Below, piece by piece: positions 1 to 64,000 of a stretch of DNA of 64,000 nt. Both the position numbers and the translations under genes were made by a program. Position 1 is the first letter of the stretch; each line of letters opens with the position of its first letter. Below the pieces are notes generated by a model. The model did not search any database. It was not told the DNA's origin and saw only the letters and a list, made by a program, of their open reading frames with translations. The stretch is from Candidatus Saccharimonadales bacterium (GTDB taxonomy: Bacteria > Patescibacteriota > Saccharimonadia > Saccharimonadales > Saccharimonadaceae), in assembly GCA_036382575.1 (NCBI GenBank), contig DASVHL010000033.1:8389-72388 (forward strand). The letters run 5' to 3'.

Positions 1-264
1 TAAATCAAAAATACTATCTTCTAGTCGTGACGAACGAGACAAATCCGTCGTTAAACGAAGTGCCCGTTCACTCGTCAAAACAATCTGTCGCAACATGCGA
101 TCACGTGTCGCTGGGTCAACATCGTTCGACTCCAGCCCTAACGCCAACTGACGAACAAGTGCAAGCGGCGATTTAAGTTCATGGGAAGCAGTCACCAAAA
201 AAGGCAGGTCGCTCGAAAGTAACCCGCCCACTTGATTGTTTGTTTGACCCTTACTCCCCTTCAT
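1..264 (-). CDS. histidine kinase, N-terminal part (continues beyond window edge); no sensor or TM region before the H-box
   Basis: Minus-strand translation from ATG 262-264 gives MKGSKGQTNNQVGGLLSSDLPFLVTASHELKSPLALVRQLALGLES... The H-box SHELKSPL is typical of HisKA. An in-frame TAA at 277-279 caps the N-terminus. Absent from the ORF track, presumably because it is truncated at the window edge. Confidence 0.7.
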   Translation of the reverse strand, partial: MKGSKGQTNNQVGGLLSSDLPFLVTASHELKSPLALVRQLALGLESNDVDPATRDRMLRQIVLTSERALRLTTDLSRSSRLEDSIFDL

Positions 265-305
265 CCTACGTCTATTTTAGCACGGAGGAGAGTGATCAGC
301 AGCGA

Positions 306-965
306 CTATTGATTGAAGTTAATCGTCTTGATGATATTCTCAAAGTCTGGCTTGAACGTATCAGCGTCCGTACGGACAGTCACAGTTTTATCGCGTACCT
401 TAAAGACGACAGCTGCACCACGAATATCTTTGCTAAAATTACCGTCAAAACGGATAGCCGTATTGCCATTAGCACTGAAATCGCTCGTACGAAGGTCACC
501 CTTCTTTACACGGGCATCATATTCCTTAACGACTTTGTCGTAATCGGTCTGCTCGATAACCACACGCAGGCTAAACTGCTGCTTCTCAGAGACTGGAGGT
601 ACAGTAATCGGGTTCAAGTATGCTTGGTATTCGCCGCCTTCCGCTACATCACGAGCAATGTAGACGCTCCATGTCTTTGGATAGTCAAAGATAAGACGTC
701 CATAATCATCTGGGCCAACGAACTGTCGGTTCGGTTCCTTTTCACGGTTAGCAAATTTTACCGCTTCGATATCAGATTGATCTTTACGAGCTTCCGCTAC
801 AGCAAGCTTCACCTTGCCGTCAACGTTTGTCTTTTGCTCGGTAAAGTTCACGTATGCCCAAATCGCTAGTGAGCCCGCTGCCAAAAACAGAACGCCAAGA
901 AGGATAATCGTAATGAGCGAGCCGCTGACCGCGCCGCTTTCGTGTTTATGTTGTAGATTATTCAT
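306..965 (-). CDS. hypothetical N-terminally membrane-anchored extracytoplasmic protein
   Basis: 219-aa ORF with ATG start. Single N-terminal hydrophobic helix (SLITIILLGVLFLAAGSLAIWAYV) followed by a hydrophilic domain. The antisense 240-869 ORF has junk-like composition. Confidence 0.6.
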   Translation of the reverse strand: MNNLQHKHESGAVSGSLITIILLGVLFLAAGSLAIWAYVNFTEQKTNVDGKVKLAVAEARKDQSDIEAVKFANREKEPNRQFVGPDDYGRLIFDYPKTWSVYIARDVAEGGEYQAYLNPITVPPVSEKQQFSLRVVIEQTDYDKVVKEYDARVKKGDLRTSDFSANGNTAIRFDGNFSKDIRGAAVVFKVRDKTVTVRTDADTFKPDFENIIKTINFNQ

Positions 966-979
966 ACGGTGTATTATAC

Positions 980-1498
980 TTACGCTTCTCCGGTGTGTAA
1001 AGCAGCAAATTGGTAGAGATAGTACGCCCCAGCCTTCTTGGTTGGCGTTTTGCCTGGCACAGCGAAGCCATAACTAATAAAAGATAGTGGTTTCGCCAGA
1101 CGAATCGCCTCTTGTTCAACTTTTTTAGCCATCTTGGTGATATCGCGCGATTCGCCAAAAACATACACGACAGTTGTTTCTTCTGGCAGATGAACCATCC
1201 AAAAATCCGCCAAATGGGTTGAGATTAACGGATTGCTGCGTGACAGTATGCGACTAATAAAAACGAGGATAGGATTCAGTTCGTAACCAATTGCCCGAGC
1301 TCCGCGATGCGCTGCTTCGCGGAGCACTATGCCGTCGCCAGACCCAATATCAACTAATGTATCCGACGTTGTCAGTGGATAAAGTTGGTCTAGCGCTGTA
1401 GCGAGTTCGCGTTTGCGACTAGGGACATATGGTGCGCCTCGAAACACGACTAGGCCGAACAGACCAGCAATAATCACCAGCGGCCATAGCCACCACAT
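980..1498 (-). CDS. class I SAM-dependent methyltransferase with N-terminal TM helix
   Basis: SAM-binding motif I, VDIGSGDGIVL, followed by acidic loop YELN. N-terminal hydrophobic segment. Confidence 0.7.
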   Translation of the reverse strand: MWWLWPLVIIAGLFGLVVFRGAPYVPSRKRELATALDQLYPLTTSDTLVDIGSGDGIVLREAAHRGARAIGYELNPILVFISRILSRSNPLISTHLADFWMVHLPEETTVVYVFGESRDITKMAKKVEQEAIRLAKPLSFISYGFAVPGKTPTKKAGAYYLYQFAALHTGEA

Positions 1499-1707
1499 TA
1501 TTCTGCCTCGTTAAATTTTTTCTTGAGGACCGTAATATTATTTTTCATAGCAAGTAAGTCGGCTTCTATTTCCGCTGCTAATTTTTCAGCTGCAGCAAAT
1601 TTATCAATCGCCTGTTCAAGTTCAAATTCATCCCCGTCAAACCACGCAACTAGTTCATTTAGTTGAATTGTCTTCTCGGCTATACTGGCATTACTTTTGT
1701 TTGACAT
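1498..1707 (-). CDS. xseB: exodeoxyribonuclease VII small subunit
   Basis: 69-aa helical protein (LNELVAWFDGDEFELEQAIDKFAAAEKL) directly downstream of, and overlapping, xseA. Confidence 0.8.
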   Translation of the reverse strand: MSNKSNASIAEKTIQLNELVAWFDGDEFELEQAIDKFAAAEKLAAEIEADLLAMKNNITVLKKKFNEAE

Positions 1708-2788
1708 CGATTACCTCCGCTGTTATTACTATATCGCTTTTTTCAATTTCTATCTGGTTTCCGGCAGTCATATCACCACGGATAATAGCATAGCCACGCT
1801 GTAGAACCTTACGTGGATCTAATTCAGTTAGAACACGCCGAATGCCAGTTAGTTGACTTTCGTTACGATCATATTGACGTTCAATCGCGCGCAGAGCGTC
1901 CGCCAATTGATATTGCAAGTTCTGCTTACCGGTATCAATCGCCTGATCAATCCGTGGTAATAGCCCCTGTACTTGTCGACGAACACCACGAATTATTTCG
2001 TGACGATCTGGTACCAAGATCTGCGCGGCATTACTCGGCGTTGCCGCTCGTACATCCGCCACCATGTCAGCCAGACTCACATCAACTTCATGCCCAACCC
2101 CAACCAACGTTGGCACGCGACTCGCCGCGATTTCTCGCACTAATAGCTCATCGTTAAATGCCGACAAATCATCCGCGCTTCCCCCACCGCGAATAATCAC
2201 AATGACTTCTGGCAGAATTTCCTGTGCATTGAAATATTTTAATGCACCAATCATCTGATCTGGCGCAACAGCGCCCTGCACCTGAACCGATGCAACTTCA
2301 ATATTTAGTCCACCCCATCGGTCATCGAGAATCTTAATAAAATCAGCGTAACCGGCTGCTTGTGTACTGCTAATGACCGCGACGTGATGCGGTAACGGTG
2401 GGAGTGAACGCTTGCGCTCAACTGCGAATAATCCCTCTTTGTCTAACTTCGCTCGCAGTAGCTCGAAACTTTTCTTAAGGCTTCCTTCGCCGCTTGGTCG
2501 CACTGCACGAACCGTCAAACTAAACTTGCCCCACGGTGTCAGCTTCGGTGTTGCGGTCACAATCACTTTCATGCCATCTTCAATTGGCACACGCAGTTGC
2601 CAAACAGTCATAAAACAATTGACACTGCCGCCAGCATCTTTGATATCAAAAAAGACATACTTACCCTGATTAACCTTAAAGCTCGCGACTTCACCCTCAA
2701 CTTCAATACTCGGATACGCATATTCGAGTGTTTGGTTGAGTGTAGCGATAAAGTCGCTAACTGTTAATTGGGGGACGTTTTTTTCCAT
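1691..2788 (-). CDS. xseA: exodeoxyribonuclease VII large subunit
   Basis: N-terminal OB-fold signature (LTVSDFIATLNQTLEYAYPSIEVEGEVASFK) and catalytic core (VIIRGGGSADDLSAFNDE). Paired with xseB. Confidence 0.9.
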   Translation of the reverse strand: MEKNVPQLTVSDFIATLNQTLEYAYPSIEVEGEVASFKVNQGKYVFFDIKDAGGSVNCFMTVWQLRVPIEDGMKVIVTATPKLTPWGKFSLTVRAVRPSGEGSLKKSFELLRAKLDKEGLFAVERKRSLPPLPHHVAVISSTQAAGYADFIKILDDRWGGLNIEVASVQVQGAVAPDQMIGALKYFNAQEILPEVIVIIRGGGSADDLSAFNDELLVREIAASRVPTLVGVGHEVDVSLADMVADVRAATPSNAAQILVPDRHEIIRGVRRQVQGLLPRIDQAIDTGKQNLQYQLADALRAIERQYDRNESQLTGIRRVLTELDPRKVLQRGYAIIRGDMTAGNQIEIEKSDIVITAEVIDVKQK

Positions 2789-3800
2789 ACTTTATAATCG
2801 CGTGTTGATAAAACAAATAACCTAATCCGATTGTACCCAGTAGTAAAATAACCCGGGCGAGCAAGATACCGGCAATTGCCGTTCCCTGCGCCAGGCCGGC
2901 AATCGCCAAAAATGCCACCATAATCGCTTCGTATGCACCGGCACCACCTGGCGTCACTACGAAGAATCCAGCCATTGAGGCTACCCCGTAGGCAATCAAT
3001 ACTGGTGCAGGATTCACCGATACGCCCAATGCCCAGAATGCAATCAAGAATAATCCGACGTCTGCGAGATTAAACACTAATCCCCATAAAAATGGTCGGA
3101 TCAATATCCGTTTGTCGGCACGCAAAGCCACGTAGTCGTGATGTAGTTCATCAAAATACTCATTCACTTGATCTTTATCGAGTACTTTTCGTTTGCGTCC
3201 AAACGTCACTTTACGCACAAGCGTATTAACCGTTCGTGTTGTCCAGCTTGCGAACCATGTCATACGTTTAGTGCTGCTCATGACAAACACCGCCGCAACC
3301 ATCACGCTTATCATGCCGGATGCCAAAATAGAGCTAACCAAAATGATCCAACGGTTGATGCCGCCATCAATTGTCACGATCAAAACTGCAATCAACAGTA
3401 GTGCAATAAATGATGCAAAGCCCATTGAATATCGCACCACCTGTGCCATAGTCGAACGGCCGGCTGATACGCCGTAACCACCCAGTCGCCATCCCATATA
3501 CGAAATACCGCTCACGCCACCACTTGGCAAAACGTGATTCACAAAATTCATTTCAAGCGCCATGCGCGCCAGACCAAGCGGCGCGATATGATCAATCGCT
3601 TTCTTGCCGCGTAAATATGAAAACATCATTTCCCCACCGGCGTAATAGACCAACAATTGTCCAGGAATCAACAATAATAATATCCAGATGTTAACTTGCT
3701 CGAGAAGTTGCCAGGCGCGTACGAGTTCGTGTCGCGAAAAAAAGATAATCACGGCGATTAATACGAGAGTAATTGTGCTCAACCATGCGCGAAAAGACAT
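2757..3800 (-). CDS. flippase-like / lysylphosphatidylglycerol-synthase TM-region family (UPF0104) membrane protein
   Basis: Polytopic membrane ORF. I prefer the internal ATG at 3800 (MSFRAWLSTITL...) because the longer ORF would run through the divergent gene starting at 3823. Confidence 0.6.
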   Translation of the reverse strand: MSFRAWLSTITLVLIAVIIFFSRHELVRAWQLLEQVNIWILLLLIPGQLLVYYAGGEMMFSYLRGKKAIDHIAPLGLARMALEMNFVNHVLPSGGVSGISYMGWRLGGYGVSAGRSTMAQVVRYSMGFASFIALLLIAVLIVTIDGGINRWIILVSSILASGMISVMVAAVFVMSSTKRMTWFASWTTRTVNTLVRKVTFGRKRKVLDKDQVNEYFDELHHDYVALRADKRILIRPFLWGLVFNLADVGLFLIAFWALGVSVNPAPVLIAYGVASMAGFFVVTPGGAGAYEAIMVAFLAIAGLAQGTAIAGILLARVILLLGTIGLGYLFYQHAIIKYGKKRPPINS

Positions 3801-3806
3801 ATAACT

Positions 3807-3816
3807 AGTATATACT
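3807..3816. promoter_or_regulatory. two overlapping divergent -10 boxes (TATACT on each strand) inside the palindrome TAGTATATACTA
   Basis: Plus-strand TATACT at 3811-3816 lies 6 nt before ATG 3823. Minus-strand TATACT at 3807-3812 lies 6 nt before ATG 3800. Neither side has a Shine-Dalgarno. Confidence 0.45.
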
Positions 3817-3822
3817 ACAGAT

Positions 3823-4992
3823 ATGTATATTGCGATTTTGGGACGACAACCAGCACTCGGTATGGCCGAGCTTGAACATTTATATGGCGGCACGAACACC
3901 GCTTGGTTTTCTGACGATACCGCAACCATCAAGACTGACGAACTTTCTATTGAACAATTAGGTGGTACACAAAAAGCTGGACGCGTCGTGATTGAGCTCC
4001 CTGCGAGCGATTGGCACCGTGTCAGCCAAAAGATCGTCCAGGCCTATGTCCAAGCCTGGTCAGGTTTTGAAGGTAAAATTACCCTTGGTATTAGCGTCTA
4101 CGGTTTCCCGATTGATGCCCGTGAAGTGCAAAAAACCGGCATTATTCTCAAACAAAAGCTTAAAAAACAAAACGTGAGCCTGCGTCTTATTCCTAATGCA
4201 GAACCAGTTTTAAACACTGCAACTGCACACCATAACAAACTAGGTCTATCGAACAATAAAGTTGAACTCATCGTTGTCAAAAGTGGTAATGGTAGTATTA
4301 TTGTCGCCGAAAGCACCGGTGCACAAAATATCACCGCCCTGGCAAAACGTGACCAAGAACGCCCAAAGCGCGATGCCTTTGTCGGTATGTTACCACCAAA
4401 ACTTGCCCAAATGATGCTCAACATGGCCGTGCCGTCAGGTACTTCCCATCTTCGTGTCCTTGATCCATTCTGTGGCACTGGTGTTATCCTTCAGGAAGCT
4501 GCGTTAATGAATCACGCGGTCTACGGAACTGATCTTGCTGAGAAAATGGTCAAATACTCTCAAGCTAACCTTGAATGGCTAGCTGATACCCATCATCTGA
4601 CTATCGATGCGACTGTCCACGGTGGCGATGCGATGGACACTAAATGGCAATCACCAATTGATGCCGTCGTTTGCGAAAGTTACCTTGGTCAGCCGTTTAG
4701 CGCACCCCCTTCTCCTGCTAAACTAACTGATGTTCGTAAAAACTGTAATTACATTATCAGTACATTTCTAAAGAATATCGGTTCGCAAATTGCGCCTGGC
4801 ACACCGCTATGTGTCGCCGTTCCCGCCTGGAAGAGCATTAACAACGACTTCACTCACCTACCGCTCGTAAATGATGTGGAATCTCTCGGCTACGAACGCT
4901 ACGATTTTAAGAATATCGAACACAAAGAACTCCTCTACTTCCGCGAAGACCAAATCGTGGCCCGCGAACTGCTTGTACTAATAAAGACATAA
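3823..4992 (+). CDS. SAM-dependent RNA (guanine-N2-type, Trm11/RlmL-like, UPF0020) methyltransferase
   Basis: Motif I LDPFCGTGVILQEAA. N-terminal non-catalytic domain of about 200 aa. Confidence 0.55.
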   Translation: MYIAILGRQPALGMAELEHLYGGTNTAWFSDDTATIKTDELSIEQLGGTQKAGRVVIELPASDWHRVSQKIVQAYVQAWSGFEGKITLGISVYGFPIDAREVQKTGIILKQKLKKQNVSLRLIPNAEPVLNTATAHHNKLGLSNNKVELIVVKSGNGSIIVAESTGAQNITALAKRDQERPKRDAFVGMLPPKLAQMMLNMAVPSGTSHLRVLDPFCGTGVILQEAALMNHAVYGTDLAEKMVKYSQANLEWLADTHHLTIDATVHGGDAMDTKWQSPIDAVVCESYLGQPFSAPPSPAKLTDVRKNCNYIISTFLKNIGSQIAPGTPLCVAVPAWKSINNDFTHLPLVNDVESLGYERYDFKNIEHKELLYFREDQIVARELLVLIKT

Positions 4993-5058
4993 AGATAGCC
5001 AGGTCTCCGTAAAAACCTGGCTGATCCAGGTCATTATGGAGACCTGGCGATCCTTGCG

Positions 5059-5610
5059 CTACTTGGCAGGCTGCATAGGCTGTCGGCAAGGAACAAATTT
5101 GCCAAGGTCATATTCCAGCGTTTCGCCTTCGGTAGCCTTACCTTGACCTGGCTTTACTTTATAGAGAAGCTCCTCGCCATGGCTCTTTTTCGATGGATCG
5201 TACGGAAGCTGCTCACCCTCCTGTTTACCACCCTTTTCGGTACAGAACTCCGAATGGTATGCAAGTAGCGCCCAATCAGCCATCTGCTCTCCGAGGTCTT
5301 GAACGAATTGTACACGCAACTCGAGAACCTGAGCACATTTCACTCCCGACTTCTGGAAACGGTATGCGATCGCTTTGTCCAATTTCTCGCATTCATCAAG
5401 CATAGAATCCGAGGGACCGACGTTACTTTTTGTGCTTTCGGTAGGCTCAGGTTCGAGTGTTACCCAAGTCGTTTGCGTCGGTTTAGGCATACTACCCTCA
5501 CCTACAACGATCTTAGCATCGACAACTCTCGGTGTCTCTGGTGCTGGCATAGAGCAAGCAGTCAGTAGTAATAGTGCAGCTGCAACACATAGGTTAGGTA
5601 CGAACTTCAT
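5059..5610 (-). CDS. lipoprotein, function unknown
   Basis: Internal ATG at 5610 gives MKFVPNLCVAAALLLLTAC with lipobox LLTAC. AAGGAG Shine-Dalgarno upstream. Confidence 0.65.
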   Translation of the reverse strand: MKFVPNLCVAAALLLLTACSMPAPETPRVVDAKIVVGEGSMPKPTQTTWVTLEPEPTESTKSNVGPSDSMLDECEKLDKAIAYRFQKSGVKCAQVLELRVQFVQDLGEQMADWALLAYHSEFCTEKGGKQEGEQLPYDPSKKSHGEELLYKVKPGQGKATEGETLEYDLGKFVPCRQPMQPAK

Positions 5611-5760
5611 GACATACTCCTTAATACAAGGTTGGACATTGCGTTTGTATGTATACAATACGCCTATTTTGTATTTACGTCAATTTAAGTATTTTATATG
5701 AATATATTCGCACCTATCAGCTCGGCCGAAACATTATTTTATGAATAGACATCCCACCCC

Positions 5761-5789
5761 TTGACGAAACACGCAAATTTAGCTACAAT
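5761..5789 (+). promoter_or_regulatory. sigma70-type promoter of rpmA
   Basis: TTGACG (5761-5766), 17-nt spacer, TACAAT (5784-5789). AAGGAG SD at 5815-5820, ATG at 5828. Confidence 0.55.
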
Positions 5790-5827
5790 TGAACAGATTG
5801 ATTTTAGAAACTATAAGGAGTTAACCT

Positions 5828-6100
5828 ATGTCACACGTTAAAGCAGGTGGTTCAAGTAAGAACATCCACAATAACGCCGGCCAACGCCTTGGTGTGAAAC
5901 GCTTTGGTGGCCAGAAAGTTCGCACTGGCGAAGTTTTGGTTCGTCAAACTGGCTCAACTAAGGTTGCTGGTCCTGGTACATTTATCAGCAAAAACTTTAC
6001 TATTCACGCTGCCGTTGATGGCGTTGTGTCATTTGGTAAGGTTAAAAAAGGTCACTTCACTGGCAAAACTGTGCCTCGCACACAAGTCAGCGTTAAATAA
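5828..6100 (+). CDS. rpmA: 50S ribosomal protein L27
   Basis: MSHVKAGGSSKNIHNNAGQRLGVKRFGGQKV is the canonical L27 N-terminus. Confidence 0.95.
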   Translation: MSHVKAGGSSKNIHNNAGQRLGVKRFGGQKVRTGEVLVRQTGSTKVAGPGTFISKNFTIHAAVDGVVSFGKVKKGHFTGKTVPRTQVSVK

Positions 6101-6110
6101 TTACGCTGTA

Positions 6111-6146
6111 TAAAAAATACTCCGCATCTCGCGGAGTATTTTATTT
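6111..6146. terminator. bidirectional rho-independent terminator
   Basis: 10-bp stem AATACTCCGC (6116-6125) / GCGGAGTATT (6131-6140), 5-nt loop. A-run on the 5' side and T-run on the 3' side. Sits between convergent rpmA and the 6141 gene. Confidence 0.8.
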
Positions 6147-6398
6147 GTCGTAATAGAATTCTGGTCCTGTCGAGGTCGCGCTATCGTCAGCTGCTTTTGG
6201 TACCTCATCAATGACTTCGTGCACTATATGCATATTCCTACGCTTAGTTAGCGCCTTGATGCTCACTATTTCATCTTTTACATACTGTGGCACCTCAATT
6301 GGACGACTTGCCTCTATTAGGCGCAGCTCTTCCTTGAGCTGCTTATCGCGCTGCCATGCATCAATACGTACAACATTAGACTTTTCGTTATTGTTCAC
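6141..6398 (-). CDS. hypothetical protein, third gene of the orphan operon
   Basis: I prefer the GTG at 6398, preceded by GGGAGA 6 nt upstream. It overlaps the upstream stop by 11 nt. The ATG-to-stop ORF (6141-6536) would overlap the upstream gene by 149 nt. Confidence 0.45.
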   Translation of the reverse strand: MNNNEKSNVVRIDAWQRDKQLKEELRLIEASRPIEVPQYVKDEIVSIKALTKRRNMHIVHEVIDEVPKAADDSATSTGPEFYYDK

Positions 6399-7242
6399 GA
6401 CGAATCTCCCGTTGAAATGATGGTGAACGTAAGATTCGATTAGCAGCTTCACGGTGTTGGCCAACAGTGGCGTTTTCGTCAGTTTGACCATCTTCGGCTG
6501 ATGGATCCCACTGGCCAGAAATTTTACGCCATGCATATAGCGCTACAACATCTCGACTATTCATCACTTTCGCGCCAGGAAAGTTAGGTTTTTTCATTTC
6601 GTTTCGCTGCATACGTTCTGGTAAATCGCCTAGGTAAGCATCTACCTTTTCGCGAAGATACGCTGTTACCGAGTCAGCTGCCGCTTCACTGCTACGCAAG
6701 GTCTCTATGAGAGCATGCTTGTCGCTCGGCAAGCCATCTGGTAAATCTTTCAGCGCATCGGCGATGACATCCATAAGTTGTGGGTCTTTTGTCCCTGCTG
6801 CTTCAAGTTGGTCAATCGAATACTCTGTCTTAAGTTCAAGATTCTTTTCCGACTCAGGCGTCACTACTGCTGCATTTTCAACAGAATAACCATTGCGTTC
6901 ATCTAGCTCAATGTCAGTATTATACAAATTATCGTATTTATTCAGTTCATTATCAGCAGAAGCAATCTCATTGTCTATGCGTCGACGCGTAAATGGGTCT
7001 TCGCTATCGGTTGTTGCAATAAAAACTTGATACTGATCATTATCTGCGTCATATACTGATACTTCTAAATCACCCTCATCGAATGAGAGGTGGTGCATAT
7101 CCATCACTAACTTGGCGCCAGGGTCGCTATTTGGATCAACTGCCATATGAAGCGCTTGCCACTCCGCCTCTGTAAGGTCTATTTTGCGTAGCGGTGCCTT
7201 ATCGGCAGACTCATGTGATGAGCCGGGAAATTGCTCACTCAT
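6388..7242 (-). CDS. hypothetical acidic soluble protein (284 aa)
   Basis: Long ORF with protein-like composition and no TM segment. No motif I can recognise. Confidence 0.6.
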   Translation of the reverse strand: MSEQFPGSSHESADKAPLRKIDLTEAEWQALHMAVDPNSDPGAKLVMDMHHLSFDEGDLEVSVYDADNDQYQVFIATTDSEDPFTRRRIDNEIASADNELNKYDNLYNTDIELDERNGYSVENAAVVTPESEKNLELKTEYSIDQLEAAGTKDPQLMDVIADALKDLPDGLPSDKHALIETLRSSEAAADSVTAYLREKVDAYLGDLPERMQRNEMKKPNFPGAKVMNSRDVVALYAWRKISGQWDPSAEDGQTDENATVGQHREAANRILRSPSFQREIRREQ

Positions 7243-7244
7243 AG

Positions 7245-7652
7245 CTACTGCTTACTTTCCATGTTAGGCGGTTGGTAAACAGAAACATCCTGAGCTAAGT
7301 CGTCGCCAAGACCAAGTTCACCTAGGCGACGTGTCACAACTTCAGATCGCTCGTATGGATCACGTTCGGCAGCAAGTTTTTGCTGTGCCTCAACAGATAG
7401 TGTCTCTTCGAGCACAGTCTTTTTTGGAAATGCCAACCGACCCTTAACCATTTCGGGTTTATGACCAACAACGGTTACCTCGCGCTCTCTAATTGGCTGA
7501 TTATGAGCGTCGAATGTGTCAACAGGCTTGGAAATATCCCAAATTGCCATCGAATCAATACGGCCATCGTCGCGTAATACTAAAACTTCGTCGCCAACGG
7601 CTAGCTGATGTTCGATTTGTTGTTCGGATTGTCGTGTAAGTTGTTCAGTCAT
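7245..7652 (-). CDS. hypothetical soluble protein (135 aa)
   Basis: ORF 2 nt upstream of the 284-aa gene. No recognisable motif. Confidence 0.55.
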   Translation of the reverse strand: MTEQLTRQSEQQIEHQLAVGDEVLVLRDDGRIDSMAIWDISKPVDTFDAHNQPIREREVTVVGHKPEMVKGRLAFPKKTVLEETLSVEAQQKLAAERDPYERSEVVTRRLGELGLGDDLAQDVSVYQPPNMESKQ

Positions 7653-7704
7653 TTTTTTGTTTTTATCTTTTTTAGATTATGTAATGACTATACCATAAGC
7701 GTAA

Positions 7705-7733
7705 TAAAAAAGCAACCCCTTACTAGGGTTGCT
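7705..7733 (-). terminator. rho-independent terminator after the receiver gene
   Basis: Stem AGCAACCC (7711-7718) / GGGTTGCT (7726-7733). T-run on the minus strand (7706-7710). Confidence 0.7.
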
Positions 7734-7757
7734 AAATTATACACGATAATCTTAAGA

Positions 7758-8141
7758 CTAAACCGTCAAACCAAGATGATGTTTGACACGCTCAACGACG
7801 TCACCAATCACGACCTGTGATTTCACGAGGTAATCATCAACACCGAGGGCTTCAGCACGCTCTTTATCTTTTGGCTGGCTAAGTGCGGTCAGCATAATAA
7901 TGCGAATATGCGCCGTTTCAGGAGTGTTACGGAGGATGTCGAGGACATCAAAACCGCTAATCTTTGGCATCATTGCATCGAGCAATATGAGGTCAGGTTT
8001 GTAATCAAGAGCGGCTGACAATGCTTCTTCACCATTGTTTACTTCACGGATATCAAAACCTTCTAGTTCCAAACGTGATTTATAAACGGCAGCGAGGGCA
8101 ATATCATCTTCGACAAGTAGTATTTTTTTCTTTGTATCCAT
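7758..8141 (-). CDS. single-domain (CheY-like) response regulator receiver
   Basis: MDTKKKILLVEDD..., phospho-acceptor context LILLDAMMP, and conserved T (MLTA) and K (KS). No output domain. Internal ATG at 8141 preceded by GAGGAAG. Confidence 0.85.
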   Translation of the reverse strand: MDTKKKILLVEDDIALAAVYKSRLELEGFDIREVNNGEEALSAALDYKPDLILLDAMMPKISGFDVLDILRNTPETAHIRIIMLTALSQPKDKERAEALGVDDYLVKSQVVIGDVVERVKHHLGLTV

Positions 8142-8192
8142 ATCTTCCTCTATAGTACTAAGAACCTGAGAAAAGCACAACGGCCTTCCGGC

Positions 8193-9422
8193 TTAGTTCT
8201 CCCCTAGTTGTTTTTTAGCAGCATCAAGTTGTGGATCCCTGCCAGCATTCACATCCTCAGCAGTCAAATCAACTTTTTGGTTTGGCGCAATGCCCTCTTT
8301 GGTAATATTCTTGCCGTTTGGCGTATACCAACGAGCCACAGTCACCTTTAGAATAGTTCCTGCGCCAAGATCAATCACCTTCTGAACTGTTCCTTTACCG
8401 TAGGTCTTTTCACCAATTAAGGTAGCCACTTTGTGATCCTGGAGTGCACCAGCCACAATTTCGCTGGCACTGGCGCTACTTGCGTTTACTAGTACAACCG
8501 TCGGCAGACCAGCCAAGATTGGATCACCACCCGATTTAAGCTCTTCAGTTACCTTTCCGTTGACACGTTCTGATACCACCACTTGATCCTTGAGCCATAG
8601 CCCTGCCACGTCCTGAGCTGCTGTCAGATAGCCGCCACCGTTGCCACGAAGATCAAGGATAACCGCACGTACGTTCTGCTGTTTAAAGCTTTGGGCAGCC
8701 TGTTTGGCAAGGTTCGATGTTTCATCATCAAAACGAGAAATTGTTAGCGTACCAACACCGTTTTCGACCGATGACTGAATGCTTGGATTGTTTACGATTG
8801 CGCGAGTAATCGTAAATTCTTTTGGCTCGTTGCCACGTATAACTGACACCTTAACTGTTGTATCAACATCACCACGAATTTTTTCAACAGTTTTTGAGAC
8901 AGTCCAGTCACCTGTCGATTCGCCATTAATGCCAACGATTACGTCACCAGCCATCAGACCTGCCTTAGCCGCTGGGTTACCCTCGATCACGCGAATAATG
9001 GTCGGTTGATCATTTCGCTTGCCCACCTCGGCACCAATACCACCACCGATCTTGCCCGATAGATCGTTATTGAAGTCAGAAGCTTCCTTAGCGTCCATAA
9101 AGACCGTGTATTGATCACCTGCGGCGGCAACCATGCCACGGCTCGCTCCATCAATTAGCTTAGCCTCATCCAATTGACCATCGTAGTTTGCCTTTAGCTG
9201 CTGATAAGCCTTCTGGACAGTTGCTAAATCAAGCGTGCCAGTTTCAACCTTGAACCCAAGTACTGGCGCGATAACACTCAGGATCTCATTGCCGCGCGTA
9301 CCCGCTACAAAGCTAATAACTGCAACAATTGCGATGGTTAAGAAATAAATATTTTTTGATATTCCGGTGGTGGCGCGCTCTAAAGGCGTCGCCATAGACT
9401 GTTGGTTGGATGACACGGACAT
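8193..9422 (-). CDS. ctp: S41 carboxy-terminal processing protease with PDZ domain
   Basis: PDZ (GNPAAKAGLMAGDVIVGING) plus S41 core (LDLRGNGGGYL, NASSASASEIVAGALQD, GEKTYGKG). Start uncertain: ATGs at 9470, 9422 and 9395. Confidence 0.85.
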   Translation of the reverse strand: MSVSSNQQSMATPLERATTGISKNIYFLTIAIVAVISFVAGTRGNEILSVIAPVLGFKVETGTLDLATVQKAYQQLKANYDGQLDEAKLIDGASRGMVAAAGDQYTVFMDAKEASDFNNDLSGKIGGGIGAEVGKRNDQPTIIRVIEGNPAAKAGLMAGDVIVGINGESTGDWTVSKTVEKIRGDVDTTVKVSVIRGNEPKEFTITRAIVNNPSIQSSVENGVGTLTISRFDDETSNLAKQAAQSFKQQNVRAVILDLRGNGGGYLTAAQDVAGLWLKDQVVVSERVNGKVTEELKSGGDPILAGLPTVVLVNASSASASEIVAGALQDHKVATLIGEKTYGKGTVQKVIDLGAGTILKVTVARWYTPNGKNITKEGIAPNQKVDLTAEDVNAGRDPQLDAAKKQLGEN

Positions 9423-9460
9423 TCCCCTCTGTTGGTTTACTATAAAATACCTCTTATAAT

Positions 9461-9491
9461 TATAGCGCACCCCGTCGAGGAGTGCGCTATA
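9461..9491 (-). terminator. hairpin downstream of the CHAP gene (weak T-tract)
   Basis: 10-bp stem TATAGCGCAC / GTGCGCTATA with 11-nt loop. Confidence 0.4.
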
Positions 9492-9517
9492 AAAACCATA
9501 ATCACATTATTTACTGT

Positions 9518-10750
9518 TTACGGGAATCGGAGTAAGACGACGCCAGAATTTTTAACATCCATTGTGCTGTATTGACCAGTGCCATAGAAGTTGTACTGAC
9601 TGACGTGCATCCAGTCGCCATTAACTGATTCGACAATCATCACGTGACCGATTGGCGCAAAGTTACCTGAAGCTGGCAGGACGACGACGTCACCTGGCTG
9701 TGGATCGTAAACGCGGTAGGCGCCGCTGTATGCAGGTGCACTGCGTGGCCAATCCATAGCGTTACCTTGCCCACGGAAGCCATTAACCTGCTTGCCGAAA
9801 CGGTACTGCAATGCCCATGCCACATAGCTAACACATTCACGGTTATACAACTGCCATTCATCGACAATCGCATCGTGACCAAAGCTACAGTAGTTGCGGC
9901 CTTGAACTGGACTATAGCCGTACCCACCGCCACAAGCACCAAGATTACCACTCCAGTTTGTATACTGGAAGCTACCAACCACACCAGATTGCCCACCACC
10001 AGGTCCACTGAGTAGGCTGCGATAATACGCTGCCTGGCGAGCAGACGCATCAGACATCTGCTGTTGAGCTGCACCAATCAATGATTGATAGGCCGCTTCT
10101 TCACCCTTGGTTTGATCAAGAAGAACTTGCTGCTGTTGCTGATTTGCCGCTAATGCGTTACGTTGAACAGTTTGATTTGCGAGCACTGCTTCGACTTCAG
10201 TCTTTGCCTTGCCTAGCTTCACTTTTTCATCATTAATAGTCTTAATAATATCTTGGAGTTGATCACTCTGTGAAGCTTGTAGCGATTGTTTATCAACGTA
10301 TTCGCTAATATTCTTGCTGCTCGCTAGCATCTCAAGTGGTGATACACTATCACCGACATAGCGGTCCGCAAGGACGACACCGAGCGCTATCTTGCTGTCA
10401 GCAATCTTTTGCTCAGCAGCCTTGATATCTTCTTGTAATTTATCAAACTTGGTCTGGTTAAGGTCGATCTGTGTCTGGATGATGTTTTTCTGAACTTCTA
10501 ATTCATTTACCGCAGCCTGCAAGCTACCAATCTGTACCTGCAATGCACCGGCCTGTTGTTTGTACTGGTTAATTTTTGACTGCAATGCGTTGATCTGATC
10601 ATCAAATGGATCAGCATGCACTTTCGGCATCAACGCGAGAGGCGTCGCAACGCTCATAACGACAGCAGTGGCAACAAGCGCAAACTTGGTGAGTAACCCT
10701 GATGTAACTGGTGTGGCGGACCGTTGCTTCATTACTTTCAATCCTAGCAT
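9518..10750 (-). CDS. PcsB/CwlO-like secreted peptidoglycan hydrolase: coiled-coil N-domain plus C-terminal CHAP domain
   Basis: Signal peptide, then about 200 aa of Q/L-rich heptad-like sequence. CHAP Cys context NRECVSYVAWAL and His context GHVMIVESV. AAGGAG SD 9 nt upstream of the ATG. Confidence 0.8.
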   Translation of the reverse strand: MLGLKVMKQRSATPVTSGLLTKFALVATAVVMSVATPLALMPKVHADPFDDQINALQSKINQYKQQAGALQVQIGSLQAAVNELEVQKNIIQTQIDLNQTKFDKLQEDIKAAEQKIADSKIALGVVLADRYVGDSVSPLEMLASSKNISEYVDKQSLQASQSDQLQDIIKTINDEKVKLGKAKTEVEAVLANQTVQRNALAANQQQQQVLLDQTKGEEAAYQSLIGAAQQQMSDASARQAAYYRSLLSGPGGGQSGVVGSFQYTNWSGNLGACGGGYGYSPVQGRNYCSFGHDAIVDEWQLYNRECVSYVAWALQYRFGKQVNGFRGQGNAMDWPRSAPAYSGAYRVYDPQPGDVVVLPASGNFAPIGHVMIVESVNGDWMHVSQYNFYGTGQYSTMDVKNSGVVLLRFP

Positions 10751-10794
10751 AAGCAGTATCTCCTTGTCAATTTATGTGTTATCTGTTAAAAGTA

Positions 10795-11775
10795 TTAAAT
10801 CTTTAAATATCGTCGTGTTGCGAGTAGTGATGAAATCACGCCAATCAGACCACCCAGGAAGATCATACCGAGTACAACAAACCCAATATATGTCGTTGTC
10901 ATTTCAAGAGTACTCTGGACACTTACCCCGTAGCTGAGTAATTTTTCGCTTGAAGCCTGCAAAAGAATAACACCTAGAACAGTTGCAATGACTGCTGCAA
11001 TAAATCCGTAGACAACTGCCTCAACAAGGAATGGACCGCGGATAAAGCTTCCATCAGCGCCAATCAATTTCATCATCTGAATTTCATCTTTGCGGTTAAA
11101 AATGGCCATGCGAATGGTATTAAAGACAATAAGTGATGAGATAGCGACGAAGACAATACTGGCAACCAACCCGGCCTTTTCGGCAAAGCCTACCCAGCGG
11201 CCAATATTGGCAATAGCAGACTTACGCTCGCCAGCAAACGATGGTTTACGATTTGCATCAATATTAGCCTTTACTGTGGCGTCTTGTTTTACAAACGCCT
11301 CTAATTCTTTGGTGTCATTAATATCAACGAGTTTGACACGGAATGTGCCCGGGAAACGATTCGTCGACTCATTCAATGCATTCAACACACCGGCATCGTC
11401 ATTATTAGCTTCAGCGAAATTGTCACGTGCCTCTTTCGGAGTAATGTAGTCCACGCCCTTCACGGTGCTGAGTTTAGTAAGACCAGACTCAATCTTTTTG
11501 ACATCTTCATCTTTAATATCAGTGTTGAGATAGATAGACATGTCGACGTTATCTCGAATAACACCCACAGTATCAAGCAAGACATTACGGGCGGCTAATG
11601 TCGTAAAGACAACCAGTAATGTAATCGTCATAACAGCAGTTGCTGCAATTGTCAGCCACGCATTACGGCTAAAATTATTTACGCCATAACGGCACATACG
11701 AACAAAGGTAAGCCATTGGCGACGGTTGCGCTTTTGTTGAGCAAACGCTTTGGCGTCTAGTTTTCGTTTGCTCAT
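10795..11775 (-). CDS. ftsX: cell division ABC transporter permease-like protein FtsX
   Basis: 4-TM FtsX topology with a large first extracytoplasmic loop. ATGA overlap with ftsE. Confidence 0.9.
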   Translation of the reverse strand: MSKRKLDAKAFAQQKRNRRQWLTFVRMCRYGVNNFSRNAWLTIAATAVMTITLLVVFTTLAARNVLLDTVGVIRDNVDMSIYLNTDIKDEDVKKIESGLTKLSTVKGVDYITPKEARDNFAEANNDDAGVLNALNESTNRFPGTFRVKLVDINDTKELEAFVKQDATVKANIDANRKPSFAGERKSAIANIGRWVGFAEKAGLVASIVFVAISSLIVFNTIRMAIFNRKDEIQMMKLIGADGSFIRGPFLVEAVVYGFIAAVIATVLGVILLQASSEKLLSYGVSVQSTLEMTTTYIGFVVLGMIFLGGLIGVISSLLATRRYLKI

Positions 11776-12455
11776 TGTTTGTAGCTCCCCTCTGCTTGAT
11801 CACTGCTGATCTTACCGTGTTCAAGTGTAACAACGCGGCGTTTTAACTTGTTCACGATCTCAACGTTGTGTGTCGTTAGTAGTACTGTTGTTCCATATTT
11901 GTTGATTTTTTCCAATAGACGAACAATATCCCAGCTGTGTTTTGGATCCAAGTTACCGGTCGGCTCATCTGCGATCAGAATCTTTGGCTGACGCACAACG
12001 GCACGAGCAATCGCGACACGCTGACGCTCACCACCAGATAACTGGTGCGGAAAGTTCTTTTCCTTGCCAACAAGTCCAACTAGTTCAATCACCTTTGGTA
12101 CGGTATTCTTAATTTCGCGGTTGGTCATACCAGCAATTTCAAGTGCGAAAGCAATATTTTCAAAAACTGTACGCTGCGGCAATAGTTTAAAGTCCTGGAA
12201 AACCACACCAATTTTGCGACGCAGTAGTGGAATATGCTTATCCTTTAGCGTGTCGTAGTCTATACCGCCAACGACGATCTTACCACTAGTCGGTTTTTCC
12301 TCACGAGTTAACAAACGCAGTAGCGTTGTCTTGCCTGCACCACTGGTCCCTACCAAAATGACAAACTCTTTTGGTTCAACGTGAAGGCTGATTCGGTTCA
12401 GTGCCGGTTTTAAATCTTTACCGTACGACTTGGTGACGCGATCTAATAGAATCAT
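11772..12455 (-). CDS. ftsE: cell division ATP-binding protein FtsE
   Basis: Walker A GTSGAGKTT, signature LSGGERQR, Walker B ILIADEPT. Start placed at MILLDRVTKSYG. Confidence 0.9.
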   Translation of the reverse strand: MILLDRVTKSYGKDLKPALNRISLHVEPKEFVILVGTSGAGKTTLLRLLTREEKPTSGKIVVGGIDYDTLKDKHIPLLRRKIGVVFQDFKLLPQRTVFENIAFALEIAGMTNREIKNTVPKVIELVGLVGKEKNFPHQLSGGERQRVAIARAVVRQPKILIADEPTGNLDPKHSWDIVRLLEKINKYGTTVLLTTHNVEIVNKLKRRVVTLEHGKISSDQAEGSYKQ

Positions 12456-12521
12456 TACTTTAGTTATTATAGCATAAGAAGGACGGACGCAAACGGTCCT
12501 CTCCACTACTTATGCACAGGC

Positions 12522-13607
12522 CTAGTGACTATTAAGATTTGCTTCCAGATACGCAGTCATAAATCCATCAATCTTGCCATCGAGTACACCGCTAGCGTCA
12601 CGGTCCTCATGTTTTGTGCGCGTATCTTTGACCATCGTGTAGGGATGCAGTACATAATTACGGATTTGACTTCCCCAACTAGCAGATTCATTTGCCTGTA
12701 AGTCACTGATATTTTCAGCGTGCTGCTCGAGCTGTAATTGCGCTAATTTTGAACGCAGGATTTTCATCGCCGTTTCTTTGTTCTGCAGCTGCGAACGCTC
12801 GTTTTGAATTGCCACAACGATGCCGGTTGGAATATGCGTCACACGAACCGCACTATCTGTTGTATTAACCGACTGACCGCCATGACCACCAGCCCTATAC
12901 ACATCAATCTTGAGATCCTTGTCGTCAATCGCCACTTCATCCGGTGTATTGATCTGCGGCAAGATATCAACGAGCGCAAAGCTCGTTTGACGAAGGTTAT
13001 CGCTATTAAATGGACTCAGACGCACCAAACGATGCACACCATTTTCTGAGCGTAGTTTTCCGTAGGCATATGGACCAGTTAGTTCAATGACGCTACTCTT
13101 AATACCAGCCTCATCCGCCGCAGAACGTTCAACAATGGTCGTTTGCATACCAGCCTTTTCCGCCCAGCGAAGATACATCCGCTCGAGCATCTCGGTCCAG
13201 TCCTGTGCGTCAGTACCGCCCGCCCCGGCGCTCAAACGAATAATTGCGTTGTGGTCGTCGTACTGACCATTGAACAGTAGTTCCTTTTTACGCTCAGCTA
13301 ATTCAGACTCCAGTGCGGTCAACTGCGTATCAAATTCTTTTGCAAGGCTGTCGTCACCCAGCTCCATCAATTCGCGCATATCATCAACCTGACTACGAAG
13401 GATATGCCACGGCTCTACCATTGACTGTAGGGCTGCCGCCTGTTTGCTTTTCTCTTGCGCATAGGCAGGATTGTTCCAGATTTCAGGCGAAGCTAACTCT
13501 GTCTCAACAGCACTCAGCTGGGTTGCTTTGGCATCAATCGCCAGCTGTTCATACGCGGCCATGATTGAATCACGCAGTACGTCGAGACGTTTTACCAGCG
13601 GCTGCAT
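12522..13607 (-). CDS. prfB: peptide chain release factor 2, contiguous ORF with no programmed frameshift
   Basis: SPF tripeptide (RLSPFNS) and GGQ (GGHGGQSVN). Uninterrupted 361-aa ORF. Confidence 0.95.
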   Translation of the reverse strand: MQPLVKRLDVLRDSIMAAYEQLAIDAKATQLSAVETELASPEIWNNPAYAQEKSKQAAALQSMVEPWHILRSQVDDMRELMELGDDSLAKEFDTQLTALESELAERKKELLFNGQYDDHNAIIRLSAGAGGTDAQDWTEMLERMYLRWAEKAGMQTTIVERSAADEAGIKSSVIELTGPYAYGKLRSENGVHRLVRLSPFNSDNLRQTSFALVDILPQINTPDEVAIDDKDLKIDVYRAGGHGGQSVNTTDSAVRVTHIPTGIVVAIQNERSQLQNKETAMKILRSKLAQLQLEQHAENISDLQANESASWGSQIRNYVLHPYTMVKDTRTKHEDRDASGVLDGKIDGFMTAYLEANLNSH

Positions 13608-13609
13608 AC

Positions 13610-14911
13610 TTATGATTCCTCTAGTTTTTCAACAGCAGCAATGAATTGATCACCGCGATCGCCATAGTTCTTGAACATATCAAAGCTCGCACTTGCTGGA
13701 CTTAGGATAACAACATCGCCTGATTGTGCACGCATAGCAGCAGCCTTAACAAAATCACCCATATTGATTGAATCGACGTAGGTAACTGCCGCACCCGCTG
13801 CCTTGGCTTGCAACAATTCTTTAATCTTTACACCTGTTCGACCCACCGTTATAACAGCCCGCACTGTGTCGCTAGCAATAATTTCATCAACTAAATCAGT
13901 GTAGTCAGCCCCTTTGTCTGATCCACCCAAAATAAGCACTTTCGGCGCATCAAAAGCATGAATAGCCGCAATGGCACTGCCAGGAGTTGTTGCAATGCTA
14001 TCGTCGAAATATGCAACTTCCTGAACATTACGTACAAACCTTAGCCGGTGCGGCAGACCGGTGAACGAGCTTAATCCCATTTCAATAGCCTCTGGTGTTA
14101 CCGTATTATCCAATGCTAATACGGCTGTGATCGCCGCACAGGCATTATCTTGATTATGATAACCCGGAAGCCTCAGAGCCTCAAGCGAACATAGGGCCTG
14201 ATTGGCATAATAGAATTGCCCCTCTTGAACCCGGACAGATTGCTCTGTTTGATACGGAATTTGCTGTGCAGTAGAAAGTCTAGCAATCTGTGTAGATGAT
14301 TGGTTAGACGCATTGTAAATTACATAATCTGCCGCTGTTTGATAGCGCGCGATATTCGCTTTGGCCTGAACGTAATTCTCGAAGTCACGGTGAACATCGA
14401 GGTGATCTGCTTCAATCATCAGCACCACTGCAACGTGTGGCGACCGTTCGACGTCCCATAATTGAAAACTGCTCAGTTCATACACGACAATATCATCGGC
14501 GTGAACATCAGCTAAGGTGTCGAGTGCCGGAACGCCAATATTGCCAACGAGATGAACAGTTTTGCCCGCAGAACGAAGCATACTAGTAATCAGGCTACTA
14601 GTCGTCCCCTTACCCTTGCTGCCAGTGACGCCGATAATAGGTGCGGGGCATTTTTCAAAGAATTCATTTGTTGCAGACCACACTTTTCCATCAGTCTTAA
14701 TTTTATGTGGCGCAAGTCCAGCGGTGCGAATCACCAAATCATAACCATTAAGTTTAGCAAACGCGTCTTCACCCACGATCAATGAGGCATCGACAGGCAC
14801 AGGATGTGATGGTTGGTGTTCGTCAACAATCACAACTTGATTGTCGGACGTATTCCAATAGCGATAGCTCGATTCACCTTCTACGCCGTAGCCTGCAATT
14901 GCGATCTTCAT
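13610..14911 (-). CDS. murD: UDP-N-acetylmuramoyl-L-alanine--D-glutamate ligase
   Basis: MKIAIAGYGVEG Rossmann N-terminus and Mur ligase P-loop VTGSKGKGTT. Confidence 0.88.
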   Translation of the reverse strand: MKIAIAGYGVEGESSYRYWNTSDNQVVIVDEHQPSHPVPVDASLIVGEDAFAKLNGYDLVIRTAGLAPHKIKTDGKVWSATNEFFEKCPAPIIGVTGSKGKGTTSSLITSMLRSAGKTVHLVGNIGVPALDTLADVHADDIVVYELSSFQLWDVERSPHVAVVLMIEADHLDVHRDFENYVQAKANIARYQTAADYVIYNASNQSSTQIARLSTAQQIPYQTEQSVRVQEGQFYYANQALCSLEALRLPGYHNQDNACAAITAVLALDNTVTPEAIEMGLSSFTGLPHRLRFVRNVQEVAYFDDSIATTPGSAIAAIHAFDAPKVLILGGSDKGADYTDLVDEIIASDTVRAVITVGRTGVKIKELLQAKAAGAAVTYVDSINMGDFVKAAAMRAQSGDVVILSPASASFDMFKNYGDRGDQFIAAVEKLEES

Positions 14912-14920
14912 AACTCTAGT

Positions 14921-16207
14921 TTACTCCGACTGGAAAAGAGTCGCTAATTTATCGTTTAATTCTACGATCTCTTCTTTTTCGCCGCTACTTACACCGGCCA
15001 AAACCCAGGCGTTACTGCCAATAAATTCACGAGCAGTACTGATGATGCATTCACGGGTTGTTTTACGGATCGAATCAGGTACTTTTTCGTAATCTTTCAC
15101 GATACCATCTGCAAAATAACGACCGGTGTAAAAATTGCTAATCTGCGCAACGGTCTGCGCACCCATTTGATAGCGTCCGAGTGCATAGGATTTTGCTGCA
15201 ACGAGTTCGTCTTCGGTGATATTACCGTCGAGAACATGTTTGACTTCGCTTACGATAATGTCGAATAACGCACCTGATGTTTCAAGATTCACCTGACCAC
15301 CAAAATCCCAGCTACTATCATGGAACCCAACTGATGTGTCGGAAAAGACACCATACGCCAGTCCCTTTTTACGGGCGGCGCCATAAATACGCGAGTGCAT
15401 CGTCCCAGTCAGAATCTGATCAAGGCAGTTCATCGCCTCAGCCTCTTCATCATTTAATTCACGTGGCATGGTAATTGAAAGACCAAATGTAAGGTTCGAA
15501 GCTTCTTTGCGACGAATCAATGTTGGGTTCGCACTTGAAAGAATGTCTTTTGGTACTGCAAAGCGTTCACCAGCCGGCAGTTCCCAATCTTCTAATTGAC
15601 GACGAATTTCAGTCATGCGACCCTTTAACTTACCGGCAATCACAAAGCACATATTATTAGCCGTATGCGTACGCTTGTGATGTTCGCGAATATCCGCTAG
15701 GCTCACATTTTGAATCGTCTGCAGTCGCTGCCAGAATGTATAGACATCCTCACCCAGGAGCTGCTGAATTTTTGGCCAAAGTACCCGGTTGTGATTATTT
15801 AAATAACCAGTGAGTTCGCTCTTAACATTGCCCTTTTCAGCCTCAAGCTCTTCTTTATTAAAGCGTGGCTGACAAATCGCCACACGCTGCAACGCAAAGA
15901 TACGCTCCCACTCAAAATCTGCGCAGTCAGCTACGTAGACCATCGAAAGATCGCTAGTATAGGCATTGTGATAGGCACCGTTTTTAGTAAAATCAGCCTC
16001 GTATTCATGCTCTGATTTATATTTAGCATTGGCACCGAATGCCATGTGCTCCATGATGTGAGCAGTTTCGTAGATGTCTTTATTGCGGACATAACGATTA
16101 CCAGCACGGAACTGAAATTGAAAGCTCATCACAGTAGCGCCGGGAATATCAATAAAAAGACCGCGGGCTCCGTTTTTTAATCGCACTTCTTGAACGGTGT
16201 GTTTCAT
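14921..16207 (-). CDS. M16 (pitrilysin/insulinase) family zinc peptidase
   Basis: Inverted zincin motif HIMEH (HxxEH) near the N-terminus. About 430 aa. Confidence 0.8.
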   Translation of the reverse strand: MKHTVQEVRLKNGARGLFIDIPGATVMSFQFQFRAGNRYVRNKDIYETAHIMEHMAFGANAKYKSEHEYEADFTKNGAYHNAYTSDLSMVYVADCADFEWERIFALQRVAICQPRFNKEELEAEKGNVKSELTGYLNNHNRVLWPKIQQLLGEDVYTFWQRLQTIQNVSLADIREHHKRTHTANNMCFVIAGKLKGRMTEIRRQLEDWELPAGERFAVPKDILSSANPTLIRRKEASNLTFGLSITMPRELNDEEAEAMNCLDQILTGTMHSRIYGAARKKGLAYGVFSDTSVGFHDSSWDFGGQVNLETSGALFDIIVSEVKHVLDGNITEDELVAAKSYALGRYQMGAQTVAQISNFYTGRYFADGIVKDYEKVPDSIRKTTRECIISTAREFIGSNAWVLAGVSSGEKEEIVELNDKLATLFQSE

Positions 16208-16230
16208 ATGTATTTACTTCCTACCACCCG

Positions 16231-18852
16231 TTACTTGCGATTTGTTTTACGATTTTGTCGCTGCGCTTTTTTCTTTTTGCGAACAACGTTTTTCTGTCGA
16301 TTAATATCAGATGCCGACTTGGCTTTTTTGGCTTTAAAATCATCATCACGATTTGATTCACCGCTCGTAATCTCATTCACGCCCTTTTCAACGGCATGTT
16401 CGGCTAGTCGGGTAAGCTCAGTGTCATGATCTTCGGCTTCACTGGCAATAACATCGTGGACGTGGACATGCATGACCGAGCGAAGTACTTCATCACGAAG
16501 CATCGCCTGAAGACTATTAAAGAGATGTTGAGATTCGCTACGATATTCAACCAGTGGATCACGCTGACCAACACTTCGCCAGTGAATACCTTCACGTAGG
16601 TGCTGCATATTCTCAAGGTGTTGCATCCAGAGCGTATCAAGAACCTGCAAATACACTTCACGTTCAACCTTACGGATGACTTCTTCGCCTAGTTCTTTTT
16701 CCTTAGCAGCGTACAGTTTCTCAACTGCCTTTTTGGCAAGTTCGAAACGTAGTTTATCTTTCTTCTCTGCACCAATTGCCTCGATTGTCTTAGCAGTTGT
16801 CGGGAAGACAGTTTCAAATTGCTCGGCAAAGTTTCGATTATTCTTTGCTGGTACAACAGTGAGTTCGCGTAGTTTTTCATCAATTAAACGCTGAATTTCT
16901 GGTTTGATATTATCGCCTTCAAGAATCTTGCGACGCATAACATAGACAACGCGACGGTGGCGGTTGATGACGTTGTCGTACTGAACAACATTTTTACGAG
17001 TATCGTAGTTATACCCTTCAACGCGTTTTTGGGCAGCTTCAAGCGTCTTAGACACGGCCTTGTTTTGGATAGCCGTATCTTCATCGACGCCCAATCGATC
17101 CATAAGTGACGCAATTCGTTCACCCTGGAAAATACGCATCAAATCATCTTCGGTACTTACATAGAATTGCGTTTCGCCCGGATCACCCTGGCGGCCACCA
17201 CGGCCACGTAGCTGATTATCAATACGGCGTGATTCATGTCGCTCAGAGCCAATCACGACGAGTCCGCCAAGTTCCTTCACGCCTTCACCGAGAACAATAT
17301 CGGTACCACGACCGGCAATGTTGGTAGCGAGCGTAATAGCGCCTTTTTGACCAGCTTTTTCAACAATCGCCGCTTCGCGTTCGTTGTTTTTGGCGTTCAA
17401 TAATTCGTAAGGAACCTTTTCTTTATCAAGCCATGCTGCAATCAATTCGTTTTTCGCAATCGATGCAGAACCAACCAAGACCGGTCGACCCTGGTCGTGA
17501 TATTCCTTAATGGCATCAGCGACAGCTTTTAGCTTGCCTTTTTCAGTTTTAAAGATTAGGTCTTCGTGATCGATACGAGCAATCGGACGGTTTGACGGAA
17601 TCTGGATAACATCCAAACTATAGATCTGCTGGAACTCTTCGGCCTCTGTAAATGCCGTACCAGTCATACCCGAAAGCTTGTTATACAAGCGGAAATAGTT
17701 CTGGAATGAAACAGTGGCGAGTGTCATGCTTTCCTGCAGAACTGAAACACCTTCTTTGGCTTCGATTGCCTGATGAAGCCCTTCGTTGTAGCGACGACCT
17801 TGCATCAAACGACCTGTGTGTTCGTCGACGATAATCACTTCACCGTCTTTTGTGACAACGTAATCCTTATCACGCTTAAAGATAGCCTGGGCGCGGAGCG
17901 CCTGGTCCATGTGGTAGACAGAACGGACAGCATCTGGTGTGTATAAGTTTTTTATGCCCAACATTTTTTGAACCTTCTCAACGCCCTCGTCGGTCAAGGC
18001 AACACTACGGCGCTTTTCGTCCAGAATATAATCTTCTTCTTTTAGCTTGGCAGCGATTTTTGCAAACTGATAGTAGCTATCAGGATTTTCCGCAGCTGGT
18101 GCGCTAATAATCAGAGGTGTTCGCGCCTCATCGATCAAAATTGAGTCAACCTCGTCGACAATTGCGAAGTTCAATTCACGCTGACGAAGTAGTTCCATTT
18201 CATTCACCATGTTGTCGCGCAGGTAGTCAAAACCAAACTCGTTGTTCGTACCATATGTAATATCAGCTGCATATGCTTCTTTACGAGTAACAGGACGGAG
18301 CTTACGCATACGTGGGTCGGTGTGGTCTTCGTTGTCATAATCTTTGTCATAAACAAATGAAGCGTCATTAATAATGACACCAGTACTCATACCGAGGAAA
18401 TCATAGAGCTCACCCATCCAGCTCGCGTCACGCTGTGCCAAGTAGTCGTTCACGGTAACAACATGTACACCCTTTTCTTCAAGTGCATTTAGATACACAG
18501 GTAGTGTCGCCACCAATGTCTTACCTTCACCCGTCTTCATTTCAGCCACATTGCCATCGTGGAGCACCATGCCACCGATCAACTGAACGTCAAAGTGACG
18601 CATGCCGAGCACACGGTCGCCAGCTTCACGTACTAACGCGAAAGCATCAGGCAGAATGTCATCGAGCGTTACGTTCTTCTTTGCTAGGCGTTCTTTTAGA
18701 GCCGCAGTCTGCTTGCGAAGTTCGGGCTTGGTCATTTTTTTATAGGTGTCAGCAAGGCCATTGACTGTCTCAACCTTCTTTTGCAATGTCTTAAGCAATC
18801 GCTGCTGCGGATCACCGAACACCTTTGTTAACGCTTTTTGTCGACTAACCAT
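16231..18852 (-). CDS. secA: preprotein translocase ATPase SecA
   Basis: MKTGEGKTL Walker A, DEVDSILIDEARTPLIIS, TNMAGRGTDI-like TNIAGRGTDIVLG. 873 aa with a basic C-tail. Confidence 0.97.
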   Translation of the reverse strand: MVSRQKALTKVFGDPQQRLLKTLQKKVETVNGLADTYKKMTKPELRKQTAALKERLAKKNVTLDDILPDAFALVREAGDRVLGMRHFDVQLIGGMVLHDGNVAEMKTGEGKTLVATLPVYLNALEEKGVHVVTVNDYLAQRDASWMGELYDFLGMSTGVIINDASFVYDKDYDNEDHTDPRMRKLRPVTRKEAYAADITYGTNNEFGFDYLRDNMVNEMELLRQRELNFAIVDEVDSILIDEARTPLIISAPAAENPDSYYQFAKIAAKLKEEDYILDEKRRSVALTDEGVEKVQKMLGIKNLYTPDAVRSVYHMDQALRAQAIFKRDKDYVVTKDGEVIIVDEHTGRLMQGRRYNEGLHQAIEAKEGVSVLQESMTLATVSFQNYFRLYNKLSGMTGTAFTEAEEFQQIYSLDVIQIPSNRPIARIDHEDLIFKTEKGKLKAVADAIKEYHDQGRPVLVGSASIAKNELIAAWLDKEKVPYELLNAKNNEREAAIVEKAGQKGAITLATNIAGRGTDIVLGEGVKELGGLVVIGSERHESRRIDNQLRGRGGRQGDPGETQFYVSTEDDLMRIFQGERIASLMDRLGVDEDTAIQNKAVSKTLEAAQKRVEGYNYDTRKNVVQYDNVINRHRRVVYVMRRKILEGDNIKPEIQRLIDEKLRELTVVPAKNNRNFAEQFETVFPTTAKTIEAIGAEKKDKLRFELAKKAVEKLYAAKEKELGEEVIRKVEREVYLQVLDTLWMQHLENMQHLREGIHWRSVGQRDPLVEYRSESQHLFNSLQAMLRDEVLRSVMHVHVHDVIASEAEDHDTELTRLAEHAVEKGVNEITSGESNRDDDFKAKKAKSASDINRQKNVVRKKKKAQRQNRKTNRK

Positions 18853-18930
18853 CTTTTTAGAATTCCCCTCACTAACCTGCAGTTTCTGTCAAATACTATA
18901 TGGTATTATACGCTGTTTCGGCCTCAGATA

Positions 18931-18956
18931 AAAGTAGCAAGACAAAGTAGCAAGAC
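18931..18956. repeat. perfect tandem direct repeat, 2 x 13 bp (AAAGTAGCAAGAC)
   Basis: 18931-18943 equals 18944-18956. Lies just upstream of a TATAAT box in the secA upstream region. Confidence 0.9.
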
Positions 18957-18957
18957 A

Positions 18958-18983
18958 TAATAAAAGCCCCTTTTTCAAGAGGC
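18958..18983 (-). terminator. possible terminator after hpf
   Basis: On the minus-strand RNA, GCCUC / GGGGC 5-bp stem (one G-U pair) followed by UUUUAUU. Confidence 0.4.
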
Positions 18984-19002
18984 CTCTACTGCGAGCTTGA
19001 TT

Positions 19003-19377
19003 CTACTGCGCTTCGCGGGCGTAGCCTCGCTTAAAACGATCCAAAACGCCTCGACGCCCAACGTGTGGAATAGTTGCTTCTTTATACTTGTGAAGCTGTG
19101 CTACAATCTTGGCTTCAACAATATCGACAGCCGCTAGCATGTTAACGGTCGAATCACGAGCGGTCATACGTTTATCGGGTACATTCAAGACAATCTCTGC
19201 CTCGTATTTATTACCGTGATCAGCGTCGATCTGACGAAGTCGAACATCAACCGTCACACTCTTGCGAGCATGGCGAGGTAAATAACGATCCAGTCGCCCT
19301 ATCTTACGCATCACATATTTTCTTGTGGTGTCATCGATGTCGTATTTTATTCCAGTGATATCGATTGTTGCAATCAT
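19003..19377 (-). CDS. hpf: ribosome hibernation promoting factor (short HPF/RaiA type)
   Basis: ITGIKYDIDDTTRKYVMRKIGRLDRYL and YEAEIVLNVP match the sigma54-modulation/S30AE fold pattern. AGGAGG SD. Confidence 0.85.
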   Translation of the reverse strand: MIATIDITGIKYDIDDTTRKYVMRKIGRLDRYLPRHARKSVTVDVRLRQIDADHGNKYEAEIVLNVPDKRMTARDSTVNMLAAVDIVEAKIVAQLHKYKEATIPHVGRRGVLDRFKRGYAREAQ

Positions 19378-19433
19378 GCTACCCTCCTGTGTTTGTATAC
19401 GATTTGTATATCTATTATACCACTGCGGGTGAG

Positions 19434-20732
19434 CTAAAGTGTGGTTTTGCCACCAAGATACGGCTGCAATACGGCCGGTACGGCAATCGTACCATCCTCT
19501 TGCTGATTATTCTCGATAATTGCAATCATGATGCGACCTAGCGCAAATGCTGTAGCGTCGTTCGTATGAACAAGCTCAAGCGCTCCAGAATCACGACGGA
19601 CGCGAGTCTTAAGGCGGCGAGATTGGTAATCAGTCATGTAGTCAGCGGTATGCGTCTCGCGGTATTTATCTTGGCCTGGAAGCCATGTTTCCATATCGAT
19701 ACCACGTGCATTTGGCTTACCAATATCAACAGTACATTTTTGAATAACCTGATATGACAAACCTAGGGTCGATAGTAGATATTCCTGAATTGCGACAAAG
19801 AACAGATGCTCCTTGGCCCCGTCATCACCAGTTGTAAAGCTTTCCATTTCTAACTTATCGAACTGATGCATACGCAGAATGCCTTCCATATCTTTGCCAT
19901 AGGTCCCCGCTTCGCGGCGGAAACTGGTCGCATAGCCTAGGTAGCGAAGTGGCAATTGCTTTTCGTCAAAAATCTCGTCAGCGTGCATGCTACCCAGTAC
20001 GTGCTCCGCGCTTCCCTGTAGCCATAAATCATCACCCTCTAATTTATAACGATCGTCCCGTGGCTCTAAACGATCCATCGCATCATATAGTTCTGTGCGG
20101 ATCATAAGCGGTGGCAAAATTGGTGTGAACGGCTTAATAGCAACATCAAGGTTGGCATCTTTAGCAATCTTTGCTAGCGTATCTTCATCACTCAGTGAAT
20201 TGATAACAAATTGCACGACTGCCAGCTGCAGTTTGACTAAATCACCCTTAATATATGCAAATCGACTACCCGCTACCTTGGCGGCACGTTCTTTATCAAT
20301 CCATTCTCGTTGTTCAGCAATCTCATAATGATTGCGTGGCGCAAATGTAAACTGAGGCTTTTCACCGACAGTTTTTGCTACCACATTCTCGTCTTCTGTT
20401 GCGCCGACAGGTACATCACTGGCTGCCATATTCGGTACTAATTTTAGTAAACGAACAAAGGTTTCATCAGCTTCTTTGAGGTTAGTTTCAACTTCACTTA
20501 ACTGCTCTTTAATTGCCTTGCCTTCAGCAACCAAATCGTCAGCTGGCTTACCGCCTTTCATTTGTGAAGAAATGACATTACGCTTTTCACGAAGCTCATC
20601 GGCTAGCTGCTGAAGTTGTCGCTTCGTTTTATCCCAACCGAGCAATTCATCAATCGAAACATCATAGCCTTTGCGCTTGGCGTTTTCTTGAACCTTTGAT
20701 GCATTTTCTCGAATATAGCGAATGTCTAACAT
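19434..20732 (-). CDS. serS: seryl-tRNA synthetase
   Basis: MLDIRYIRENASKVQENAKRKG coiled-coil arm and class II motifs (FRREAG, GSA..). Confidence 0.95.
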   Translation of the reverse strand: MLDIRYIRENASKVQENAKRKGYDVSIDELLGWDKTKRQLQQLADELREKRNVISSQMKGGKPADDLVAEGKAIKEQLSEVETNLKEADETFVRLLKLVPNMAASDVPVGATEDENVVAKTVGEKPQFTFAPRNHYEIAEQREWIDKERAAKVAGSRFAYIKGDLVKLQLAVVQFVINSLSDEDTLAKIAKDANLDVAIKPFTPILPPLMIRTELYDAMDRLEPRDDRYKLEGDDLWLQGSAEHVLGSMHADEIFDEKQLPLRYLGYATSFRREAGTYGKDMEGILRMHQFDKLEMESFTTGDDGAKEHLFFVAIQEYLLSTLGLSYQVIQKCTVDIGKPNARGIDMETWLPGQDKYRETHTADYMTDYQSRRLKTRVRRDSGALELVHTNDATAFALGRIMIAIIENNQQEDGTIAVPAVLQPYLGGKTTL

Positions 20733-20783
20733 GCATTCATTGTACCACCCCAGTCAGATCCAAGGTAGTACCTTCGTCAAAAT

Positions 20784-22061
20784 CTATTCGGTGCGCAACG
20801 CTTCAATCGGATCCAGCTTGGCTGCCTTGCGTGCCGGCATAATCCCAGCTCCGACCGAGACTAACATTAGTCCAATGACAACACCGGCAACAGTTAATGG
20901 GTCAAAGATCAGAAGATGTGTTTTACCCAAATTCAGTACATCGGTAATTAGTGGATTCGCAATTACACCAGCGCCAATCGCCATGCCGCTACCAATAATA
21001 CCGCCTAAGAATCCTACCCAAGCCGCCTCGTAACGGAATAGTCGTCCAACATCGCGACGACGCATGCCGAGTGCTTTCATAAGGCCGATCTGCTGCGTAC
21101 GCTCAAGAACACTAATGTACTGCGTGTTAATAATACCGAAGATTGATGTTAAGACAGCGAGTGCCCCAAATCCGAGTAAAATACCTTGCAGCACGTTGAT
21201 GAACTGGAAAATAAAGCTCATTAAATCTTCGGCCGTCTGCGCATCATAGCTTCCCTGACTGTTAATCTTTTCTTTCAAAGACTTAACATCAACCCCTTCT
21301 TTAGCGGTCACTAGCACACCGTAATAAGCGCCGAATAAAGGAGTCCCCTGCTGGGTGTAGTTATAGAGTTCAAGGGCAGCATCTTTATCAATTAAGATAC
21401 CGCTACTTGCACTCACAGCTAGTGCCGATGGCTTTACAACACCTGCGACCGTAAAGGTGAATGTCTTTGCCTCGGGCATTGCCATGCCGCCCTTATTGGC
21501 GACAATTTGAATCGTCTGACCAACAGCACTTTCACTATTCGAGAATCCAAGCGCTTGTCTGAAAGAATCTGGAATAATAACCTGGTCTTTCTGTAAATTA
21601 TTACCGCTTCCAGCTACATACTCTTGTTTCACGCTTGCATTAAACGACTCAACATTGGCTGTATACTTTTTTTGTCCAGGCCGCGTAACGTATTTGATTG
21701 TCACCGTATACTGTGGGGTTGCAGATTCAACACCATCAACCTTTGCAATCTTGTCGATATCAGACTGCTTCATTAATTTCGTCGAAAAACCACCGCCAAA
21801 ATTGATCGTTGGATCTTCACTATATTCCTTCGGTTTGGTTGGATCATTCTGAGCATCTTGTTTTGGCTGAACGTAGATCTCGCGAACATTCGTGTTGCTG
21901 CTAACAATGTCCTCAGCATAGGCTCGGCCACCAGCACCAGCTGCAAATGCCAGCGTTATGGTAAAGGCTCCAACGCCAATAGCCAGGCTCGTTAGAAGCG
22001 TTCGCGCTTTCGCTTGTCGCAGACTACGGCCTGCACGTCGAATTGTGTCTCGGATTTTCAT
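20784..22061 (-). CDS. MacB/FtsX-family ABC transporter permease
   Basis: N-terminal TM, extracytoplasmic domain of about 230 aa, and three C-terminal TMs. Shares one nucleotide (22061) with the ATPase gene. Confidence 0.8.
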   Translation of the reverse strand: MKIRDTIRRAGRSLRQAKARTLLTSLAIGVGAFTITLAFAAGAGGRAYAEDIVSSNTNVREIYVQPKQDAQNDPTKPKEYSEDPTINFGGGFSTKLMKQSDIDKIAKVDGVESATPQYTVTIKYVTRPGQKKYTANVESFNASVKQEYVAGSGNNLQKDQVIIPDSFRQALGFSNSESAVGQTIQIVANKGGMAMPEAKTFTFTVAGVVKPSALAVSASSGILIDKDAALELYNYTQQGTPLFGAYYGVLVTAKEGVDVKSLKEKINSQGSYDAQTAEDLMSFIFQFINVLQGILLGFGALAVLTSIFGIINTQYISVLERTQQIGLMKALGMRRRDVGRLFRYEAAWVGFLGGIIGSGMAIGAGVIANPLITDVLNLGKTHLLIFDPLTVAGVVIGLMLVSVGAGIMPARKAAKLDPIEALRTE

Positions 22062-22783
22062 TACTGGATTTTCCTCACTACTGGTCGTATTGTGTCTGCT
22101 TTTTTATGTGGTTCTGTAATTGATTCAATTTTACCGTCCTTAATATGGATGCGGATGTCGCATTTATCAGCCAGATCAGGATCATGCGTAACGATAACAA
22201 GTGTGCAGCCAGTTGATTTATTGTAGCCGAACAATAGGTCCTCGACCACTTCTCCTGTTGCACTGTCGAGGTTACCGGTTGGCTCATCGGCAAATAGAAC
22301 ACGAGGATTATTCACAATGGCACGCGCCACAGCAAGACGCTGTTTTTGACCACCGGATAGATCACGGGCGCGTGACTTTTTCTTATCTAGTAGCTCAACT
22401 GAGGCAAGTGTTTTTTCAATCATTTCACGTCGCTTACCAAATGGCACGTCGGCAATTTCAAGTGGAAGACTGACATTATCAAAACAACTTTCATTTGCTT
22501 GGACGAAAAAGCTTTGAAAGATAAAGCTCATCTTAGTCGAACGAAACAGATCAACTTCCTTTTGCTTCATTTTCAGAATATCCTTGCCCTCAATAAGCAC
22601 TTCGCCAACCTTAGGCCGGTCAAGTCCGCTCATGGCATGCATTAGTGTACTTTTACCGCTCCCTGACTTGCCCAAAATTGCTACGCTAGCGCCATCAGGA
22701 ATTGTAAATGACACATTATCAAGCGCCGTAAATATATTATGTTTCTTGCCGTATGTTTTTGTTACGCCTCGTACTTCAATCAC
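22061..22783 (-). CDS. ABC transporter ATP-binding protein (MacB/LolD-like)
   Basis: Walker A GKSGSGKST, LSGGQKQR, Walker B LFADEPTGNLD. GTG start with GGGGGAG SD. Confidence 0.9.
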   Translation of the reverse strand: MIEVRGVTKTYGKKHNIFTALDNVSFTIPDGASVAILGKSGSGKSTLMHAMSGLDRPKVGEVLIEGKDILKMKQKEVDLFRSTKMSFIFQSFFVQANESCFDNVSLPLEIADVPFGKRREMIEKTLASVELLDKKKSRARDLSGGQKQRLAVARAIVNNPRVLFADEPTGNLDSATGEVVEDLLFGYNKSTGCTLVIVTHDPDLADKCDIRIHIKDGKIESITEPHKKADTIRPVVRKIQ

Positions 22784-22831
22784 CTATGCGTCACTCCCCC
22801 GAAATTTACTTACTCTCTTTACTATAACAGC

Positions 22832-25144
22832 TTACCGACCGCGGCGGCGATCGTATTTACGCTTATGTTGAGGTTGCCACGGACGACGATGCGAGCGAGA
22901 CACAGCATCTCGCTGCGCGCCCAACTTTGCCATGAAGGCCTCGCCAAGGTATGTCTGCATCTTCCCAAGCTTACTTAGCTCATTCTGCTGACCTGGATTT
23001 AACTCTTCAACCGACAGTGCATTACCAACAATTGCCCGTACACGCTGCTGCAACTGACGCAGCGGCACCATTGGGATGCGCTTGTGATGTCCGCGTTGTA
23101 AATTGCGTCGCTCATTTTCCAGCTGCTCGTACAGCCAGGTTCCGTACAGCTCACTAAATAAACGTTTATCATGGCCGCCTTTGCGCGTTACCGCCACCCC
23201 ACCACCTTCGATAGTACGGCCATTAAAGCGCACCAGCTGTCTCGTTGCTAGCGCACCACGCCGACTGTCAAAATAGGTTTTACCTTGGCGAACACTAAAA
23301 AGATGTGGCGCAAGCGCCTCAAGCCAGCGTGGATTCACTTCGGTAATGCCCTGCACCAAATGCAGTGTCTCTAAATCACCTTTTTGAGTCTGGATTTGCA
23401 GATCAAATGGCGTACCGACAAATAGCTTAGGATGAACAACAACACTGCTGCTTGATAGCTCTCTTTTTTGCTTGGTCATAAGATGAACAGCAACATCATC
23501 ACCTTCGATCATCCATAGTTGATCAATCTGGCCTGCGACAATACATTGCAGTAGCTGATCAATTTCGGCACTATCTACTGGTAACAGCTCACTACCATCA
23601 AGTCCTAGATCACGATGAAGACGATCAATCACGTCATTCGCCTTGTCGATATTCTTCCCGATAATACCCAAGTCTTCAAATTCTTCTGGATCGATATTTG
23701 GAATCGATAAATAGACGTCATACTGCGCAATCAAATCCGAGCGCTTCTGTTTGGTGTATTTACGCCAGCCTGTATAGCGCGTGCCGCCCTTTACAATACC
23801 GCCAACCTCTTGAATTCCGATAATAGCTGCCAGTTTTGTCTGCAGAGACGCATCATACTGCGTTGCCTCTACAAGCATTCGGGCATAGCTCGACTCGACT
23901 GGAAAACGCTCCATTTGTCGTCCAATGCTTGTCACTTCACCATTGGGCGTCAGCGCACCAAGTGAAATCAGGGTTTGCTTGGCCGCCTTAATGGCGCGTT
24001 TGCTCGGGTCGTGATAAAAATCGAGTAGCTCGATATCAATACCCACATTGGCAAGCCGCAGCGTCAGACGATCAATGTGTTTACGCAAAATTTCAGGAAT
24101 CGCATACTCGGGCCGATCCTCAAATGGCAAACACGGCATGTCGTCTAATGGTGCCAAAATATACGTTCCCGGCTTGGTACGACCCGCACGACCAGCTCGC
24201 TGTAAACAATCCGCCTGTGATGTCTGAGCGATAAATAACCCTTCCACACCATCGCGTACCTCACTGCGGCGCTCAAGGCCAGAGTCAATCACCATATCAA
24301 CATCGTCAATTGTCACGCTAGTCTGAGCGATATTTGTTGCCAAAATCACCTTGCCATTTGGATACGACGCAAATGCCTGCTGCTGCGCAGTCGCCTCTAG
24401 CTGACTATGAAGTGGAATGACCGGAACACCTAGCTTAGTCGCTTTGAGCTTTAAGATTTGTCCAACATTTTCAATCTCGGCCTTACCCGGCAAAAACACC
24501 AACATATTCTCTGCCTGGTCAATAGACTGCATAATTTCAGTCACAATATCTTTACCGCGGCGCTTTTCAACCGGAAAGCTACGACCAGGAACGGCAACCG
24601 TTGCCGCACCGTTAAAATACGCGGCCAGTGCATCAACTTCGATCGTGGCACTCATAATCAGAACTTTAAAGCGTGGCTCTTCTAGACAGCGCTTTTTGGC
24701 CCATGCCACCAAGACTTCCATGTTCTCATTCCACTCGTGCACTTCATCAAGCACGAGCACTTGCTGCGGATTTGTGCCACTGCCGGTAATTTCGCGGACT
24801 AACTGTAGCCCGTCAGTACAGTAGAGGATTGTCGTATCCGGGCCATCATCACGTTCATGTGCGGTTCGGTAACCAATAACTTCGTCGCTGTCTTTCCCGG
24901 TTCGAATCGCCCATTCCTCGCGAACTCGTCGCGCCAAGTTGCGCGCTGCCAGAATACGCGGCTGCGTTACAATCACTTTCTGATAGCCATGTTCTGCGAG
25001 ATATTGCGGGATTTGCGTACTTTTGCCCGCTCCTGTTTCGGCTGTCACAATTGTTACTTGATTTTGATCAACAGCTGACACGATCGTGTCTCGATAGGCC
25101 AGTACAGGCAACTCTGCTAAAACCCCCTCTGTCGATATCGTCAT
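22832..25144 (-). CDS. DEAH-box ATP-dependent helicase, HrpA/HrpB-like
   Basis: TAETGAGKSTQIPQYL (motif I), DEVHE (motif II), SAT, QRAGRAGR. Start taken at ATG 25144. Confidence 0.85.
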   Translation of the reverse strand: MTISTEGVLAELPVLAYRDTIVSAVDQNQVTIVTAETGAGKSTQIPQYLAEHGYQKVIVTQPRILAARNLARRVREEWAIRTGKDSDEVIGYRTAHERDDGPDTTILYCTDGLQLVREITGSGTNPQQVLVLDEVHEWNENMEVLVAWAKKRCLEEPRFKVLIMSATIEVDALAAYFNGAATVAVPGRSFPVEKRRGKDIVTEIMQSIDQAENMLVFLPGKAEIENVGQILKLKATKLGVPVIPLHSQLEATAQQQAFASYPNGKVILATNIAQTSVTIDDVDMVIDSGLERRSEVRDGVEGLFIAQTSQADCLQRAGRAGRTKPGTYILAPLDDMPCLPFEDRPEYAIPEILRKHIDRLTLRLANVGIDIELLDFYHDPSKRAIKAAKQTLISLGALTPNGEVTSIGRQMERFPVESSYARMLVEATQYDASLQTKLAAIIGIQEVGGIVKGGTRYTGWRKYTKQKRSDLIAQYDVYLSIPNIDPEEFEDLGIIGKNIDKANDVIDRLHRDLGLDGSELLPVDSAEIDQLLQCIVAGQIDQLWMIEGDDVAVHLMTKQKRELSSSSVVVHPKLFVGTPFDLQIQTQKGDLETLHLVQGITEVNPRWLEALAPHLFSVRQGKTYFDSRRGALATRQLVRFNGRTIEGGGVAVTRKGGHDKRLFSELYGTWLYEQLENERRNLQRGHHKRIPMVPLRQLQQRVRAIVGNALSVEELNPGQQNELSKLGKMQTYLGEAFMAKLGAQRDAVSRSHRRPWQPQHKRKYDRRRGR

Positions 25145-25150
25145 ACCACC

Positions 25151-25156
25151 ATTGTA
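25151..25156 (-). promoter_or_regulatory. -10 box (TACAAT) 6 nt upstream of the helicase ATG
   Basis: Minus strand reads cggTACAATggtggtATG. Confidence 0.35.
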
Positions 25157-25200
25157 CCGTATATGGTTAAAATAATAAGCCACTTAAGCCTACTAGCATG

Positions 25201-26079
25201 TTACATCAAACTATTCGGCTCTTTTACCGCGACAATATGATAATCGCTATTCCGTGCCATATAACCACCCCCGTGCGAGATAATAATAAATATACCATCA
25301 AATTTTGCCTGTCGAGCAATACGTCTCATAGCAATACTTTGGCTAAAAGCGATGACATCAGTCTTTTCATAGCGCGTGGTACGATCATCGATGAGTAGTG
25401 TCATACTTGATTCATTTTTATAATGTTTCTTTTGCTTTAGCTTAACCGCTCGTTCGACTAAATAACCGTATGGCGGAACCCTACTGTCTATACCTGAATC
25501 GTACTGAAAGATATTTGGCGCACTGCTTCCCTCCATGCGATAAACCAAAACTTTATCCTCATTCGTAACTTCACCAATCAAACGTTTAAGTGTCTGGCCC
25601 GAAGGTGGCTGGGACATAACAGGAATCTGGTCATCCGCAAGCCTGCGTCGCAATTTCGCCATAGCTTGTTTTGAAACATGCGCATGGAAAACAATAAAAT
25701 GACCGCGCTCTGCACCTACTTGCTCGAGCGACTCTTGGATTTGCGATTTTATACCCTGAATCTTGCGCGCAAGAATACCTCCTACGCTACCGGATGAATA
25801 GTTACCCATTGAAACAATCTCTATTTCTAAAGATAAACCACTATATTCCTGAAACGTAAAATCATGCGGCGCATCGCGCGCACACCAATACGGTGGAAAG
25901 ATTTTGTCGTAAATTTGATTAATATGACGTATAAACTGCCAAGCTAATAAATTCTCACGCTCAATTTTAGTCTTTGTTAAGAGATGAGACTTTTCGATTC
26001 GTTTACCGTTCCTGTCAAAGTAAATAATCGATTCATGATTTTCAACAAATCCAGCATTAATGCCTGGATACTGAACCAT
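25201..26079 (-). CDS. hypothetical soluble protein (292 aa), no recognisable family
   Basis: ATG 1 nt after the lysS stop. Locally AT-richer than its neighbours. No TM segment and no motif I can name. Confidence 0.6.
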   Translation of the reverse strand: MVQYPGINAGFVENHESIIYFDRNGKRIEKSHLLTKTKIERENLLAWQFIRHINQIYDKIFPPYWCARDAPHDFTFQEYSGLSLEIEIVSMGNYSSGSVGGILARKIQGIKSQIQESLEQVGAERGHFIVFHAHVSKQAMAKLRRRLADDQIPVMSQPPSGQTLKRLIGEVTNEDKVLVYRMEGSSAPNIFQYDSGIDSRVPPYGYLVERAVKLKQKKHYKNESSMTLLIDDRTTRYEKTDVIAFSQSIAMRRIARQAKFDGIFIIISHGGGYMARNSDYHIVAVKEPNSLM

Positions 26080-26080
26080 A

Positions 26081-27595
26081 TTAGCCTAGGTGGACATCGG
26101 GATAAATTTCTCGTGTCGTGTTGTCGTATTCTGTACGCAACTGTGGGAACGGTACGCCTTCTCGTGCCGTTACACCTTCAAGTGACCAGAAAATGCGTTC
26201 CGAGAAGCCAAGTCCACATGCAGGTGGCATTCCATATTCTAGGGCCTCGACATAATCAATATCCATCATCTGAGCCTCGTCATCGCCAGCGTCACGCATT
26301 TTTTGCTGTTCAATAAATCGATCATACTGGTCGACTGGATCATTCAGTTCAGAAAACGCTTTACACATTTCACTACCGCCAAATACCAGGTTAAACTGCT
26401 CGGTTAGCTGCGGATTATCAGGCTGAACCTTTGCAAGTGGTTGCATAAATGTTGGCATATCAATAAGAAAAGCCGGGCCAGTCAGTGTCTTACGATATTT
26501 CTTCCATAACTTATCAAGACTACGTTGGCGGTTATCCTGTTTCTCCACCTCAAGTCCATGCTCTTTAAGTTTTGCCGCAATATCTTCAATAGGCGAGTCA
26601 AAAACGTCAATTTGATACTGTTCACGCAGCACATCCACAAAACTAATCTTAGGGAAATGCTCACCATCCACACCAAAATCAACAGCTGAACCATCAGCCA
26701 AAGTAAACTGTCGCGTTCGCCATGTGTTATCGACAATGGAGCGAATCATGCGCTCTGTCATCTCCATGCCTTTTTCCCAGTCGGCATACGCCCAGTACCA
26801 CTCCATCGCGACGTGCTCCGGGAGATGTTCATCACTGTAATTTTCATTACGGAAACGTGCGCCAATATCAAAAACTTTTTCATATCCAGCAACAAGTAAA
26901 CGCTTCAACGGAAGTTCGTGACTAATGCGTAGGAAGAAATCTTGACCAAGGGCATCCATATGTGTCACGAACGGGTTAGCATCGGCACCACCCGCCGTCG
27001 CCTCTAGAACAGGGATATTAATTTCTAAAAATCCCTCATCAATCAAAAACTGTCGCGTCGCCTGCCAGAATTTTGAACGACGGACAAAACGATCACGTAC
27101 ATCCTGATTAACGTTCATATCAACATAACGACGACGGAGACGCTCTTCTTTATTAGTTAGCTCAGTCGGCATTGGGCGAAGTGATTTAGTTAGTAGACGT
27201 AGCGTCTGTGTACCAACAGAGATTTCACCAGTTTGCGTCTTAATAACTGTTCCGGTGGCTTCAATAAAATCACCGGTATCGAGCAGGGGCAATTCTTTCA
27301 TTCCTAAACGACCGTTGATCGCATCAAATTCAGCGACGTCACCAGCGCGAAGGAATAATTGCACTTGGCCGCTAAAGTCTTTAACAACGATAAACGCCAA
27401 CTTGCCAAATTTTCGAATACTCGTAATGCGGCCTGCAACGGTCACCTCTTGCCCTTCAAGTGTCGCAAAGTCAGATACAATCTGGCCCGCATCATGCGTG
27501 CGGTGGCTATCCGCAGGAAAAGCTTCAACGCCAAGCGCCTTTAGTTCATCTAGTTTTCGTAGTCGCTCATCGCGGTAGTCTTGGAGTGTTGCCAT
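26081..27595 (-). CDS. lysS: lysyl-tRNA synthetase, class II
   Basis: OB-fold N-domain (VTVAGRITSIRKFGKLAFIVVKD) and class II motifs (FRNE, GGSEM..., GLGFSER). Start placed at MATLQDYRDERL (27595). Confidence 0.92.
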   Translation of the reverse strand: MATLQDYRDERLRKLDELKALGVEAFPADSHRTHDAGQIVSDFATLEGQEVTVAGRITSIRKFGKLAFIVVKDFSGQVQLFLRAGDVAEFDAINGRLGMKELPLLDTGDFIEATGTVIKTQTGEISVGTQTLRLLTKSLRPMPTELTNKEERLRRRYVDMNVNQDVRDRFVRRSKFWQATRQFLIDEGFLEINIPVLEATAGGADANPFVTHMDALGQDFFLRISHELPLKRLLVAGYEKVFDIGARFRNENYSDEHLPEHVAMEWYWAYADWEKGMEMTERMIRSIVDNTWRTRQFTLADGSAVDFGVDGEHFPKISFVDVLREQYQIDVFDSPIEDIAAKLKEHGLEVEKQDNRQRSLDKLWKKYRKTLTGPAFLIDMPTFMQPLAKVQPDNPQLTEQFNLVFGGSEMCKAFSELNDPVDQYDRFIEQQKMRDAGDDEAQMMDIDYVEALEYGMPPACGLGFSERIFWSLEGVTAREGVPFPQLRTEYDNTTREIYPDVHLG

Positions 27596-27604
27596 ATCTG
27601 TTAC

Positions 27605-27610
27605 AGTATA
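27605..27610 (-). promoter_or_regulatory. -10 box (TATACT) 9 nt upstream of the lysS ATG
   Basis: Minus strand reads ggTATACTgtaacagatATG, immediately after the greA terminator. Confidence 0.4.
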
Positions 27611-27623
27611 CCGTATTTGAGTC

Positions 27624-27659
27624 ATAATAAAAACCTCGCCGAATCATACGGCGAGGTTT
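27624..27659 (-). terminator. rho-independent terminator after greA
   Basis: Stem AAACCTCGCC / GGCGAGGTTT with 9-nt loop. UUUUAUU on the minus strand. Confidence 0.7.
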
Positions 27660-27677
27660 ATTTGATCAAACTAGTGA

Positions 27678-28133
27678 CTAGTGAATGGCTACGATTTCGT
27701 AGGTAACTTCACCCTTTTGGGTGTTAATTGTCGCGCTGTCGCCAACTTTTTTGCCCATCAATGCTTCACCAAGTGGTGATTCATTACTGATTTTACCTTC
27801 AAGTGGGTCAGCCTCGACTGGACCAACAACAGAATAGGCTGTTGTTTTCTTGCCGTTCTTTAGCTCGACTTTGCTACCAAGGATAACCTTTGAGCTTTTC
27901 ACTGCCTTAATCAGCTCAGCGTTAAGCAGGATGTCTTCGATTTCCGCGACACGGCTCTCAACAAGACCTTGTTCTTCACGAGCGCTGTCGTATTCAGCGT
28001 TCTCACTGAGGTCACCGAAATCACGAGCTTCTGCGATCTTGTCTGCAATTGCGCCACGGCGCCCAACAAGCTCTGCAAGTTCCGCTTCGAGTTCTTTTTT
28101 ACCTTCATCAGTAATTTGATACATTTTTTTCAT
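27678..28133 (-). CDS. greA: transcription elongation factor GreA
   Basis: ITDEGKKELEAELAEL coiled-coil, the acidic tip DLSENAEYD, and the C-terminal globular domain. Confidence 0.92.
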   Translation of the reverse strand: MKKMYQITDEGKKELEAELAELVGRRGAIADKIAEARDFGDLSENAEYDSAREEQGLVESRVAEIEDILLNAELIKAVKSSKVILGSKVELKNGKKTTAYSVVGPVEADPLEGKISNESPLGEALMGKKVGDSATINTQKGEVTYEIVAIH

Positions 28134-28222
28134 ATGATTATTCCTTTAATTCACTATTATATAGCGTTTTAATAAATTTTACTACGCTATATGTAGCGTA
28201 AACCCTTTTAAGTCTTGGACAG

Positions 28223-29467
28223 TCAATTTAGTGTATCAAGCAGCTGGTCACGTGTCAATAGAGTCATTTCACCACTGTTACGGCGCGTTAATTCGTACTG
28301 TCCCGACTCGATCAAACGATCACTCACCGTCACGCGATATGGGATGCCCATCAGCTCGGCGTCGGCAAATTTATTTCCTGGTCGTTCATCGCGGTCATCG
28401 TACAATACTTCGATGTCTTTAGCTATTAGCTCGTTGTATAGAGCATCAGCGTGTGCGATCGCCTCGTCTCCACCAATTCGTACTAAATACACCTTAGCTG
28501 GGGCGACATTTTCTGGCCACACGAGGCCTTTGTCATCACTGAAATGCTCCGCAATCAAGCCCATAACGCGGCTTGGACCGATGCCGTAGCTTCCCATAAT
28601 GACGCGGCGACTTACACCACCATCATCAGTGTAGTTAAGGTCAAGAGCATCAGAAAACTTTGTGCCGAGCGTAAAGATATTACCTACTTCAACGGCAGTC
28701 TTTTCGATCAATTCGTCTTTCGTAACGCCTAAATCGGCCAGAACCTCATCGTTGTAGACTTCTTCGTTAATGGCAATATTTTTGCCTTCGTGAACATAAA
28801 TCTTATCCTCACCTACTGGACTAAGCGTCTGGAATTCGTGGCTATATTTAGCAAAGCTACCACCACTGGCAAATGTCTTATAGGTAATCTCACCCAGGCC
28901 TAGGCGTGCATAGACACGATCGTATGCATCGCTAATCTTTTCATAGAACGCGTCATGTTCTTCCTGGGTGCGGCTAAAGCTATACAAATCCTTCATCCAA
29001 AATTCGCGACCACGCATCAAGCCACTTTTGCTACGCAATTCATTGCGGAACTTGATCTGAAACTGGTATGGATATACTGGCAAATCCTTGTAGCTATTAA
29101 TATACGTCTTCATCAACTTAGTTAACGGTTCTTCATGTGTTGGTGCCAGCCCAAGCTCACTACCACTGGCAAGCTTTGTTTTGAACCACACATCCATCAC
29201 CTGGTCGTCCCAGCGACCCGAAGCTTCCCAGACGTCTTTTTGCTGCAACGCAGTTAAGCTAATTTCGTTACCACCAATGCCATCCATCTCTTCACGGATA
29301 ATCTGAACGATCTTATCGAGCACGCGCTTACCTAGTGGTAGATACGCGTAGACGCCGGCCATTTCCTTATAGATAAAGCCAGCTCGGATAAGAAGCTGGG
29401 CGTTCTTTGCCACCTCGTCTGCTGGTGCCGTTTTACTTGTTTTGGTGAATAGATTCGATACTCGCAT
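28223..29467 (-). CDS. proS: prolyl-tRNA synthetase, bacterial-type order but lacking the INS editing domain (414 aa)
   Basis: Motif 2 FRNELRSKSGLMRGREFWMKD and motif 3 GSYGIGPSRVMG are only about 150 aa apart. The C-terminal anticodon-binding domain ends the protein. Confidence 0.9.
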   Translation of the reverse strand: MRVSNLFTKTSKTAPADEVAKNAQLLIRAGFIYKEMAGVYAYLPLGKRVLDKIVQIIREEMDGIGGNEISLTALQQKDVWEASGRWDDQVMDVWFKTKLASGSELGLAPTHEEPLTKLMKTYINSYKDLPVYPYQFQIKFRNELRSKSGLMRGREFWMKDLYSFSRTQEEHDAFYEKISDAYDRVYARLGLGEITYKTFASGGSFAKYSHEFQTLSPVGEDKIYVHEGKNIAINEEVYNDEVLADLGVTKDELIEKTAVEVGNIFTLGTKFSDALDLNYTDDGGVSRRVIMGSYGIGPSRVMGLIAEHFSDDKGLVWPENVAPAKVYLVRIGGDEAIAHADALYNELIAKDIEVLYDDRDERPGNKFADAELMGIPYRVTVSDRLIESGQYELTRRNSGEMTLLTRDQLLDTLN

Positions 29468-29507
29468 AATAATTTCCTTGTTTAGATATCGTTGTAAAGT
29501 CCTAGGT

Positions 29508-29539
29508 AATAAAAGAAACTACCGGCCAAGCGGTGTTTC
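29508..29539 (-). terminator. rho-independent terminator after the CPBP protease gene
   Basis: Stem GAAAC(T)ACCG / CGGTGTTTC, 9 bp with one bulge. UUUUAUU on the minus strand. Confidence 0.6.
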
Positions 29540-29571
29540 GGGAAGAAAAGATGGAACAAATCGAGTCATCA

Positions 29572-30375
29572 TTACCCCCCTATTGTATGCAATAGCTGCG
29601 GATTAATAAAGAGAAAATAAAATGCCAAGCCATTTTTCATCATATGCAGCAAGACACCTGCCCAAATATTTCCAGTGATTTCGCGCAGACTACACATCAC
29701 CAAGCTTAAGACAAATACATCAACCGCCACATTCACTCCGGCCAATGTACCGTCGCTCCAGTTCATATGCAAAAGTGCAAATAGCAGACTAGTTGCTAAG
29801 ACCGTAAGCCACACTGAGACCGATTTACGCAATTTTCCATACAAATACCCGCGAAAAATAGCTTCTTCGGCCACTGGCGCAACAACGACAAGCGTAAAGA
29901 ATGCCAGTAAGTATTCGAAGCGGTTTGTCAGATTGTCAAAGCCAACTTCTTGTGGTGCGGCGCCGTCAAAACCAGGGACGAAGGTCGTCAAAAGATACAC
30001 GACAATTCCCGACGCTAGTAGATACAAGACAAAGCCTGCTGGTGCAAGCCCTATATCCATCCAGCTTGGCAACCGTGTTATTCCTAACTCGTTCTTTGTC
30101 GTCGAGATCCGACGAACCCACCATGGCACCATAATGACAATAGCCAGCGTTAACACGTACACGCTTGCCGCTGCTACTGTTTCAAAAATTGATGGATTAA
30201 GTACGGATAACTGCACTCCAGCTGAACGAAGTGCAATAATAAGCGCACTGACCACAATCTGAGCCAAAACAAAGCTAGCCGCCACCCATGCAGGCAGCCC
30301 AAGAACAAGCCACCAACGCCTAGAGTGACGCTTGGTTACTGGCTGCTCTATTTTATTTGATAAGTTTGCCGACAT
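29572..30375 (-). CDS. CPBP-family (CAAX) intramembrane glutamic endopeptidase
   Basis: Motifs EEAIFRGYLYGKL and FALLHM. Polytopic membrane protein. ATG at 30375 preferred over TTG at 30381. Confidence 0.8.
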   Translation of the reverse strand: MSANLSNKIEQPVTKRHSRRWWLVLGLPAWVAASFVLAQIVVSALIIALRSAGVQLSVLNPSIFETVAAASVYVLTLAIVIMVPWWVRRISTTKNELGITRLPSWMDIGLAPAGFVLYLLASGIVVYLLTTFVPGFDGAAPQEVGFDNLTNRFEYLLAFFTLVVVAPVAEEAIFRGYLYGKLRKSVSVWLTVLATSLLFALLHMNWSDGTLAGVNVAVDVFVLSLVMCSLREITGNIWAGVLLHMMKNGLAFYFLFINPQLLHTIGG

Positions 30376-31495
30376 CTGCAACCGTCACCACAATAATAAG
30401 TGCCATTAATACCATAAAGCCAATTGTCTGGATCTTTTCTTCACGCTCTTTGGTGAGTGGCTTCTTTAATAGCCGGAAAATTACCATCGTAAACCATCGC
30501 CCCCCGTCAAGCGCCGGGATAGGCAACGCATTCATTACCGCGAGAGTCAGCGAGATGATTGCAGTGAGTAAAACAAGTTGTGTCAGGCCAGCTTGCTCTG
30601 CAGCGGGGAAAATCGTCCCCAAAATGCCAACCGGTCCTGCAACACTATTACCTGCCTTCGCAAGACTTTGGTTTGCTTCGGTTCGCGTATCCGGATCAGG
30701 ACTCAGCTGCAAGAAAATACCTTTGGTAAAATCAGCGACCAAATTGCCAAGCCCCTGGAATGTCACAGCTGTAAACTGTGCCGTTGTTAAAACTCCCACT
30801 ATTGGCGCTGACCAGCTCGCCTGAATCTGTTCGCGCTGCAACGAACCAACACCCAAATAGCCAGTCTCGCTCTTAGTAAGAAGTGTTGCTTTTGCACTGT
30901 GCTCAACACCGCCGCGGGTGTAAATAATTTCAACTGTCTTTCCACGATTATCTTTTGTTGCATCAGATAGTGCCGCAGATGAATCAATAATCCTACCATC
31001 GAATCGTCGAATTTGATCTCCTGTTTTTAGACCGGCTTTATCGGCAGGAGAACCCTTGGTCACTACAGTTATTTCAATTGGTTTACTAATAATAGTCGTA
31101 TCACCTGCGACCGAGAATTGGTTTGGTAGAATCTTCGGCAAACCCGTCCAAGCAAGAGTCGTCAATAGTAATGCGGCCACAAACCAGTTAATCAACACGC
31201 CAGCTAATAGAATACGCGTTTTTTGCCAGAACGTCGCAGCACCGTAGTCACCTTTTTTACTTGCGGCGTCGTGTTCGCCCTGTAATTTCACGAAGCCACC
31301 CAATGGCAACCAGTTAAGGCTAAAAAGAATACCGTTTTTTAATTTCTTTGACCACGCCATCGGTGGAAATCCAATACCAAACTCCTCGACCACAACGCCG
31401 TTACGACGCGCCAAAATCGCATGTCCCAGTTCGTGCACAACCACTAAGAAAACTAGGACGATAACGCCGACAATAATCCCCAATATTACTTCCAT
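30353..31495 (-). CDS. rseP: RIP site-2 metalloprotease RseP (M50) with PDZ
   Basis: HELGHAILAR, PDZ (GSPADKAGLKTGDQI), and the C-terminal NALPIPALDGG motif. Confidence 0.87.
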   Translation of the reverse strand: MEVILGIIVGVIVLVFLVVVHELGHAILARRNGVVVEEFGIGFPPMAWSKKLKNGILFSLNWLPLGGFVKLQGEHDAASKKGDYGAATFWQKTRILLAGVLINWFVAALLLTTLAWTGLPKILPNQFSVAGDTTIISKPIEITVVTKGSPADKAGLKTGDQIRRFDGRIIDSSAALSDATKDNRGKTVEIIYTRGGVEHSAKATLLTKSETGYLGVGSLQREQIQASWSAPIVGVLTTAQFTAVTFQGLGNLVADFTKGIFLQLSPDPDTRTEANQSLAKAGNSVAGPVGILGTIFPAAEQAGLTQLVLLTAIISLTLAVMNALPIPALDGGRWFTMVIFRLLKKPLTKEREEKIQTIGFMVLMALIIVVTVADVGKLIK

Positions 31496-32185
31496 TTATC
31501 CTCCAAATCGTCGGCTGCGCCGTGAATATTCTTCTAGTATAGACGTCACATCGTCTTTTGTCATGTCTGGCCAAAGTTTATCTAAGAATAAAAGCTCACT
31601 ATAGGCAGATCGCCACAGCATAAAGTTACTTAGCCGTTGTTCACCGCTCGTACGTACAACTATATCAATCGGTGGTAGCTCAGGTTTGTAGAGATGCTCA
31701 GATATAAGATCGGGGGTAATGTCAGCCACGTCGACACCCGCCTGAACAATTTTTTTGCACGCATCGACAATCTCTTGTTGTCCGCCATAATTAAAACACA
31801 CAGCCAAGGTACCACCGGTATTATTTGCTGTATTCGCTTCGACACTTTCGACCGCCTCTAACACTTTAGGACTAAGCTGATCGCGCGACCCCAAAATAAC
31901 AACCTTGATGTTGTTCTCTTGAAAAATATGCAGATCCTCAACCGCTGCCTTGATCACCATATTCATCAACTTGCCTACTTCATCTTGGCTTCGTTTCCAG
32001 TTTTCGGTGCTAAAGATGTAGAGTGATACGTACTCAACACCGGCGTCAAAACTAGCCTGCGCAATCTTATGCACGACTTTATAGCCGGCAGCGTGCCCTT
32101 TGAACGTCGGTAAACCATGTTCTTTGGCCCATCGCCGATTTCCGTCGACAATATAACCAATGTGTCGCGGAGTCACTCCTGTCAT
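31496..32185 (-). CDS. uppS: undecaprenyl-diphosphate synthase (cis-prenyltransferase)
   Basis: HIGYIVDGNRRWA, FSTENWKR, RTSGEQRLSNFMLW. Confidence 0.92.
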   Translation of the reverse strand: MTGVTPRHIGYIVDGNRRWAKEHGLPTFKGHAAGYKVVHKIAQASFDAGVEYVSLYIFSTENWKRSQDEVGKLMNMVIKAAVEDLHIFQENNIKVVILGSRDQLSPKVLEAVESVEANTANNTGGTLAVCFNYGGQQEIVDACKKIVQAGVDVADITPDLISEHLYKPELPPIDIVVRTSGEQRLSNFMLWRSAYSELLFLDKLWPDMTKDDVTSILEEYSRRSRRFGG

Positions 32186-32739
32186 TAGATAGTCAGAATA
32201 TCTTTCTCTTTAGCGGCAAAGATAGCTTCAATCTTGCTTTGGTAGTCGCTCATCAAACGATCGATTTCTTTTTCAACACGCTTTTCGTCGTCTTCAGATA
32301 GCTCCTTGGCGTCTTTTTTGCGCTTGGCATCCTTCAATGCATCCTGACGAATATTGCGAAGTGCAATACGAGTTTCTTCTACCTTATCGGCAGTCTGCTT
32401 CACGAGCTGCTTACGTCGCTCTTCAGTAAGTGGTGGCACCGGTACGCGAATAACGCGACCGTCGTCACTTGGATTAAAGCCGAGTGATTGATCAGCACGA
32501 ATCGCAGCCGCAATCGCTTGCAAGTTACTTGGATCAAATGGCGTTACTTGCAACAGCTGTGGTTCTGGTGCAGTAATATTCGACACCTGGTTAAGCGGTG
32601 TCATAACACCATACGCCTCTACCTTGATACCCTCAAGCATGCCTGGATGTGAGCGGCCGGTACGAACTTTATGTAGCTCATCTTCAAAATGCTCTAGGGC
32701 ACTTGTCATTTTTAATTCATAGGGGTCGGTATCAAACAT
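32185..32739 (-). CDS. frr: ribosome recycling factor
   Basis: RTGRSHPGMLEGIKVEAYG and PPLTEERRKQLVK. Confidence 0.95.
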   Translation of the reverse strand: MFDTDPYELKMTSALEHFEDELHKVRTGRSHPGMLEGIKVEAYGVMTPLNQVSNITAPEPQLLQVTPFDPSNLQAIAAAIRADQSLGFNPSDDGRVIRVPVPPLTEERRKQLVKQTADKVEETRIALRNIRQDALKDAKRKKDAKELSEDDEKRVEKEIDRLMSDYQSKIEAIFAAKEKDILTI

Positions 32740-32774
32740 AGTTCCTCACTTTAATTATCTAGTACTAGTATAGC

Positions 32775-32799
32775 AAAAACCGGCCATTTCTGGCCGGTT
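32775..32799 (-). terminator. rho-independent terminator between tsf and frr
   Basis: Stem AACCGGCCA / TGGCCGGTT, 4-nt loop. U-run on the minus strand. Confidence 0.75.
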
Positions 32800-32822
32800 C
32801 TCAGGGTAGATTAAATCTAATC

Positions 32823-33419
32823 TTATTCAGTTACACCAAGTTCAATTCGCTTGAACTGACTAACACGAATGTTTTCGCCGCTTTTAGCGATTTGCTCTTT
32901 GATGCGACCTTCAACAGTCATGCTATCGTCAAGAATGTATGTCTGGCTCATTAATACCTTGTCGGCAAAGTGTTTTTTGAGCTGACCTTCAACGATCTTC
33001 TCACGCATGTCTTCAGGCTTCTTCTGAAGATCTTCGCTAGCAAGAAGTTCTTGCTTAACACGCTCAACTTCTTCAGCTGGAATGTCTTCTTCTGAAACGT
33101 ATACAGGTGACATCGCAGCGATCTGCATAGCGATTTGGTGTGCAAGTTCGCGGAAGTCGTCAAGACGAGCCACGAAATCAGTTTCACAGTTTACTTCTAC
33201 AACAACACCGATACGGTTTGAGTGAACATAGCTGTCAATAACACCTTCGCGAGTTTCGCGGTCACCTTTTTTCTCAGCCTTTGTCAGACCTTTTTTGCGC
33301 ATAGCCTCAAGTGCTTTATCAAAATCACCGTCAGCTTCTACAAGAGCAACCTTAGCGTCAGTAAGACCAACACCAGTAAGTTCTTTTAGCTTTTTAATAT
33401 CTTCGATTGAAACGCCCAT
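32823..33419 (-). CDS. tsf: elongation factor Ts (short form)
   Basis: IKKLKELTGVGLTDAKVALVEADGDFDKALEAMRKKG (UBA-like N-domain) and ETDFVAR. Confidence 0.92.
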   Translation of the reverse strand: MGVSIEDIKKLKELTGVGLTDAKVALVEADGDFDKALEAMRKKGLTKAEKKGDRETREGVIDSYVHSNRIGVVVEVNCETDFVARLDDFRELAHQIAMQIAAMSPVYVSEEDIPAEEVERVKQELLASEDLQKKPEDMREKIVEGQLKKHFADKVLMSQTYILDDSMTVEGRIKEQIAKSGENIRVSQFKRIELGVTE

Positions 33420-33422
33420 TTA

Positions 33423-34142
33423 TTATTTCTCCTCAGATTTATCAGCTGGTTTTTGTACGCCTGCACCTTCAGCAACAGCGGCAGTAAAGTAATCAAGGAG
33501 TAGTTGAACACCCTTGATGGCGTCGTCGTTACCCGGAACAACGTAGTCGATAGCGCTTGGGTCAGCGTTTGTATCAACGATACCAACTACTGGAATACCA
33601 AGTGTTTTTGCTTCTTTAACAGCGTTAGCGTCAGTGATAACGTCGATCACAACGATTGCACCTGGCTTGCCGTTAAGGTCTTTGATACCACCGTATTTAA
33701 CGTTTAGTTCATCGATTTCCTCTTGGAAACGCTGTACTTCAAGTTTGTTGTAGCGCTTTTCAAGATCACCAGTTGCCATACGCTTTTCAAGATCTTTTAG
33801 CTTCTTGATCTGCTGAGTAACAGTGTCGACGTTGGTAAGCATACCGCCAACCCATCGTTCAGTCACAAATGGTTGGTTAGCTTTTTCAGCTGCAGTACGA
33901 ACAGCATCTTTTGCTTGCTTCTTAGTACCAACAAATAGTACTTGCTTGCCGCTAGTTGCAACCTTAGTCAAGAATGGCAAAGCCTTATCTAGACCTTCAA
34001 CAGTTTTTGTCAGATCAATAATGTGACTGTCCTGGCGTTTACTGTGAATGTATGGGGCCATTTTAGGGTGCCAACGGCTCGTTTTGTGTCCAAAATGGAC
34101 ACCAGCTTCGAGCAAAGCTTTAATATCGACAGTTACTGTCAT
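33423..34142 (-). CDS. rpsB: 30S ribosomal protein S2
   Basis: LLEAGVHFGHKTSRWHPKM and the conserved core. AAAGGAG SD. Confidence 0.95.
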   Translation of the reverse strand: MTVTVDIKALLEAGVHFGHKTSRWHPKMAPYIHSKRQDSHIIDLTKTVEGLDKALPFLTKVATSGKQVLFVGTKKQAKDAVRTAAEKANQPFVTERWVGGMLTNVDTVTQQIKKLKDLEKRMATGDLEKRYNKLEVQRFQEEIDELNVKYGGIKDLNGKPGAIVVIDVITDANAVKEAKTLGIPVVGIVDTNADPSAIDYVVPGNDDAIKGVQLLLDYFTAAVAEGAGVQKPADKSEEK

Positions 34143-34168
34143 AAAGTTAGAACTCCTTTGTTCCTCAC

Positions 34169-34202
34169 CCGTATCCCTGAAGGTTCAGGAGCTATGATAC
34201 GG
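34169..34202 (-). promoter_or_regulatory. nested stem-loop in the rpsB 5' UTR
   Basis: CCGTATC (34169-75) pairs with GATACGG (34196-202). These enclose CCTGAA (34176-81) / TTCAGG (34184-89). Confidence 0.4.
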
Positions 34203-34231
34203 ATTGTGTCATTAAAAATTGTTACCTCCGT

Positions 34232-34282
34232 AGTATAGCGTATTCTCACCCCTTTGACAATCCCCGTTAGATCGGCTATACT
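34232..34282. promoter_or_regulatory. back-to-back divergent promoters of rpsB and rpmE2 with overlapping -35 hexamers
   Basis: Plus strand: TTGACA 34254-59, N17, TATACT 34277-82. Minus strand: TTGTCA 34255-60, N17, TATACT 34232-37. Confidence 0.5.
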
Positions 34283-34291
34283 AGTTCAGAT

Positions 34292-34612
34292 ATGAAAAGC
34301 AGTATACACCCAACAACATACCGTCCCGTCGTATTTAGCGATGACGTGGCTGGGTTTGCCTTTTTGACACAGTCAACAGCGCAGACAACCGACACAATTA
34401 AATGGGAAGATGGCAACGAATACCCACTCGTTAAAGTCCACATCTCATCGGCTTCTCACCCGTTCTTTACTGGTGAAGAGCGTATCATCGACACCGAAGG
34501 TCGTGTCGACCGCTTTAAGGCTAAATTTGCAGCTGCAGAAGCTCGCAAAGAAGCACTTACAAGCAAAGCTAAAAAAGCCGCTGCGCAAAAAGCTGCAAAA
34601 GCAGACAAATAG
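34292..34612 (+). CDS. rpmE2: 50S ribosomal protein L31, type B (no CxxC), with Lys/Ala-rich C-terminal tail
   Basis: [15 protein letters not shown]...[28 protein letters not shown]. No cysteines. About 25 extra K/A-rich residues. Confidence 0.9.
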
Positions 34613-34622
34613 CGCCGCTACA

Positions 34623-34657
34623 AAAAAGAGACTGCCCTTTAGCGGTCTCTTTTTTGT
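34623..34657 (+). terminator. rho-independent terminator after rpmE2
   Basis: Stem GAGACTGC / GCGGTCTC (one G-U pair), 6-nt loop, TTTTTTG tract. Confidence 0.8.
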
Positions 34658-34692
34658 TATACTAAAGACAACAACCTAATACGAGGAAATCT

Positions 34693-35028
34693 ATGGAATC
34701 ACCGCAAACCGATCAACCCGCTTTCGTACCAGCACAGACTGCTGCTCCTGCTGACGCGATCGTTAAAAGTAATCGTAAGCGTACCGTTCTTGCTTTGTGG
34801 CTCATGATCGGTCCGACCGCCCTAATCATCGTCTCAATCATATTGTACGCCGTAGCGAATTTCATAACGAGTCAGGTAGCTCCCGAGAGCGGTGAGCTAT
34901 TTGCCGAGCCAACAGTTGGCAGTGCTATCGTAAATATTATTCTATTTATCATCGGCGCCATTTCAGTTATTACCTGGCTACCCGGATTGATCACTGGTAT
35001 CGTTCTCCTCGCAACTAAAAAGAAATAA
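34693..35028 (+). CDS. small membrane protein (2 TM), unknown function
   Basis: GAGGA SD 7 nt upstream. Two hydrophobic helices. Confidence 0.55.
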
Positions 35029-35036
35029 ACTATATT

Positions 35037-36107
35037 ATGCCAAAGATTAGCCTCAATATTAACGAACTCAGTGCCGAAAAAGCCGCGCTGGCTGACTTCT
35101 TGGCATCTCCAGATGCCTATGCTGATACGGATTTCAGCAGCAAAAACAAACGTTTCACTGAACTTGAAGCAATTATTGAAAAAGCTACCCTGCGTCAGAC
35201 CTTTGAAGGTCAATTAGCTGAGGCAAAAGAGCTTTCGTCGGGCGGTGACGAACTGGCTGAGCTCGCCAAGATAGAAGCCAACGAAATCGAGACACGCCTG
35301 GCTGAGCTCGAAGACGAACTATTCATTATGTTGGCACCAAAAGATCCAAATGACGAAAAGAACGTTATTATCGAAATTCGTGCCGGTGCCGGTGGTGACG
35401 AAGCTAGTTTATTTGCCGCTGAACTGTATCGCATGTATCTGCGCTACTGCGAAACACATAACCTCAAAACTGAGCAGCTATCTGAAAGTGCCAACGATAC
35501 CGGTGGCTATAAAGAAGTCGTCTTTAGTGTTAGCGGCGATGCCCCATATGCAAAATTAAAATTTGAGTCTGGCGTACACCGTGTTCAACGTGTCCCAGCG
35601 ACCGAGTCTCAAGGTCGTATTCACACTAGTACCGTGACCGTTGCCGTCCTACCAGAAGCCCAAGAGACTGATATTGAAATCAACGCCAATGAACTAAAGA
35701 TTGACGTGTACCGCGCCGGTGGTCATGGCGGCCAGTCAGTTAACACAACCGATAGTGCCGTGCGCATCACCCACCTTCCAACTGGGCTGGTTGTTACTAA
35801 CCAGGATGAAAAATCTCAGATTAAAAACAAAGAAAAAGCCATGAGTGTTCTACGTTCACGTTTGCTTCAGGCAAAGATCGATGAAGAGCAGACAAAGCTA
35901 GCCGCTGAACGCCGCAGTCTTATCGGTAGTGGTGATCGTAGCGAAAAAATCCGTACCTACAACTTCCCACAAGACCGTATTACCGATCACCGCATCGGCT
36001 ATTCTCGTAGCAGTATTCCTTCGGCCTTGAACGGATCCATTGACGATTTAATCGAGCACCTACAGGCTTATGAGCGCGAACTTGCCGCAGCAAACGCCAG
36101 CAATTAA
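35037..36107 (+). CDS. prfA: peptide chain release factor 1
   Basis: PAT tripeptide (RVPATESQG) and GGQ (GGHGGQSVN). Confidence 0.95.
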
Positions 36108-36924
36108 AGACTGGCTACGTCGTGCAGTCGCCGAATTAGTGGCGGCCGAGATTCCTTCTGCAAAGTTAGATGCCGAAATCATTCTGGCACATACACTGCG
36201 TCGAAGTCGAACATATCTGCATGCTCACGACGATGAGGAGCTTTCTCTGCGTGACCAAGAAATTGCCGATGCTCGCCTACGACTTCGTCTCGATCGCATC
36301 CCTATCGCCTATATCGTTGGCCATAAAGAGTTCTACGGCCGATTATTTCATGTCACGCCCGCGACACTCATTCCTCGACCTGAATCCGAAGTTATGATCA
36401 CCCTCCTAAAAGAGTACGCCGCCCAGACGAAACTTGATTTACACAAGACTATCGAAAGGCTTGTTGATGTCGGCACTGGCTCAGGATGTCTAGGTATCAC
36501 TGCTAAACGTGAACTACCTGAACTAGATACCACCTTAATCGATGTGAGCCGTCACGCTTTAACTGTGGCCGAGACAAATGCTAAACGCCTCGAGGCCGAG
36601 GTGACGACACTTCGTAGTAACTTACTGTCCGATTACCCTTTTACTGCCAATTACATACTCGCTAATTTGCCCTATGTTGACGAATCGTGGCAGCGCTCGC
36701 CAGAAACAAATCATGAGCCAGCATTGGCTTTATTTGCTGATGACGATGGCTTAGCACTTATCAATAAGTTGATCGATCAGGCACCTACGTACCTTGCTTC
36801 TAATGGCCTGCTGTTCCTTGAGGCTGACCCGCGCCAACATGCTGCAATTATACGGACCGCAAAAAATCGCGGCCTTACCCATCAAGAAAGCCGCGATTTT
36901 ATCGTTGTACTGCGTAAAAGCTAG
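36070..36924 (+). CDS. prmC: release-factor glutamine N5-methyltransferase
   Basis: Follows prfA. SAM motif [11 protein letters not shown] and an NPPY-type motif present as NLPY. Confidence 0.85.
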
Positions 36925-38162
36925 CTCTTAAACGATACTAGTGTCACATTAACGGTCATCGTTTCACTACCGCGTAGAACTGTCAGCTTAATCGTATCAC
37001 CTGGCGCATATTCAGCCACCAAACTCGCAACACTCCCCCTGTCGCCAACTTCAATGTCACCGACCTTCGTGATAATATCCTTATCTTTTATACCAGCTTT
37101 AGCGGCTGGGCTATTGGCGGCAATGGCAGTTTTGTCTGTGCCGTTGTAGATATAGGCGCCTTTTTTGACCGACAGTTTGTAGTGTTCGGCAACATCAGCT
37201 GTAATTGGTACGTAATTAACCCCTAGATAAGCTCGTTGCACACCCTTGCCAGCTAGCACGCCTTTTAGAAGACCCTTGGTTGCACCAATAGGGATCGAGA
37301 AGCCGATACCTTGAGCGTCAGCAGCAATCGCCGTATTCAGGCCAATCACCTGACCATGCAGGTTTAGCAACGGACCACCTGAGTTACCAGGATTAATAGC
37401 TGCATCAGTTTGGATTAAATCAGTCAAAGTCTCAACCGATTCACCCGCCTGTGCCGCTACTGGACGACCTGTCCCGGAAATAATACCGCTCGTGACAGTG
37501 TTTTGGTATTGGCCAAGTGAATTACCAATCGCAATCACCTTCTGGCCCACTCGGACTGACGTGGAATCACCTAGTTCTGCAGCCGGAAGATCTCGAACAT
37601 TTGGAATACGCAAGAAAGCCACGTCGTTCAGTGGATCTGATCCGACAACCTGGACATCTTCGTAGGTTGTTCCGTCAGACAAAATGACACCAACTGTGCT
37701 TGCACCGTTAATAACATGCTTATTCGTCATGATATAGCCATCTTTACTGACAATAATACCCGTACCGGCGCCCTCTTCAGTTGAGCTTCCAAAATAATAA
37801 TCACTCGCTTGAGATTGCGTAACTACAGATACAACGCTTGGTGATACTTTACTGACAACACTTGCCAAATTTTCTTCCTCGGGCGTAACAAGCGTATTGC
37901 CATCAGTTCCACTCGTAATACGTGAGGCCAAATCGCCGGTATTCTTTTGTCCAAGTGTCGCAAGCTGTGCCCCGCCAAATCCAGCAGCAAGCGCCAAGAT
38001 AACAATTCCGCTAATCATAGCGATGCGGAGCCACAAACCGCGTGGAGCTTGACGGCGAACGGGCGGCGATGGTGGCGCATACGTTGGTTGCGGTTGATCA
38101 CCTGTCACAACAGGAGGTAGCGAGTGGTTTGTTGGCGAATTTGGTGATTGGTTCATGTTCAT
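36921..38162 (-). CDS. HtrA/DegP-family serine protease (S1C) with one PDZ domain
   Basis: TNKHV (His), DVAFLRI (Asp), GNSGGPLLN (Ser), and a C-terminal PDZ. The true start may be the second ATG at 38156, which has better SD spacing. Confidence 0.88.
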   Translation of the reverse strand: MNMNQSPNSPTNHSLPPVVTGDQPQPTYAPPSPPVRRQAPRGLWLRIAMISGIVILALAAGFGGAQLATLGQKNTGDLASRITSGTDGNTLVTPEEENLASVVSKVSPSVVSVVTQSQASDYYFGSSTEEGAGTGIIVSKDGYIMTNKHVINGASTVGVILSDGTTYEDVQVVGSDPLNDVAFLRIPNVRDLPAAELGDSTSVRVGQKVIAIGNSLGQYQNTVTSGIISGTGRPVAAQAGESVETLTDLIQTDAAINPGNSGGPLLNLHGQVIGLNTAIAADAQGIGFSIPIGATKGLLKGVLAGKGVQRAYLGVNYVPITADVAEHYKLSVKKGAYIYNGTDKTAIAANSPAAKAGIKDKDIITKVGDIEVGDRGSVASLVAEYAPGDTIKLTVLRGSETMTVNVTLVSFKS

Positions 38163-38201
38163 TCTCCTACGTTAATGGGTTTGCCTGATAAATTCCTGAA
38201 A

Positions 38202-38981
38202 CTAAATAACACCGTTAGTGATCGTATTAAAGAACACGATCAAGAGCAGAATCACACTCACAGATAGCAGTGCTGGCATGATCACGTCACTCGAACGGAC
38301 ACTGCCGTGCTTTTCGTAACTAACATACGCTCGCTCGGCAACAAAACTAATTCCAAGCGCAATCAGAGCCGCTTGTGTCAATTGGATATCACCCACGCCC
38401 GGTAAAGCATAGGCAAACGCCCAGTGATACGTCAACCAACCGATTTCAGCGAAGAGTAAGCCCCATACAAGACTATAGAACGAAGTGTGAGGTTCATCGT
38501 AGCTACTAAGTACGTGCCGAGCAGCACTGTACCCGATTAGCCACATCATTATAACAGGGACAGTTGCAATCCAGTCGTATGACACAATCATTAGCGCACT
38601 CACCCCAAGGAAGATTGCCGCACCCGCCTGTACCGCCATAAAGGTTCGCTTTGATTTTGGCTTTATGTAAAGAAGCCAGACAATGTACAAAATAGTTATC
38701 AGCAGCTGCGCTGTGAACGCGCCAGTTGCTGAATACAACAGAACAACGACACTCAAGCTGACAATTAAATCAACAAGATTCGTCTGAATGTTTGCAAACC
38801 AATAACGTGGGCGGACCGCCAAGATGCGCCATTTACTAAGGAGTACAAGAGCAAATGCCGGTAGCGGTGAGCTTGTCGCTGATACAACAATCAGCAATGT
38901 CACTGCCAAGGCAACATTTAAGCCAACATAGATAAGTTCACTGACGAGTGAACGACGTTTAGATGATTTTAGAAACTCCAT
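38202..38981 (-). CDS. polytopic membrane protein, unknown function
   Basis: About 8 predicted hydrophobic helices. The ATG at 38981 avoids overlap with the LCP gene. Confidence 0.55.
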   Translation of the reverse strand: MEFLKSSKRRSLVSELIYVGLNVALAVTLLIVVSATSSPLPAFALVLLSKWRILAVRPRYWFANIQTNLVDLIVSLSVVVLLYSATGAFTAQLLITILYIVWLLYIKPKSKRTFMAVQAGAAIFLGVSALMIVSYDWIATVPVIMMWLIGYSAARHVLSSYDEPHTSFYSLVWGLLFAEIGWLTYHWAFAYALPGVGDIQLTQAALIALGISFVAERAYVSYEKHGSVRSSDVIMPALLSVSVILLLIVFFNTITNGVI

Positions 38982-39006
38982 GATCTTCCCTATTATAGCA
39001 CTTCTG

Positions 39007-40647
39007 CTATTGCGCTGAACGATCTTTACCAAAGATAATCACAAAGTTCGTACCAGCACTCACTGTGACTGGAGGGGCTGTCGTTTTGACTTCGACGCCA
39101 AACGCCGATTTCAGCTTCGCTTTAGTGCCTGTCATACCTGTGCCAACTTGATAAATTTCAATATCAGCATATTTTGCCTCTGGTGCATTATCGATATCAC
39201 TCACGATAAAGCCTGCTTCGGTCAACTTGTCAGCTTCTGTCTGCGCAACACCAGTCACTCCAGAGCCATTCAGGACAACGACCTTAGCACCTTCACGCGT
39301 CACCGGATCGGTGCTCAATTTTTGCTTAAGGAAACTGCGAATGCCACTATAGTTAAAGATACCAGCCGACGGCATCACCACACTAGCTCCGTTGTATGGA
39401 CCACTCGTCACCACTGCATCATCACCGTCGAATAGACTGAGTGATGTAATACTAGCAACTGGGATATCCGTACCAAGTTGCATCAATGTGCGAATCTCGT
39501 TCGTTTCAAAGTTGGTACGTAGGTTATTACCCAGGCTATCGATCAGTCCGGTTACCTTACCTAGGTCGGTCAACGTACCAGTACTCACCGCTTTTTCTTT
39601 CAGTGCAATGATAATTTTCTGCTGATTTTTCTCGCGGTCAAAGTTAGAGTTGCCAAGACCATAGGTAGGTGCAATGTCACCACGCGCCATAGCTAGATAC
39701 AATGCATGCTCACCATCAAGGTGATGAACGCCGTTATCGTATTTCACCAAGAAACAATTGTAGTTACAGCGCCAGTCAAAGTTGCGATCAAAGACACCTG
39801 GGTCGCCATTGCTGCCCTGAATATCAACATCTACACCACCGACAGCGTTCACTGCATCTTTAATGACTGTGTTATTAACATGAACACCATACTGAATATC
39901 CATACCGAAAATATCACCAACAAACTTCTGCGTCTTTGTCAGACGCTCTTGTTCTGCCTCGGGGGTAGTATAGTCTTCGTTCACACAGTTAAAGTATTCG
40001 TTAATCTTTCCCTGGTAGCCACTGTTACACGCCATACCGTACTGGACATACAAATCACGTGGAATACTAAACATCGACGCCGCTTTACTCTTTTGATCAA
40101 TACTGACAATCATCATTGAGTCGGTCAAGAATGCGCCACCATGCCCTGGATCATCTTCTGATGTACCAAGGATTAGGATATTACTTCGCCCGTTTGCGTC
40201 TTGCTTCAAAGGTTCGCTCTGAACGAGTCCTAGAATATTACCCTTAAAGATGTTGCCACTGGCACGTAGTGTCTTGTACGCTAACCATCCACCGACAGCA
40301 GCCAGCAACACAACGATCGCAATAATCACCCACTTCGTAACGCGGCGTTTCTTAAGCTTAGTGTCGGTGCGACGCTTTTTTCCAAATGGCCATCGTCGTT
40401 TTTTAACCGGCTCGACATTTGTTGCTGGAATACTATTTAACGACTCGGTAATATCACGACGACTCAAGCCGAGGTTACTCTGCTGCAAACCTGCTGCACT
40501 GACATTTGATGGTCGCTCCAGACCACGAGCTGGCGCTGGTGCCGCAGGGCGACGATTAACATTAGCTTGGCCTGGGTGACGCTCACCCAATCGGCTATCA
40601 GCTCGGCGTGGAATAAATCCGTCGATTGAAGGTTTCTGTGGTTTCAT
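39007..40647 (-). CDS. LytR-CpsA-Psr (LCP) family phosphotransferase with LytR_C domain
   Basis: Basic cytoplasmic tail, one TM, and the LCP core (NILILGTSEDD..., TDSMMIVSID, SIPRDLYV). C-terminal VVVLNGSGVTGVA domain. Confidence 0.85.
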   Translation of the reverse strand: MKPQKPSIDGFIPRRADSRLGERHPGQANVNRRPAAPAPARGLERPSNVSAAGLQQSNLGLSRRDITESLNSIPATNVEPVKKRRWPFGKKRRTDTKLKKRRVTKWVIIAIVVLLAAVGGWLAYKTLRASGNIFKGNILGLVQSEPLKQDANGRSNILILGTSEDDPGHGGAFLTDSMMIVSIDQKSKAASMFSIPRDLYVQYGMACNSGYQGKINEYFNCVNEDYTTPEAEQERLTKTQKFVGDIFGMDIQYGVHVNNTVIKDAVNAVGGVDVDIQGSNGDPGVFDRNFDWRCNYNCFLVKYDNGVHHLDGEHALYLAMARGDIAPTYGLGNSNFDREKNQQKIIIALKEKAVSTGTLTDLGKVTGLIDSLGNNLRTNFETNEIRTLMQLGTDIPVASITSLSLFDGDDAVVTSGPYNGASVVMPSAGIFNYSGIRSFLKQKLSTDPVTREGAKVVVLNGSGVTGVAQTEADKLTEAGFIVSDIDNAPEAKYADIEIYQVGTGMTGTKAKLKSAFGVEVKTTAPPVTVSAGTNFVIIFGKDRSAQ

Positions 40648-40735
40648 AAATCTGTATCTACTATAAACGATTCCGGCCTATTTTTGAACTAAAAAACCAT
40701 AAACAAGTTTGCTTTTATCTGACCCCTAATGCGTG

Positions 40736-40741
40736 TATAGT
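40736..40741 (+). promoter_or_regulatory. -10 box (TATAGT) 7 nt upstream of the lepB ATG
   Basis: gtgTATAGTaatagtaATG, with no SD. Confidence 0.35.
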
Positions 40742-40748
40742 AATAGTA

Positions 40749-41348
40749 ATGGAAGCTTCATTTATGCAACGGCACCCCTTCATTAAAGACACTCTCGGCA
40801 TCTTTGTCTTTCTCGGATGTGTCCTTATTGGTACCGTTATTATCAACGCCTTTATTTTCCGCAGCTTCAATGTTGTCGGCCCTAGCATGGAAACAACCAT
40901 GTACACTGGCGACCGCTTAATCGTCAACCGCCTCCCTGTCACATGGGCACAGCTACAAAACAAACCGTACGTTCCGGATCGTGGGCAGGTTATCGTCTTC
41001 AAGAATCCACATTATAATATCGGCACTGGCGACGAATATATCGTTAAGCGTGTCATTGCCTTTCCTGGTGAACGCGTCACAGTCAAAGATGGTGTCATGA
41101 TGGTTTATAATGCCGAGCACCCCGAAGGCTTTAATCCCGACGATGCAAATCACGGGGAACCTGGCTCACCAACAAGTGGTGATGTCGACACGACTGTCAC
41201 TGACGGCACATTATTTGTTGCTGGTGACCACCGCCAAGGTGAATACTCACTCGACTCACGTAGTGGTCTAGGATTAATCCCGTATTACGATGTTGTTGGA
41301 CCTGTCGGTCTTCGTGTTTATCCGTTTACAAAAATCCGAACGTTCTAG
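40749..41348 (+). CDS. lepB: signal peptidase I
   Basis: GPSMETTMYTGDRLIVNR (Ser box), KRVIAFPGERV (Lys box), GDHRQGEYSLDSR. Confidence 0.87.
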   Translation: MEASFMQRHPFIKDTLGIFVFLGCVLIGTVIINAFIFRSFNVVGPSMETTMYTGDRLIVNRLPVTWAQLQNKPYVPDRGQVIVFKNPHYNIGTGDEYIVKRVIAFPGERVTVKDGVMMVYNAEHPEGFNPDDANHGEPGSPTSGDVDTTVTDGTLFVAGDHRQGEYSLDSRSGLGLIPYYDVVGPVGLRVYPFTKIRTF

Positions 41349-42244
41349 TTCGATTGATCAAGTAATTTTTCGAGTCGCTTAAATTCGTCGTCGCTTTTGA
41401 AACGAATAATAATCTGGCCAGCACCTTTGGCATTGGTTTTAACGCTCACATCTGTCGCTAGACGCTTCACAAGACGTGCTGTCGTTTCTTTGTATGGTTG
41501 ATCATCAATCTTAGGACGTGCCGCTGTATCGGCTGTTTTTGGAGCTTTTTTAAGCTGAACAATAAACTGTTCAATCTTGCGAGCACTCCACTCCTCTTTC
41601 AGAATTGTAGGTAATACCTCTTCGATAATAGCTGGGTCAAGATTTACTAGTGGTCGAGCTTGGCCCTCTCGTAGACGACCATCCAGCAGCGCTTCGCGCA
41701 CTGATTCTGGTAAACGTAGCAAACGTAGCGTGTTGCTCACCGCACTTACCGACTTACCGCCAACACGTTGGCCAATCTGGTCAAGCGTGAGGTTAAATTG
41801 ATCACGAAGTTTCAAGTAGGCCGTTGCTGTTTCGAGGACGTTTAGGTCTCGGCGTTGCAGATTTTCGATCAATGACAGCTCAAGTTTATGCTGATTACTA
41901 AGCGTCCGCACCAAAGCAGGCATTTTATCAAGCCCTGCCATTTGCGCCGCGCGGTAACGACGTTCACCGGCAACGATCTGATAGCCACCAGCTTTTGGTG
42001 TCACGACAATTGGCTGCAATATACCATGCTCCTTAATCGAAGCAGCTAATTCGTCTAATGCACCTTCGTCAAAATGACGGCGTGGCTGATCTGGGTCGGC
42101 GGTAATTTCAGAGACCTTAATGTGACGAAGATCACTCACCTGGTCGTCCTGAGCAGCTGTAGGGTCAAATGACTCATCCAACAATTCAGTTGGAATTAAT
42201 GAATCAAAACTTCGTCCTAGACCTTTTTTAACCGACACGCTCAA
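41345..42244 (-). CDS. parB: chromosome partitioning protein ParB
   Basis: KGLGRSFDSLI, ParB box GILQPIVV...GERRYRAA, and an HTH. The start is TTG 42244 or, with better SD spacing, GTG 42238. Confidence 0.92.
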   Translation of the reverse strand: MSVSVKKGLGRSFDSLIPTELLDESFDPTAAQDDQVSDLRHIKVSEITADPDQPRRHFDEGALDELAASIKEHGILQPIVVTPKAGGYQIVAGERRYRAAQMAGLDKMPALVRTLSNQHKLELSLIENLQRRDLNVLETATAYLKLRDQFNLTLDQIGQRVGGKSVSAVSNTLRLLRLPESVREALLDGRLREGQARPLVNLDPAIIEEVLPTILKEEWSARKIEQFIVQLKKAPKTADTAARPKIDDQPYKETTARLVKRLATDVSVKTNAKGAGQIIIRFKSDDEFKRLEKLLDQSN

Positions 42245-42989
42245 TTACCTCCTTGGTGACTGCTTTATAGGCACGGGCACCCTTAGAAAACTTGTCATAT
42301 ACACCGACCGGCAGTCCATGGCTTGGCGCTTCCGCCAAACGAATATTACGCGGGATAACCGTCTTGAACACCTTACCCGGAAAGTGTTTCTTAATCTCTT
42401 CATGGACCTGACCGCTCAGTGTCGTGCGACCATCAACCATAGTTGGCAATACACCGATCAAATCAAGTGTTGGGTTCATACTCTTGCGGATCAGTTTCAT
42501 CGTCTCTAGCAGTTGCCCAAGACCTTCAAGCGCATAAAATTCAGCCTGGACTGGCAACAATACATAACGTGCGGCGATTAAGCCGTTGACCGTCAAGAGA
42601 CTAAGGCTCGGCGGACTATCAATAATCACAAAATCATAATTTGGCGTGCTATCAATGGCATTCTTTAAACGCGTAAAACGACGGTTCGCCTGTGCAAGCT
42701 CAACTTCCGTGTTGGCAAGATGTGACGTTGCTGGAGCGATAAATAAATTCTTATGATCGGTCGGCAAAATAACGTCGACCAATTGTTTGGTCTCTAGAAT
42801 TACATCTGTCATTGTGCCTTCAAGCAGTTGCTTATCAATACCAAGACCACTTGAGGCATTGCCCTGTGGATCAAAATCAACAAGCAAGGTCTTCTTGCCC
42901 ATTTTTGCCAAATAATAGGCAATATTAACGGCACTCGTCGTCTTGCCTACACCACCTTTTTGATTTGTTACTGAGATGACAGTCGTCAC
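42228..42989 (-). CDS. parA: chromosome partitioning ATPase ParA/Soj
   Basis: Deviant Walker A NQKGGVGKTT. GTG start. Confidence 0.92.
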   Translation of the reverse strand: MTTVISVTNQKGGVGKTTSAVNIAYYLAKMGKKTLLVDFDPQGNASSGLGIDKQLLEGTMTDVILETKQLVDVILPTDHKNLFIAPATSHLANTEVELAQANRRFTRLKNAIDSTPNYDFVIIDSPPSLSLLTVNGLIAARYVLLPVQAEFYALEGLGQLLETMKLIRKSMNPTLDLIGVLPTMVDGRTTLSGQVHEEIKKHFPGKVFKTVIPRNIRLAEAPSHGLPVGVYDKFSKGARAYKAVTKEVIERVG

Positions 42990-43038
42990 AGTGTTTATCT
43001 TCCCTCTTCTTTCACTCTATTGTAGCACGAGCGGAATT

Positions 43039-43070
43039 AAAAATCCCCGCTTTTTTGAGCAGGGATTTTA
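43039..43070 (-). terminator. terminator after the RCC1-repeat gene
   Basis: Stem ATCCCCGC / GCAGGGAT (one mismatch) flanked by A and T runs. Confidence 0.55.
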
Positions 43071-43092
43071 TATGCCTTACACAGATCAATAT

Positions 43093-45723
43093 CTATGCTT
43101 TGCGGCGGCGCGCTACACTTATTACTACAAGCGCTATGATCGTTACACCTACGGCCGCACCAATAATGACCCAAAGGGGGGGACTATTTTTTTGTTCACC
43201 CTGGGCTACTGATAGTGGCTCGGTATCAGTCTGAACAGATGCCACTGCCGCCACCTGAACCGGATACGGGCCAAGATGTGTTGTCTGATTATCCGGGCTT
43301 GTCATGGCAATTTTTACCGTGTGGCTACCGGCAGGAAGCTTATCGCTCAGTTGGCACTCCCAATTACCCTCACTATCCGCTTTGGTGGTACATGTCACAG
43401 GATCGGAGTGAACCGTTACAACAACGGTACTATACGGTGCAGCCTTGCCACGAAAAACAGGCAGTGAAGAGATTACAGGGATGCCATCTATCCCCTTCTG
43501 ATCAACAGACACAATCGGTACTGTTGGCGCTTCATCAACAGGTGTCTGACTCTGAGCTACAATCACTGCAGCAATGAGCGGAGACCTAAGGATAGTAGCA
43601 AGTGATGGCGGCGTGAGTATTGCGGCAGGCGCTGGCGGTGTTGTTGGCTGTGGCATCTCACCACCTTCATCAACAGGATTGTTATCTACTGGTGCGTTAA
43701 AACTGTATACATTAGACCCATTCACAGATACCGTTCCAGGCTCTGTAACATCAAAAGTATCAGGCAGCCAGATCTTGATTTGAGACGAACTCATTAGCTG
43801 CTGATCAACGTTAAAGCTATAAACGAAATAACATGGCTGCTCAGTTGTATACACCGTCCCCGGCGTAGACTGCAGCACGGTCAATAACAGACCGCCGGCA
43901 CACGGTAAAATTGATTGGTCATTAAGACTTACGGTAAATACACCAAAGATCGCATCATTAACCTCACTTCCGTCACCCTTGTAATAACTTGATCCGTTAA
44001 CGTTCATGATAGTCTTGTCTTGATCTTGAATGAATTCAACACCGCTAACGATCTTTGGAGGTGCCACGTTGTACGTGAATGCATGGGAAAGCGTGTCGGT
44101 AGCGGTGCCTGGATTTGTAACAGATACATCGACAGCCGTCGTGGCTGTTAATCCAGCAGGTGCTGTAACGGTAACCGTCAGCATCGTATTAGTCACCTCT
44201 ACCACAGGAACTACTTGATCACCGTATTTTACGACCGTATCGTCCGTAAACCCTTCACCAATAACATAGCTCTCCATTGTTGCGCCAGGAGCATAATTCA
44301 TCTCGCTACTTGAAACGCTAGTAACTGCCAGTCTTTTTCCAACAACTACCGGGACACTACTAGTAGCAGTGGAGTCATTACCTAGCCGGCCAAAATTATA
44401 TCCCCAACAATAAACATCGCCGCTAGCAAGTACACAGGTAAAGTTCTCGGCTGTCGCAATCTTTGTGACCGTCTTGTTTGCAAGAACACCAGAAGTATCG
44501 ACTGCGACAGGCGCACTGACACCTTCCACATCACTACCATCGCCAAGACGTCCTAATTGATTTGACCCCCAAGCATACGCACGACCATCTGCTATAGCAT
44601 ATGCTGTGTTAGGTGGCGCCACAATACTCGTCAAAGTCTTACCCTGAAGAACACCAGAAGCATCGACTGCAACGGGCAGATTACCACTTGGCGCATTGCC
44701 ATTGCCGAGATCATCATGCTGATCAGGGCCCCAACAGTATCCAGCCCCATTGGCAATTGCACAGGTAAATTCACCCTTTGCGGATAGCTGAGTGACATTC
44801 TTATTTAACAATAGTCCGGTTACCCTGGTTGGTACATTTATGACCGACGTTGTTGTCCCGTTGCCCAGCTGGCCGAGACTATTAGCCCCCCAGCAGTATA
44901 CGCTGCCGTCACTCGATAAAGCACAGCTGCGACTTGCCCCGATTGCAAGTTTTATAATCTGCTTACCAGCGAGTGCGTCAGACGCATCGACGGCTACCGG
45001 AGCGTTTACGATATTACCATTCGTACCATTGCCCACTTCTCCTGTGAAATTACTTCCCCAGCAATAAGCGGCTGCGCCTGCAAGCGCACAGGCGTGCGAA
45101 GAACCGGTGAAAATTTGCGTCACATTCGTTTTGTCCGCAAGGACACCCACCACCCGCGTTGGAACCGTACTGCTACTTTCAATATTACCAAGCCGTCCGA
45201 ACGAATCTTCACCCCAACAATAAGCGCTCCCATCGGCAACTGCACAAACATATTGCGCATTCTGTCCTATCGAGATCTGTGTTACATTTTTCCCATCAAG
45301 CAAACCAGCCACCTTAACAGGAGTGCTACTATTTACAGTTGAGTCATTGCCAAGCGCACCGGCTTGATTACTACCCCAGCAATAGGCACTACCATCGACA
45401 AGCGCACATATCGTTGCAACACCTAGAGTGAGGTCTGTTGGAGTCTTACCCTCTGGCAGACCAATAACCTTAACAGGGCTAGACCGATCCGTAGTAGTCC
45501 CGTCGCCAAGCTGACCCGCAGCATTATCTCCCCAACAATATACATCTGCGCTAGCAATAACACAGCTAAAATCATTACCGCTCTTAATGTCAGTCACACT
45601 GCCAGCCTGCCACGGTGGAGTGAATACCGCAGCGTTTACAGACGGCGTTAGTATTTGAACAGTTTGCAATACACCCAGAGTAAGTACTGCAGTTATTAAT
45701 AATCCCCGCTTAACACGGGTCAT
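43093..45723 (-). CDS. cell-surface RCC1-repeat beta-propeller protein with IPT/TIG and Ig-like domains and a C-terminal TM anchor
   Basis: Signal peptide from ATG 45723 (MTRVKRGLLITAVLTLGVLQ...NA). At least 8 repeats of the CALxxDGxxYCWGxNxxGQLGxG type. TIG-like segment. C-terminal PLWVIIGAAVGVTIIALVVISVARRRKA. Confidence 0.8.
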   Translation of the reverse strand: MTRVKRGLLITAVLTLGVLQTVQILTPSVNAAVFTPPWQAGSVTDIKSGNDFSCVIASADVYCWGDNAAGQLGDGTTTDRSSPVKVIGLPEGKTPTDLTLGVATICALVDGSAYCWGSNQAGALGNDSTVNSSTPVKVAGLLDGKNVTQISIGQNAQYVCAVADGSAYCWGEDSFGRLGNIESSSTVPTRVVGVLADKTNVTQIFTGSSHACALAGAAAYCWGSNFTGEVGNGTNGNIVNAPVAVDASDALAGKQIIKLAIGASRSCALSSDGSVYCWGANSLGQLGNGTTTSVINVPTRVTGLLLNKNVTQLSAKGEFTCAIANGAGYCWGPDQHDDLGNGNAPSGNLPVAVDASGVLQGKTLTSIVAPPNTAYAIADGRAYAWGSNQLGRLGDGSDVEGVSAPVAVDTSGVLANKTVTKIATAENFTCVLASGDVYCWGYNFGRLGNDSTATSSVPVVVGKRLAVTSVSSSEMNYAPGATMESYVIGEGFTDDTVVKYGDQVVPVVEVTNTMLTVTVTAPAGLTATTAVDVSVTNPGTATDTLSHAFTYNVAPPKIVSGVEFIQDQDKTIMNVNGSSYYKGDGSEVNDAIFGVFTVSLNDQSILPCAGGLLLTVLQSTPGTVYTTEQPCYFVYSFNVDQQLMSSSQIKIWLPDTFDVTEPGTVSVNGSNVYSFNAPVDNNPVDEGGEMPQPTTPPAPAAILTPPSLATILRSPLIAAVIVAQSQTPVDEAPTVPIVSVDQKGIDGIPVISSLPVFRGKAAPYSTVVVTVHSDPVTCTTKADSEGNWECQLSDKLPAGSHTVKIAMTSPDNQTTHLGPYPVQVAAVASVQTDTEPLSVAQGEQKNSPPLWVIIGAAVGVTIIALVVISVARRRKA

Positions 45724-45843
45724 AATTACTCTTGCCTGTCGTATCTTCACCCGCCTACACCCTTGTCTACCGTACTGGTCCAATGCTTATATATTGTCTC
45801 AATAATACCATGAGCGAGGGGGCTCAGCCTAGGTTAAGTCATC

Positions 45844-45876
45844 AAAAAACCTCGCTTGATGGCGAGGTTTTTTGTT
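45844..45876 (-). terminator. rho-independent terminator after rplU (bidirectional shape)
   Basis: Stem CCTCGC / GCGAGG extended by A/T runs on both sides. Confidence 0.85.
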
Positions 45877-46185
45877 TTACTTGATTGAAGTGATTTCAAT
45901 CTTGCTGTATTTCTGGCGGTGGCCAGTTTCGGTGTGAACGCGCTTTTTCGCTTTGTAACGAATAACACGAACCTTATCACCCTTTACAAGGTCGTCTACA
46001 ACCTTGGCAACGACTTTGACACCCTTTACAGTTGGCGTGCCGACGGTTGTTTTATCACCATCAATTACCAACAGTGCATCAAGCGTGAGCTCTTTTGTGC
46101 CTTCCTGGAGGAGGTCCACCAGTAGGGTCTCTTTTTCGGCAACAATAAACTGTTTGCCACCGATCTTAACGACTGCTTTTGTCAT
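45877..46185 (-). CDS. rplU: 50S ribosomal protein L21
   Basis: MTKAVVKIGGKQFIVAEKETLLVD...HRQKYSKIEI. ATG at 46185 preceded by AAAGGA. Confidence 0.93.
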   Translation of the reverse strand: MTKAVVKIGGKQFIVAEKETLLVDLLQEGTKELTLDALLVIDGDKTTVGTPTVKGVKVVAKVVDDLVKGDKVRVIRYKAKKRVHTETGHRQKYSKIEITSIK

Positions 46186-46219
46186 ATGATTCCTTTTGTT
46201 ATTAATCAATCAGTTGTCA

Positions 46220-46248
46220 ATTGTAACAGATACAGCCTGTTTCGACAA
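46220..46248 (-). promoter_or_regulatory. sigma70-type promoter of rplU
   Basis: Minus strand: TTGTCG (46243-48), N17, TACAAT (46220-25). Confidence 0.55.
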
Positions 46249-46266
46249 GGGGCTAGATATGAAATT

Positions 46267-46312
46267 GAGCCTGTCCTATGAAGGAGCAGGCTCAACTTCA
46301 TAGGACAGGCTC
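46267..46312 (-). terminator. 17-bp perfect inverted repeat hairpin downstream of the 46316 gene
   Basis: GAGCCTGTCCTATGAAG (46267-83) pairs with CTTCATAGGACAGGCTC (46296-312). 12-nt loop. Weak T-tract. Confidence 0.7.
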
Positions 46313-46315
46313 TTG

Positions 46316-46705
46316 TTACAGACCTAGACGCTCGATAGACTCGAGTATCCTCTCAGCGTTCTTCGCATCACGCGCAGCTTCCGGAGACGGATTGACTGCA
46401 TCATGTGCGATTAGCCGATTTGCTTGCACTTTGAGACGCAGGACCGTAAATCCAGGGCTCTCAATGAGCTTTTTCGTCTCATCATCATGAAACTTATATC
46501 TATCGGCTTCCTCTAGGATTTGTCGCCGCTTGTTGTCTTCTTCGGTCATAACTATAACACCCCTTTGATCGTCGAGAACTTGCTCATCCATGCACGCCTC
46601 GTTCCACGAGGATTCAAGCTCCAGTTCGGTTAGCCAACAGCGAAACTCTTCACTTTTTAATGCCTCGTGCAAGGCGGCAAAACTATCATGCTGTTCATCG
46701 GACAT
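46316..46705 (-). CDS. hypothetical acidic protein (129 aa)
   Basis: ATG at 46705 (MSDEQHDSFAAL...). The longer ORF begins at a TTG and looks like a spurious extension. Confidence 0.5.
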   Translation of the reverse strand: MSDEQHDSFAALHEALKSEEFRCWLTELELESSWNEACMDEQVLDDQRGVIVMTEEDNKRRQILEEADRYKFHDDETKKLIESPGFTVLRLKVQANRLIAHDAVNPSPEAARDAKNAERILESIERLGL

Positions 46706-46853
46706 ACTTACCCCAATCAATAGAAATTCAAGATATGCTATACCACCTACCTTTGACGACATAATGCTATCGCGTATGACACTCACCGCGACCTGCCATC
46801 GATTTAACGCCCAACGGCTAATAATTGCAAATATAAGCGGTATGAATGAGTCC

Positions 46854-46892
46854 AAAAAAAGTAAAGAGCCTGTCCCGAAGGAACAGACGCTC
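46854..46892 (-). terminator. rho-independent terminator after the 46909 gene
   Basis: Minus-strand RNA GAGCGUCUGUUCC-UUCG-GGACAGGCUC (bulged stem, UUCG loop) followed by UUUACUUUUUUU. Confidence 0.6.
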
Positions 46893-46908
46893 CACTTTGA
46901 GACAGGCT

Positions 46909-47295
46909 TTAGTCGGTGAGGTTGAGAGTCTTGCGAGTGATTGAACCCTGTACATGGTCAGTCTCAATCTTTTCGGAAAGATCAGGCTCTGGATCCATGA
47001 GCGTCTTGGCCCTGTCTAGTCCGGTAATGAGCTCAAGAACCAGCTCAATCTTACCAACTCTTACGGGTTTTTTGTATTCATCAGTCCGTACGCTACTACG
47101 CTTGACGACGCGGGCGTGCACGTTAATGACCTTTTTTCCATATTTGGCGATTGATGACAAATACGTGCCAGAGTAGAGATCCTTTTTAGCAAGTGCAATC
47201 ATCACCTTATCAGGGAATGGATTGCCGTCATCATCTTTCTTCAAGATGAAAATCCTGACCCGTTGTTCATGGCTTATAATCATTCGAGACCCCAT
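46909..47295 (-). CDS. hypothetical basic protein (128 aa)
   Basis: ATG-initiated ORF, Lys-rich, no recognisable motif. Confidence 0.5.
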   Translation of the reverse strand: MGSRMIISHEQRVRIFILKKDDDGNPFPDKVMIALAKKDLYSGTYLSSIAKYGKKVINVHARVVKRSSVRTDEYKKPVRVGKIELVLELITGLDRAKTLMDPEPDLSEKIETDHVQGSITRKTLNLTD

Positions 47296-47384
47296 TCTCT
47301 CATGTACACACGAAACCGATTTGGCTCATGATATTTATATCTAACCATCAATATTAGACGGAAGCAACCATAACCGCTTTCTAG

Positions 47385-48278
47385 CTAGATCTGTCCGCCA
47401 CTATAGATCGCGACAATCACCATCATCAATGACATCAAACCAGCCGCCTTATACGCGCCGTGGTGCAAACGCCAAGACTTCTTAAATACCTTAGGCAGTT
47501 TGTTTCGATACGCATGTGCCGTAAGGGCCACGACGGTTGCCATAATCAATAGAATGATTGATCCAAGCGCCGCAGGTGTTAATGATTTCACAGCTAGACC
47601 TAGTTGCGAGACAAACCCAACTGGCTGCGCCTGTGCAGGTGTGAAGTCTGCCTTAACGCCTGCTACAGCCGGCGTCGCTTTGCTAGCATACATTGCCACT
47701 ACTAAACTAATCGGCTTGCCATCCATCGTTCCGTCAACAACGGCAAATCCAACTTCATGATAGTTAGTACTAAGTACATTAGCGCGGTGCTCTGGTGAAT
47801 CCATCCAAGCTGTCGTTACCGCGTCAGCAGATCGAAAGTTTTTGGCTAAGTTCTCACCTGCATGTGAATAGTTGTACCCAACATCACCAAGCCACTTCCA
47901 CGGCTGCGTACCATCAGGTGCTGCATGCGCCCAGTATTGCCTTTGTAGCATATCTTGCGCTTTCAAAAAGGCTGCACGGTTCAACTCGTCACTTACTTGC
48001 AACGGCTGCAATTGTGCTTCTGCACGACGCGCGTTAGTATCACCTAACAAATCGACACTACTAATATTCTCTTCGATACCCAAAACAGACCCAGTGGTTC
48101 CGACATTATAGCTAACCTGCAAACCGATAATTAGCAGTAGCAGTACCGCTAGACCATATCGCCTTGTTGCATGCGGGCGGTATTGATTAGCCTTATGTGG
48201 AACAAAAGCTAATTTCAGATGGCGCTGTACATGCGCTTTTATAGGGGTTGTTTTTCTGGTTTTTTGTTTTGTTTTCAC
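47385..48278 (-). CDS. membrane-anchored CAP/SCP (PR-1, YkwD-like) domain protein
   Basis: CAP-like core (NARRAEAQLQPLQVSDELNRAAFLKAQDM...YWAH...GENLA...WMDSPEHRANVL...EVGFAV), an N-terminal TM and C-terminal TMs. GTG start. Confidence 0.75.
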   Translation of the reverse strand: MKTKQKTRKTTPIKAHVQRHLKLAFVPHKANQYRPHATRRYGLAVLLLLIIGLQVSYNVGTTGSVLGIEENISSVDLLGDTNARRAEAQLQPLQVSDELNRAAFLKAQDMLQRQYWAHAAPDGTQPWKWLGDVGYNYSHAGENLAKNFRSADAVTTAWMDSPEHRANVLSTNYHEVGFAVVDGTMDGKPISLVVAMYASKATPAVAGVKADFTPAQAQPVGFVSQLGLAVKSLTPAALGSIILLIMATVVALTAHAYRNKLPKVFKKSWRLHHGAYKAAGLMSLMMVIVAIYSGGQI

Positions 48279-48308
48279 TTGTGCTTAACAGTATAGATAA
48301 TATGACAT

Positions 48309-48341
48309 AAAAAAGCGAGAGGCTCCACTATCACCTCTCGC
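48309..48341 (-). terminator. rho-independent terminator after the LTD surface-protein gene
   Basis: Stem GCGAGAGG / CCTCTCGC, 11-nt loop. U-run on the minus strand. Confidence 0.75.
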
Positions 48342-48362
48342 AATTTTATATAAAGCTATGCC

Positions 48363-51146
48363 CTACTGCGCGTTTTGACGACGAGCGGCAATCCACCAGA
48401 TAGCACCGACAATAGCAACTAGAATCAGTAGCCACCAATACCATGCAAGGTTGAATAATTGCCAGCCGCTTGCACTTGGTGCAATGGCCGCAACGTTTCG
48501 AGTGATATCAGATGCATCACCGTTTTCGTTCGTTGTTTGTGTACCAAGGACGGCAGTATCGTCAGTCGTAGGCTGAGCGGCGCCTACAGCAGCTGCAAAT
48601 ACGTTAGCTGCACCAGGATTAGCCAAAAAGCCAGCAAGAGGTGCCACCAAAGGCAGTTCGCTAATAGTTGGGTTGTCATTCTGAGAAGTATTACTCTTAA
48701 CAGGCAATACACTTGCGAACGTTACACCGTCTGGTTCCGCTAGTGGCGTAAGATTAACAGATTTTGTTATTGAAGAGTTGGATGCGCCCGTTCCGACAAC
48801 AGTCACAACAGCTTTTATGGGCTTAGTCGTATCAGAGATGCTGTGCTGGCCAAGGGTCCAGTATTCCTCTACATAGCTACCCCCAGTAGTGATAAATGGA
48901 GTACTTAACTGTGTTGTGCCACCGCTAATGAGGTCAAGTAGCTTTTGATTATGAGTATTTGTTGCCAATAGGTTATCGTCGGCATCATAAAGCGCCACTG
49001 AAACAGCGCTGACTGTCTTGAAGTTACTAATACTAAATCCAACATTAATACCTTTGTAGTCAGCTCCTGCATGCGTATTAAAGTTCTCGCCTAATACTTC
49101 TGGCTGTGGATTAATTACATTAAAGGTAAATGAATAACCGGCCGAGTTTCCTGCCTTATCTTTGCTGGATACTTTAATTTGATGCAGACCATCATTCCAC
49201 CTAGTAGTGTCGACGCTTAAATCGGCGCTATTGGTATAGAATTCTTTTCCAACCATTTTACGCCATATTCCACCGCTATCTTTTTCCATGTATTCGACAT
49301 ACATCGTTGATGGATTTGCTTCGACTTGGTGTATTGTAAATACCTTTGTACCAGCTACGGTTGAATCTTTATCAGGTGAACCCGTAATCTCTGGAGCTGT
49401 TTTATCATAGACAATGCTAAATGGCGCAGTCCAGGCAGATGTATTGCCAGCAGCATCTACGCTGCGAACAGCAAGATAATGCTGACCTTCACCCTGATTA
49501 AACACGCCTGGGTTGGCTGTGCCCGTGCCTACATTCCAATATGCAGCATCGGCTTCAGTTTTGTTGTATGCACTGCCGTCAATTGTATTCCAGTATTTGT
49601 AGTCATATGAAACGGAATTAGTGTCGGATCCAGCAGTCCATTTTGCATTTACCTCATAGGCATTTGTATAGCCATTTGTAATTTGCTTACCAGCTTTTGT
49701 GAATAACTGAAAGTTAGTTGGCGCCGTTGGAGCTGTTTTATCATATGTTATCGCAAACGGCTGTGTAAATGCCGAACAATTATTTGATGCATCACATGCG
49801 CTGAAGCTAAAGTAGTGTGTACCCTCGCCTTGACTAAAACGATCGTTATATACGCCTAATGATGACGAATATCCTGACATATCATTAAGTGTCCATGCGT
49901 TCGCTGCACCATTAAATCCAGAGCTAGCGATTGAGTTCCAATATTTAAGCTGGTATTTTACTGTTTCATCAGCTGATAGGTTTGCTAATTTGAATGTAAA
50001 GTTTTCAGTCGTGGTATAACCGTCAGTGTATTTCTGTGAACCATTCGCATCAAACATAGCAACTGCAGGAACTTCTGGTGCTGTCGTATCAAGCCCAAAT
50101 GTATAATCCGTACATCCTAATGAAATTCGCTTAATAACACCGTCACCAAGAACACCCGACCCTAAACTATAACCGATAGCCACTACACGTGCCTGTGGGA
50201 ATGCGGCAGACCATTCGTTTGGTTCGCCGTACCATGCAGATCCATAGCCACCACCTGTATGAGGCGCACCTGCCTTAGCAAATGGAGCTGAACCATCAGA
50301 TAGCCACCAATTATTTCCATAGACAGTCTCACCGACAAGAATACCATCGGGTTGATTATCATTATTAAAGTCAACAACCATCTGAAGACCTGGCTTTCCG
50401 CCTGATTTCAATTCGTAATCAAATGATTGAGCAATCGTTTTGTCACCAAGATTTGAAAGCGCAAAATCGGTGCTGTAATAACCCGCTACTTTGTCTGTAG
50501 TTGTCGAGCCTTCAGTCCAAACACGTAGGCCACCATCTACAAGTTCGTTATGACCAGTCGCACGAGTTTCAGATTGATTCCATGATGCCAAGTTAGTTGT
50601 ATGAACTTGGTTTGTTACCGTACAGGCAGCCAAAGGAGCGAGTCCATTACTAGCATTTTTCGTTGGTGTTGCCTGTGAAACGAATGTGTCTGCCGCATCA
50701 TATGTACGGGCATAGGTTTTAGCCTGTGCAATGGCTGAATATGCGACTGAGTTTACCATATTTCCGTTAGCATCCTCAAGACCAAGCGTCTCACCATCAT
50801 TACTTATATAGCTACTCGCGTCAGGACCATCAACAACCACAAAACCTTTAGCTGTAATAGATGACGATTGAATAGCGTATTTTTGATTGCCGTTAAATAA
50901 AATATTCCAACCTGCCAAAGAGATGTCAGCTGAAGTAGGATTATATAGTTCAATCCACTCGTTCTGACCATCCGCGGGATGTGCCATGATCTCGTTAATT
51001 ACCACACGATCAGCGATTGGTGCAGCACTGGCTATCTGCGAAGACACAAAGCCGTACGACGGTTGCGCTACAAGAGCAAAAACCATCATTAAAGTTGTTA
51101 TAATACGAACTTTTGCTGACGAATTTCGCCGAAGTTGTAGTGCCAT
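48363..51146 (-). CDS. giant surface protein: lamin-tail domain (LTD) plus tandem Ig-like modules and a C-terminal WYWW anchor
   Basis: Signal peptide from ATG 51146. LTD signature VVINEIMAHPADGQNEWIELYNPTSADISLAGW. Repeated modules ending Y(D)KTAP(E/T). C-terminal GWQLFNLAWYWWLLILVAIVGAIWWIAARR. Confidence 0.75.
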   Translation of the reverse strand: MALQLRRNSSAKVRIITTLMMVFALVAQPSYGFVSSQIASAAPIADRVVINEIMAHPADGQNEWIELYNPTSADISLAGWNILFNGNQKYAIQSSSITAKGFVVVDGPDASSYISNDGETLGLEDANGNMVNSVAYSAIAQAKTYARTYDAADTFVSQATPTKNASNGLAPLAACTVTNQVHTTNLASWNQSETRATGHNELVDGGLRVWTEGSTTTDKVAGYYSTDFALSNLGDKTIAQSFDYELKSGGKPGLQMVVDFNNDNQPDGILVGETVYGNNWWLSDGSAPFAKAGAPHTGGGYGSAWYGEPNEWSAAFPQARVVAIGYSLGSGVLGDGVIKRISLGCTDYTFGLDTTAPEVPAVAMFDANGSQKYTDGYTTTENFTFKLANLSADETVKYQLKYWNSIASSGFNGAANAWTLNDMSGYSSSLGVYNDRFSQGEGTHYFSFSACDASNNCSAFTQPFAITYDKTAPTAPTNFQLFTKAGKQITNGYTNAYEVNAKWTAGSDTNSVSYDYKYWNTIDGSAYNKTEADAAYWNVGTGTANPGVFNQGEGQHYLAVRSVDAAGNTSAWTAPFSIVYDKTAPEITGSPDKDSTVAGTKVFTIHQVEANPSTMYVEYMEKDSGGIWRKMVGKEFYTNSADLSVDTTRWNDGLHQIKVSSKDKAGNSAGYSFTFNVINPQPEVLGENFNTHAGADYKGINVGFSISNFKTVSAVSVALYDADDNLLATNTHNQKLLDLISGGTTQLSTPFITTGGSYVEEYWTLGQHSISDTTKPIKAVVTVVGTGASNSSITKSVNLTPLAEPDGVTFASVLPVKSNTSQNDNPTISELPLVAPLAGFLANPGAANVFAAAVGAAQPTTDDTAVLGTQTTNENGDASDITRNVAAIAPSASGWQLFNLAWYWWLLILVAIVGAIWWIAARRQNAQ

Positions 51147-51216
51147 ATTGAATTGTCTCGCTTTCCCACACTCCACATGTAGTATTACTTTGCGCCTACT
51201 ATACCATACTGAGAGT

Positions 51217-51843
51217 TTACTGACCAGCTGATGAGTATGTCGGCCTAAAGCGACCTGACAGGAATAAATAACGTATACCAAAAGCGAGTGCACCAATAGC
51301 AGCTAGCCACCAATACCAAGCAACGCCGAACAGTCGCCACCCTTCCTCGCTTGCCTGAATGGGAAGATCCGCAATAGTCGAGGCTTGTGCTAACACCGGC
51401 CTATCTGCAGTTGAGGGTCGTGCATTTGCAAGATAAACCAGCGGTAAAAGTGGTTGATGTATATCGCTGGTATCGATTGGTGCAAGTGGCTCTAGTGGCT
51501 GCATGTCAGATGCCTCCGATCCTGCAGCAGCTGCATCGCCATATACAACTGGAGATGCCGTTGATGATGCCTGATTTGATCCGCTTTGTGAAGACGCGTT
51601 TCCCGACGATGAATTTGACTTGGTAGATTCACTACGGGGTTGGCTCGGGGGGCTACTATTACTAGGAAGCAGCTGAATAACTGGCTGCGTTATCGTATCG
51701 AGTAACCTATCCGCTCCAAGCGGTAAGGCATTTGCTGAGTGAGTATGAAAAAGATTCAGGAAGGCTGGCATCACGAGCAGACTCACGATCAAGATAGCTC
51801 TCACAGGAACCGCCACGTGAACACCTCGCATGTGTTTCGTCAT
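51217..51843 (-). CDS. Ser-rich secreted protein with the same C-terminal WYWW anchor
   Basis: ATG 51843 gives MTKHMRGVHVAVPVRAILIVSLLVMPAF...ANA. Low-complexity S/N-rich middle section. C-terminal GWRLFGVAWYWWLAAIGALAFG. Confidence 0.55.
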   Translation of the reverse strand: MTKHMRGVHVAVPVRAILIVSLLVMPAFLNLFHTHSANALPLGADRLLDTITQPVIQLLPSNSSPPSQPRSESTKSNSSSGNASSQSGSNQASSTASPVVYGDAAAAGSEASDMQPLEPLAPIDTSDIHQPLLPLVYLANARPSTADRPVLAQASTIADLPIQASEEGWRLFGVAWYWWLAAIGALAFGIRYLFLSGRFRPTYSSAGQ

Positions 51844-51930
51844 AGTACCACCTCCACTGTCGCCGCAAATAAACGGGATAGTACATCCCATTATACCATA
51901 GGCAGAATGGCGACCAACAATTGAGGAGGG

Positions 51931-52305
51931 CTATTTAGACTGAAGCTTGTCCATATGGCTATGACTCAGGCCATAATAATGGGCAATCTCATGCCATAAC
52001 GTACGTTTAATTTGTTCACGCAGTTCGGCCTCATCGTTGACGACGCGGAGAATAGAATGCTTAAACAGCGTAATCTTATCAGGGAGCATTGTCATTCCGC
52101 CAGATCGTTCCGTCAGCGGAACACCTTCATACAGGCCCAGTAGAACATGTTGGTTATCAAGCTTCATCTTGATCACCTGTTCGGGTGTCGGTTCATCGGC
52201 CTGAACAATCACGACATTATTAAGCCCGGTGATATATTCTTGTGGCAAATCATCCATTGCATTAGTAATCAGGTGATCGAATTGTTCATCGGTCAGTTGC
52301 ATCAT
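51931..52305 (-). CDS. minimal zincin-like metallopeptidase family protein (DUF1025/Zincin_1-like)
   Basis: HEIAH (HExxH) near the C-terminus of a 124-aa acidic protein. Confidence 0.7.
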   Translation of the reverse strand: MMQLTDEQFDHLITNAMDDLPQEYITGLNNVVIVQADEPTPEQVIKMKLDNQHVLLGLYEGVPLTERSGGMTMLPDKITLFKHSILRVVNDEAELREQIKRTLWHEIAHYYGLSHSHMDKLQSK

Positions 52306-52337
52306 AGTGTCTCTATTATACTATAAAAAATATAGTA

Positions 52338-52556
52338 TTAGTCCTGGCTAAATGTCAGATTATCAGCTTCGCTTTGAATGTCTGCTGTGATTGATTCAAG
52401 ATACGCCGCCAAGTCCTCTTCTCCGGGTCGTTCATTTAAAACGATATGCTCCGGTTCTGACTGTTCGGCTACAATTTCTTCACGCAAACCATCGCCCAGT
52501 GGGTCGATAGGTGTGAATGAGATTGATCCGATAAGGTGCTTTAAAAAATGTGACAT
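52338..52556 (-). CDS. hypothetical small acidic protein (72 aa)
   Basis: ATG ORF with no motif. Sits in the same orientation, between the amidotransferase gene (upstream) and the zincin gene (downstream). Confidence 0.4.
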   Translation of the reverse strand: MSHFLKHLIGSISFTPIDPLGDGLREEIVAEQSEPEHIVLNERPGEEDLAAYLESITADIQSEADNLTFSQD

Positions 52557-52649
52557 AAATACTTTGTTTGTTTTATTTGATTATGTATCAATACTAACAT
52601 AAACATCATAAAATGTCAATGATCATCGCCTTTACTGCCCAAGAGAATC

Positions 52650-53414
52650 CTACTTTTTAGGTGAGATGGCTGCAATCAGTTGGGCTACTGTTTTTGAGCG
52701 AATAAGTCCACGAGGTGCTTTGGACGGCTGCAGTCGCTGGGCACAATGCGCGACGAATACCCCGTATATATTTGGCGCCGTATGGTCTGATTCTGCATGC
52801 CACTGAACACCAACGTGGCCGCGGCCCATTATTGCCTCGACCCCACCATCATCCGATCGCGCAATAATCTGAAAATCGGGAGCTATCTTATGGACTGCCT
52901 GATGATGCCGTGAGGCAACTGTTACCTTATCGCCAGCTGAATATCCAAGGAAGTCTTGAGCAAAGGTCACCGTATGCATAGCCGCCTGCTTGCTCGTGCC
53001 GTGATCAACGTGACTTTCAAGGTCATCGTTTACATCCTGATACAACGTCCCGCCGTAATGAACATTCAGTAATTGTTCACCGTAACAAATCCCCAGAATA
53101 GGGCGACTCCATTCATCACAAGCGTCAATCAGTTGCCGTTCCCAATTAGTTCGCTGACGCGGTTCTAGATCAGCCGATCCTTGCTGAGTTTGACCATATA
53201 GTGTCGGGTCGATGTCTTCCCCGCCGCTAATAACCACACCGTCGCACAGTTTTGCCGCTACTAATGGGTCAATCCCTGGATCCAAAAAAAGCGGTTGACC
53301 ACCCGCTGCACGCACCGCCTCACTATATTCTCGGCGGACGTAGTTATATTCGACACCCTTATTTATAAGATCGTTATTGTCGTAACACATTGTGATGCCG
53401 ATAACTGGTTGCAT
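52650..53414 (-). CDS. class I glutamine amidotransferase / gamma-glutamyl hydrolase (peptidase C26) family
   Basis: Nucleophile elbow GICYGEQLL and a His region HHQAV..., WH. Confidence 0.8.
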   Translation of the reverse strand: MQPVIGITMCYDNNDLINKGVEYNYVRREYSEAVRAAGGQPLFLDPGIDPLVAAKLCDGVVISGGEDIDPTLYGQTQQGSADLEPRQRTNWERQLIDACDEWSRPILGICYGEQLLNVHYGGTLYQDVNDDLESHVDHGTSKQAAMHTVTFAQDFLGYSAGDKVTVASRHHQAVHKIAPDFQIIARSDDGGVEAIMGRGHVGVQWHAESDHTAPNIYGVFVAHCAQRLQPSKAPRGLIRSKTVAQLIAAISPKK

Positions 53415-53474
53415 GTTTATTTTTCCTGCTTATGATTCCGTTATACGCCCTCTGGCTAGATAAATCAATCAGCT

Positions 53475-53480
53475 TATACT
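53475..53480 (+). promoter_or_regulatory. -10 box (TATACT) 11 nt upstream of ATG 53492
   Basis: agctTATACTaaactgttatcATG, with no SD. Confidence 0.35.
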
Positions 53481-53491
53481 AAACTGTTATC

Positions 53492-54160
53492 ATGAAACAT
53501 CCCCATATCGCACGAACACTTACCGGAATTGGCATTATTATTATCGGGCTTGCCGCACTCGTCGCTAGTTTTGGCGTCTTCGACTTCGAGACTATTCTCT
53601 CTAAATGGTGGCCGACGCTTGTGATTGCCGGTGGTATCCTTGCGCTTGTTAACAACCTTCAGCGTCCACTGTGGCCGATTGTCGTAATTATCATTGGAGT
53701 ATTATGGCAACTTGAGAATTTTAACCTGATCCAATTTGATGTTTGGCAACTATTTTGGCCAGCAATTATTATTGCGATCGGTTGGTCGGTGATTCAAAAT
53801 CACGACAAAAACCCGCTGGTTACCGAATCTCGCGATACCGACGACATTTCTGTTGTGTTTGGTGGAGTTGACACAAAAAATGAATCGAAGGATTACAAGG
53901 GTGGTAAAGCCTCTGTCGTTCTAGGCGCCGGCGTTCTCGATCTGCGTCACGCTGTGATTAAAAAAGAAGCAACTCTTAATGTCTTCTCTATGATGGGCGG
54001 TCTTGAGATTAAAGTGCCAGAAGGATGGGCGGTCCGCACAAAGGTCAGTCCAATTCTTGGAGGTGTTGAGAACAAGGCCATGTCACTCGACAAACCTGGT
54101 GCACCCGTCCTGACAATCACTGGTAGCGCTATTATGAGCGGTATCGAAATTAAGCACTAG
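53492..54160 (+). CDS. LiaF-like (DUF2154) membrane protein
   Basis: Four or five N-terminal TM helices plus a C-terminal domain (VVFGGVDTKN...LNVFSMMGGLEIKVPEGW) resembling the LiaF C-domain. Confidence 0.55.
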   Translation: MKHPHIARTLTGIGIIIIGLAALVASFGVFDFETILSKWWPTLVIAGGILALVNNLQRPLWPIVVIIIGVLWQLENFNLIQFDVWQLFWPAIIIAIGWSVIQNHDKNPLVTESRDTDDISVVFGGVDTKNESKDYKGGKASVVLGAGVLDLRHAVIKKEATLNVFSMMGGLEIKVPEGWAVRTKVSPILGGVENKAMSLDKPGAPVLTITGSAIMSGIEIKH

Positions 54161-54175
54161 ACGCTCACTCACTAG

Positions 54176-54209
54176 TAAAATACCCGCTCTACATAAGCGG
54201 GTATTTTTA
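54176..54209. terminator. bidirectional rho-independent terminator
   Basis: Stem ATACCCGCT / AGCGGGTAT, 7-nt loop, with A and T runs on either side. Lies between convergent genes. Confidence 0.8.
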
Positions 54210-54225
54210 TTATGCAATTATGATT

Positions 54226-57084
54226 TTAGGCTTTCTGTAATGACAGCGTCAGCTCCGCACCTTCGACCTTGACCGTTGTAACATAATCATACGTATCGGC
54301 CGTCATAGTATCCGCTAAAGTCTCGGCCGCAATCGTCTCTTTGTGTTCATCAACTGCCTGGTGCAAATCTTTGTCGTCACTAACGAGGCTCAATGCGATA
54401 CGGTCATCAACGTTCAGACCAGCTTGCTTGCGAGCATTCTGGACATGACGAATCACTTCGCGCATCAATCCTTCACGCTTTAGCTCCGGCGTCAGCGTAA
54501 GATCAAGCGCTAATTCTTTGCCGATCTTTACTTCTTTGACATTCAACTCTTCAGTCAAGATATCTTCAAAGTTCACAAACTCGCCTAATTGCGGAATTGT
54601 CACACTCGCTAGTGGCTGACGAACTTTCATACGTTCTTTGGCTCGAATACTGAGCCCAGCATTCACGTATTCACGGACCATTTCCATGTCCTGGACAACT
54701 AATTCATTCACATGCCCAGTTGCCGGCCAATCAAGTAAGTGAACACTCTCGCCACCTGTAAGTTTCTGATACAACTCTTCGGCGAGGAATGGCGTAAATG
54801 GCGCCAAAACGTAGCTTAACTGCACCAATACGTAGTGGAGCGTGCGATAGGCGTTATTCTTATCAGTATCATCACCTGATTTCCAGAAGCGACGGCGGCT
54901 ACGACGTACGTACCAGTTAGAAGCATCTTCGATAAATGGCAAGATTGGCTTAATCGCGTTTGGAATATCGTAAGCATCCATATGCTTTTCAACCTCAGCA
55001 GTTAGTTGATGGACACGGCTGACCACCCATTGATCGAGTGGATTTTCAAGGCTGTCGGTTGGATCTGAAAGATCGCCGTTAAATTCCCAGCCATCAACTT
55101 CGGCATACATCGTAAAGAAATCATACATATTCCAGACCATTGATAGCTTGCGTGCGACATCCCCGACTTCCTTGTCCTGTAGGGCAAAATCCTCGCCGTT
55201 CAGAAGTGGGCTTTGTAGTAGCAGGAAACGAAGACTGTCAGCTGAGTACTGATCCATCAACACATTTGGATCTGTGTAGTTGCCGTAGCTTTTGCTCATT
55301 TTGCGGCCGTCATTACCCGCCACATTGCCCGTTACAATGACGTTCTTGAATGAGTTTTCGCCAAACAAGGCGACGCTCATTGAATGCATGTAGTAAAACC
55401 AAGCGCGGACCTGACCAATGTATTCCACGATGAAATCACCAGGAAAATTTTGTTCGAACTTCTGCTTGTTTTCAAACGGATAATGGAACTGCGCAAATGG
55501 CATACTGCCGGCTTCAAACCAGCTATCCATTACCTTATCGATACGCTCATAGGTGACACCATCGATTTCAAAGGTAATATCATCTACCCACGGACGGTGG
55601 TAATCATCGAGTTCGACACCACTTAGTTCTTTCAGCTCATCGTAACTGCCGACAACCTTCACATGTGTTTCGCCGCTGTTATCAGTACCCTTCCAGACAG
55701 GCATTGCCGTCGCCCAGAAACGGTCACGTGACAAGTTCCAGTCTGGTGCTTGTTCAATCGTTTTAGCAAAGCGACCATTCTTTACATGTGGCGGGAACCA
55801 GTTAACATTGCCATTCTTTTCAAGCATCGTTTCGCGCTGCGTGTCGATATCCATAAACCAACTTGGGTGCGCACGGTACATCAACTTCGTGCCACAACGA
55901 TGACAATGTGGGTAGCTGTGACGGATATAATCGATTTTCCAAACAATACCTTGCTCGTGTAACGTCTTAGCGATTGTTTTATTGATATCCCAGACATTCT
56001 CACCAGTCCAGTCACCTTCAGTGAAATGACCATTCTCGTCGATTGTATGAACAACCGGAATCTTCTTTTTGCGGGCCAGCGCAAAGTCCTCTTCACCATA
56101 AGCGGGTGCGATGTGAACGATACCAGAACCATCCTCGACACTGACATAGTCAGCGTGCCAAATTTGATGCGCATTCTCACCGCGATCAACACCGAGAAGT
56201 GGTTCGTATGATTTACCAACGAGTTCTTTGCCTTTTAGCGTGCGAACAACTTTATAGCTCAATGCCTGATGTTTGTCGTCAGTTAATACTTTTTCTGCTA
56301 GCTCCTTTGCAAGAATCAAACGCTCTCCATCGAGATCAACTTCAACATATTCAACATCCTTGTTTACTGCAATAGCTGTATTTGCCGGTAGTGTCCAGGG
56401 TGTTGTAGTCCAGGCTAGCAAGCTAACGGCTTCACCAACAAGTTTGAATTTTGTATAGACAGACGGGTCAGTGACATCCTGATAGGCACCAGCATCCATT
56501 GTTACCTCGGCTTTTGAAAGTGGCGTCGCATCAAGCGTACAGTACATCAGTACCTTTTCACCTTCGTAAATCTTGCCTTTTTCGTACAAAGTTTTAAACG
56601 CCCACCATACCGATTCCATATATTCTTTATCCATGGTCTTGTAAGCGCCCTTAAAGTCCACCCAGCGGCCAATACGATCAATCGTATCTTCCCATAAGCT
56701 ACTTGTCTGAACCATGTTCTCGCGACAAGCGATAATATATTTCTCAATGCCATAATCTAGCACTTCTTCTCGTGAGTTAATACCAAGCTTCTTCTCGGTA
56801 TAACGCTCAGCGGGAAGTCCATGACAGTCCCAACCCCAAACACGCTCAACATGCTTGCCTTTCATCGTCTGATAACGAGGCACGACGTCTTTAACAATCG
56901 AACTAAGTAGTGTTCCATGGTGAGGCACACCAGAAATAAACGGAGGACCATCATAAAACACATATGAATTATCTTTCGAGCGTTGTTCAATCGATTTTTC
57001 AAATGTTTTGTTCTTCTTCCACTGCTGCACTAAATCTTTTTCGTACTCAAGTGCTCGTCGTCGCGTATTGGCTTTGTACTTCAT
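54226..57084 (-). CDS. ileS: isoleucyl-tRNA synthetase, type 2 (eukaryote/actinobacterial-like)
   Basis: YVFYDGPPFISGVPHHGTLL (type-2 N-terminus), editing CP1, KMSKS. ATG at 57084 preceded by AAAGGA. Confidence 0.95.
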   Translation of the reverse strand: MKYKANTRRRALEYEKDLVQQWKKNKTFEKSIEQRSKDNSYVFYDGPPFISGVPHHGTLLSSIVKDVVPRYQTMKGKHVERVWGWDCHGLPAERYTEKKLGINSREEVLDYGIEKYIIACRENMVQTSSLWEDTIDRIGRWVDFKGAYKTMDKEYMESVWWAFKTLYEKGKIYEGEKVLMYCTLDATPLSKAEVTMDAGAYQDVTDPSVYTKFKLVGEAVSLLAWTTTPWTLPANTAIAVNKDVEYVEVDLDGERLILAKELAEKVLTDDKHQALSYKVVRTLKGKELVGKSYEPLLGVDRGENAHQIWHADYVSVEDGSGIVHIAPAYGEEDFALARKKKIPVVHTIDENGHFTEGDWTGENVWDINKTIAKTLHEQGIVWKIDYIRHSYPHCHRCGTKLMYRAHPSWFMDIDTQRETMLEKNGNVNWFPPHVKNGRFAKTIEQAPDWNLSRDRFWATAMPVWKGTDNSGETHVKVVGSYDELKELSGVELDDYHRPWVDDITFEIDGVTYERIDKVMDSWFEAGSMPFAQFHYPFENKQKFEQNFPGDFIVEYIGQVRAWFYYMHSMSVALFGENSFKNVIVTGNVAGNDGRKMSKSYGNYTDPNVLMDQYSADSLRFLLLQSPLLNGEDFALQDKEVGDVARKLSMVWNMYDFFTMYAEVDGWEFNGDLSDPTDSLENPLDQWVVSRVHQLTAEVEKHMDAYDIPNAIKPILPFIEDASNWYVRRSRRRFWKSGDDTDKNNAYRTLHYVLVQLSYVLAPFTPFLAEELYQKLTGGESVHLLDWPATGHVNELVVQDMEMVREYVNAGLSIRAKERMKVRQPLASVTIPQLGEFVNFEDILTEELNVKEVKIGKELALDLTLTPELKREGLMREVIRHVQNARKQAGLNVDDRIALSLVSDDKDLHQAVDEHKETIAAETLADTMTADTYDYVTTVKVEGAELTLSLQKA

Positions 57085-57300
57085 TTTTATTCCTTTCATA
57101 AAAATAAAAAATCCCTTTTTAGTCACTGGAATCCGCATATGCGGACGGTACCATCCAGTTTCTAAAAAGAGATTCTTCTTAGCGCTTAGTTGTTCGCTTT
57201 AACGCAGCGTGCGCGTTGAGTTCTACTCGGCCAAAGCTTTTCTTCCCAATGACTTCGTGGCTGATAACCACTCATCTACAAACATAGAATGTCTAGGCTT
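57085..57300 (-). promoter_or_regulatory. T-box riboswitch leader of ileS (Ile/AUC specifier)
   Basis: Canonical antiterminator at 57125-57159: A1 ACUGGA/UCCAGU, 7-nt bulge UGGUACC, A2 GUCCGC/GCGGAU. Hairpin at 57257-57271 has the 7-nt loop UUAUCAG (AUC = 57263-57265), flanked by GAUGAG...CGAA. U-tract at 57100-57112. Confidence 0.72.
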
Positions 57301-57301
57301 T

Positions 57302-57329
57302 ATTCTACACGCTTTAGACCGATATTGAA
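57302..57329 (-). promoter_or_regulatory. candidate promoter of the ileS leader
   Basis: Minus strand: TTCAAT (57324-29), N16, TAGAAT (57302-07). Confidence 0.35.
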
Positions 57330-57342
57330 AGATATGAGCCGG

Positions 57343-57963
57343 TTAAGCAAACAGTGCGTCGCCGAATTTCAGTACGACGAGGGCGATCATAGCAACAATC
57401 CAGCTCGCAACAATCAGTTTGTGATAGCCACCTTTAATAAGAGCCTGGGCCTTCTTATTAGCTGACTTCGAAAGACCAAATGTATTTTCGCGAAGATTAT
57501 AGTGCGTTATTGTCGCAAATAGCATCGTGGTCGTAAATGTCACAACCAAACACCACGGACAAAGCACTTCAATTACATAAACGCTATTGAAAAATAGCCA
57601 GTATGCAAACACGAGGCCCAGCAAATAGCCGATATTAGCACCGATATAAAACCAGCGTGGCAACACTGCCTTACTTAAACCAAGTGATGCCACAACGATT
57701 ACCACCGGAAATGCCATCAGGCCAATAAACATATTCGGAAAACCAAAGACACTAGCTTGCCAGGTTTTCATTACCTCAGCACAGTTGAGGACAAGGTTAA
57801 ACGAGCAAGACAGAACTGTATCCGGGTTCTTTAATAGATGAAACTCTTCAACTGCCAGTACAAAGCTTGCGATCAAGCCAACAATACCAAATGCCAACAT
57901 AGTACCAAAAATCCAACGATTTGAACGCTCTTTTTGTTCAGCTTTTGCAAACAGTTTAAACAT
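57343..57963 (-). CDS. vitamin K epoxide reductase (VKOR) family disulfide-bond-forming membrane protein
   Basis: Loop cysteine pair SCSFNLVLNC and active-site CPWC in TM4. Confidence 0.85.
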   Translation of the reverse strand: MFKLFAKAEQKERSNRWIFGTMLAFGIVGLIASFVLAVEEFHLLKNPDTVLSCSFNLVLNCAEVMKTWQASVFGFPNMFIGLMAFPVVIVVASLGLSKAVLPRWFYIGANIGYLLGLVFAYWLFFNSVYVIEVLCPWCLVVTFTTTMLFATITHYNLRENTFGLSKSANKKAQALIKGGYHKLIVASWIVAMIALVVLKFGDALFA

Positions 57964-58213
57964 AGTAGCTTACCTCACTGATGGTTGGTAGCGGACGACC
58001 ACGCCAAAGATTTTGCAGCACAGCATCATCACTTAACGCAACAATGCTTGGATATTCAACAATGTCGTAGGTACGGCAGAAACTCGCACCATCAGGGGTA
58101 TCGGGGTTCATTGTCTCGAGTTCGTGGCCAGTTTGGCGGGCAAAATCACGCAGATAGTCGATCACTTCGCGTGCATGATCACTTTCCTCTTTGTAAATAA
58201 CGATTGCCCTCAT
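57956..58213 (-). CDS. glutaredoxin/NrdH-like fold protein lacking the CxxC active site
   Basis: MRAIVIYKEESDHAREVIDYL...YDIVEYPSIVAL matches the Grx/NrdH beta-alpha-beta and cis-Pro pattern. ESDH occupies the position where CxxC is expected. Overlaps the VKOR gene by 8 nt. Confidence 0.4.
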   Translation of the reverse strand: MRAIVIYKEESDHAREVIDYLRDFARQTGHELETMNPDTPDGASFCRTYDIVEYPSIVALSDDAVLQNLWRGRPLPTISEVSYYV

Positions 58214-58218
58214 ACCAC

Positions 58219-58665
58219 CTACTTTCTACGACGCTGCTGTAAGATTTCTTCAAATTCATCAAGCGTTTTAAAGTCGTGATACACGCTCGCAAAACGCACA
58301 TAGGCCACTTCATTGCGAATTGCCAGCTCATCGAGTACCAAATCGCCGATTTGGCGTGAAATTACTTCACCCTCACCCAGGTCATAGACCGCATCTTCGA
58401 CGTTGTTAATGATCTCTTCAACTTCTAGTTCAGAGGTAAAGAATTTACCAACCGAACGATGGATCGCATTTGCTAGCTTATCGCGGTCAAATAGCTCACG
58501 GGTGCCGTCTTTTTTGACAACCGCAATATTTGGACGCTCGACACGTTCGTACGTCGTAAAGCGTTTACCGTCGGCCGTCTCACGGCGACGACGAATTGTC
58601 ACGCCATCGGCAGACTCTCGTGATTCAATAACGCGACTATCGCCAATCTTGTATTTCGAACTCAT
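58219..58665 (-). CDS. nrdR: NrdR-family transcriptional repressor with ATP-cone but no zinc-ribbon cysteines
   Basis: DSRVIESR...IRRRRE....RFTTYERVE plus ATP-cone (VVKKDGTRELFDRDKL...). All four expected Cys positions are substituted. Confidence 0.8.
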   Translation of the reverse strand: MSSKYKIGDSRVIESRESADGVTIRRRRETADGKRFTTYERVERPNIAVVKKDGTRELFDRDKLANAIHRSVGKFFTSELEVEEIINNVEDAVYDLGEGEVISRQIGDLVLDELAIRNEVAYVRFASVYHDFKTLDEFEEILQQRRRK

Positions 58666-58677
58666 CAGGTAGCTCCC

Positions 58678-59874
58678 TTAAGATTCGTCAGATTTTTTAG
58701 CTTTTTTGCGACGACGCAAGAAGGCTGGTGTATCTGATTCGTCGTCATCTTCAGGCTGATCGGCCCAGATATTATGTGTCGTGTCTTCTGCAAAACTTGC
58801 TGCAGCGTCAACTTGGTCAAGATCCATATTAATCTCTTCGACAGCGGCATCGGCTGGCTCGTGACGTTTATTAAGTGCAGTTGGAACCTCTAGTTGAGCA
58901 GCCTGCTCATGGAAGAATGCGCTGTCAAAGCCCGTTGCAATAACAGTGATGATTAGTTCATCTTCAAGTTCTGGCTTTAAGGTTGCACCAAAGATAATAT
59001 TGGCATCTGGTGAGACCGAGCTAGTGATAATTTCAGCAGCCTCTTGAATCTCACTCATACTCATGTCGTAGCCGCCAGTGACGTTAAATAGAACGCCCTT
59101 AGCACCATCGATTGACACTTCGATGAGCGGTGACTCAATTGCTTGCTGTGCGGCCTGTGCGGCACGGTCATCGCCACTGGCGCGGCCAATGCCCATAAGC
59201 GCTGAACCAGCGTTGCTCATAATTGCCTTTACGTCGGCAAAGTCGAGGTTGATCAAACCGTGTTCGGTAATCAACTCTGAAATACCCTGAACACCTTGGC
59301 GAAGAACATCGTCAGCAATCTTGAAGGTTTCAAGAAGTGGGGTGCGACGGTCGATTGTCTGAAGAAGACGATCGTTAGGAATCGTAATCAAAGTATCAAC
59401 TTGCTTGCCAAGCTGTGCAATTGCCCAGTCAGCGTTTTGGCGACGCTTGTCACCTTCAAAGCTAAATGGCTTGGTGGCAACACCAACAACCAAAATGCCT
59501 AGTTCGCGAGCTACTTCAGCTACAACATGGCCAGCACCACTACCAGTACCACCACCGGCACCAATCGTCACAAAGATCATATCAGCGCCTTCAATTGCAG
59601 CTTTGATTTCTTCGCGTGATTCGTTTGCAGCTGCTTCACCCATTGATGGATCTGCACCAGCACCGAGGCCGTTTGTCGTCGTGTGACCCAGGTGGATCTT
59701 CACGTCGGCCTTTGAGTTATGAAGCGCCTGCGCATCAGTGTTCATCGCAATGAACTGGACTCCGGACAAGCCGGCATCTTTCATGCGGTTGACAGCAGAG
59801 CCACCGGCACCACCAACACCAACAACTTTGATGCTAGCGAAGGTTTGTATTTCACTTGGTTTTACTTCAGGCAT
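58678..59874 (-). CDS. ftsZ: cell division protein FtsZ
   Basis: IKVVGVGGAGGSAVNRM and GGGTGSGAGHV (tubulin signature). ATG at 59874 has GGGGAGAG SD at proper spacing. The track start at 59883 is a GTG abutting the SD. Confidence 0.97.
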   Translation of the reverse strand: MPEVKPSEIQTFASIKVVGVGGAGGSAVNRMKDAGLSGVQFIAMNTDAQALHNSKADVKIHLGHTTTNGLGAGADPSMGEAAANESREEIKAAIEGADMIFVTIGAGGGTGSGAGHVVAEVARELGILVVGVATKPFSFEGDKRRQNADWAIAQLGKQVDTLITIPNDRLLQTIDRRTPLLETFKIADDVLRQGVQGISELITEHGLINLDFADVKAIMSNAGSALMGIGRASGDDRAAQAAQQAIESPLIEVSIDGAKGVLFNVTGGYDMSMSEIQEAAEIITSSVSPDANIIFGATLKPELEDELIITVIATGFDSAFFHEQAAQLEVPTALNKRHEPADAAVEEINMDLDQVDAAASFAEDTTHNIWADQPEDDDESDTPAFLRRRKKAKKSDES

Positions 59875-59938
59875 GGAATGCACTCTCCCCAGATATTCTA
59901 TTCTTAACTAAGTATATCATTTATTGTTCAAAAACTAA

Positions 59939-61180
59939 TTACGCCTTGAATCGGTCTAAAAATTTAGACACCATTCCGCCGACGTTCTTGATAGCAGCTT
60001 TACTACTTCCCTTTGATGATTTGCCGTGGCCAACTTCATGCGCACCGTGCACATCAGCCAGCATTAAGCCAACCGCGGTTGCAAACTGTGGCTGATCAAT
60101 ATCCTCGACAACCCCGCCATATCCTGACGATTTACCAACACGAGCCGCCAGCCCAAGCTTGTCCTTGGCATACTGTGCGATACCCTTTAGGTTCGCAGTG
60201 CCACCAGTTAGCACGACGCCACTTGGCAACTTGCCAGCACGGCCGATTTTCTTAAGCTCTTTTTGAATTGCATCAAAAATTTCTTCAAGACGGGCTTCAA
60301 CGATTTCATCGATGTCATTCGTATGAAAATTAAAGATCTCATCATCATGTTTGACGCTAATACCTTCGTTGTCTGATCGAGGTGTAGCCACCGCATGACC
60401 TAATTTTACCTTTTCGGCAATTTCAGGATCGGTCTTGAGACCAATAGCAAGATCGTTCGAAATGTTCGAACCACCCAATGGAATCACCGCCACAAACTGT
60501 AAATCACCCTCTTCAAAGACGGCAATACTCGTTGTTGCACCACCAAGATCAATCACTGCAACACCATTTTCAATCTGCTGTTCACTTAATACAGAACGAG
60601 CGGCCGCAAGCACAGCCGGTGTAATCATATGCGGCGTTACCTTGGCCATTTCGGCTGACTTTTGTAGGTTTGCCAGGTGTGGAGCCAGTGCTGAAACAAC
60701 ATTGGCGTCAATCTCTAGACGTGTTCCTGTCATACCAATCGGATCCTTGATGTTATCTTGACCATCTAAGCGGTAGCTGTGCGGCACAACCTCAAGAATT
60801 TCACGGTTCGCAGGCACTTTACCAAGTGTGGCAACTTCTTCTATTCGCGCGAGGTCTTCGCCGACAATTTCATGATCCAAACCACCAACAGCAATCATAC
60901 CGTCAGCCTTGGTGCTCAAGATGTGTGCACCATTAATACTGATCGACGCGGAATCAACCTGATAGCCGCTCATTCGCTCTGCCTCACCAAGAGCAGTATC
61001 GATCGCCTGGGCTGGACCCGCCAAGTTGGCAACCACGCCTTTGCGCATACCACTATTTGGTGCTACACCGACCCCTACAATTGTTGGCGTTCCTGTCGTC
61101 GCATCAATATGTCCAACCACACATCTAACAGTGGTCGTTCCGATATCAATACCGACTGCATATCGAGAAGTTTCTTGCAT
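59939..61180 (-). CDS. ftsA: cell division protein FtsA
   Basis: Actin-fold motifs VGIDIGTTTVRCVVG and VIDLGGATTSIAVF. Directly upstream of ftsZ. Confidence 0.95.
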   Translation of the reverse strand: MQETSRYAVGIDIGTTTVRCVVGHIDATTGTPTIVGVGVAPNSGMRKGVVANLAGPAQAIDTALGEAERMSGYQVDSASISINGAHILSTKADGMIAVGGLDHEIVGEDLARIEEVATLGKVPANREILEVVPHSYRLDGQDNIKDPIGMTGTRLEIDANVVSALAPHLANLQKSAEMAKVTPHMITPAVLAAARSVLSEQQIENGVAVIDLGGATTSIAVFEEGDLQFVAVIPLGGSNISNDLAIGLKTDPEIAEKVKLGHAVATPRSDNEGISVKHDDEIFNFHTNDIDEIVEARLEEIFDAIQKELKKIGRAGKLPSGVVLTGGTANLKGIAQYAKDKLGLAARVGKSSGYGGVVEDIDQPQFATAVGLMLADVHGAHEVGHGKSSKGSSKAAIKNVGGMVSKFLDRFKA

Positions 61181-61187
61181 GTGGTCT

Positions 61188-61237
61188 AGTATAACGCTTA
61201 TGACATATTTTGCCTAGCGGTGATATAGGGATAGAAT
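61188..61237. promoter_or_regulatory. divergent -10 boxes for ftsA and murI, each 6-7 nt from its ATG
   Basis: Minus-strand TATACT (61188-93), N7, ATG 61180. Plus-strand TAGAAT (61232-37), N6, ATG 61244. No SD on either side. Confidence 0.4.
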
Positions 61238-61243
61238 AAGAAT

Positions 61244-61897
61244 ATGAAATTAGGCGTCTTTGATAGCGGAATTGGTGGCGAAGCGGTTGCTCGGGCACTC
61301 CAAGTCAGCTTCCCTTCTGCCCAAATGATCGTTATTAATGACAAGGCTAATGTTCCTTATGGCGATAAATCATCTGATGAAGTAATTCGTCTTACCGATA
61401 CTGCAATTCAGCCACTTTTATCCGCCTCATGCGATATTATTATTCTCGCCTGCAACACAGCAACAGCCGCGGCCATTGAAATCCTCAGAGCTCACTACCC
61501 AACTCAGAAATTCATCGGCATTGAGCCAATGATCAAGACCGCCGCTTCTCTGAGTAAAACAAATACCATTGCCGTTTGCGCCACACCGGCGACACTTTCC
61601 AGTGAACGTTACCGTCAATTAATTGCGAGGTACGGTACTCATTTAGATATTATCAAACCCGATTGCAGCACTTGGGCTTACATGATCGAGAGTAATCAAT
61701 TAAATCATGAGATGATTAAACAAACTGTTACGGATGTCTGCAATCGAGGTGCTGATGTTATCGTCCTGGGCTGCACCCATTACCACTGGATCAAAGAAGA
61801 AATTTTGCAAATAGCCGCAGGTCGCGCGCAAGTCATTGAGCCGTCCGAAGCTATCGGACGGCGAGTTGCTGCGCTGCTTGAGCAAGCTAGCCTATAA
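61244..61897 (+). CDS. murI: glutamate racemase (short form)
   Basis: GVFDSGIGG, catalytic Cys contexts LACNTA and LGCTHY. Confidence 0.85.
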   Translation: MKLGVFDSGIGGEAVARALQVSFPSAQMIVINDKANVPYGDKSSDEVIRLTDTAIQPLLSASCDIIILACNTATAAAIEILRAHYPTQKFIGIEPMIKTAASLSKTNTIAVCATPATLSSERYRQLIARYGTHLDIIKPDCSTWAYMIESNQLNHEMIKQTVTDVCNRGADVIVLGCTHYHWIKEEILQIAAGRAQVIEPSEAIGRRVAALLEQASL

Positions 61898-62384
61898 TAG
61901 CTTTTCGCTCGCGTAAAACTTTCGTACGGTACTTTGCAAAAAAATATAGCCCACAGATAAACAATACGGCACTTGCTACGATTAAGCCGACAAATAAAAA
62001 GAATAGTGGCATTTGTTGCACTGCAAGCTGCGGGATGCGTCGGGTTGGTACTGCAACAACACCCACGAATGCCGCTACTGCACCAAAATAACTACCGATC
62101 ATATTAGCCTTATGTGCGGAAATATTACCTTTTATAGCTCCGTACAAACCAAGTGAAACGGTTAATAGCGTAAACAAAGACAAGCCGTGCAGCCAGCTAA
62201 AGCCTTCGTTTACACCTTGAATAAAGAATGAGCTCACGCAAACCATATACATACAAACGACCCATGTTCGGCCAACCATACGATGAAAGCGGTCACCCTT
62301 TTTAGGTCGTATCAGTTGAAATGCACCCAGTAGTAAGCTTAGTGATGCAGTGACAGCATGGATAATAATGAGAAGTGTCCACAT
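61887..62384 (-). CDS. small polytopic membrane protein (DUF2306-like)
   Basis: Four hydrophobic helices. The family assignment is tentative. Confidence 0.45.
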   Translation of the reverse strand: MWTLLIIIHAVTASLSLLLGAFQLIRPKKGDRFHRMVGRTWVVCMYMVCVSSFFIQGVNEGFSWLHGLSLFTLLTVSLGLYGAIKGNISAHKANMIGSYFGAVAAFVGVVAVPTRRIPQLAVQQMPLFFLFVGLIVASAVLFICGLYFFAKYRTKVLRERKAIIG

Positions 62385-62391
62385 AATAACC

Positions 62392-63153
62392 CTAGAGACT
62401 CGTTAGAATTTCTGCACCATCTTCAGTAATGAGGATTGTGTGCTCAAAATGTGCGGCTAAGCTGCCGTCGCGCGTACGAATCGTCCAGCCGTCCCCATAG
62501 GTGTCGGTAACTGTTTTTTCACCACCTAACGTTGCCATTGGTTCGATAGCAATTGTATCGCCAGGCTTTAGCAATACGCCCGTTCCCTTGCGGCCATAGT
62601 TAGGTACATCAGGAGGCATATGCATCTCAAGACCAACACCATGGCCCACCAGATCACGAATAATCCCCAGCTTCCCATCGTTCAGAACCTTTTCAACTGC
62701 TGCTCCAATATCACCGGTGTAAACAGGACCTTTGATCGCATCGATGCCTGCATACAAGCTGCGTTCTGTCACATTTAATAAGTGCTTTTTGATACCACTC
62801 GGCTGTTCATCGATAACCATCGTAAAGGCACTGTCAGTTTTCATGTCTTTATAGGTAATGACGAGATCAAAACTCACAACATCACCTTGCTCGAAGACAT
62901 AATCCGTCGGCACACTGTGAACAATTTCATCGTTCGTGCTAATACAAATCACATTCGGGAAATTCACTTCTGACGTTTTATAAGTAGCAATTGCACCATG
63001 GTAAGCAATTTCTTTTGCTACCCATGCGTCAACTTCTAGTTCAGTCATACCGGCATGAACATACTCTTTTAGATCACGATAAATGGTAGCTAGAATCTTG
63101 CCACATTCTCGCATCGCCTGAATTTGGGCTTCAGTTTTTACGCCAGTTTGCAC
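62392..63153 (-). CDS. map: type I methionine aminopeptidase
   Basis: Metal ligands in the contexts SFDLV, DSAFT, GHGVG, IEP and EHT. GTG start overlapping the adk end. Confidence 0.93.
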   Translation of the reverse strand: MQTGVKTEAQIQAMRECGKILATIYRDLKEYVHAGMTELEVDAWVAKEIAYHGAIATYKTSEVNFPNVICISTNDEIVHSVPTDYVFEQGDVVSFDLVITYKDMKTDSAFTMVIDEQPSGIKKHLLNVTERSLYAGIDAIKGPVYTGDIGAAVEKVLNDGKLGIIRDLVGHGVGLEMHMPPDVPNYGRKGTGVLLKPGDTIAIEPMATLGGEKTVTDTYGDGWTIRTRDGSLAAHFEHTILITEDGAEILTSL

Positions 63154-63683
63154 GCTACTAATTCTTCCATAATTCGATCATGTACCTGGCCAACCGTACC
63201 GGTACCATCAATATGCACGATATTGATGCGCTCTTCAGTAAAGTAACTAAGAATTGGGTACATTTCTGTCCGGTAAATACGCAGACGCTCGTCAATAGCC
63301 TCTGGCGTATCATCGACACGACCGCGAACCTCAAGGCGCTTTAAAAGCTCGCTTCGTGGCACTTCAAGCACAATAACAAGTGCGATTGAACGCTGGTGTT
63401 CAGGCTGTGACTCAATTAACCATTTCGCCTGCTCTAACTGACGAGGAAACCCATCAAGAATAACGCGACTGATGTTTGTTGCACGCTTTAAAGCCTCGCC
63501 CATCAATTTATTTACTTTTTCAGGACTAACTAATGCACCAGTCTGCATTTCTTTGATCAATTCAATGTCGTGAGTATCACGGAGCTGTTGTCCCGCACTT
63601 AACCAACGCCATCCATGACGCGCTGCCAGCATTTGCCCTTGCACACTCTTACCAGCACCAGCTGGACCAAAAAATACAATCAT
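63138..63683 (-). CDS. adk: adenylate kinase (short-lid, no zinc)
   Basis: P-loop FFGPAGAGKSVQG, GFPRQLEQA. 181 aa. Confidence 0.93.
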   Translation of the reverse strand: MIVFFGPAGAGKSVQGQMLAARHGWRWLSAGQQLRDTHDIELIKEMQTGALVSPEKVNKLMGEALKRATNISRVILDGFPRQLEQAKWLIESQPEHQRSIALVIVLEVPRSELLKRLEVRGRVDDTPEAIDERLRIYRTEMYPILSYFTEERINIVHIDGTGTVGQVHDRIMEELVACKLA

Positions 63684-63707
63684 TATTACGTGCTCCTTTT
63701 TGTTTGT

Positions 63708-64000
63708 TTAACTTAGCGCTTCTTTAACAAGTTTTGCGACTAACGCGCCGTCGGCAGCATTGCCAACTTTTGATTTCACGACACCAATAACCTTGCCCAT
63801 ATCAGCCATACCGGCCGCACCAAGTTGTGCAATTGCAGCATCTACTATTGTTTTGGTCTCATCTTCGGTCAGCTGCTTTGGCAAGTAAACTTTAATGACA
63901 TCAACTTCTTTTTGCTCAACATTAGCCAGATCATTGCGATCACCCTGAATATACAGCTTAATACTCTCGTTGCGCTTTTTTACTTCACGAGCAATAATCT
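63708..64000 (-). CDS. GatB/YqeY-domain protein, C-terminal part (continues beyond window edge)
   Basis: Minus-strand translation gives ...KKRNESIKLYIQGDRNDLANVEQKEVDVIKVYLPKQLTEDETKTIVDAAIAQLGAAGMADMGKVIGVVKSKVGNAADGALVAKLVKEALS*. Confidence 0.7.
   Translation of the reverse strand, partial: IIAREVKKRNESIKLYIQGDRNDLANVEQKEVDVIKVYLPKQLTEDETKTIVDAAIAQLGAAGMADMGKVIGVVKSKVGNAADGALVAKLVKEALS

Follow-up and report, generated by a model that had tools for sequence, protein, structure and literature searches.

The ileS locus and its leader

The window analyzed here, a 64,000-nt stretch of the genome of an ultrasmall Candidatus Saccharimonadales bacterium (contig DASVHL010000033.1), encodes on its minus strand an ileS open reading frame (54226..57084) whose 952-aa product is a type-2-like isoleucyl-tRNA synthetase (IleRS), and this is the gene that the leader described below would control. 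Functionally, the product matched TIGR00392 at 819.5 bits (cutoff 621.4) and the MupA/MupB models at 660-670 bits, and a Pfam domain search identified tRNA-synt_1, Anticodon_1 and a C-terminal DUF5915 but no zinc-finger C-terminus, a combination consistent with the type-2 assignment made in the original prediction, which had been drawn from the letters of this stretch alone. A 258-nt intergenic gap, bounded by the stop codon of a VKOR gene (57345-57343), lies 5' of ileS and holds the leader (~57290-57100), all of whose elements are on the minus strand and are given here as read 5' to 3' on that strand where single strands are named. The Shine-Dalgarno sequence AAAGGA (57096-57091) and the ATG start codon (57084-57082) are both outside the switch. 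Re-reading of the minus strand across 56900-57500 found every motif coordinate of the original prediction to be exact.

Upstream of the leader, a possible -10 box, TAGAAT (57302..57307, minus strand), is preceded at 17-nt spacing by TTTCAA (57330-57325). This is a weak inference, and a consensus scan gave no call for the box; many orthologs have a TAnAAT-like box about as far upstream of their own leader. On the same weak footing, the transcript start would fall near 57295-57292, just 5' of the first hairpin.

Evidence for a T-box leader

The original prediction, which identified the leader as a T-box, had proposed a search with the Rfam T-box model RF00230, and this model was indeed the top match on the region, at 31.6 bits (E-value 2.4e-05 in a 501-nt search and 0.0031 over the whole window), with an alignment that covers the F-box, Stem III and the T-box bulge. 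That score did not reach the gathering score of 93, however: at the gathering threshold the whole window returned no Rfam match, and the T-box was visible only in permissive mode. The element is unannotated because its score is so far under the gathering score, and the shortfall arises in turn because 78 Stem I positions of the model are deleted and Stem II is shortened. Energetically, folding of the leader beat 200/200 shuffles (z = -3.67).

Comparatively, the same leader was found 5' of the ileS operon in 78/78 related loci having upstream sequence. Derived from the orthologous copies of the element, a covariance model searched against 80 orthologous ileS loci and the window matched 76 of the 80 loci at E <= 1e-5 and scored 92.9 bits on the window, with no second match elsewhere in the window and nothing convincing in ~400 kb of TM7 rRNA-operon contigs, such that within these three sets the family element was found only upstream of ileS operons. 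The notion that ~20 loci lack a T-box was rejected, as the covariance model places the element further upstream in them, behind extra genes. The element lies 650-1150 nt upstream of ileS in six further loci.

Compensatory change is present in every leader helix, and RNAalifold recovers the helices unaided. Motif counts below are taken from 69 parsable leaders and Stem I counts from 66; much of the covariation splits two main clades, so the number of independent events is lower than the cell counts suggest, although the lower stem described below still exists in 59 versions. The series AAGNG-Stem III-AA-A1-UGGNANC was present in 69/69 parsable leaders, with covarying Stem II and IIA/B pseudoknot, which bears out the T-box identification, and the covariation that the original prediction had sought in A1, A2 and the AUC hairpin proved strong across orthologous leaders. 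The AUC, UGGN, RAG and AA motifs are kept across IleRS lineages of 70-90% identity; such conservation, with each helix showing compensatory change, speaks for a functional tRNA sensor. Judged from sequence comparison, the ileS leader is in all likelihood a genuine T-box riboswitch that senses tRNA and whose codon-presenting arm is minimal.

A minimal decoding arm

The codon-presenting arm is an ultrashort Stem I (57254..57274, minus strand), in the window a 15-nt hairpin in which GUGG (57271-57268) and CCAC (57260-57257) enclose the loop UUAUCAG (57267-57261), with U-GA on the 5' side and GAA on the 3' side. The specifier codon AUC (57265-57263) occupies loop positions 3-5 and is followed by A57262. 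A perfect 4-bp stem carrying a 7-nt loop with AUC at positions 3-5 was found in 66/69 leaders; across these 66 parsed hairpins the codon is invariant and an A comes next in 63, while the stem is 100% paired with compensatory change at 4/4 pairs. The anticodon-loop-like presentation of AUC postulated in the original prediction is therefore upheld, and its assignment to the ultrashort Stem I architecture fits the published class definition, in which the specifier lies in a terminal loop and all members are found on ileS (bioRxiv 10.1101/2023.02.28.530422).

Stem I is flanked by GAUGAG (57276-57271) and CGAA (57257-57254), a resemblance to a K-turn/GA motif that held in part: GA flanks are common, on the 5' side in 41/66 leaders and on the 3' side in 57/66, but a conventional C-stem is missing from the window, where the GA/GA motif is adjoined by a hairpin of its own on the 5' side. 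This lineage-specific hairpin, P0 (UCUA-UGUUUG-UAGA, 57275..57288, minus strand), abuts the UGA 5' of Stem I. Hairpins of at least 4 bp ending 0-1 nt from the UGA were found in 45/66 leaders, with a mean dG at the P0 position of -3.7 (shuffled, -2.0), and a subset of leaders closes instead with a covarying helix of 3 bp (GAC/GUC or UCC/GGA).

Downstream, Stem II (57216..57249, minus strand) combines a lower helix, UUGGG (57249-57245) with CUCAA (57220-57216), and a variable distal hairpin. Pairing in the lower helix stands at 95.7%, with 4/4 pairs compensatory and five pairs given by RNAalifold. The S-turn (loop E) strands are AAGAA (57244-57240) and AGUAGAA (57227-57221), and GGAAGAA and AGUAGA are conserved in the ortholog alignments. 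The Stem IIA/B pseudoknot (57195..57215, minus strand) follows, with helix IIA formed by CGC (57215-57213) and GCG (57205-57203), and helix IIB by the loop CGCU (57209-57206) and AGCG (57198-57195). Its IIA core is invariant, and one pair covaries strongly; IIB is 69% paired, a value limited by the MAFFT register, with 4/4 pairs compensatory. An F-box-like GCGUUA (57205-57200) overlaps the pseudoknot, and Rfam aligned its CGUUA to the F-box. What the window leader does not have is the long Stem I whose distal, interdigitated T-loop platform serves the tRNA elbow, the part of RF00230 where the 78 positions are deleted.

The sensing half and its match to tRNA-Ile

The purine string AAGCG (RRRxG, which includes RAG; 57183..57187, minus strand) lies directly 5' of Stem III and conforms to the discriminator motif 5'-RRRxG-Stem III-AA-3' defined in PMC7583486 and the RAG motif defined in PMC11297988. 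AAGNG occurs in 69/69 leaders; L067 carries GAGAG at the purine-string position. Stem III itself (CUAAGAA-GAAUCUC-UUUUUAG, 57162..57182, minus strand), whose loop and 3' strand are also the predicted 5' strand of a terminator, is a closed hairpin in 69/69 leaders (mean -6.2 kcal/mol), is 96.4% paired with 6/9 pairs compensatory, and was aligned by Rfam to the T-box Stem III. One ortholog, L042, is without the Stem III hairpin. An AA linker (57160..57161, minus strand), AA in 69/69 leaders, joins Stem III to A1.

The T-box sensor hairpin (57125..57159, minus strand), supported by covariation and a conserved bulge, consists of helix A1 (ACUGGA, 57159-57154, with UCCAGU, 57130-57125), the 7-nt bulge UGGUACC (57153-57147) and helix A2 (GUCCGC, 57146-57141, and GCGGAU, 57136-57131, around the loop AUAU, 57140-57137), a module that was present exactly where the original prediction had drawn it. 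A1 is 100% paired across 12 distinct strand pairs and A2 ~99% paired with 4/4 pairs compensatory, and the bulge reads UGGUACC in 55/69 leaders and UGGNANC in 69/69, with UGGA in L005, L012, L015, L056 and L061 and UGGC in L065. The basal pair of A2, at which T-boxes have a G.U wobble as steric sensor of the aminoacyl group, is such a wobble in the window (G57146.U57131), and across 76 leaders it is G.U in 41, A-U in 13, U-A in 12 and G-C in 7.

No tRNA genes were found in the window or in the 80 ileS loci. The tRNA-Ile set used here comprised 40 GAU genes from TM7-type rRNA operons, retrieved by a metagenome scan for the TM7 16S probe target, and all 40 have the anticodon GAU and an ACCA 3' end, in keeping with the discriminator A73 that had been expected of this tRNA. 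The UGGU of the bulge is complementary to ACCA, and the specifier AUC to the GAU anticodon, in 40/40 genes.

The expression platform

On the 3' side of the sensor hairpin, the segment preceding the U-tract pairs with sequence 5' of A1: CUCUUUUUAG (57171-57162) is complementary to CUAAAAAGGG (57122-57113), and the full predicted terminator 3' strand, CUAAAAAGGGAUUUUUU (57106..57122, minus strand), pairs with GAAGAAUCUCUUUUUAG (57178-57162), lengthening A1 into one hairpin. The U-tract UUUUUUAUUUUU (57100..57111, minus strand) lies directly 3' of this long hairpin and is the presumed termination site. The original prediction had read the helix beside the U-tract as an extension of A1 and not as its competitor, correctly so, and this extension turns out to be the key conserved feature of the platform.

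Both the window leader and those of almost every ortholog have the long hairpin as their MFE structure, and RNAalifold predicts it unaided. Its 12 upper pairs together with A1 are 96% paired, with 14/18 compensatory, compared with 37-55% paired in slid controls, and the lower stem is represented by 59 distinct strand pairs across orthologs. The lower-stem duplex, between the Stem III loop and 3' strand and the pre-U-tract segment, averages -16.4 kcal/mol versus -4.4 when shuffled. The T columns 3' of the stem are invariant or nearly so, with a U-run in all leaders folded. Energetically, the terminator conformer averages -35.2 kcal/mol, against -21.9 for Stem III plus A1/A2. Stem III and the lower stem use one common 3' strand in 69/69 leaders, and both covary; furthermore, the Stem III 5' strand resembles the terminator 3' strand, with a mean of 4.8/7 positions identical. 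On this comparative evidence, which is drawn from sequence only, the expression platform that had been called unresolved is the conserved, predicted pairing of Stem III with the pre-U-tract segment. Judged from the same comparison, the only conserved alternative pairing is that of the Stem III loop and 3' strand with this segment, under an intact A1/A2.

At least 17 loci keep the same platform even though unrelated ORFs, encoding GNAT, cupin, GDSL and Tag proteins and small acidic proteins, lie between the U-tract and ileS. A simple terminator scan over 20 kb of the genome found 17 terminators where 18 were expected and did not call the ileS-leader hairpin; it is uninformative here because this hairpin went uncalled and the 20 kb showed no enrichment. 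One textbook terminator is present at 45843-45874.

Proposed mechanism

Taken together, we consider it probable that the leader is a tRNA-Ile(GAU) T-box acting, most likely, by transcription attenuation through a rewired switch, with binding, termination and the direction of the response all inferred. Mechanistically, the nascent leader would catch tRNA-Ile by its anticodon. An uncharged tRNA would pair with UGGU through its ACCA end, and a docked Stem III may then withstand invasion by the downstream strand, so that the base of the terminator would be blocked and transcription would read through into ileS. If the tRNA is charged, or absent, Stem III would be undocked and weak (~-6 kcal/mol), the downstream strand could displace its 5' strand, and the long hairpin (~-35 kcal/mol) would then reach the U-tract, where transcription would stop. 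These inferred steps of docking and invasion would make Stem III, and not helix A1/A2, the antiterminator. We accordingly lean towards, without holding it as firmly, the reading that the switching helix has moved in this lineage of Saccharibacteria T-boxes, with A1/bulge/A2 constitutive at the tip of the terminator and Stem III serving as the antiterminator.

Previous work on Stem III bears on this proposal: it is indispensable for binding of the tRNA 3' end (PMC7583486), a charged-tRNA mimic drives it off the sensor helix in the pre-switch state of the M. tuberculosis ileS T-box (PMC12647780), and a longer Stem III gives ~6-fold tighter tRNA binding (bioRxiv 10.1101/2023.02.28.530422). Several points count against the proposal. 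Fast capture of tRNA by transcriptional T-boxes is said to depend on a long Stem I (PMC7583486), which the window leader does not have; in addition, L042 has no Stem III hairpin, the A2 basal pair is G.U in only 41/76 leaders, and the Rfam score stays at 31.6, far short of the gathering score of 93. Moreover, Stem III pairing leaves free its own loop, AAUCUC, the partner of GGGAUU at the terminator base; in principle GGGAUU could pair with that loop as a pseudoknot even with Stem III intact, in which case the termination block may be incomplete or dependent on the tertiary fold.

Alternative explanations

Two alternatives would keep the switch within the A1/A2 strands. The leader could be a translational ultrashort T-box as in Actinobacteria, with the 3' strand of the sensor helix masking the Shine-Dalgarno region and so barring ribosomes when uncharged tRNA is lacking, and with the U-tract merely incidental, as might be expected from the description of the published ultrashort class as translational (PMC7583486, bioRxiv 10.1101/2023.02.28.530422) and from the complementarity, in the window, of AUUCC (57132-57128) to GGAAU of the Shine-Dalgarno region. 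Across 51 leaders, however, there was no conserved complement to the Shine-Dalgarno sequence, the best duplex with the A2/A1 3' strands averaging -4.5 kcal/mol versus -4.0 when shuffled, with 6% beyond -8; the Shine-Dalgarno sequence has a mean unpaired probability of 0.53, the U-tract is conserved, and the platform is the same in the at least 17 loci where another gene with its own RBS follows the U-tract, all of which leave a translational switch highly improbable. Still less credible is a canonical transcriptional T-box in which the A1/A2 3' strand supplies the terminator 5' strand. This is the rule given for described transcriptional T-boxes (PMC7583486), and the window offers a weak 7-bp candidate, GGAUUCC (57134-57128) with GGGAUUU (57115-57109), which the original prediction had listed as its only mutually exclusive alternative, the best such duplex in the window reaching -6.5 kcal/mol; it fared no better than chance across orthologs. 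A canonical terminator from these strands was tried and rejected over 69 leaders (mean -4.3 versus -3.7 kcal/mol shuffled, 0/69 below -8), the duplex is not conserved (+0.1 kcal/mol in L057 and -2.7 in L009), and the covarying lower stem uses the downstream strand fully, such that the comparative data already contradict this possibility.

Two further explanations accept the long hairpin and differ in what it does. There may be no exchange of Stem III at all: a tRNA end seated in the bulge might bend or stiffen A1/A2, or hinder the polymerase-proximal hairpin sterically, whereupon the lower stem would be unable to stack or complete, and Stem III would matter only in the tRNA-binding pocket. We regard this as unlikely, though it is not without support, since both conformers contain the bulge together with A1/A2, the terminator base pairs with a Stem III loop that is unpaired in Stem III, and L042 seems to cope without the hairpin. 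Set against these points are the strand that Stem III and the lower stem share and the covariation of both, from which it follows that a tRNA-competent discriminator necessarily costs the terminator 7-9 pairs, and the mimicry of the terminator 3' strand by the Stem III 5' strand, as competing strands should show. Alternatively, the long hairpin could be no regulated terminator but a constitutive attenuator, or an element of RNA stability or processing such as a site for a double-strand nuclease, with the T-box part a relic or acting on RNA decay. Termination is only inferred, few intrinsic terminators would be expected to have so long and irregular a stem, no call came from the consensus scan, and RNase III is known to cleave a T-box leader in S. 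aureus (PMC7913692). Yet the conservation of AUC, UGGN, RAG and AA, the compensatory change in every helix, and a U-run that is always directly 3' of the stem make an unregulated hairpin very unlikely, and we retain transcription attenuation by Stem III exchange as the preferred reading.

Comparison with known T-boxes and terminators

Ultrashort ileS T-boxes have been reported from M. smegmatis, M. tuberculosis and N. farcinica (Sherwood, Grundy and Henkin 2015, cited through PMC7583486 and bioRxiv 10.1101/2023.02.28.530422). The Saccharibacteria leader shares with this actinobacterial class a very short Stem I that carries AUC in its terminal loop and lacks a tRNA-elbow platform, a Stem II with an S-turn, a IIA/B pseudoknot, a Stem III with RAG and purine flanks, the succession of A1, UGGN bulge and A2, a decoding domain of comparable size (~80-100 nt), and ileS and tRNA-Ile as target gene and ligand. 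It differs in predicted output and wiring: the actinobacterial switches are described as translational and set a sequestrator against the sensor helix, whereas the Saccharibacteria leader has no conserved Shine-Dalgarno pairing but a hairpin and U-tract, and in place of a competitor of the sensor helix its competing helix is Stem III. The actinobacterial Stem I is described with a K-turn, unlike the window, where a separate 5' hairpin adjoins the GA/GA motif, and phylogenetically the present leader belongs to Saccharibacteria (CPR) and not to Actinobacteria.

With canonical Firmicutes T-boxes (B. subtilis glyQS and tyrS; RF00230) the leader shares a terminator hairpin and U-tract as output, here a predicted one, and the use of a specifier codon together with a UGGN bulge to read the tRNA. 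The terminator conformer is the more stable one in both (-35 vs -22 kcal/mol here; -19.5 vs -7.4 in TBDB). Under the canonical rule, the A1 and A2 3' strands turn into the terminator 5' strand (PMC7583486), whereas the window keeps A1/A2 intact and draws that strand from the Stem III loop and 3' strand; the canonical long Stem I with its distal T-loop platform is absent, as in the accepted ultrashort class. Like intrinsic terminators, the platform has a stable hairpin with a U-run directly after it, termination itself being inferred, and like bidirectional terminators it has an A-rich 5' flank, GAAGAA, that pairs with the first U's; unlike intrinsic terminators, its stem of ~35 bp contains a 7-nt bulge, a 2x2 internal loop and a ligand-binding tip. 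The leader is thus a variant that has an ultrashort Stem I like that of actinobacterial ileS T-boxes but looks transcriptional, with Stem III as its inferred antiterminator.

Implications

The Candidate Phyla Radiation makes up a very large, poorly understood share of bacterial diversity, and to our knowledge its gene regulators are almost unknown; the leader described here places a working-looking T-box within it. Our literature search found no paper tying T-box riboswitches to Saccharibacteria, TM7 or Patescibacteria, and TBDB sought translational Ile T-boxes in Actinobacteria only. These leaders reach one third of the Rfam threshold, an annotation gap for which the ortholog alignments could seed a model. 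Evolutionarily, cultivated Saccharibacteria grow on Actinobacteria, and because they share with their actinobacterial hosts both the rare ultrashort ileS T-box architecture and a type-2-like IleRS, the question of a possible gene transfer is raised.

Two generalizations are not met by this leader: that the terminator forms from the A1/A2 3' strands, and that an ultrashort Stem I goes with translational and a long Stem I with transcriptional control. The design appears modular, a ligand-binding hairpin being retained in both states, and may interest RNA engineers. Stem III has long been viewed as a variable accessory. If the proposed mechanism is true, the leader would be a natural demonstration of Stem III docking as the primary readout of tRNA aminoacylation, and it would mean that a minimal, ultrashort Stem I is quick enough to serve a decision made during transcription even though it makes no contact with the tRNA elbow. 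As such, it offers a natural test of the single-molecule proposal that charged tRNA undocks Stem III (PMC12647780).

A T-box leader conserved upstream of ileS

Reading the minus strand of the window at 56900-57500 recovered every motif of the original prediction of a T-box riboswitch, within a 258-nt gap between ileS and the upstream VKOR homologue, which ends at 57343. All on this strand, these are a specifier hairpin GUGG-UUAUCAG-CCAC (57271-57257), whose loop carries AUC (57265-57263) and then A; helix A1, ACUGGA (57159-57154) with UCCAGU (57130-57125); the T-box bulge UGGUACC (57153-57147); helix A2, GUCCGC-AUAU-GCGGAU (57146-57131); complementary segments CUCUUUUUAG (57171-57162) and CUAAAAAGGG (57122-57113); a U-tract (57111-57100); and the SD sequence AAAGGA (57096-57091). 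The downstream gene is ileS (TIGR00392, 819.5 bits) and is type-2-like, as proposed: it scores high against the MupA/MupB models, combines tRNA-synt_1 and Anticodon_1 with DUF5915 at the C-terminus, and lacks a zinc-finger C-terminus. Its actual start codon is ATG 57084, which has the SD and coincides, in the orthologous loci, with the first residue of the tblastn query. A mechanical ORF list (54226-57138, minus strand) places the start at ATG 57138 (970 aa), within the A2 loop AUAUG, and automatic annotation could mis-start ileS inside the riboswitch leader. Gene order around the leader is ftsZ - nrdR - ORF85 - VKOR - T-box - ileS, where ORF85 is an 85-aa ORF (57956-58213, minus strand) without NCBIfam or Pfam match. 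Elsewhere in the window lies an intrinsic terminator of textbook, bidirectional form (CAAAAAACCUCGC-loop-GCGAGGUUUUUUG then UUUU; 45843-45874 plus, 45846-45906 minus). Rfam also matched this site to the isrJ sRNA below threshold (32.4 bits versus 37), most likely because of the hairpin alone.

At curated thresholds, Rfam called nothing across the 64-kb window. Under permissive filters, the T-box model RF00230 was the top match on the leader (57124-57253, minus strand) and the sole T-box-like match within the window, with an E-value of 2.4e-05 in a 501-nt search and 0.0031 window-wide. The alignment deleted 78 Stem I model positions; posterior probabilities were high for the placement of the T-box bulge, Stem III and the F-box (CGUUA). 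The score of 31.6 bits lies below the gathering score of 93, so that the leader is not a member by Rfam's criterion and would be missed by standard annotation.

Evolutionarily, the leader is kept upstream of ileS. An IleRS protein search retrieved 80 loci (70-90% identity), nearly all titled Candidatus Saccharibacteria or Saccharimonadales (TM7, Patescibacteria/CPR), and a covariance model, R1, built on 64 discriminator-terminator segments matched the window and 76 of these 80 loci at E <= 1e-5, on the ileS strand every time. With the weaker matches at L023 (cut by a contig end) and L042, and given that L037 and L071 lack upstream sequence, the element occurs in 78/78 loci having upstream sequence. 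R1 found no second copy elsewhere in the window and no convincing copy in ~400 kb of TM7-type rRNA-operon contigs. In the latter, an ~80-nt near-perfect hairpin (L127, 10388-10467; −37.5 kcal/mol) shortly 3' of the conserved 5' end of a 16S rRNA gene gave a weak 22-bit match; it looks like an rRNA insertion and has no relation to the T-box.

Decoding and tRNA-sensing elements

Structurally, the predicted AUC hairpin in anticodon-loop geometry withstood comparison: 66/69 leaders have a perfect 4-bp Stem I (11 strand combinations; 100% pairing, with all 4 pairs changed on both sides among orthologues) and a 7-nt loop, with the specifier AUC at loop positions 3-5 in these 66 hairpins and followed by A in 63. 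In Stem II, pairing of the lower helix (UUGGG with CUCAA in the window) reaches 95.7%, with 4/4 pairs compensatory; this helix flanks the conserved strands GGAAGAA and AGUAGA, a loop E/S-turn signature. In the pseudoknot, the CG/GC core of IIA does not vary and one IIA pair covaries strongly, and IIB shows compensatory change at 4/4 pairs, with only 69% pairing in the MAFFT register. The 87-99-nt actinobacterial ileS aptamer likewise comprises Stem I, Stem II with an S-turn, and a IIA/B pseudoknot (PMC10651847), but the base of Stem I differs. Here a separate 5' hairpin, P0 (57288-57275), adjoins the U-GA preceding Stem I in the window and 45/66 leaders, and in a subset Stem I is closed instead by a short helix that covaries (GAC/GUC or UCC/GGA). 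GA...GA flanks around Stem I, previously likened to a K-turn/GA motif, are common (41/66 and 57/66), but a conventional K-turn was not demonstrated.

A T-box discriminator reads 5'-RRRxG-Stem III-AA-3', then A1, a 7-nt bulge and A2 (PMC7583486), with the RAG motif also emphasised (PMC11297988). The corresponding order, AAGNG, a closed Stem III hairpin, AA, a 6-bp A1 and UGGNANC, was found in 69/69 parsable leaders. Helices A1 and A2, first recognized in the window, and Stem III are conserved and covary among orthologues, with A1 100% paired (12 distinct strand pairs), A2 about 99% paired (4/4 pairs compensatory) and Stem III 96.4% paired (6/9 compensatory), against 33-57% in slid controls. The bulge reads UGGUACC in 55 leaders, UGGUAAC in 8, UGGAACC in 4, and UGGUAUC (L064) and UGGCACC (L065) in one each.

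Because no tRNA genes lie in the window or the ileS loci, tRNAs were sampled from TM7-type metagenome contigs picked by the TM7-905 16S probe target. ARAGORN, run on 50 of the resulting loci, identified 40 tRNA-Ile genes beside 16S genes (26/40 loci also with the TM7-567 probe target). Every one of these genes carries the GAU anticodon within the loop CUGAUAA and has an encoded 3' ACCA (A73). The pairings AUC:GAU and UGGU:ACCA are thus confirmed for the lineage, and with them the expected A73, but not for the window's own genome. Structures, covariation and tRNA complementarity are demonstrated, and we hold it close to certain that this is a tRNA-Ile-specific T-box.

Several variants were observed. 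UGGA (L005, 1749-1835; L012; L015; L056; L061) or UGGC bulges would mismatch A73 of the 40/40 lineage tRNA-Ile genes; either a mismatch at the fourth bulge position is tolerated or those genomes use another discriminator base. L042 (2398-2484) retains specifier hairpin, Stem II, pseudoknot, bulge and U-tract, apparently without a Stem III hairpin (AAGUCCC-AA-GCAGGA), and scores just 27 bits with R1; it either departs from the Stem III switch model or has decayed. Large hairpins are inserted in the Stem III loop (L017, L024, L063, L072; up to ~40 nt) or atop A2 (L069, 1068-1197; L077, 2147-2246; up to ~45 nt), insertions typical of translational T-boxes (PMC7583486), with the lower terminator stem strands kept. 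In TM7-type rRNA operons, tRNA order beside 16S also varies (Ile-Ala, Ala-Ile, Ala-Val-Ile, Ala-Ile-Val; L081, L088, L115, L123, L127, L128, L136, L146, L158 and others), often including tRNA-Val(UAC), and some loci have tRNAs opposite in strand to the 16S match.

A probably rewired expression platform

From RRRxG to the U-tract, the minimum-energy fold in the window and nearly every orthologue is one long hairpin. At its top are intact A2, bulge and A1, then a small internal loop (AA opposite GA), and at its bottom is a 10-20 bp lower stem that pairs the Stem III loop and 3' strand with the segment directly before the U-run. RNAalifold predicted this hairpin unaided, with 19/21 pairs kept through two-sided changes. 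Pairing is 96.2% for A1 and the lower stem together in the MAFFT alignment (14/18 compensatory) and 96.9% for the whole structure (18/22) in a model-based alignment of 77 sequences; 0/500 shuffles reached the observed pairing/compensation values, and slid controls gave 37-55%. With 59 distinct strand pairs, the lower stem has a mean duplex energy of −16.4 kcal/mol (shuffled partner, −4.4), versus −4.3 (−3.7) for a canonical terminator, in which the A2/A1 3' strands pair with the pre-U strand, and −4.5 (−4.0) for an SD sequestrator, in which they pair with the SD region.

Does the platform act on transcription or translation? A simple terminator scan did not call the long hairpin and found no terminator enrichment in the window genome, and the ultrashort class is defined as translational (bioRxiv 10.1101/2023.02.28.530422). 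Yet the U-run directly 3' of the hairpin is conserved, the SD lies outside the leader structure, and at least 17 loci have another ORF, its stop usually overlapping the ileS start, between U-tract and ileS with the platform unchanged; in six further loci the element lies 650-1150 nt upstream of ileS. Since the switch ends in a hairpin and U-tract and is insensitive to whichever ribosome-binding site lies downstream, transcription attenuation is its best reading, and we consider action on transcription, inferred without termination data, likely.

The intervening genes seem to mark an insertion hotspot. Six Saccharibacteria carry a GNAT acetyltransferase gene (~185 aa), its stop overlapping the ileS start (L002, 135-683; L003, 1951-2511; L014, 1935-2501; L015, 1956-2504; L045, 1960-2511; L053, 1935-2498), which, sitting behind the T-box terminator, would be co-regulated by tRNA-Ile charging under the predicted switch. 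Since NCBIfam NF040702 describes IleRS fused to a GNAT domain, the GNAT-IleRS link recurs. Other lineages encode cupin-like proteins (2 loci), a GDSL/SGNH hydrolase, a methyladenine glycosylase (245 bits) or several acidic proteins (57-90 aa) that match no family; these genes occur at L024 (2010-2498), L028 (2151-2504), L055 (1899-2504) and L059 (1911-2504), and as small ORFs at L008, L020, L026, L031, L056 and L058.

Mechanistically, Stem III and the lower stem share a 3' strand and are therefore mutually exclusive, while A1/A2 are common to both states; mean conformer energies are −35.2 (terminator), −21.9 (Stem III plus A1/A2) and −6.2 kcal/mol (Stem III alone). In published work, binding of the tRNA 3' end depends strictly on Stem III (PMC7583486). 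In the ileS T-box of M. tuberculosis, Stem III stays docked with uncharged tRNA, whereas with a charged-tRNA mimic the linker becomes flexible and Stem III moves away before the OFF switch (PMC12647780), and lengthening Stem III makes tRNA binding ~six-fold tighter (bioRxiv 10.1101/2023.02.28.530422). On these grounds a switching role for Stem III is plausible, and we posit that uncharged tRNA-Ile would lock Stem III and bar invasion by the downstream strand, so that the terminator could not be completed; without the lock, strand displacement from the A1-proximal end would close the long hairpin down to the U-tract. In this scheme the order of events, the lock and termination are inferred. One weak point is that the strand at the base of the terminator has the Stem III loop as its partner, and an intact Stem III leaves that loop free. 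We favor Stem III as the antiterminator with some reserve, and regard the combined reading, a tRNA-Ile-specific T-box acting on transcription with Stem III as antiterminator, as probable.

We found no literature linking T-box riboswitches with Saccharibacteria, TM7 or Patescibacteria, and TBDB limited its search for translational Ile T-boxes to Actinobacteria; key subscription papers were not covered, and a prior description is not excluded. The Saccharibacteria leader matches the ultrashort class in its decoding half and target gene, ileS (bioRxiv 10.1101/2023.02.28.530422), and resembles canonical transcriptional T-boxes in its output. In the latter, though, the A1 and A2 3' strands form the terminator 5' strand (two reviews, one PMC7583486) and a long Stem I is generally needed (reviews, one PMC7583486), and the leader fits neither rule. 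Both the observation behind the original prediction and its interpretation hold up, and the platform that it left unresolved resolves into a conserved rewiring without earlier description that we could find, and the Saccharibacteria leader is a T-box of known kind with a rewired platform, a variant not found described.
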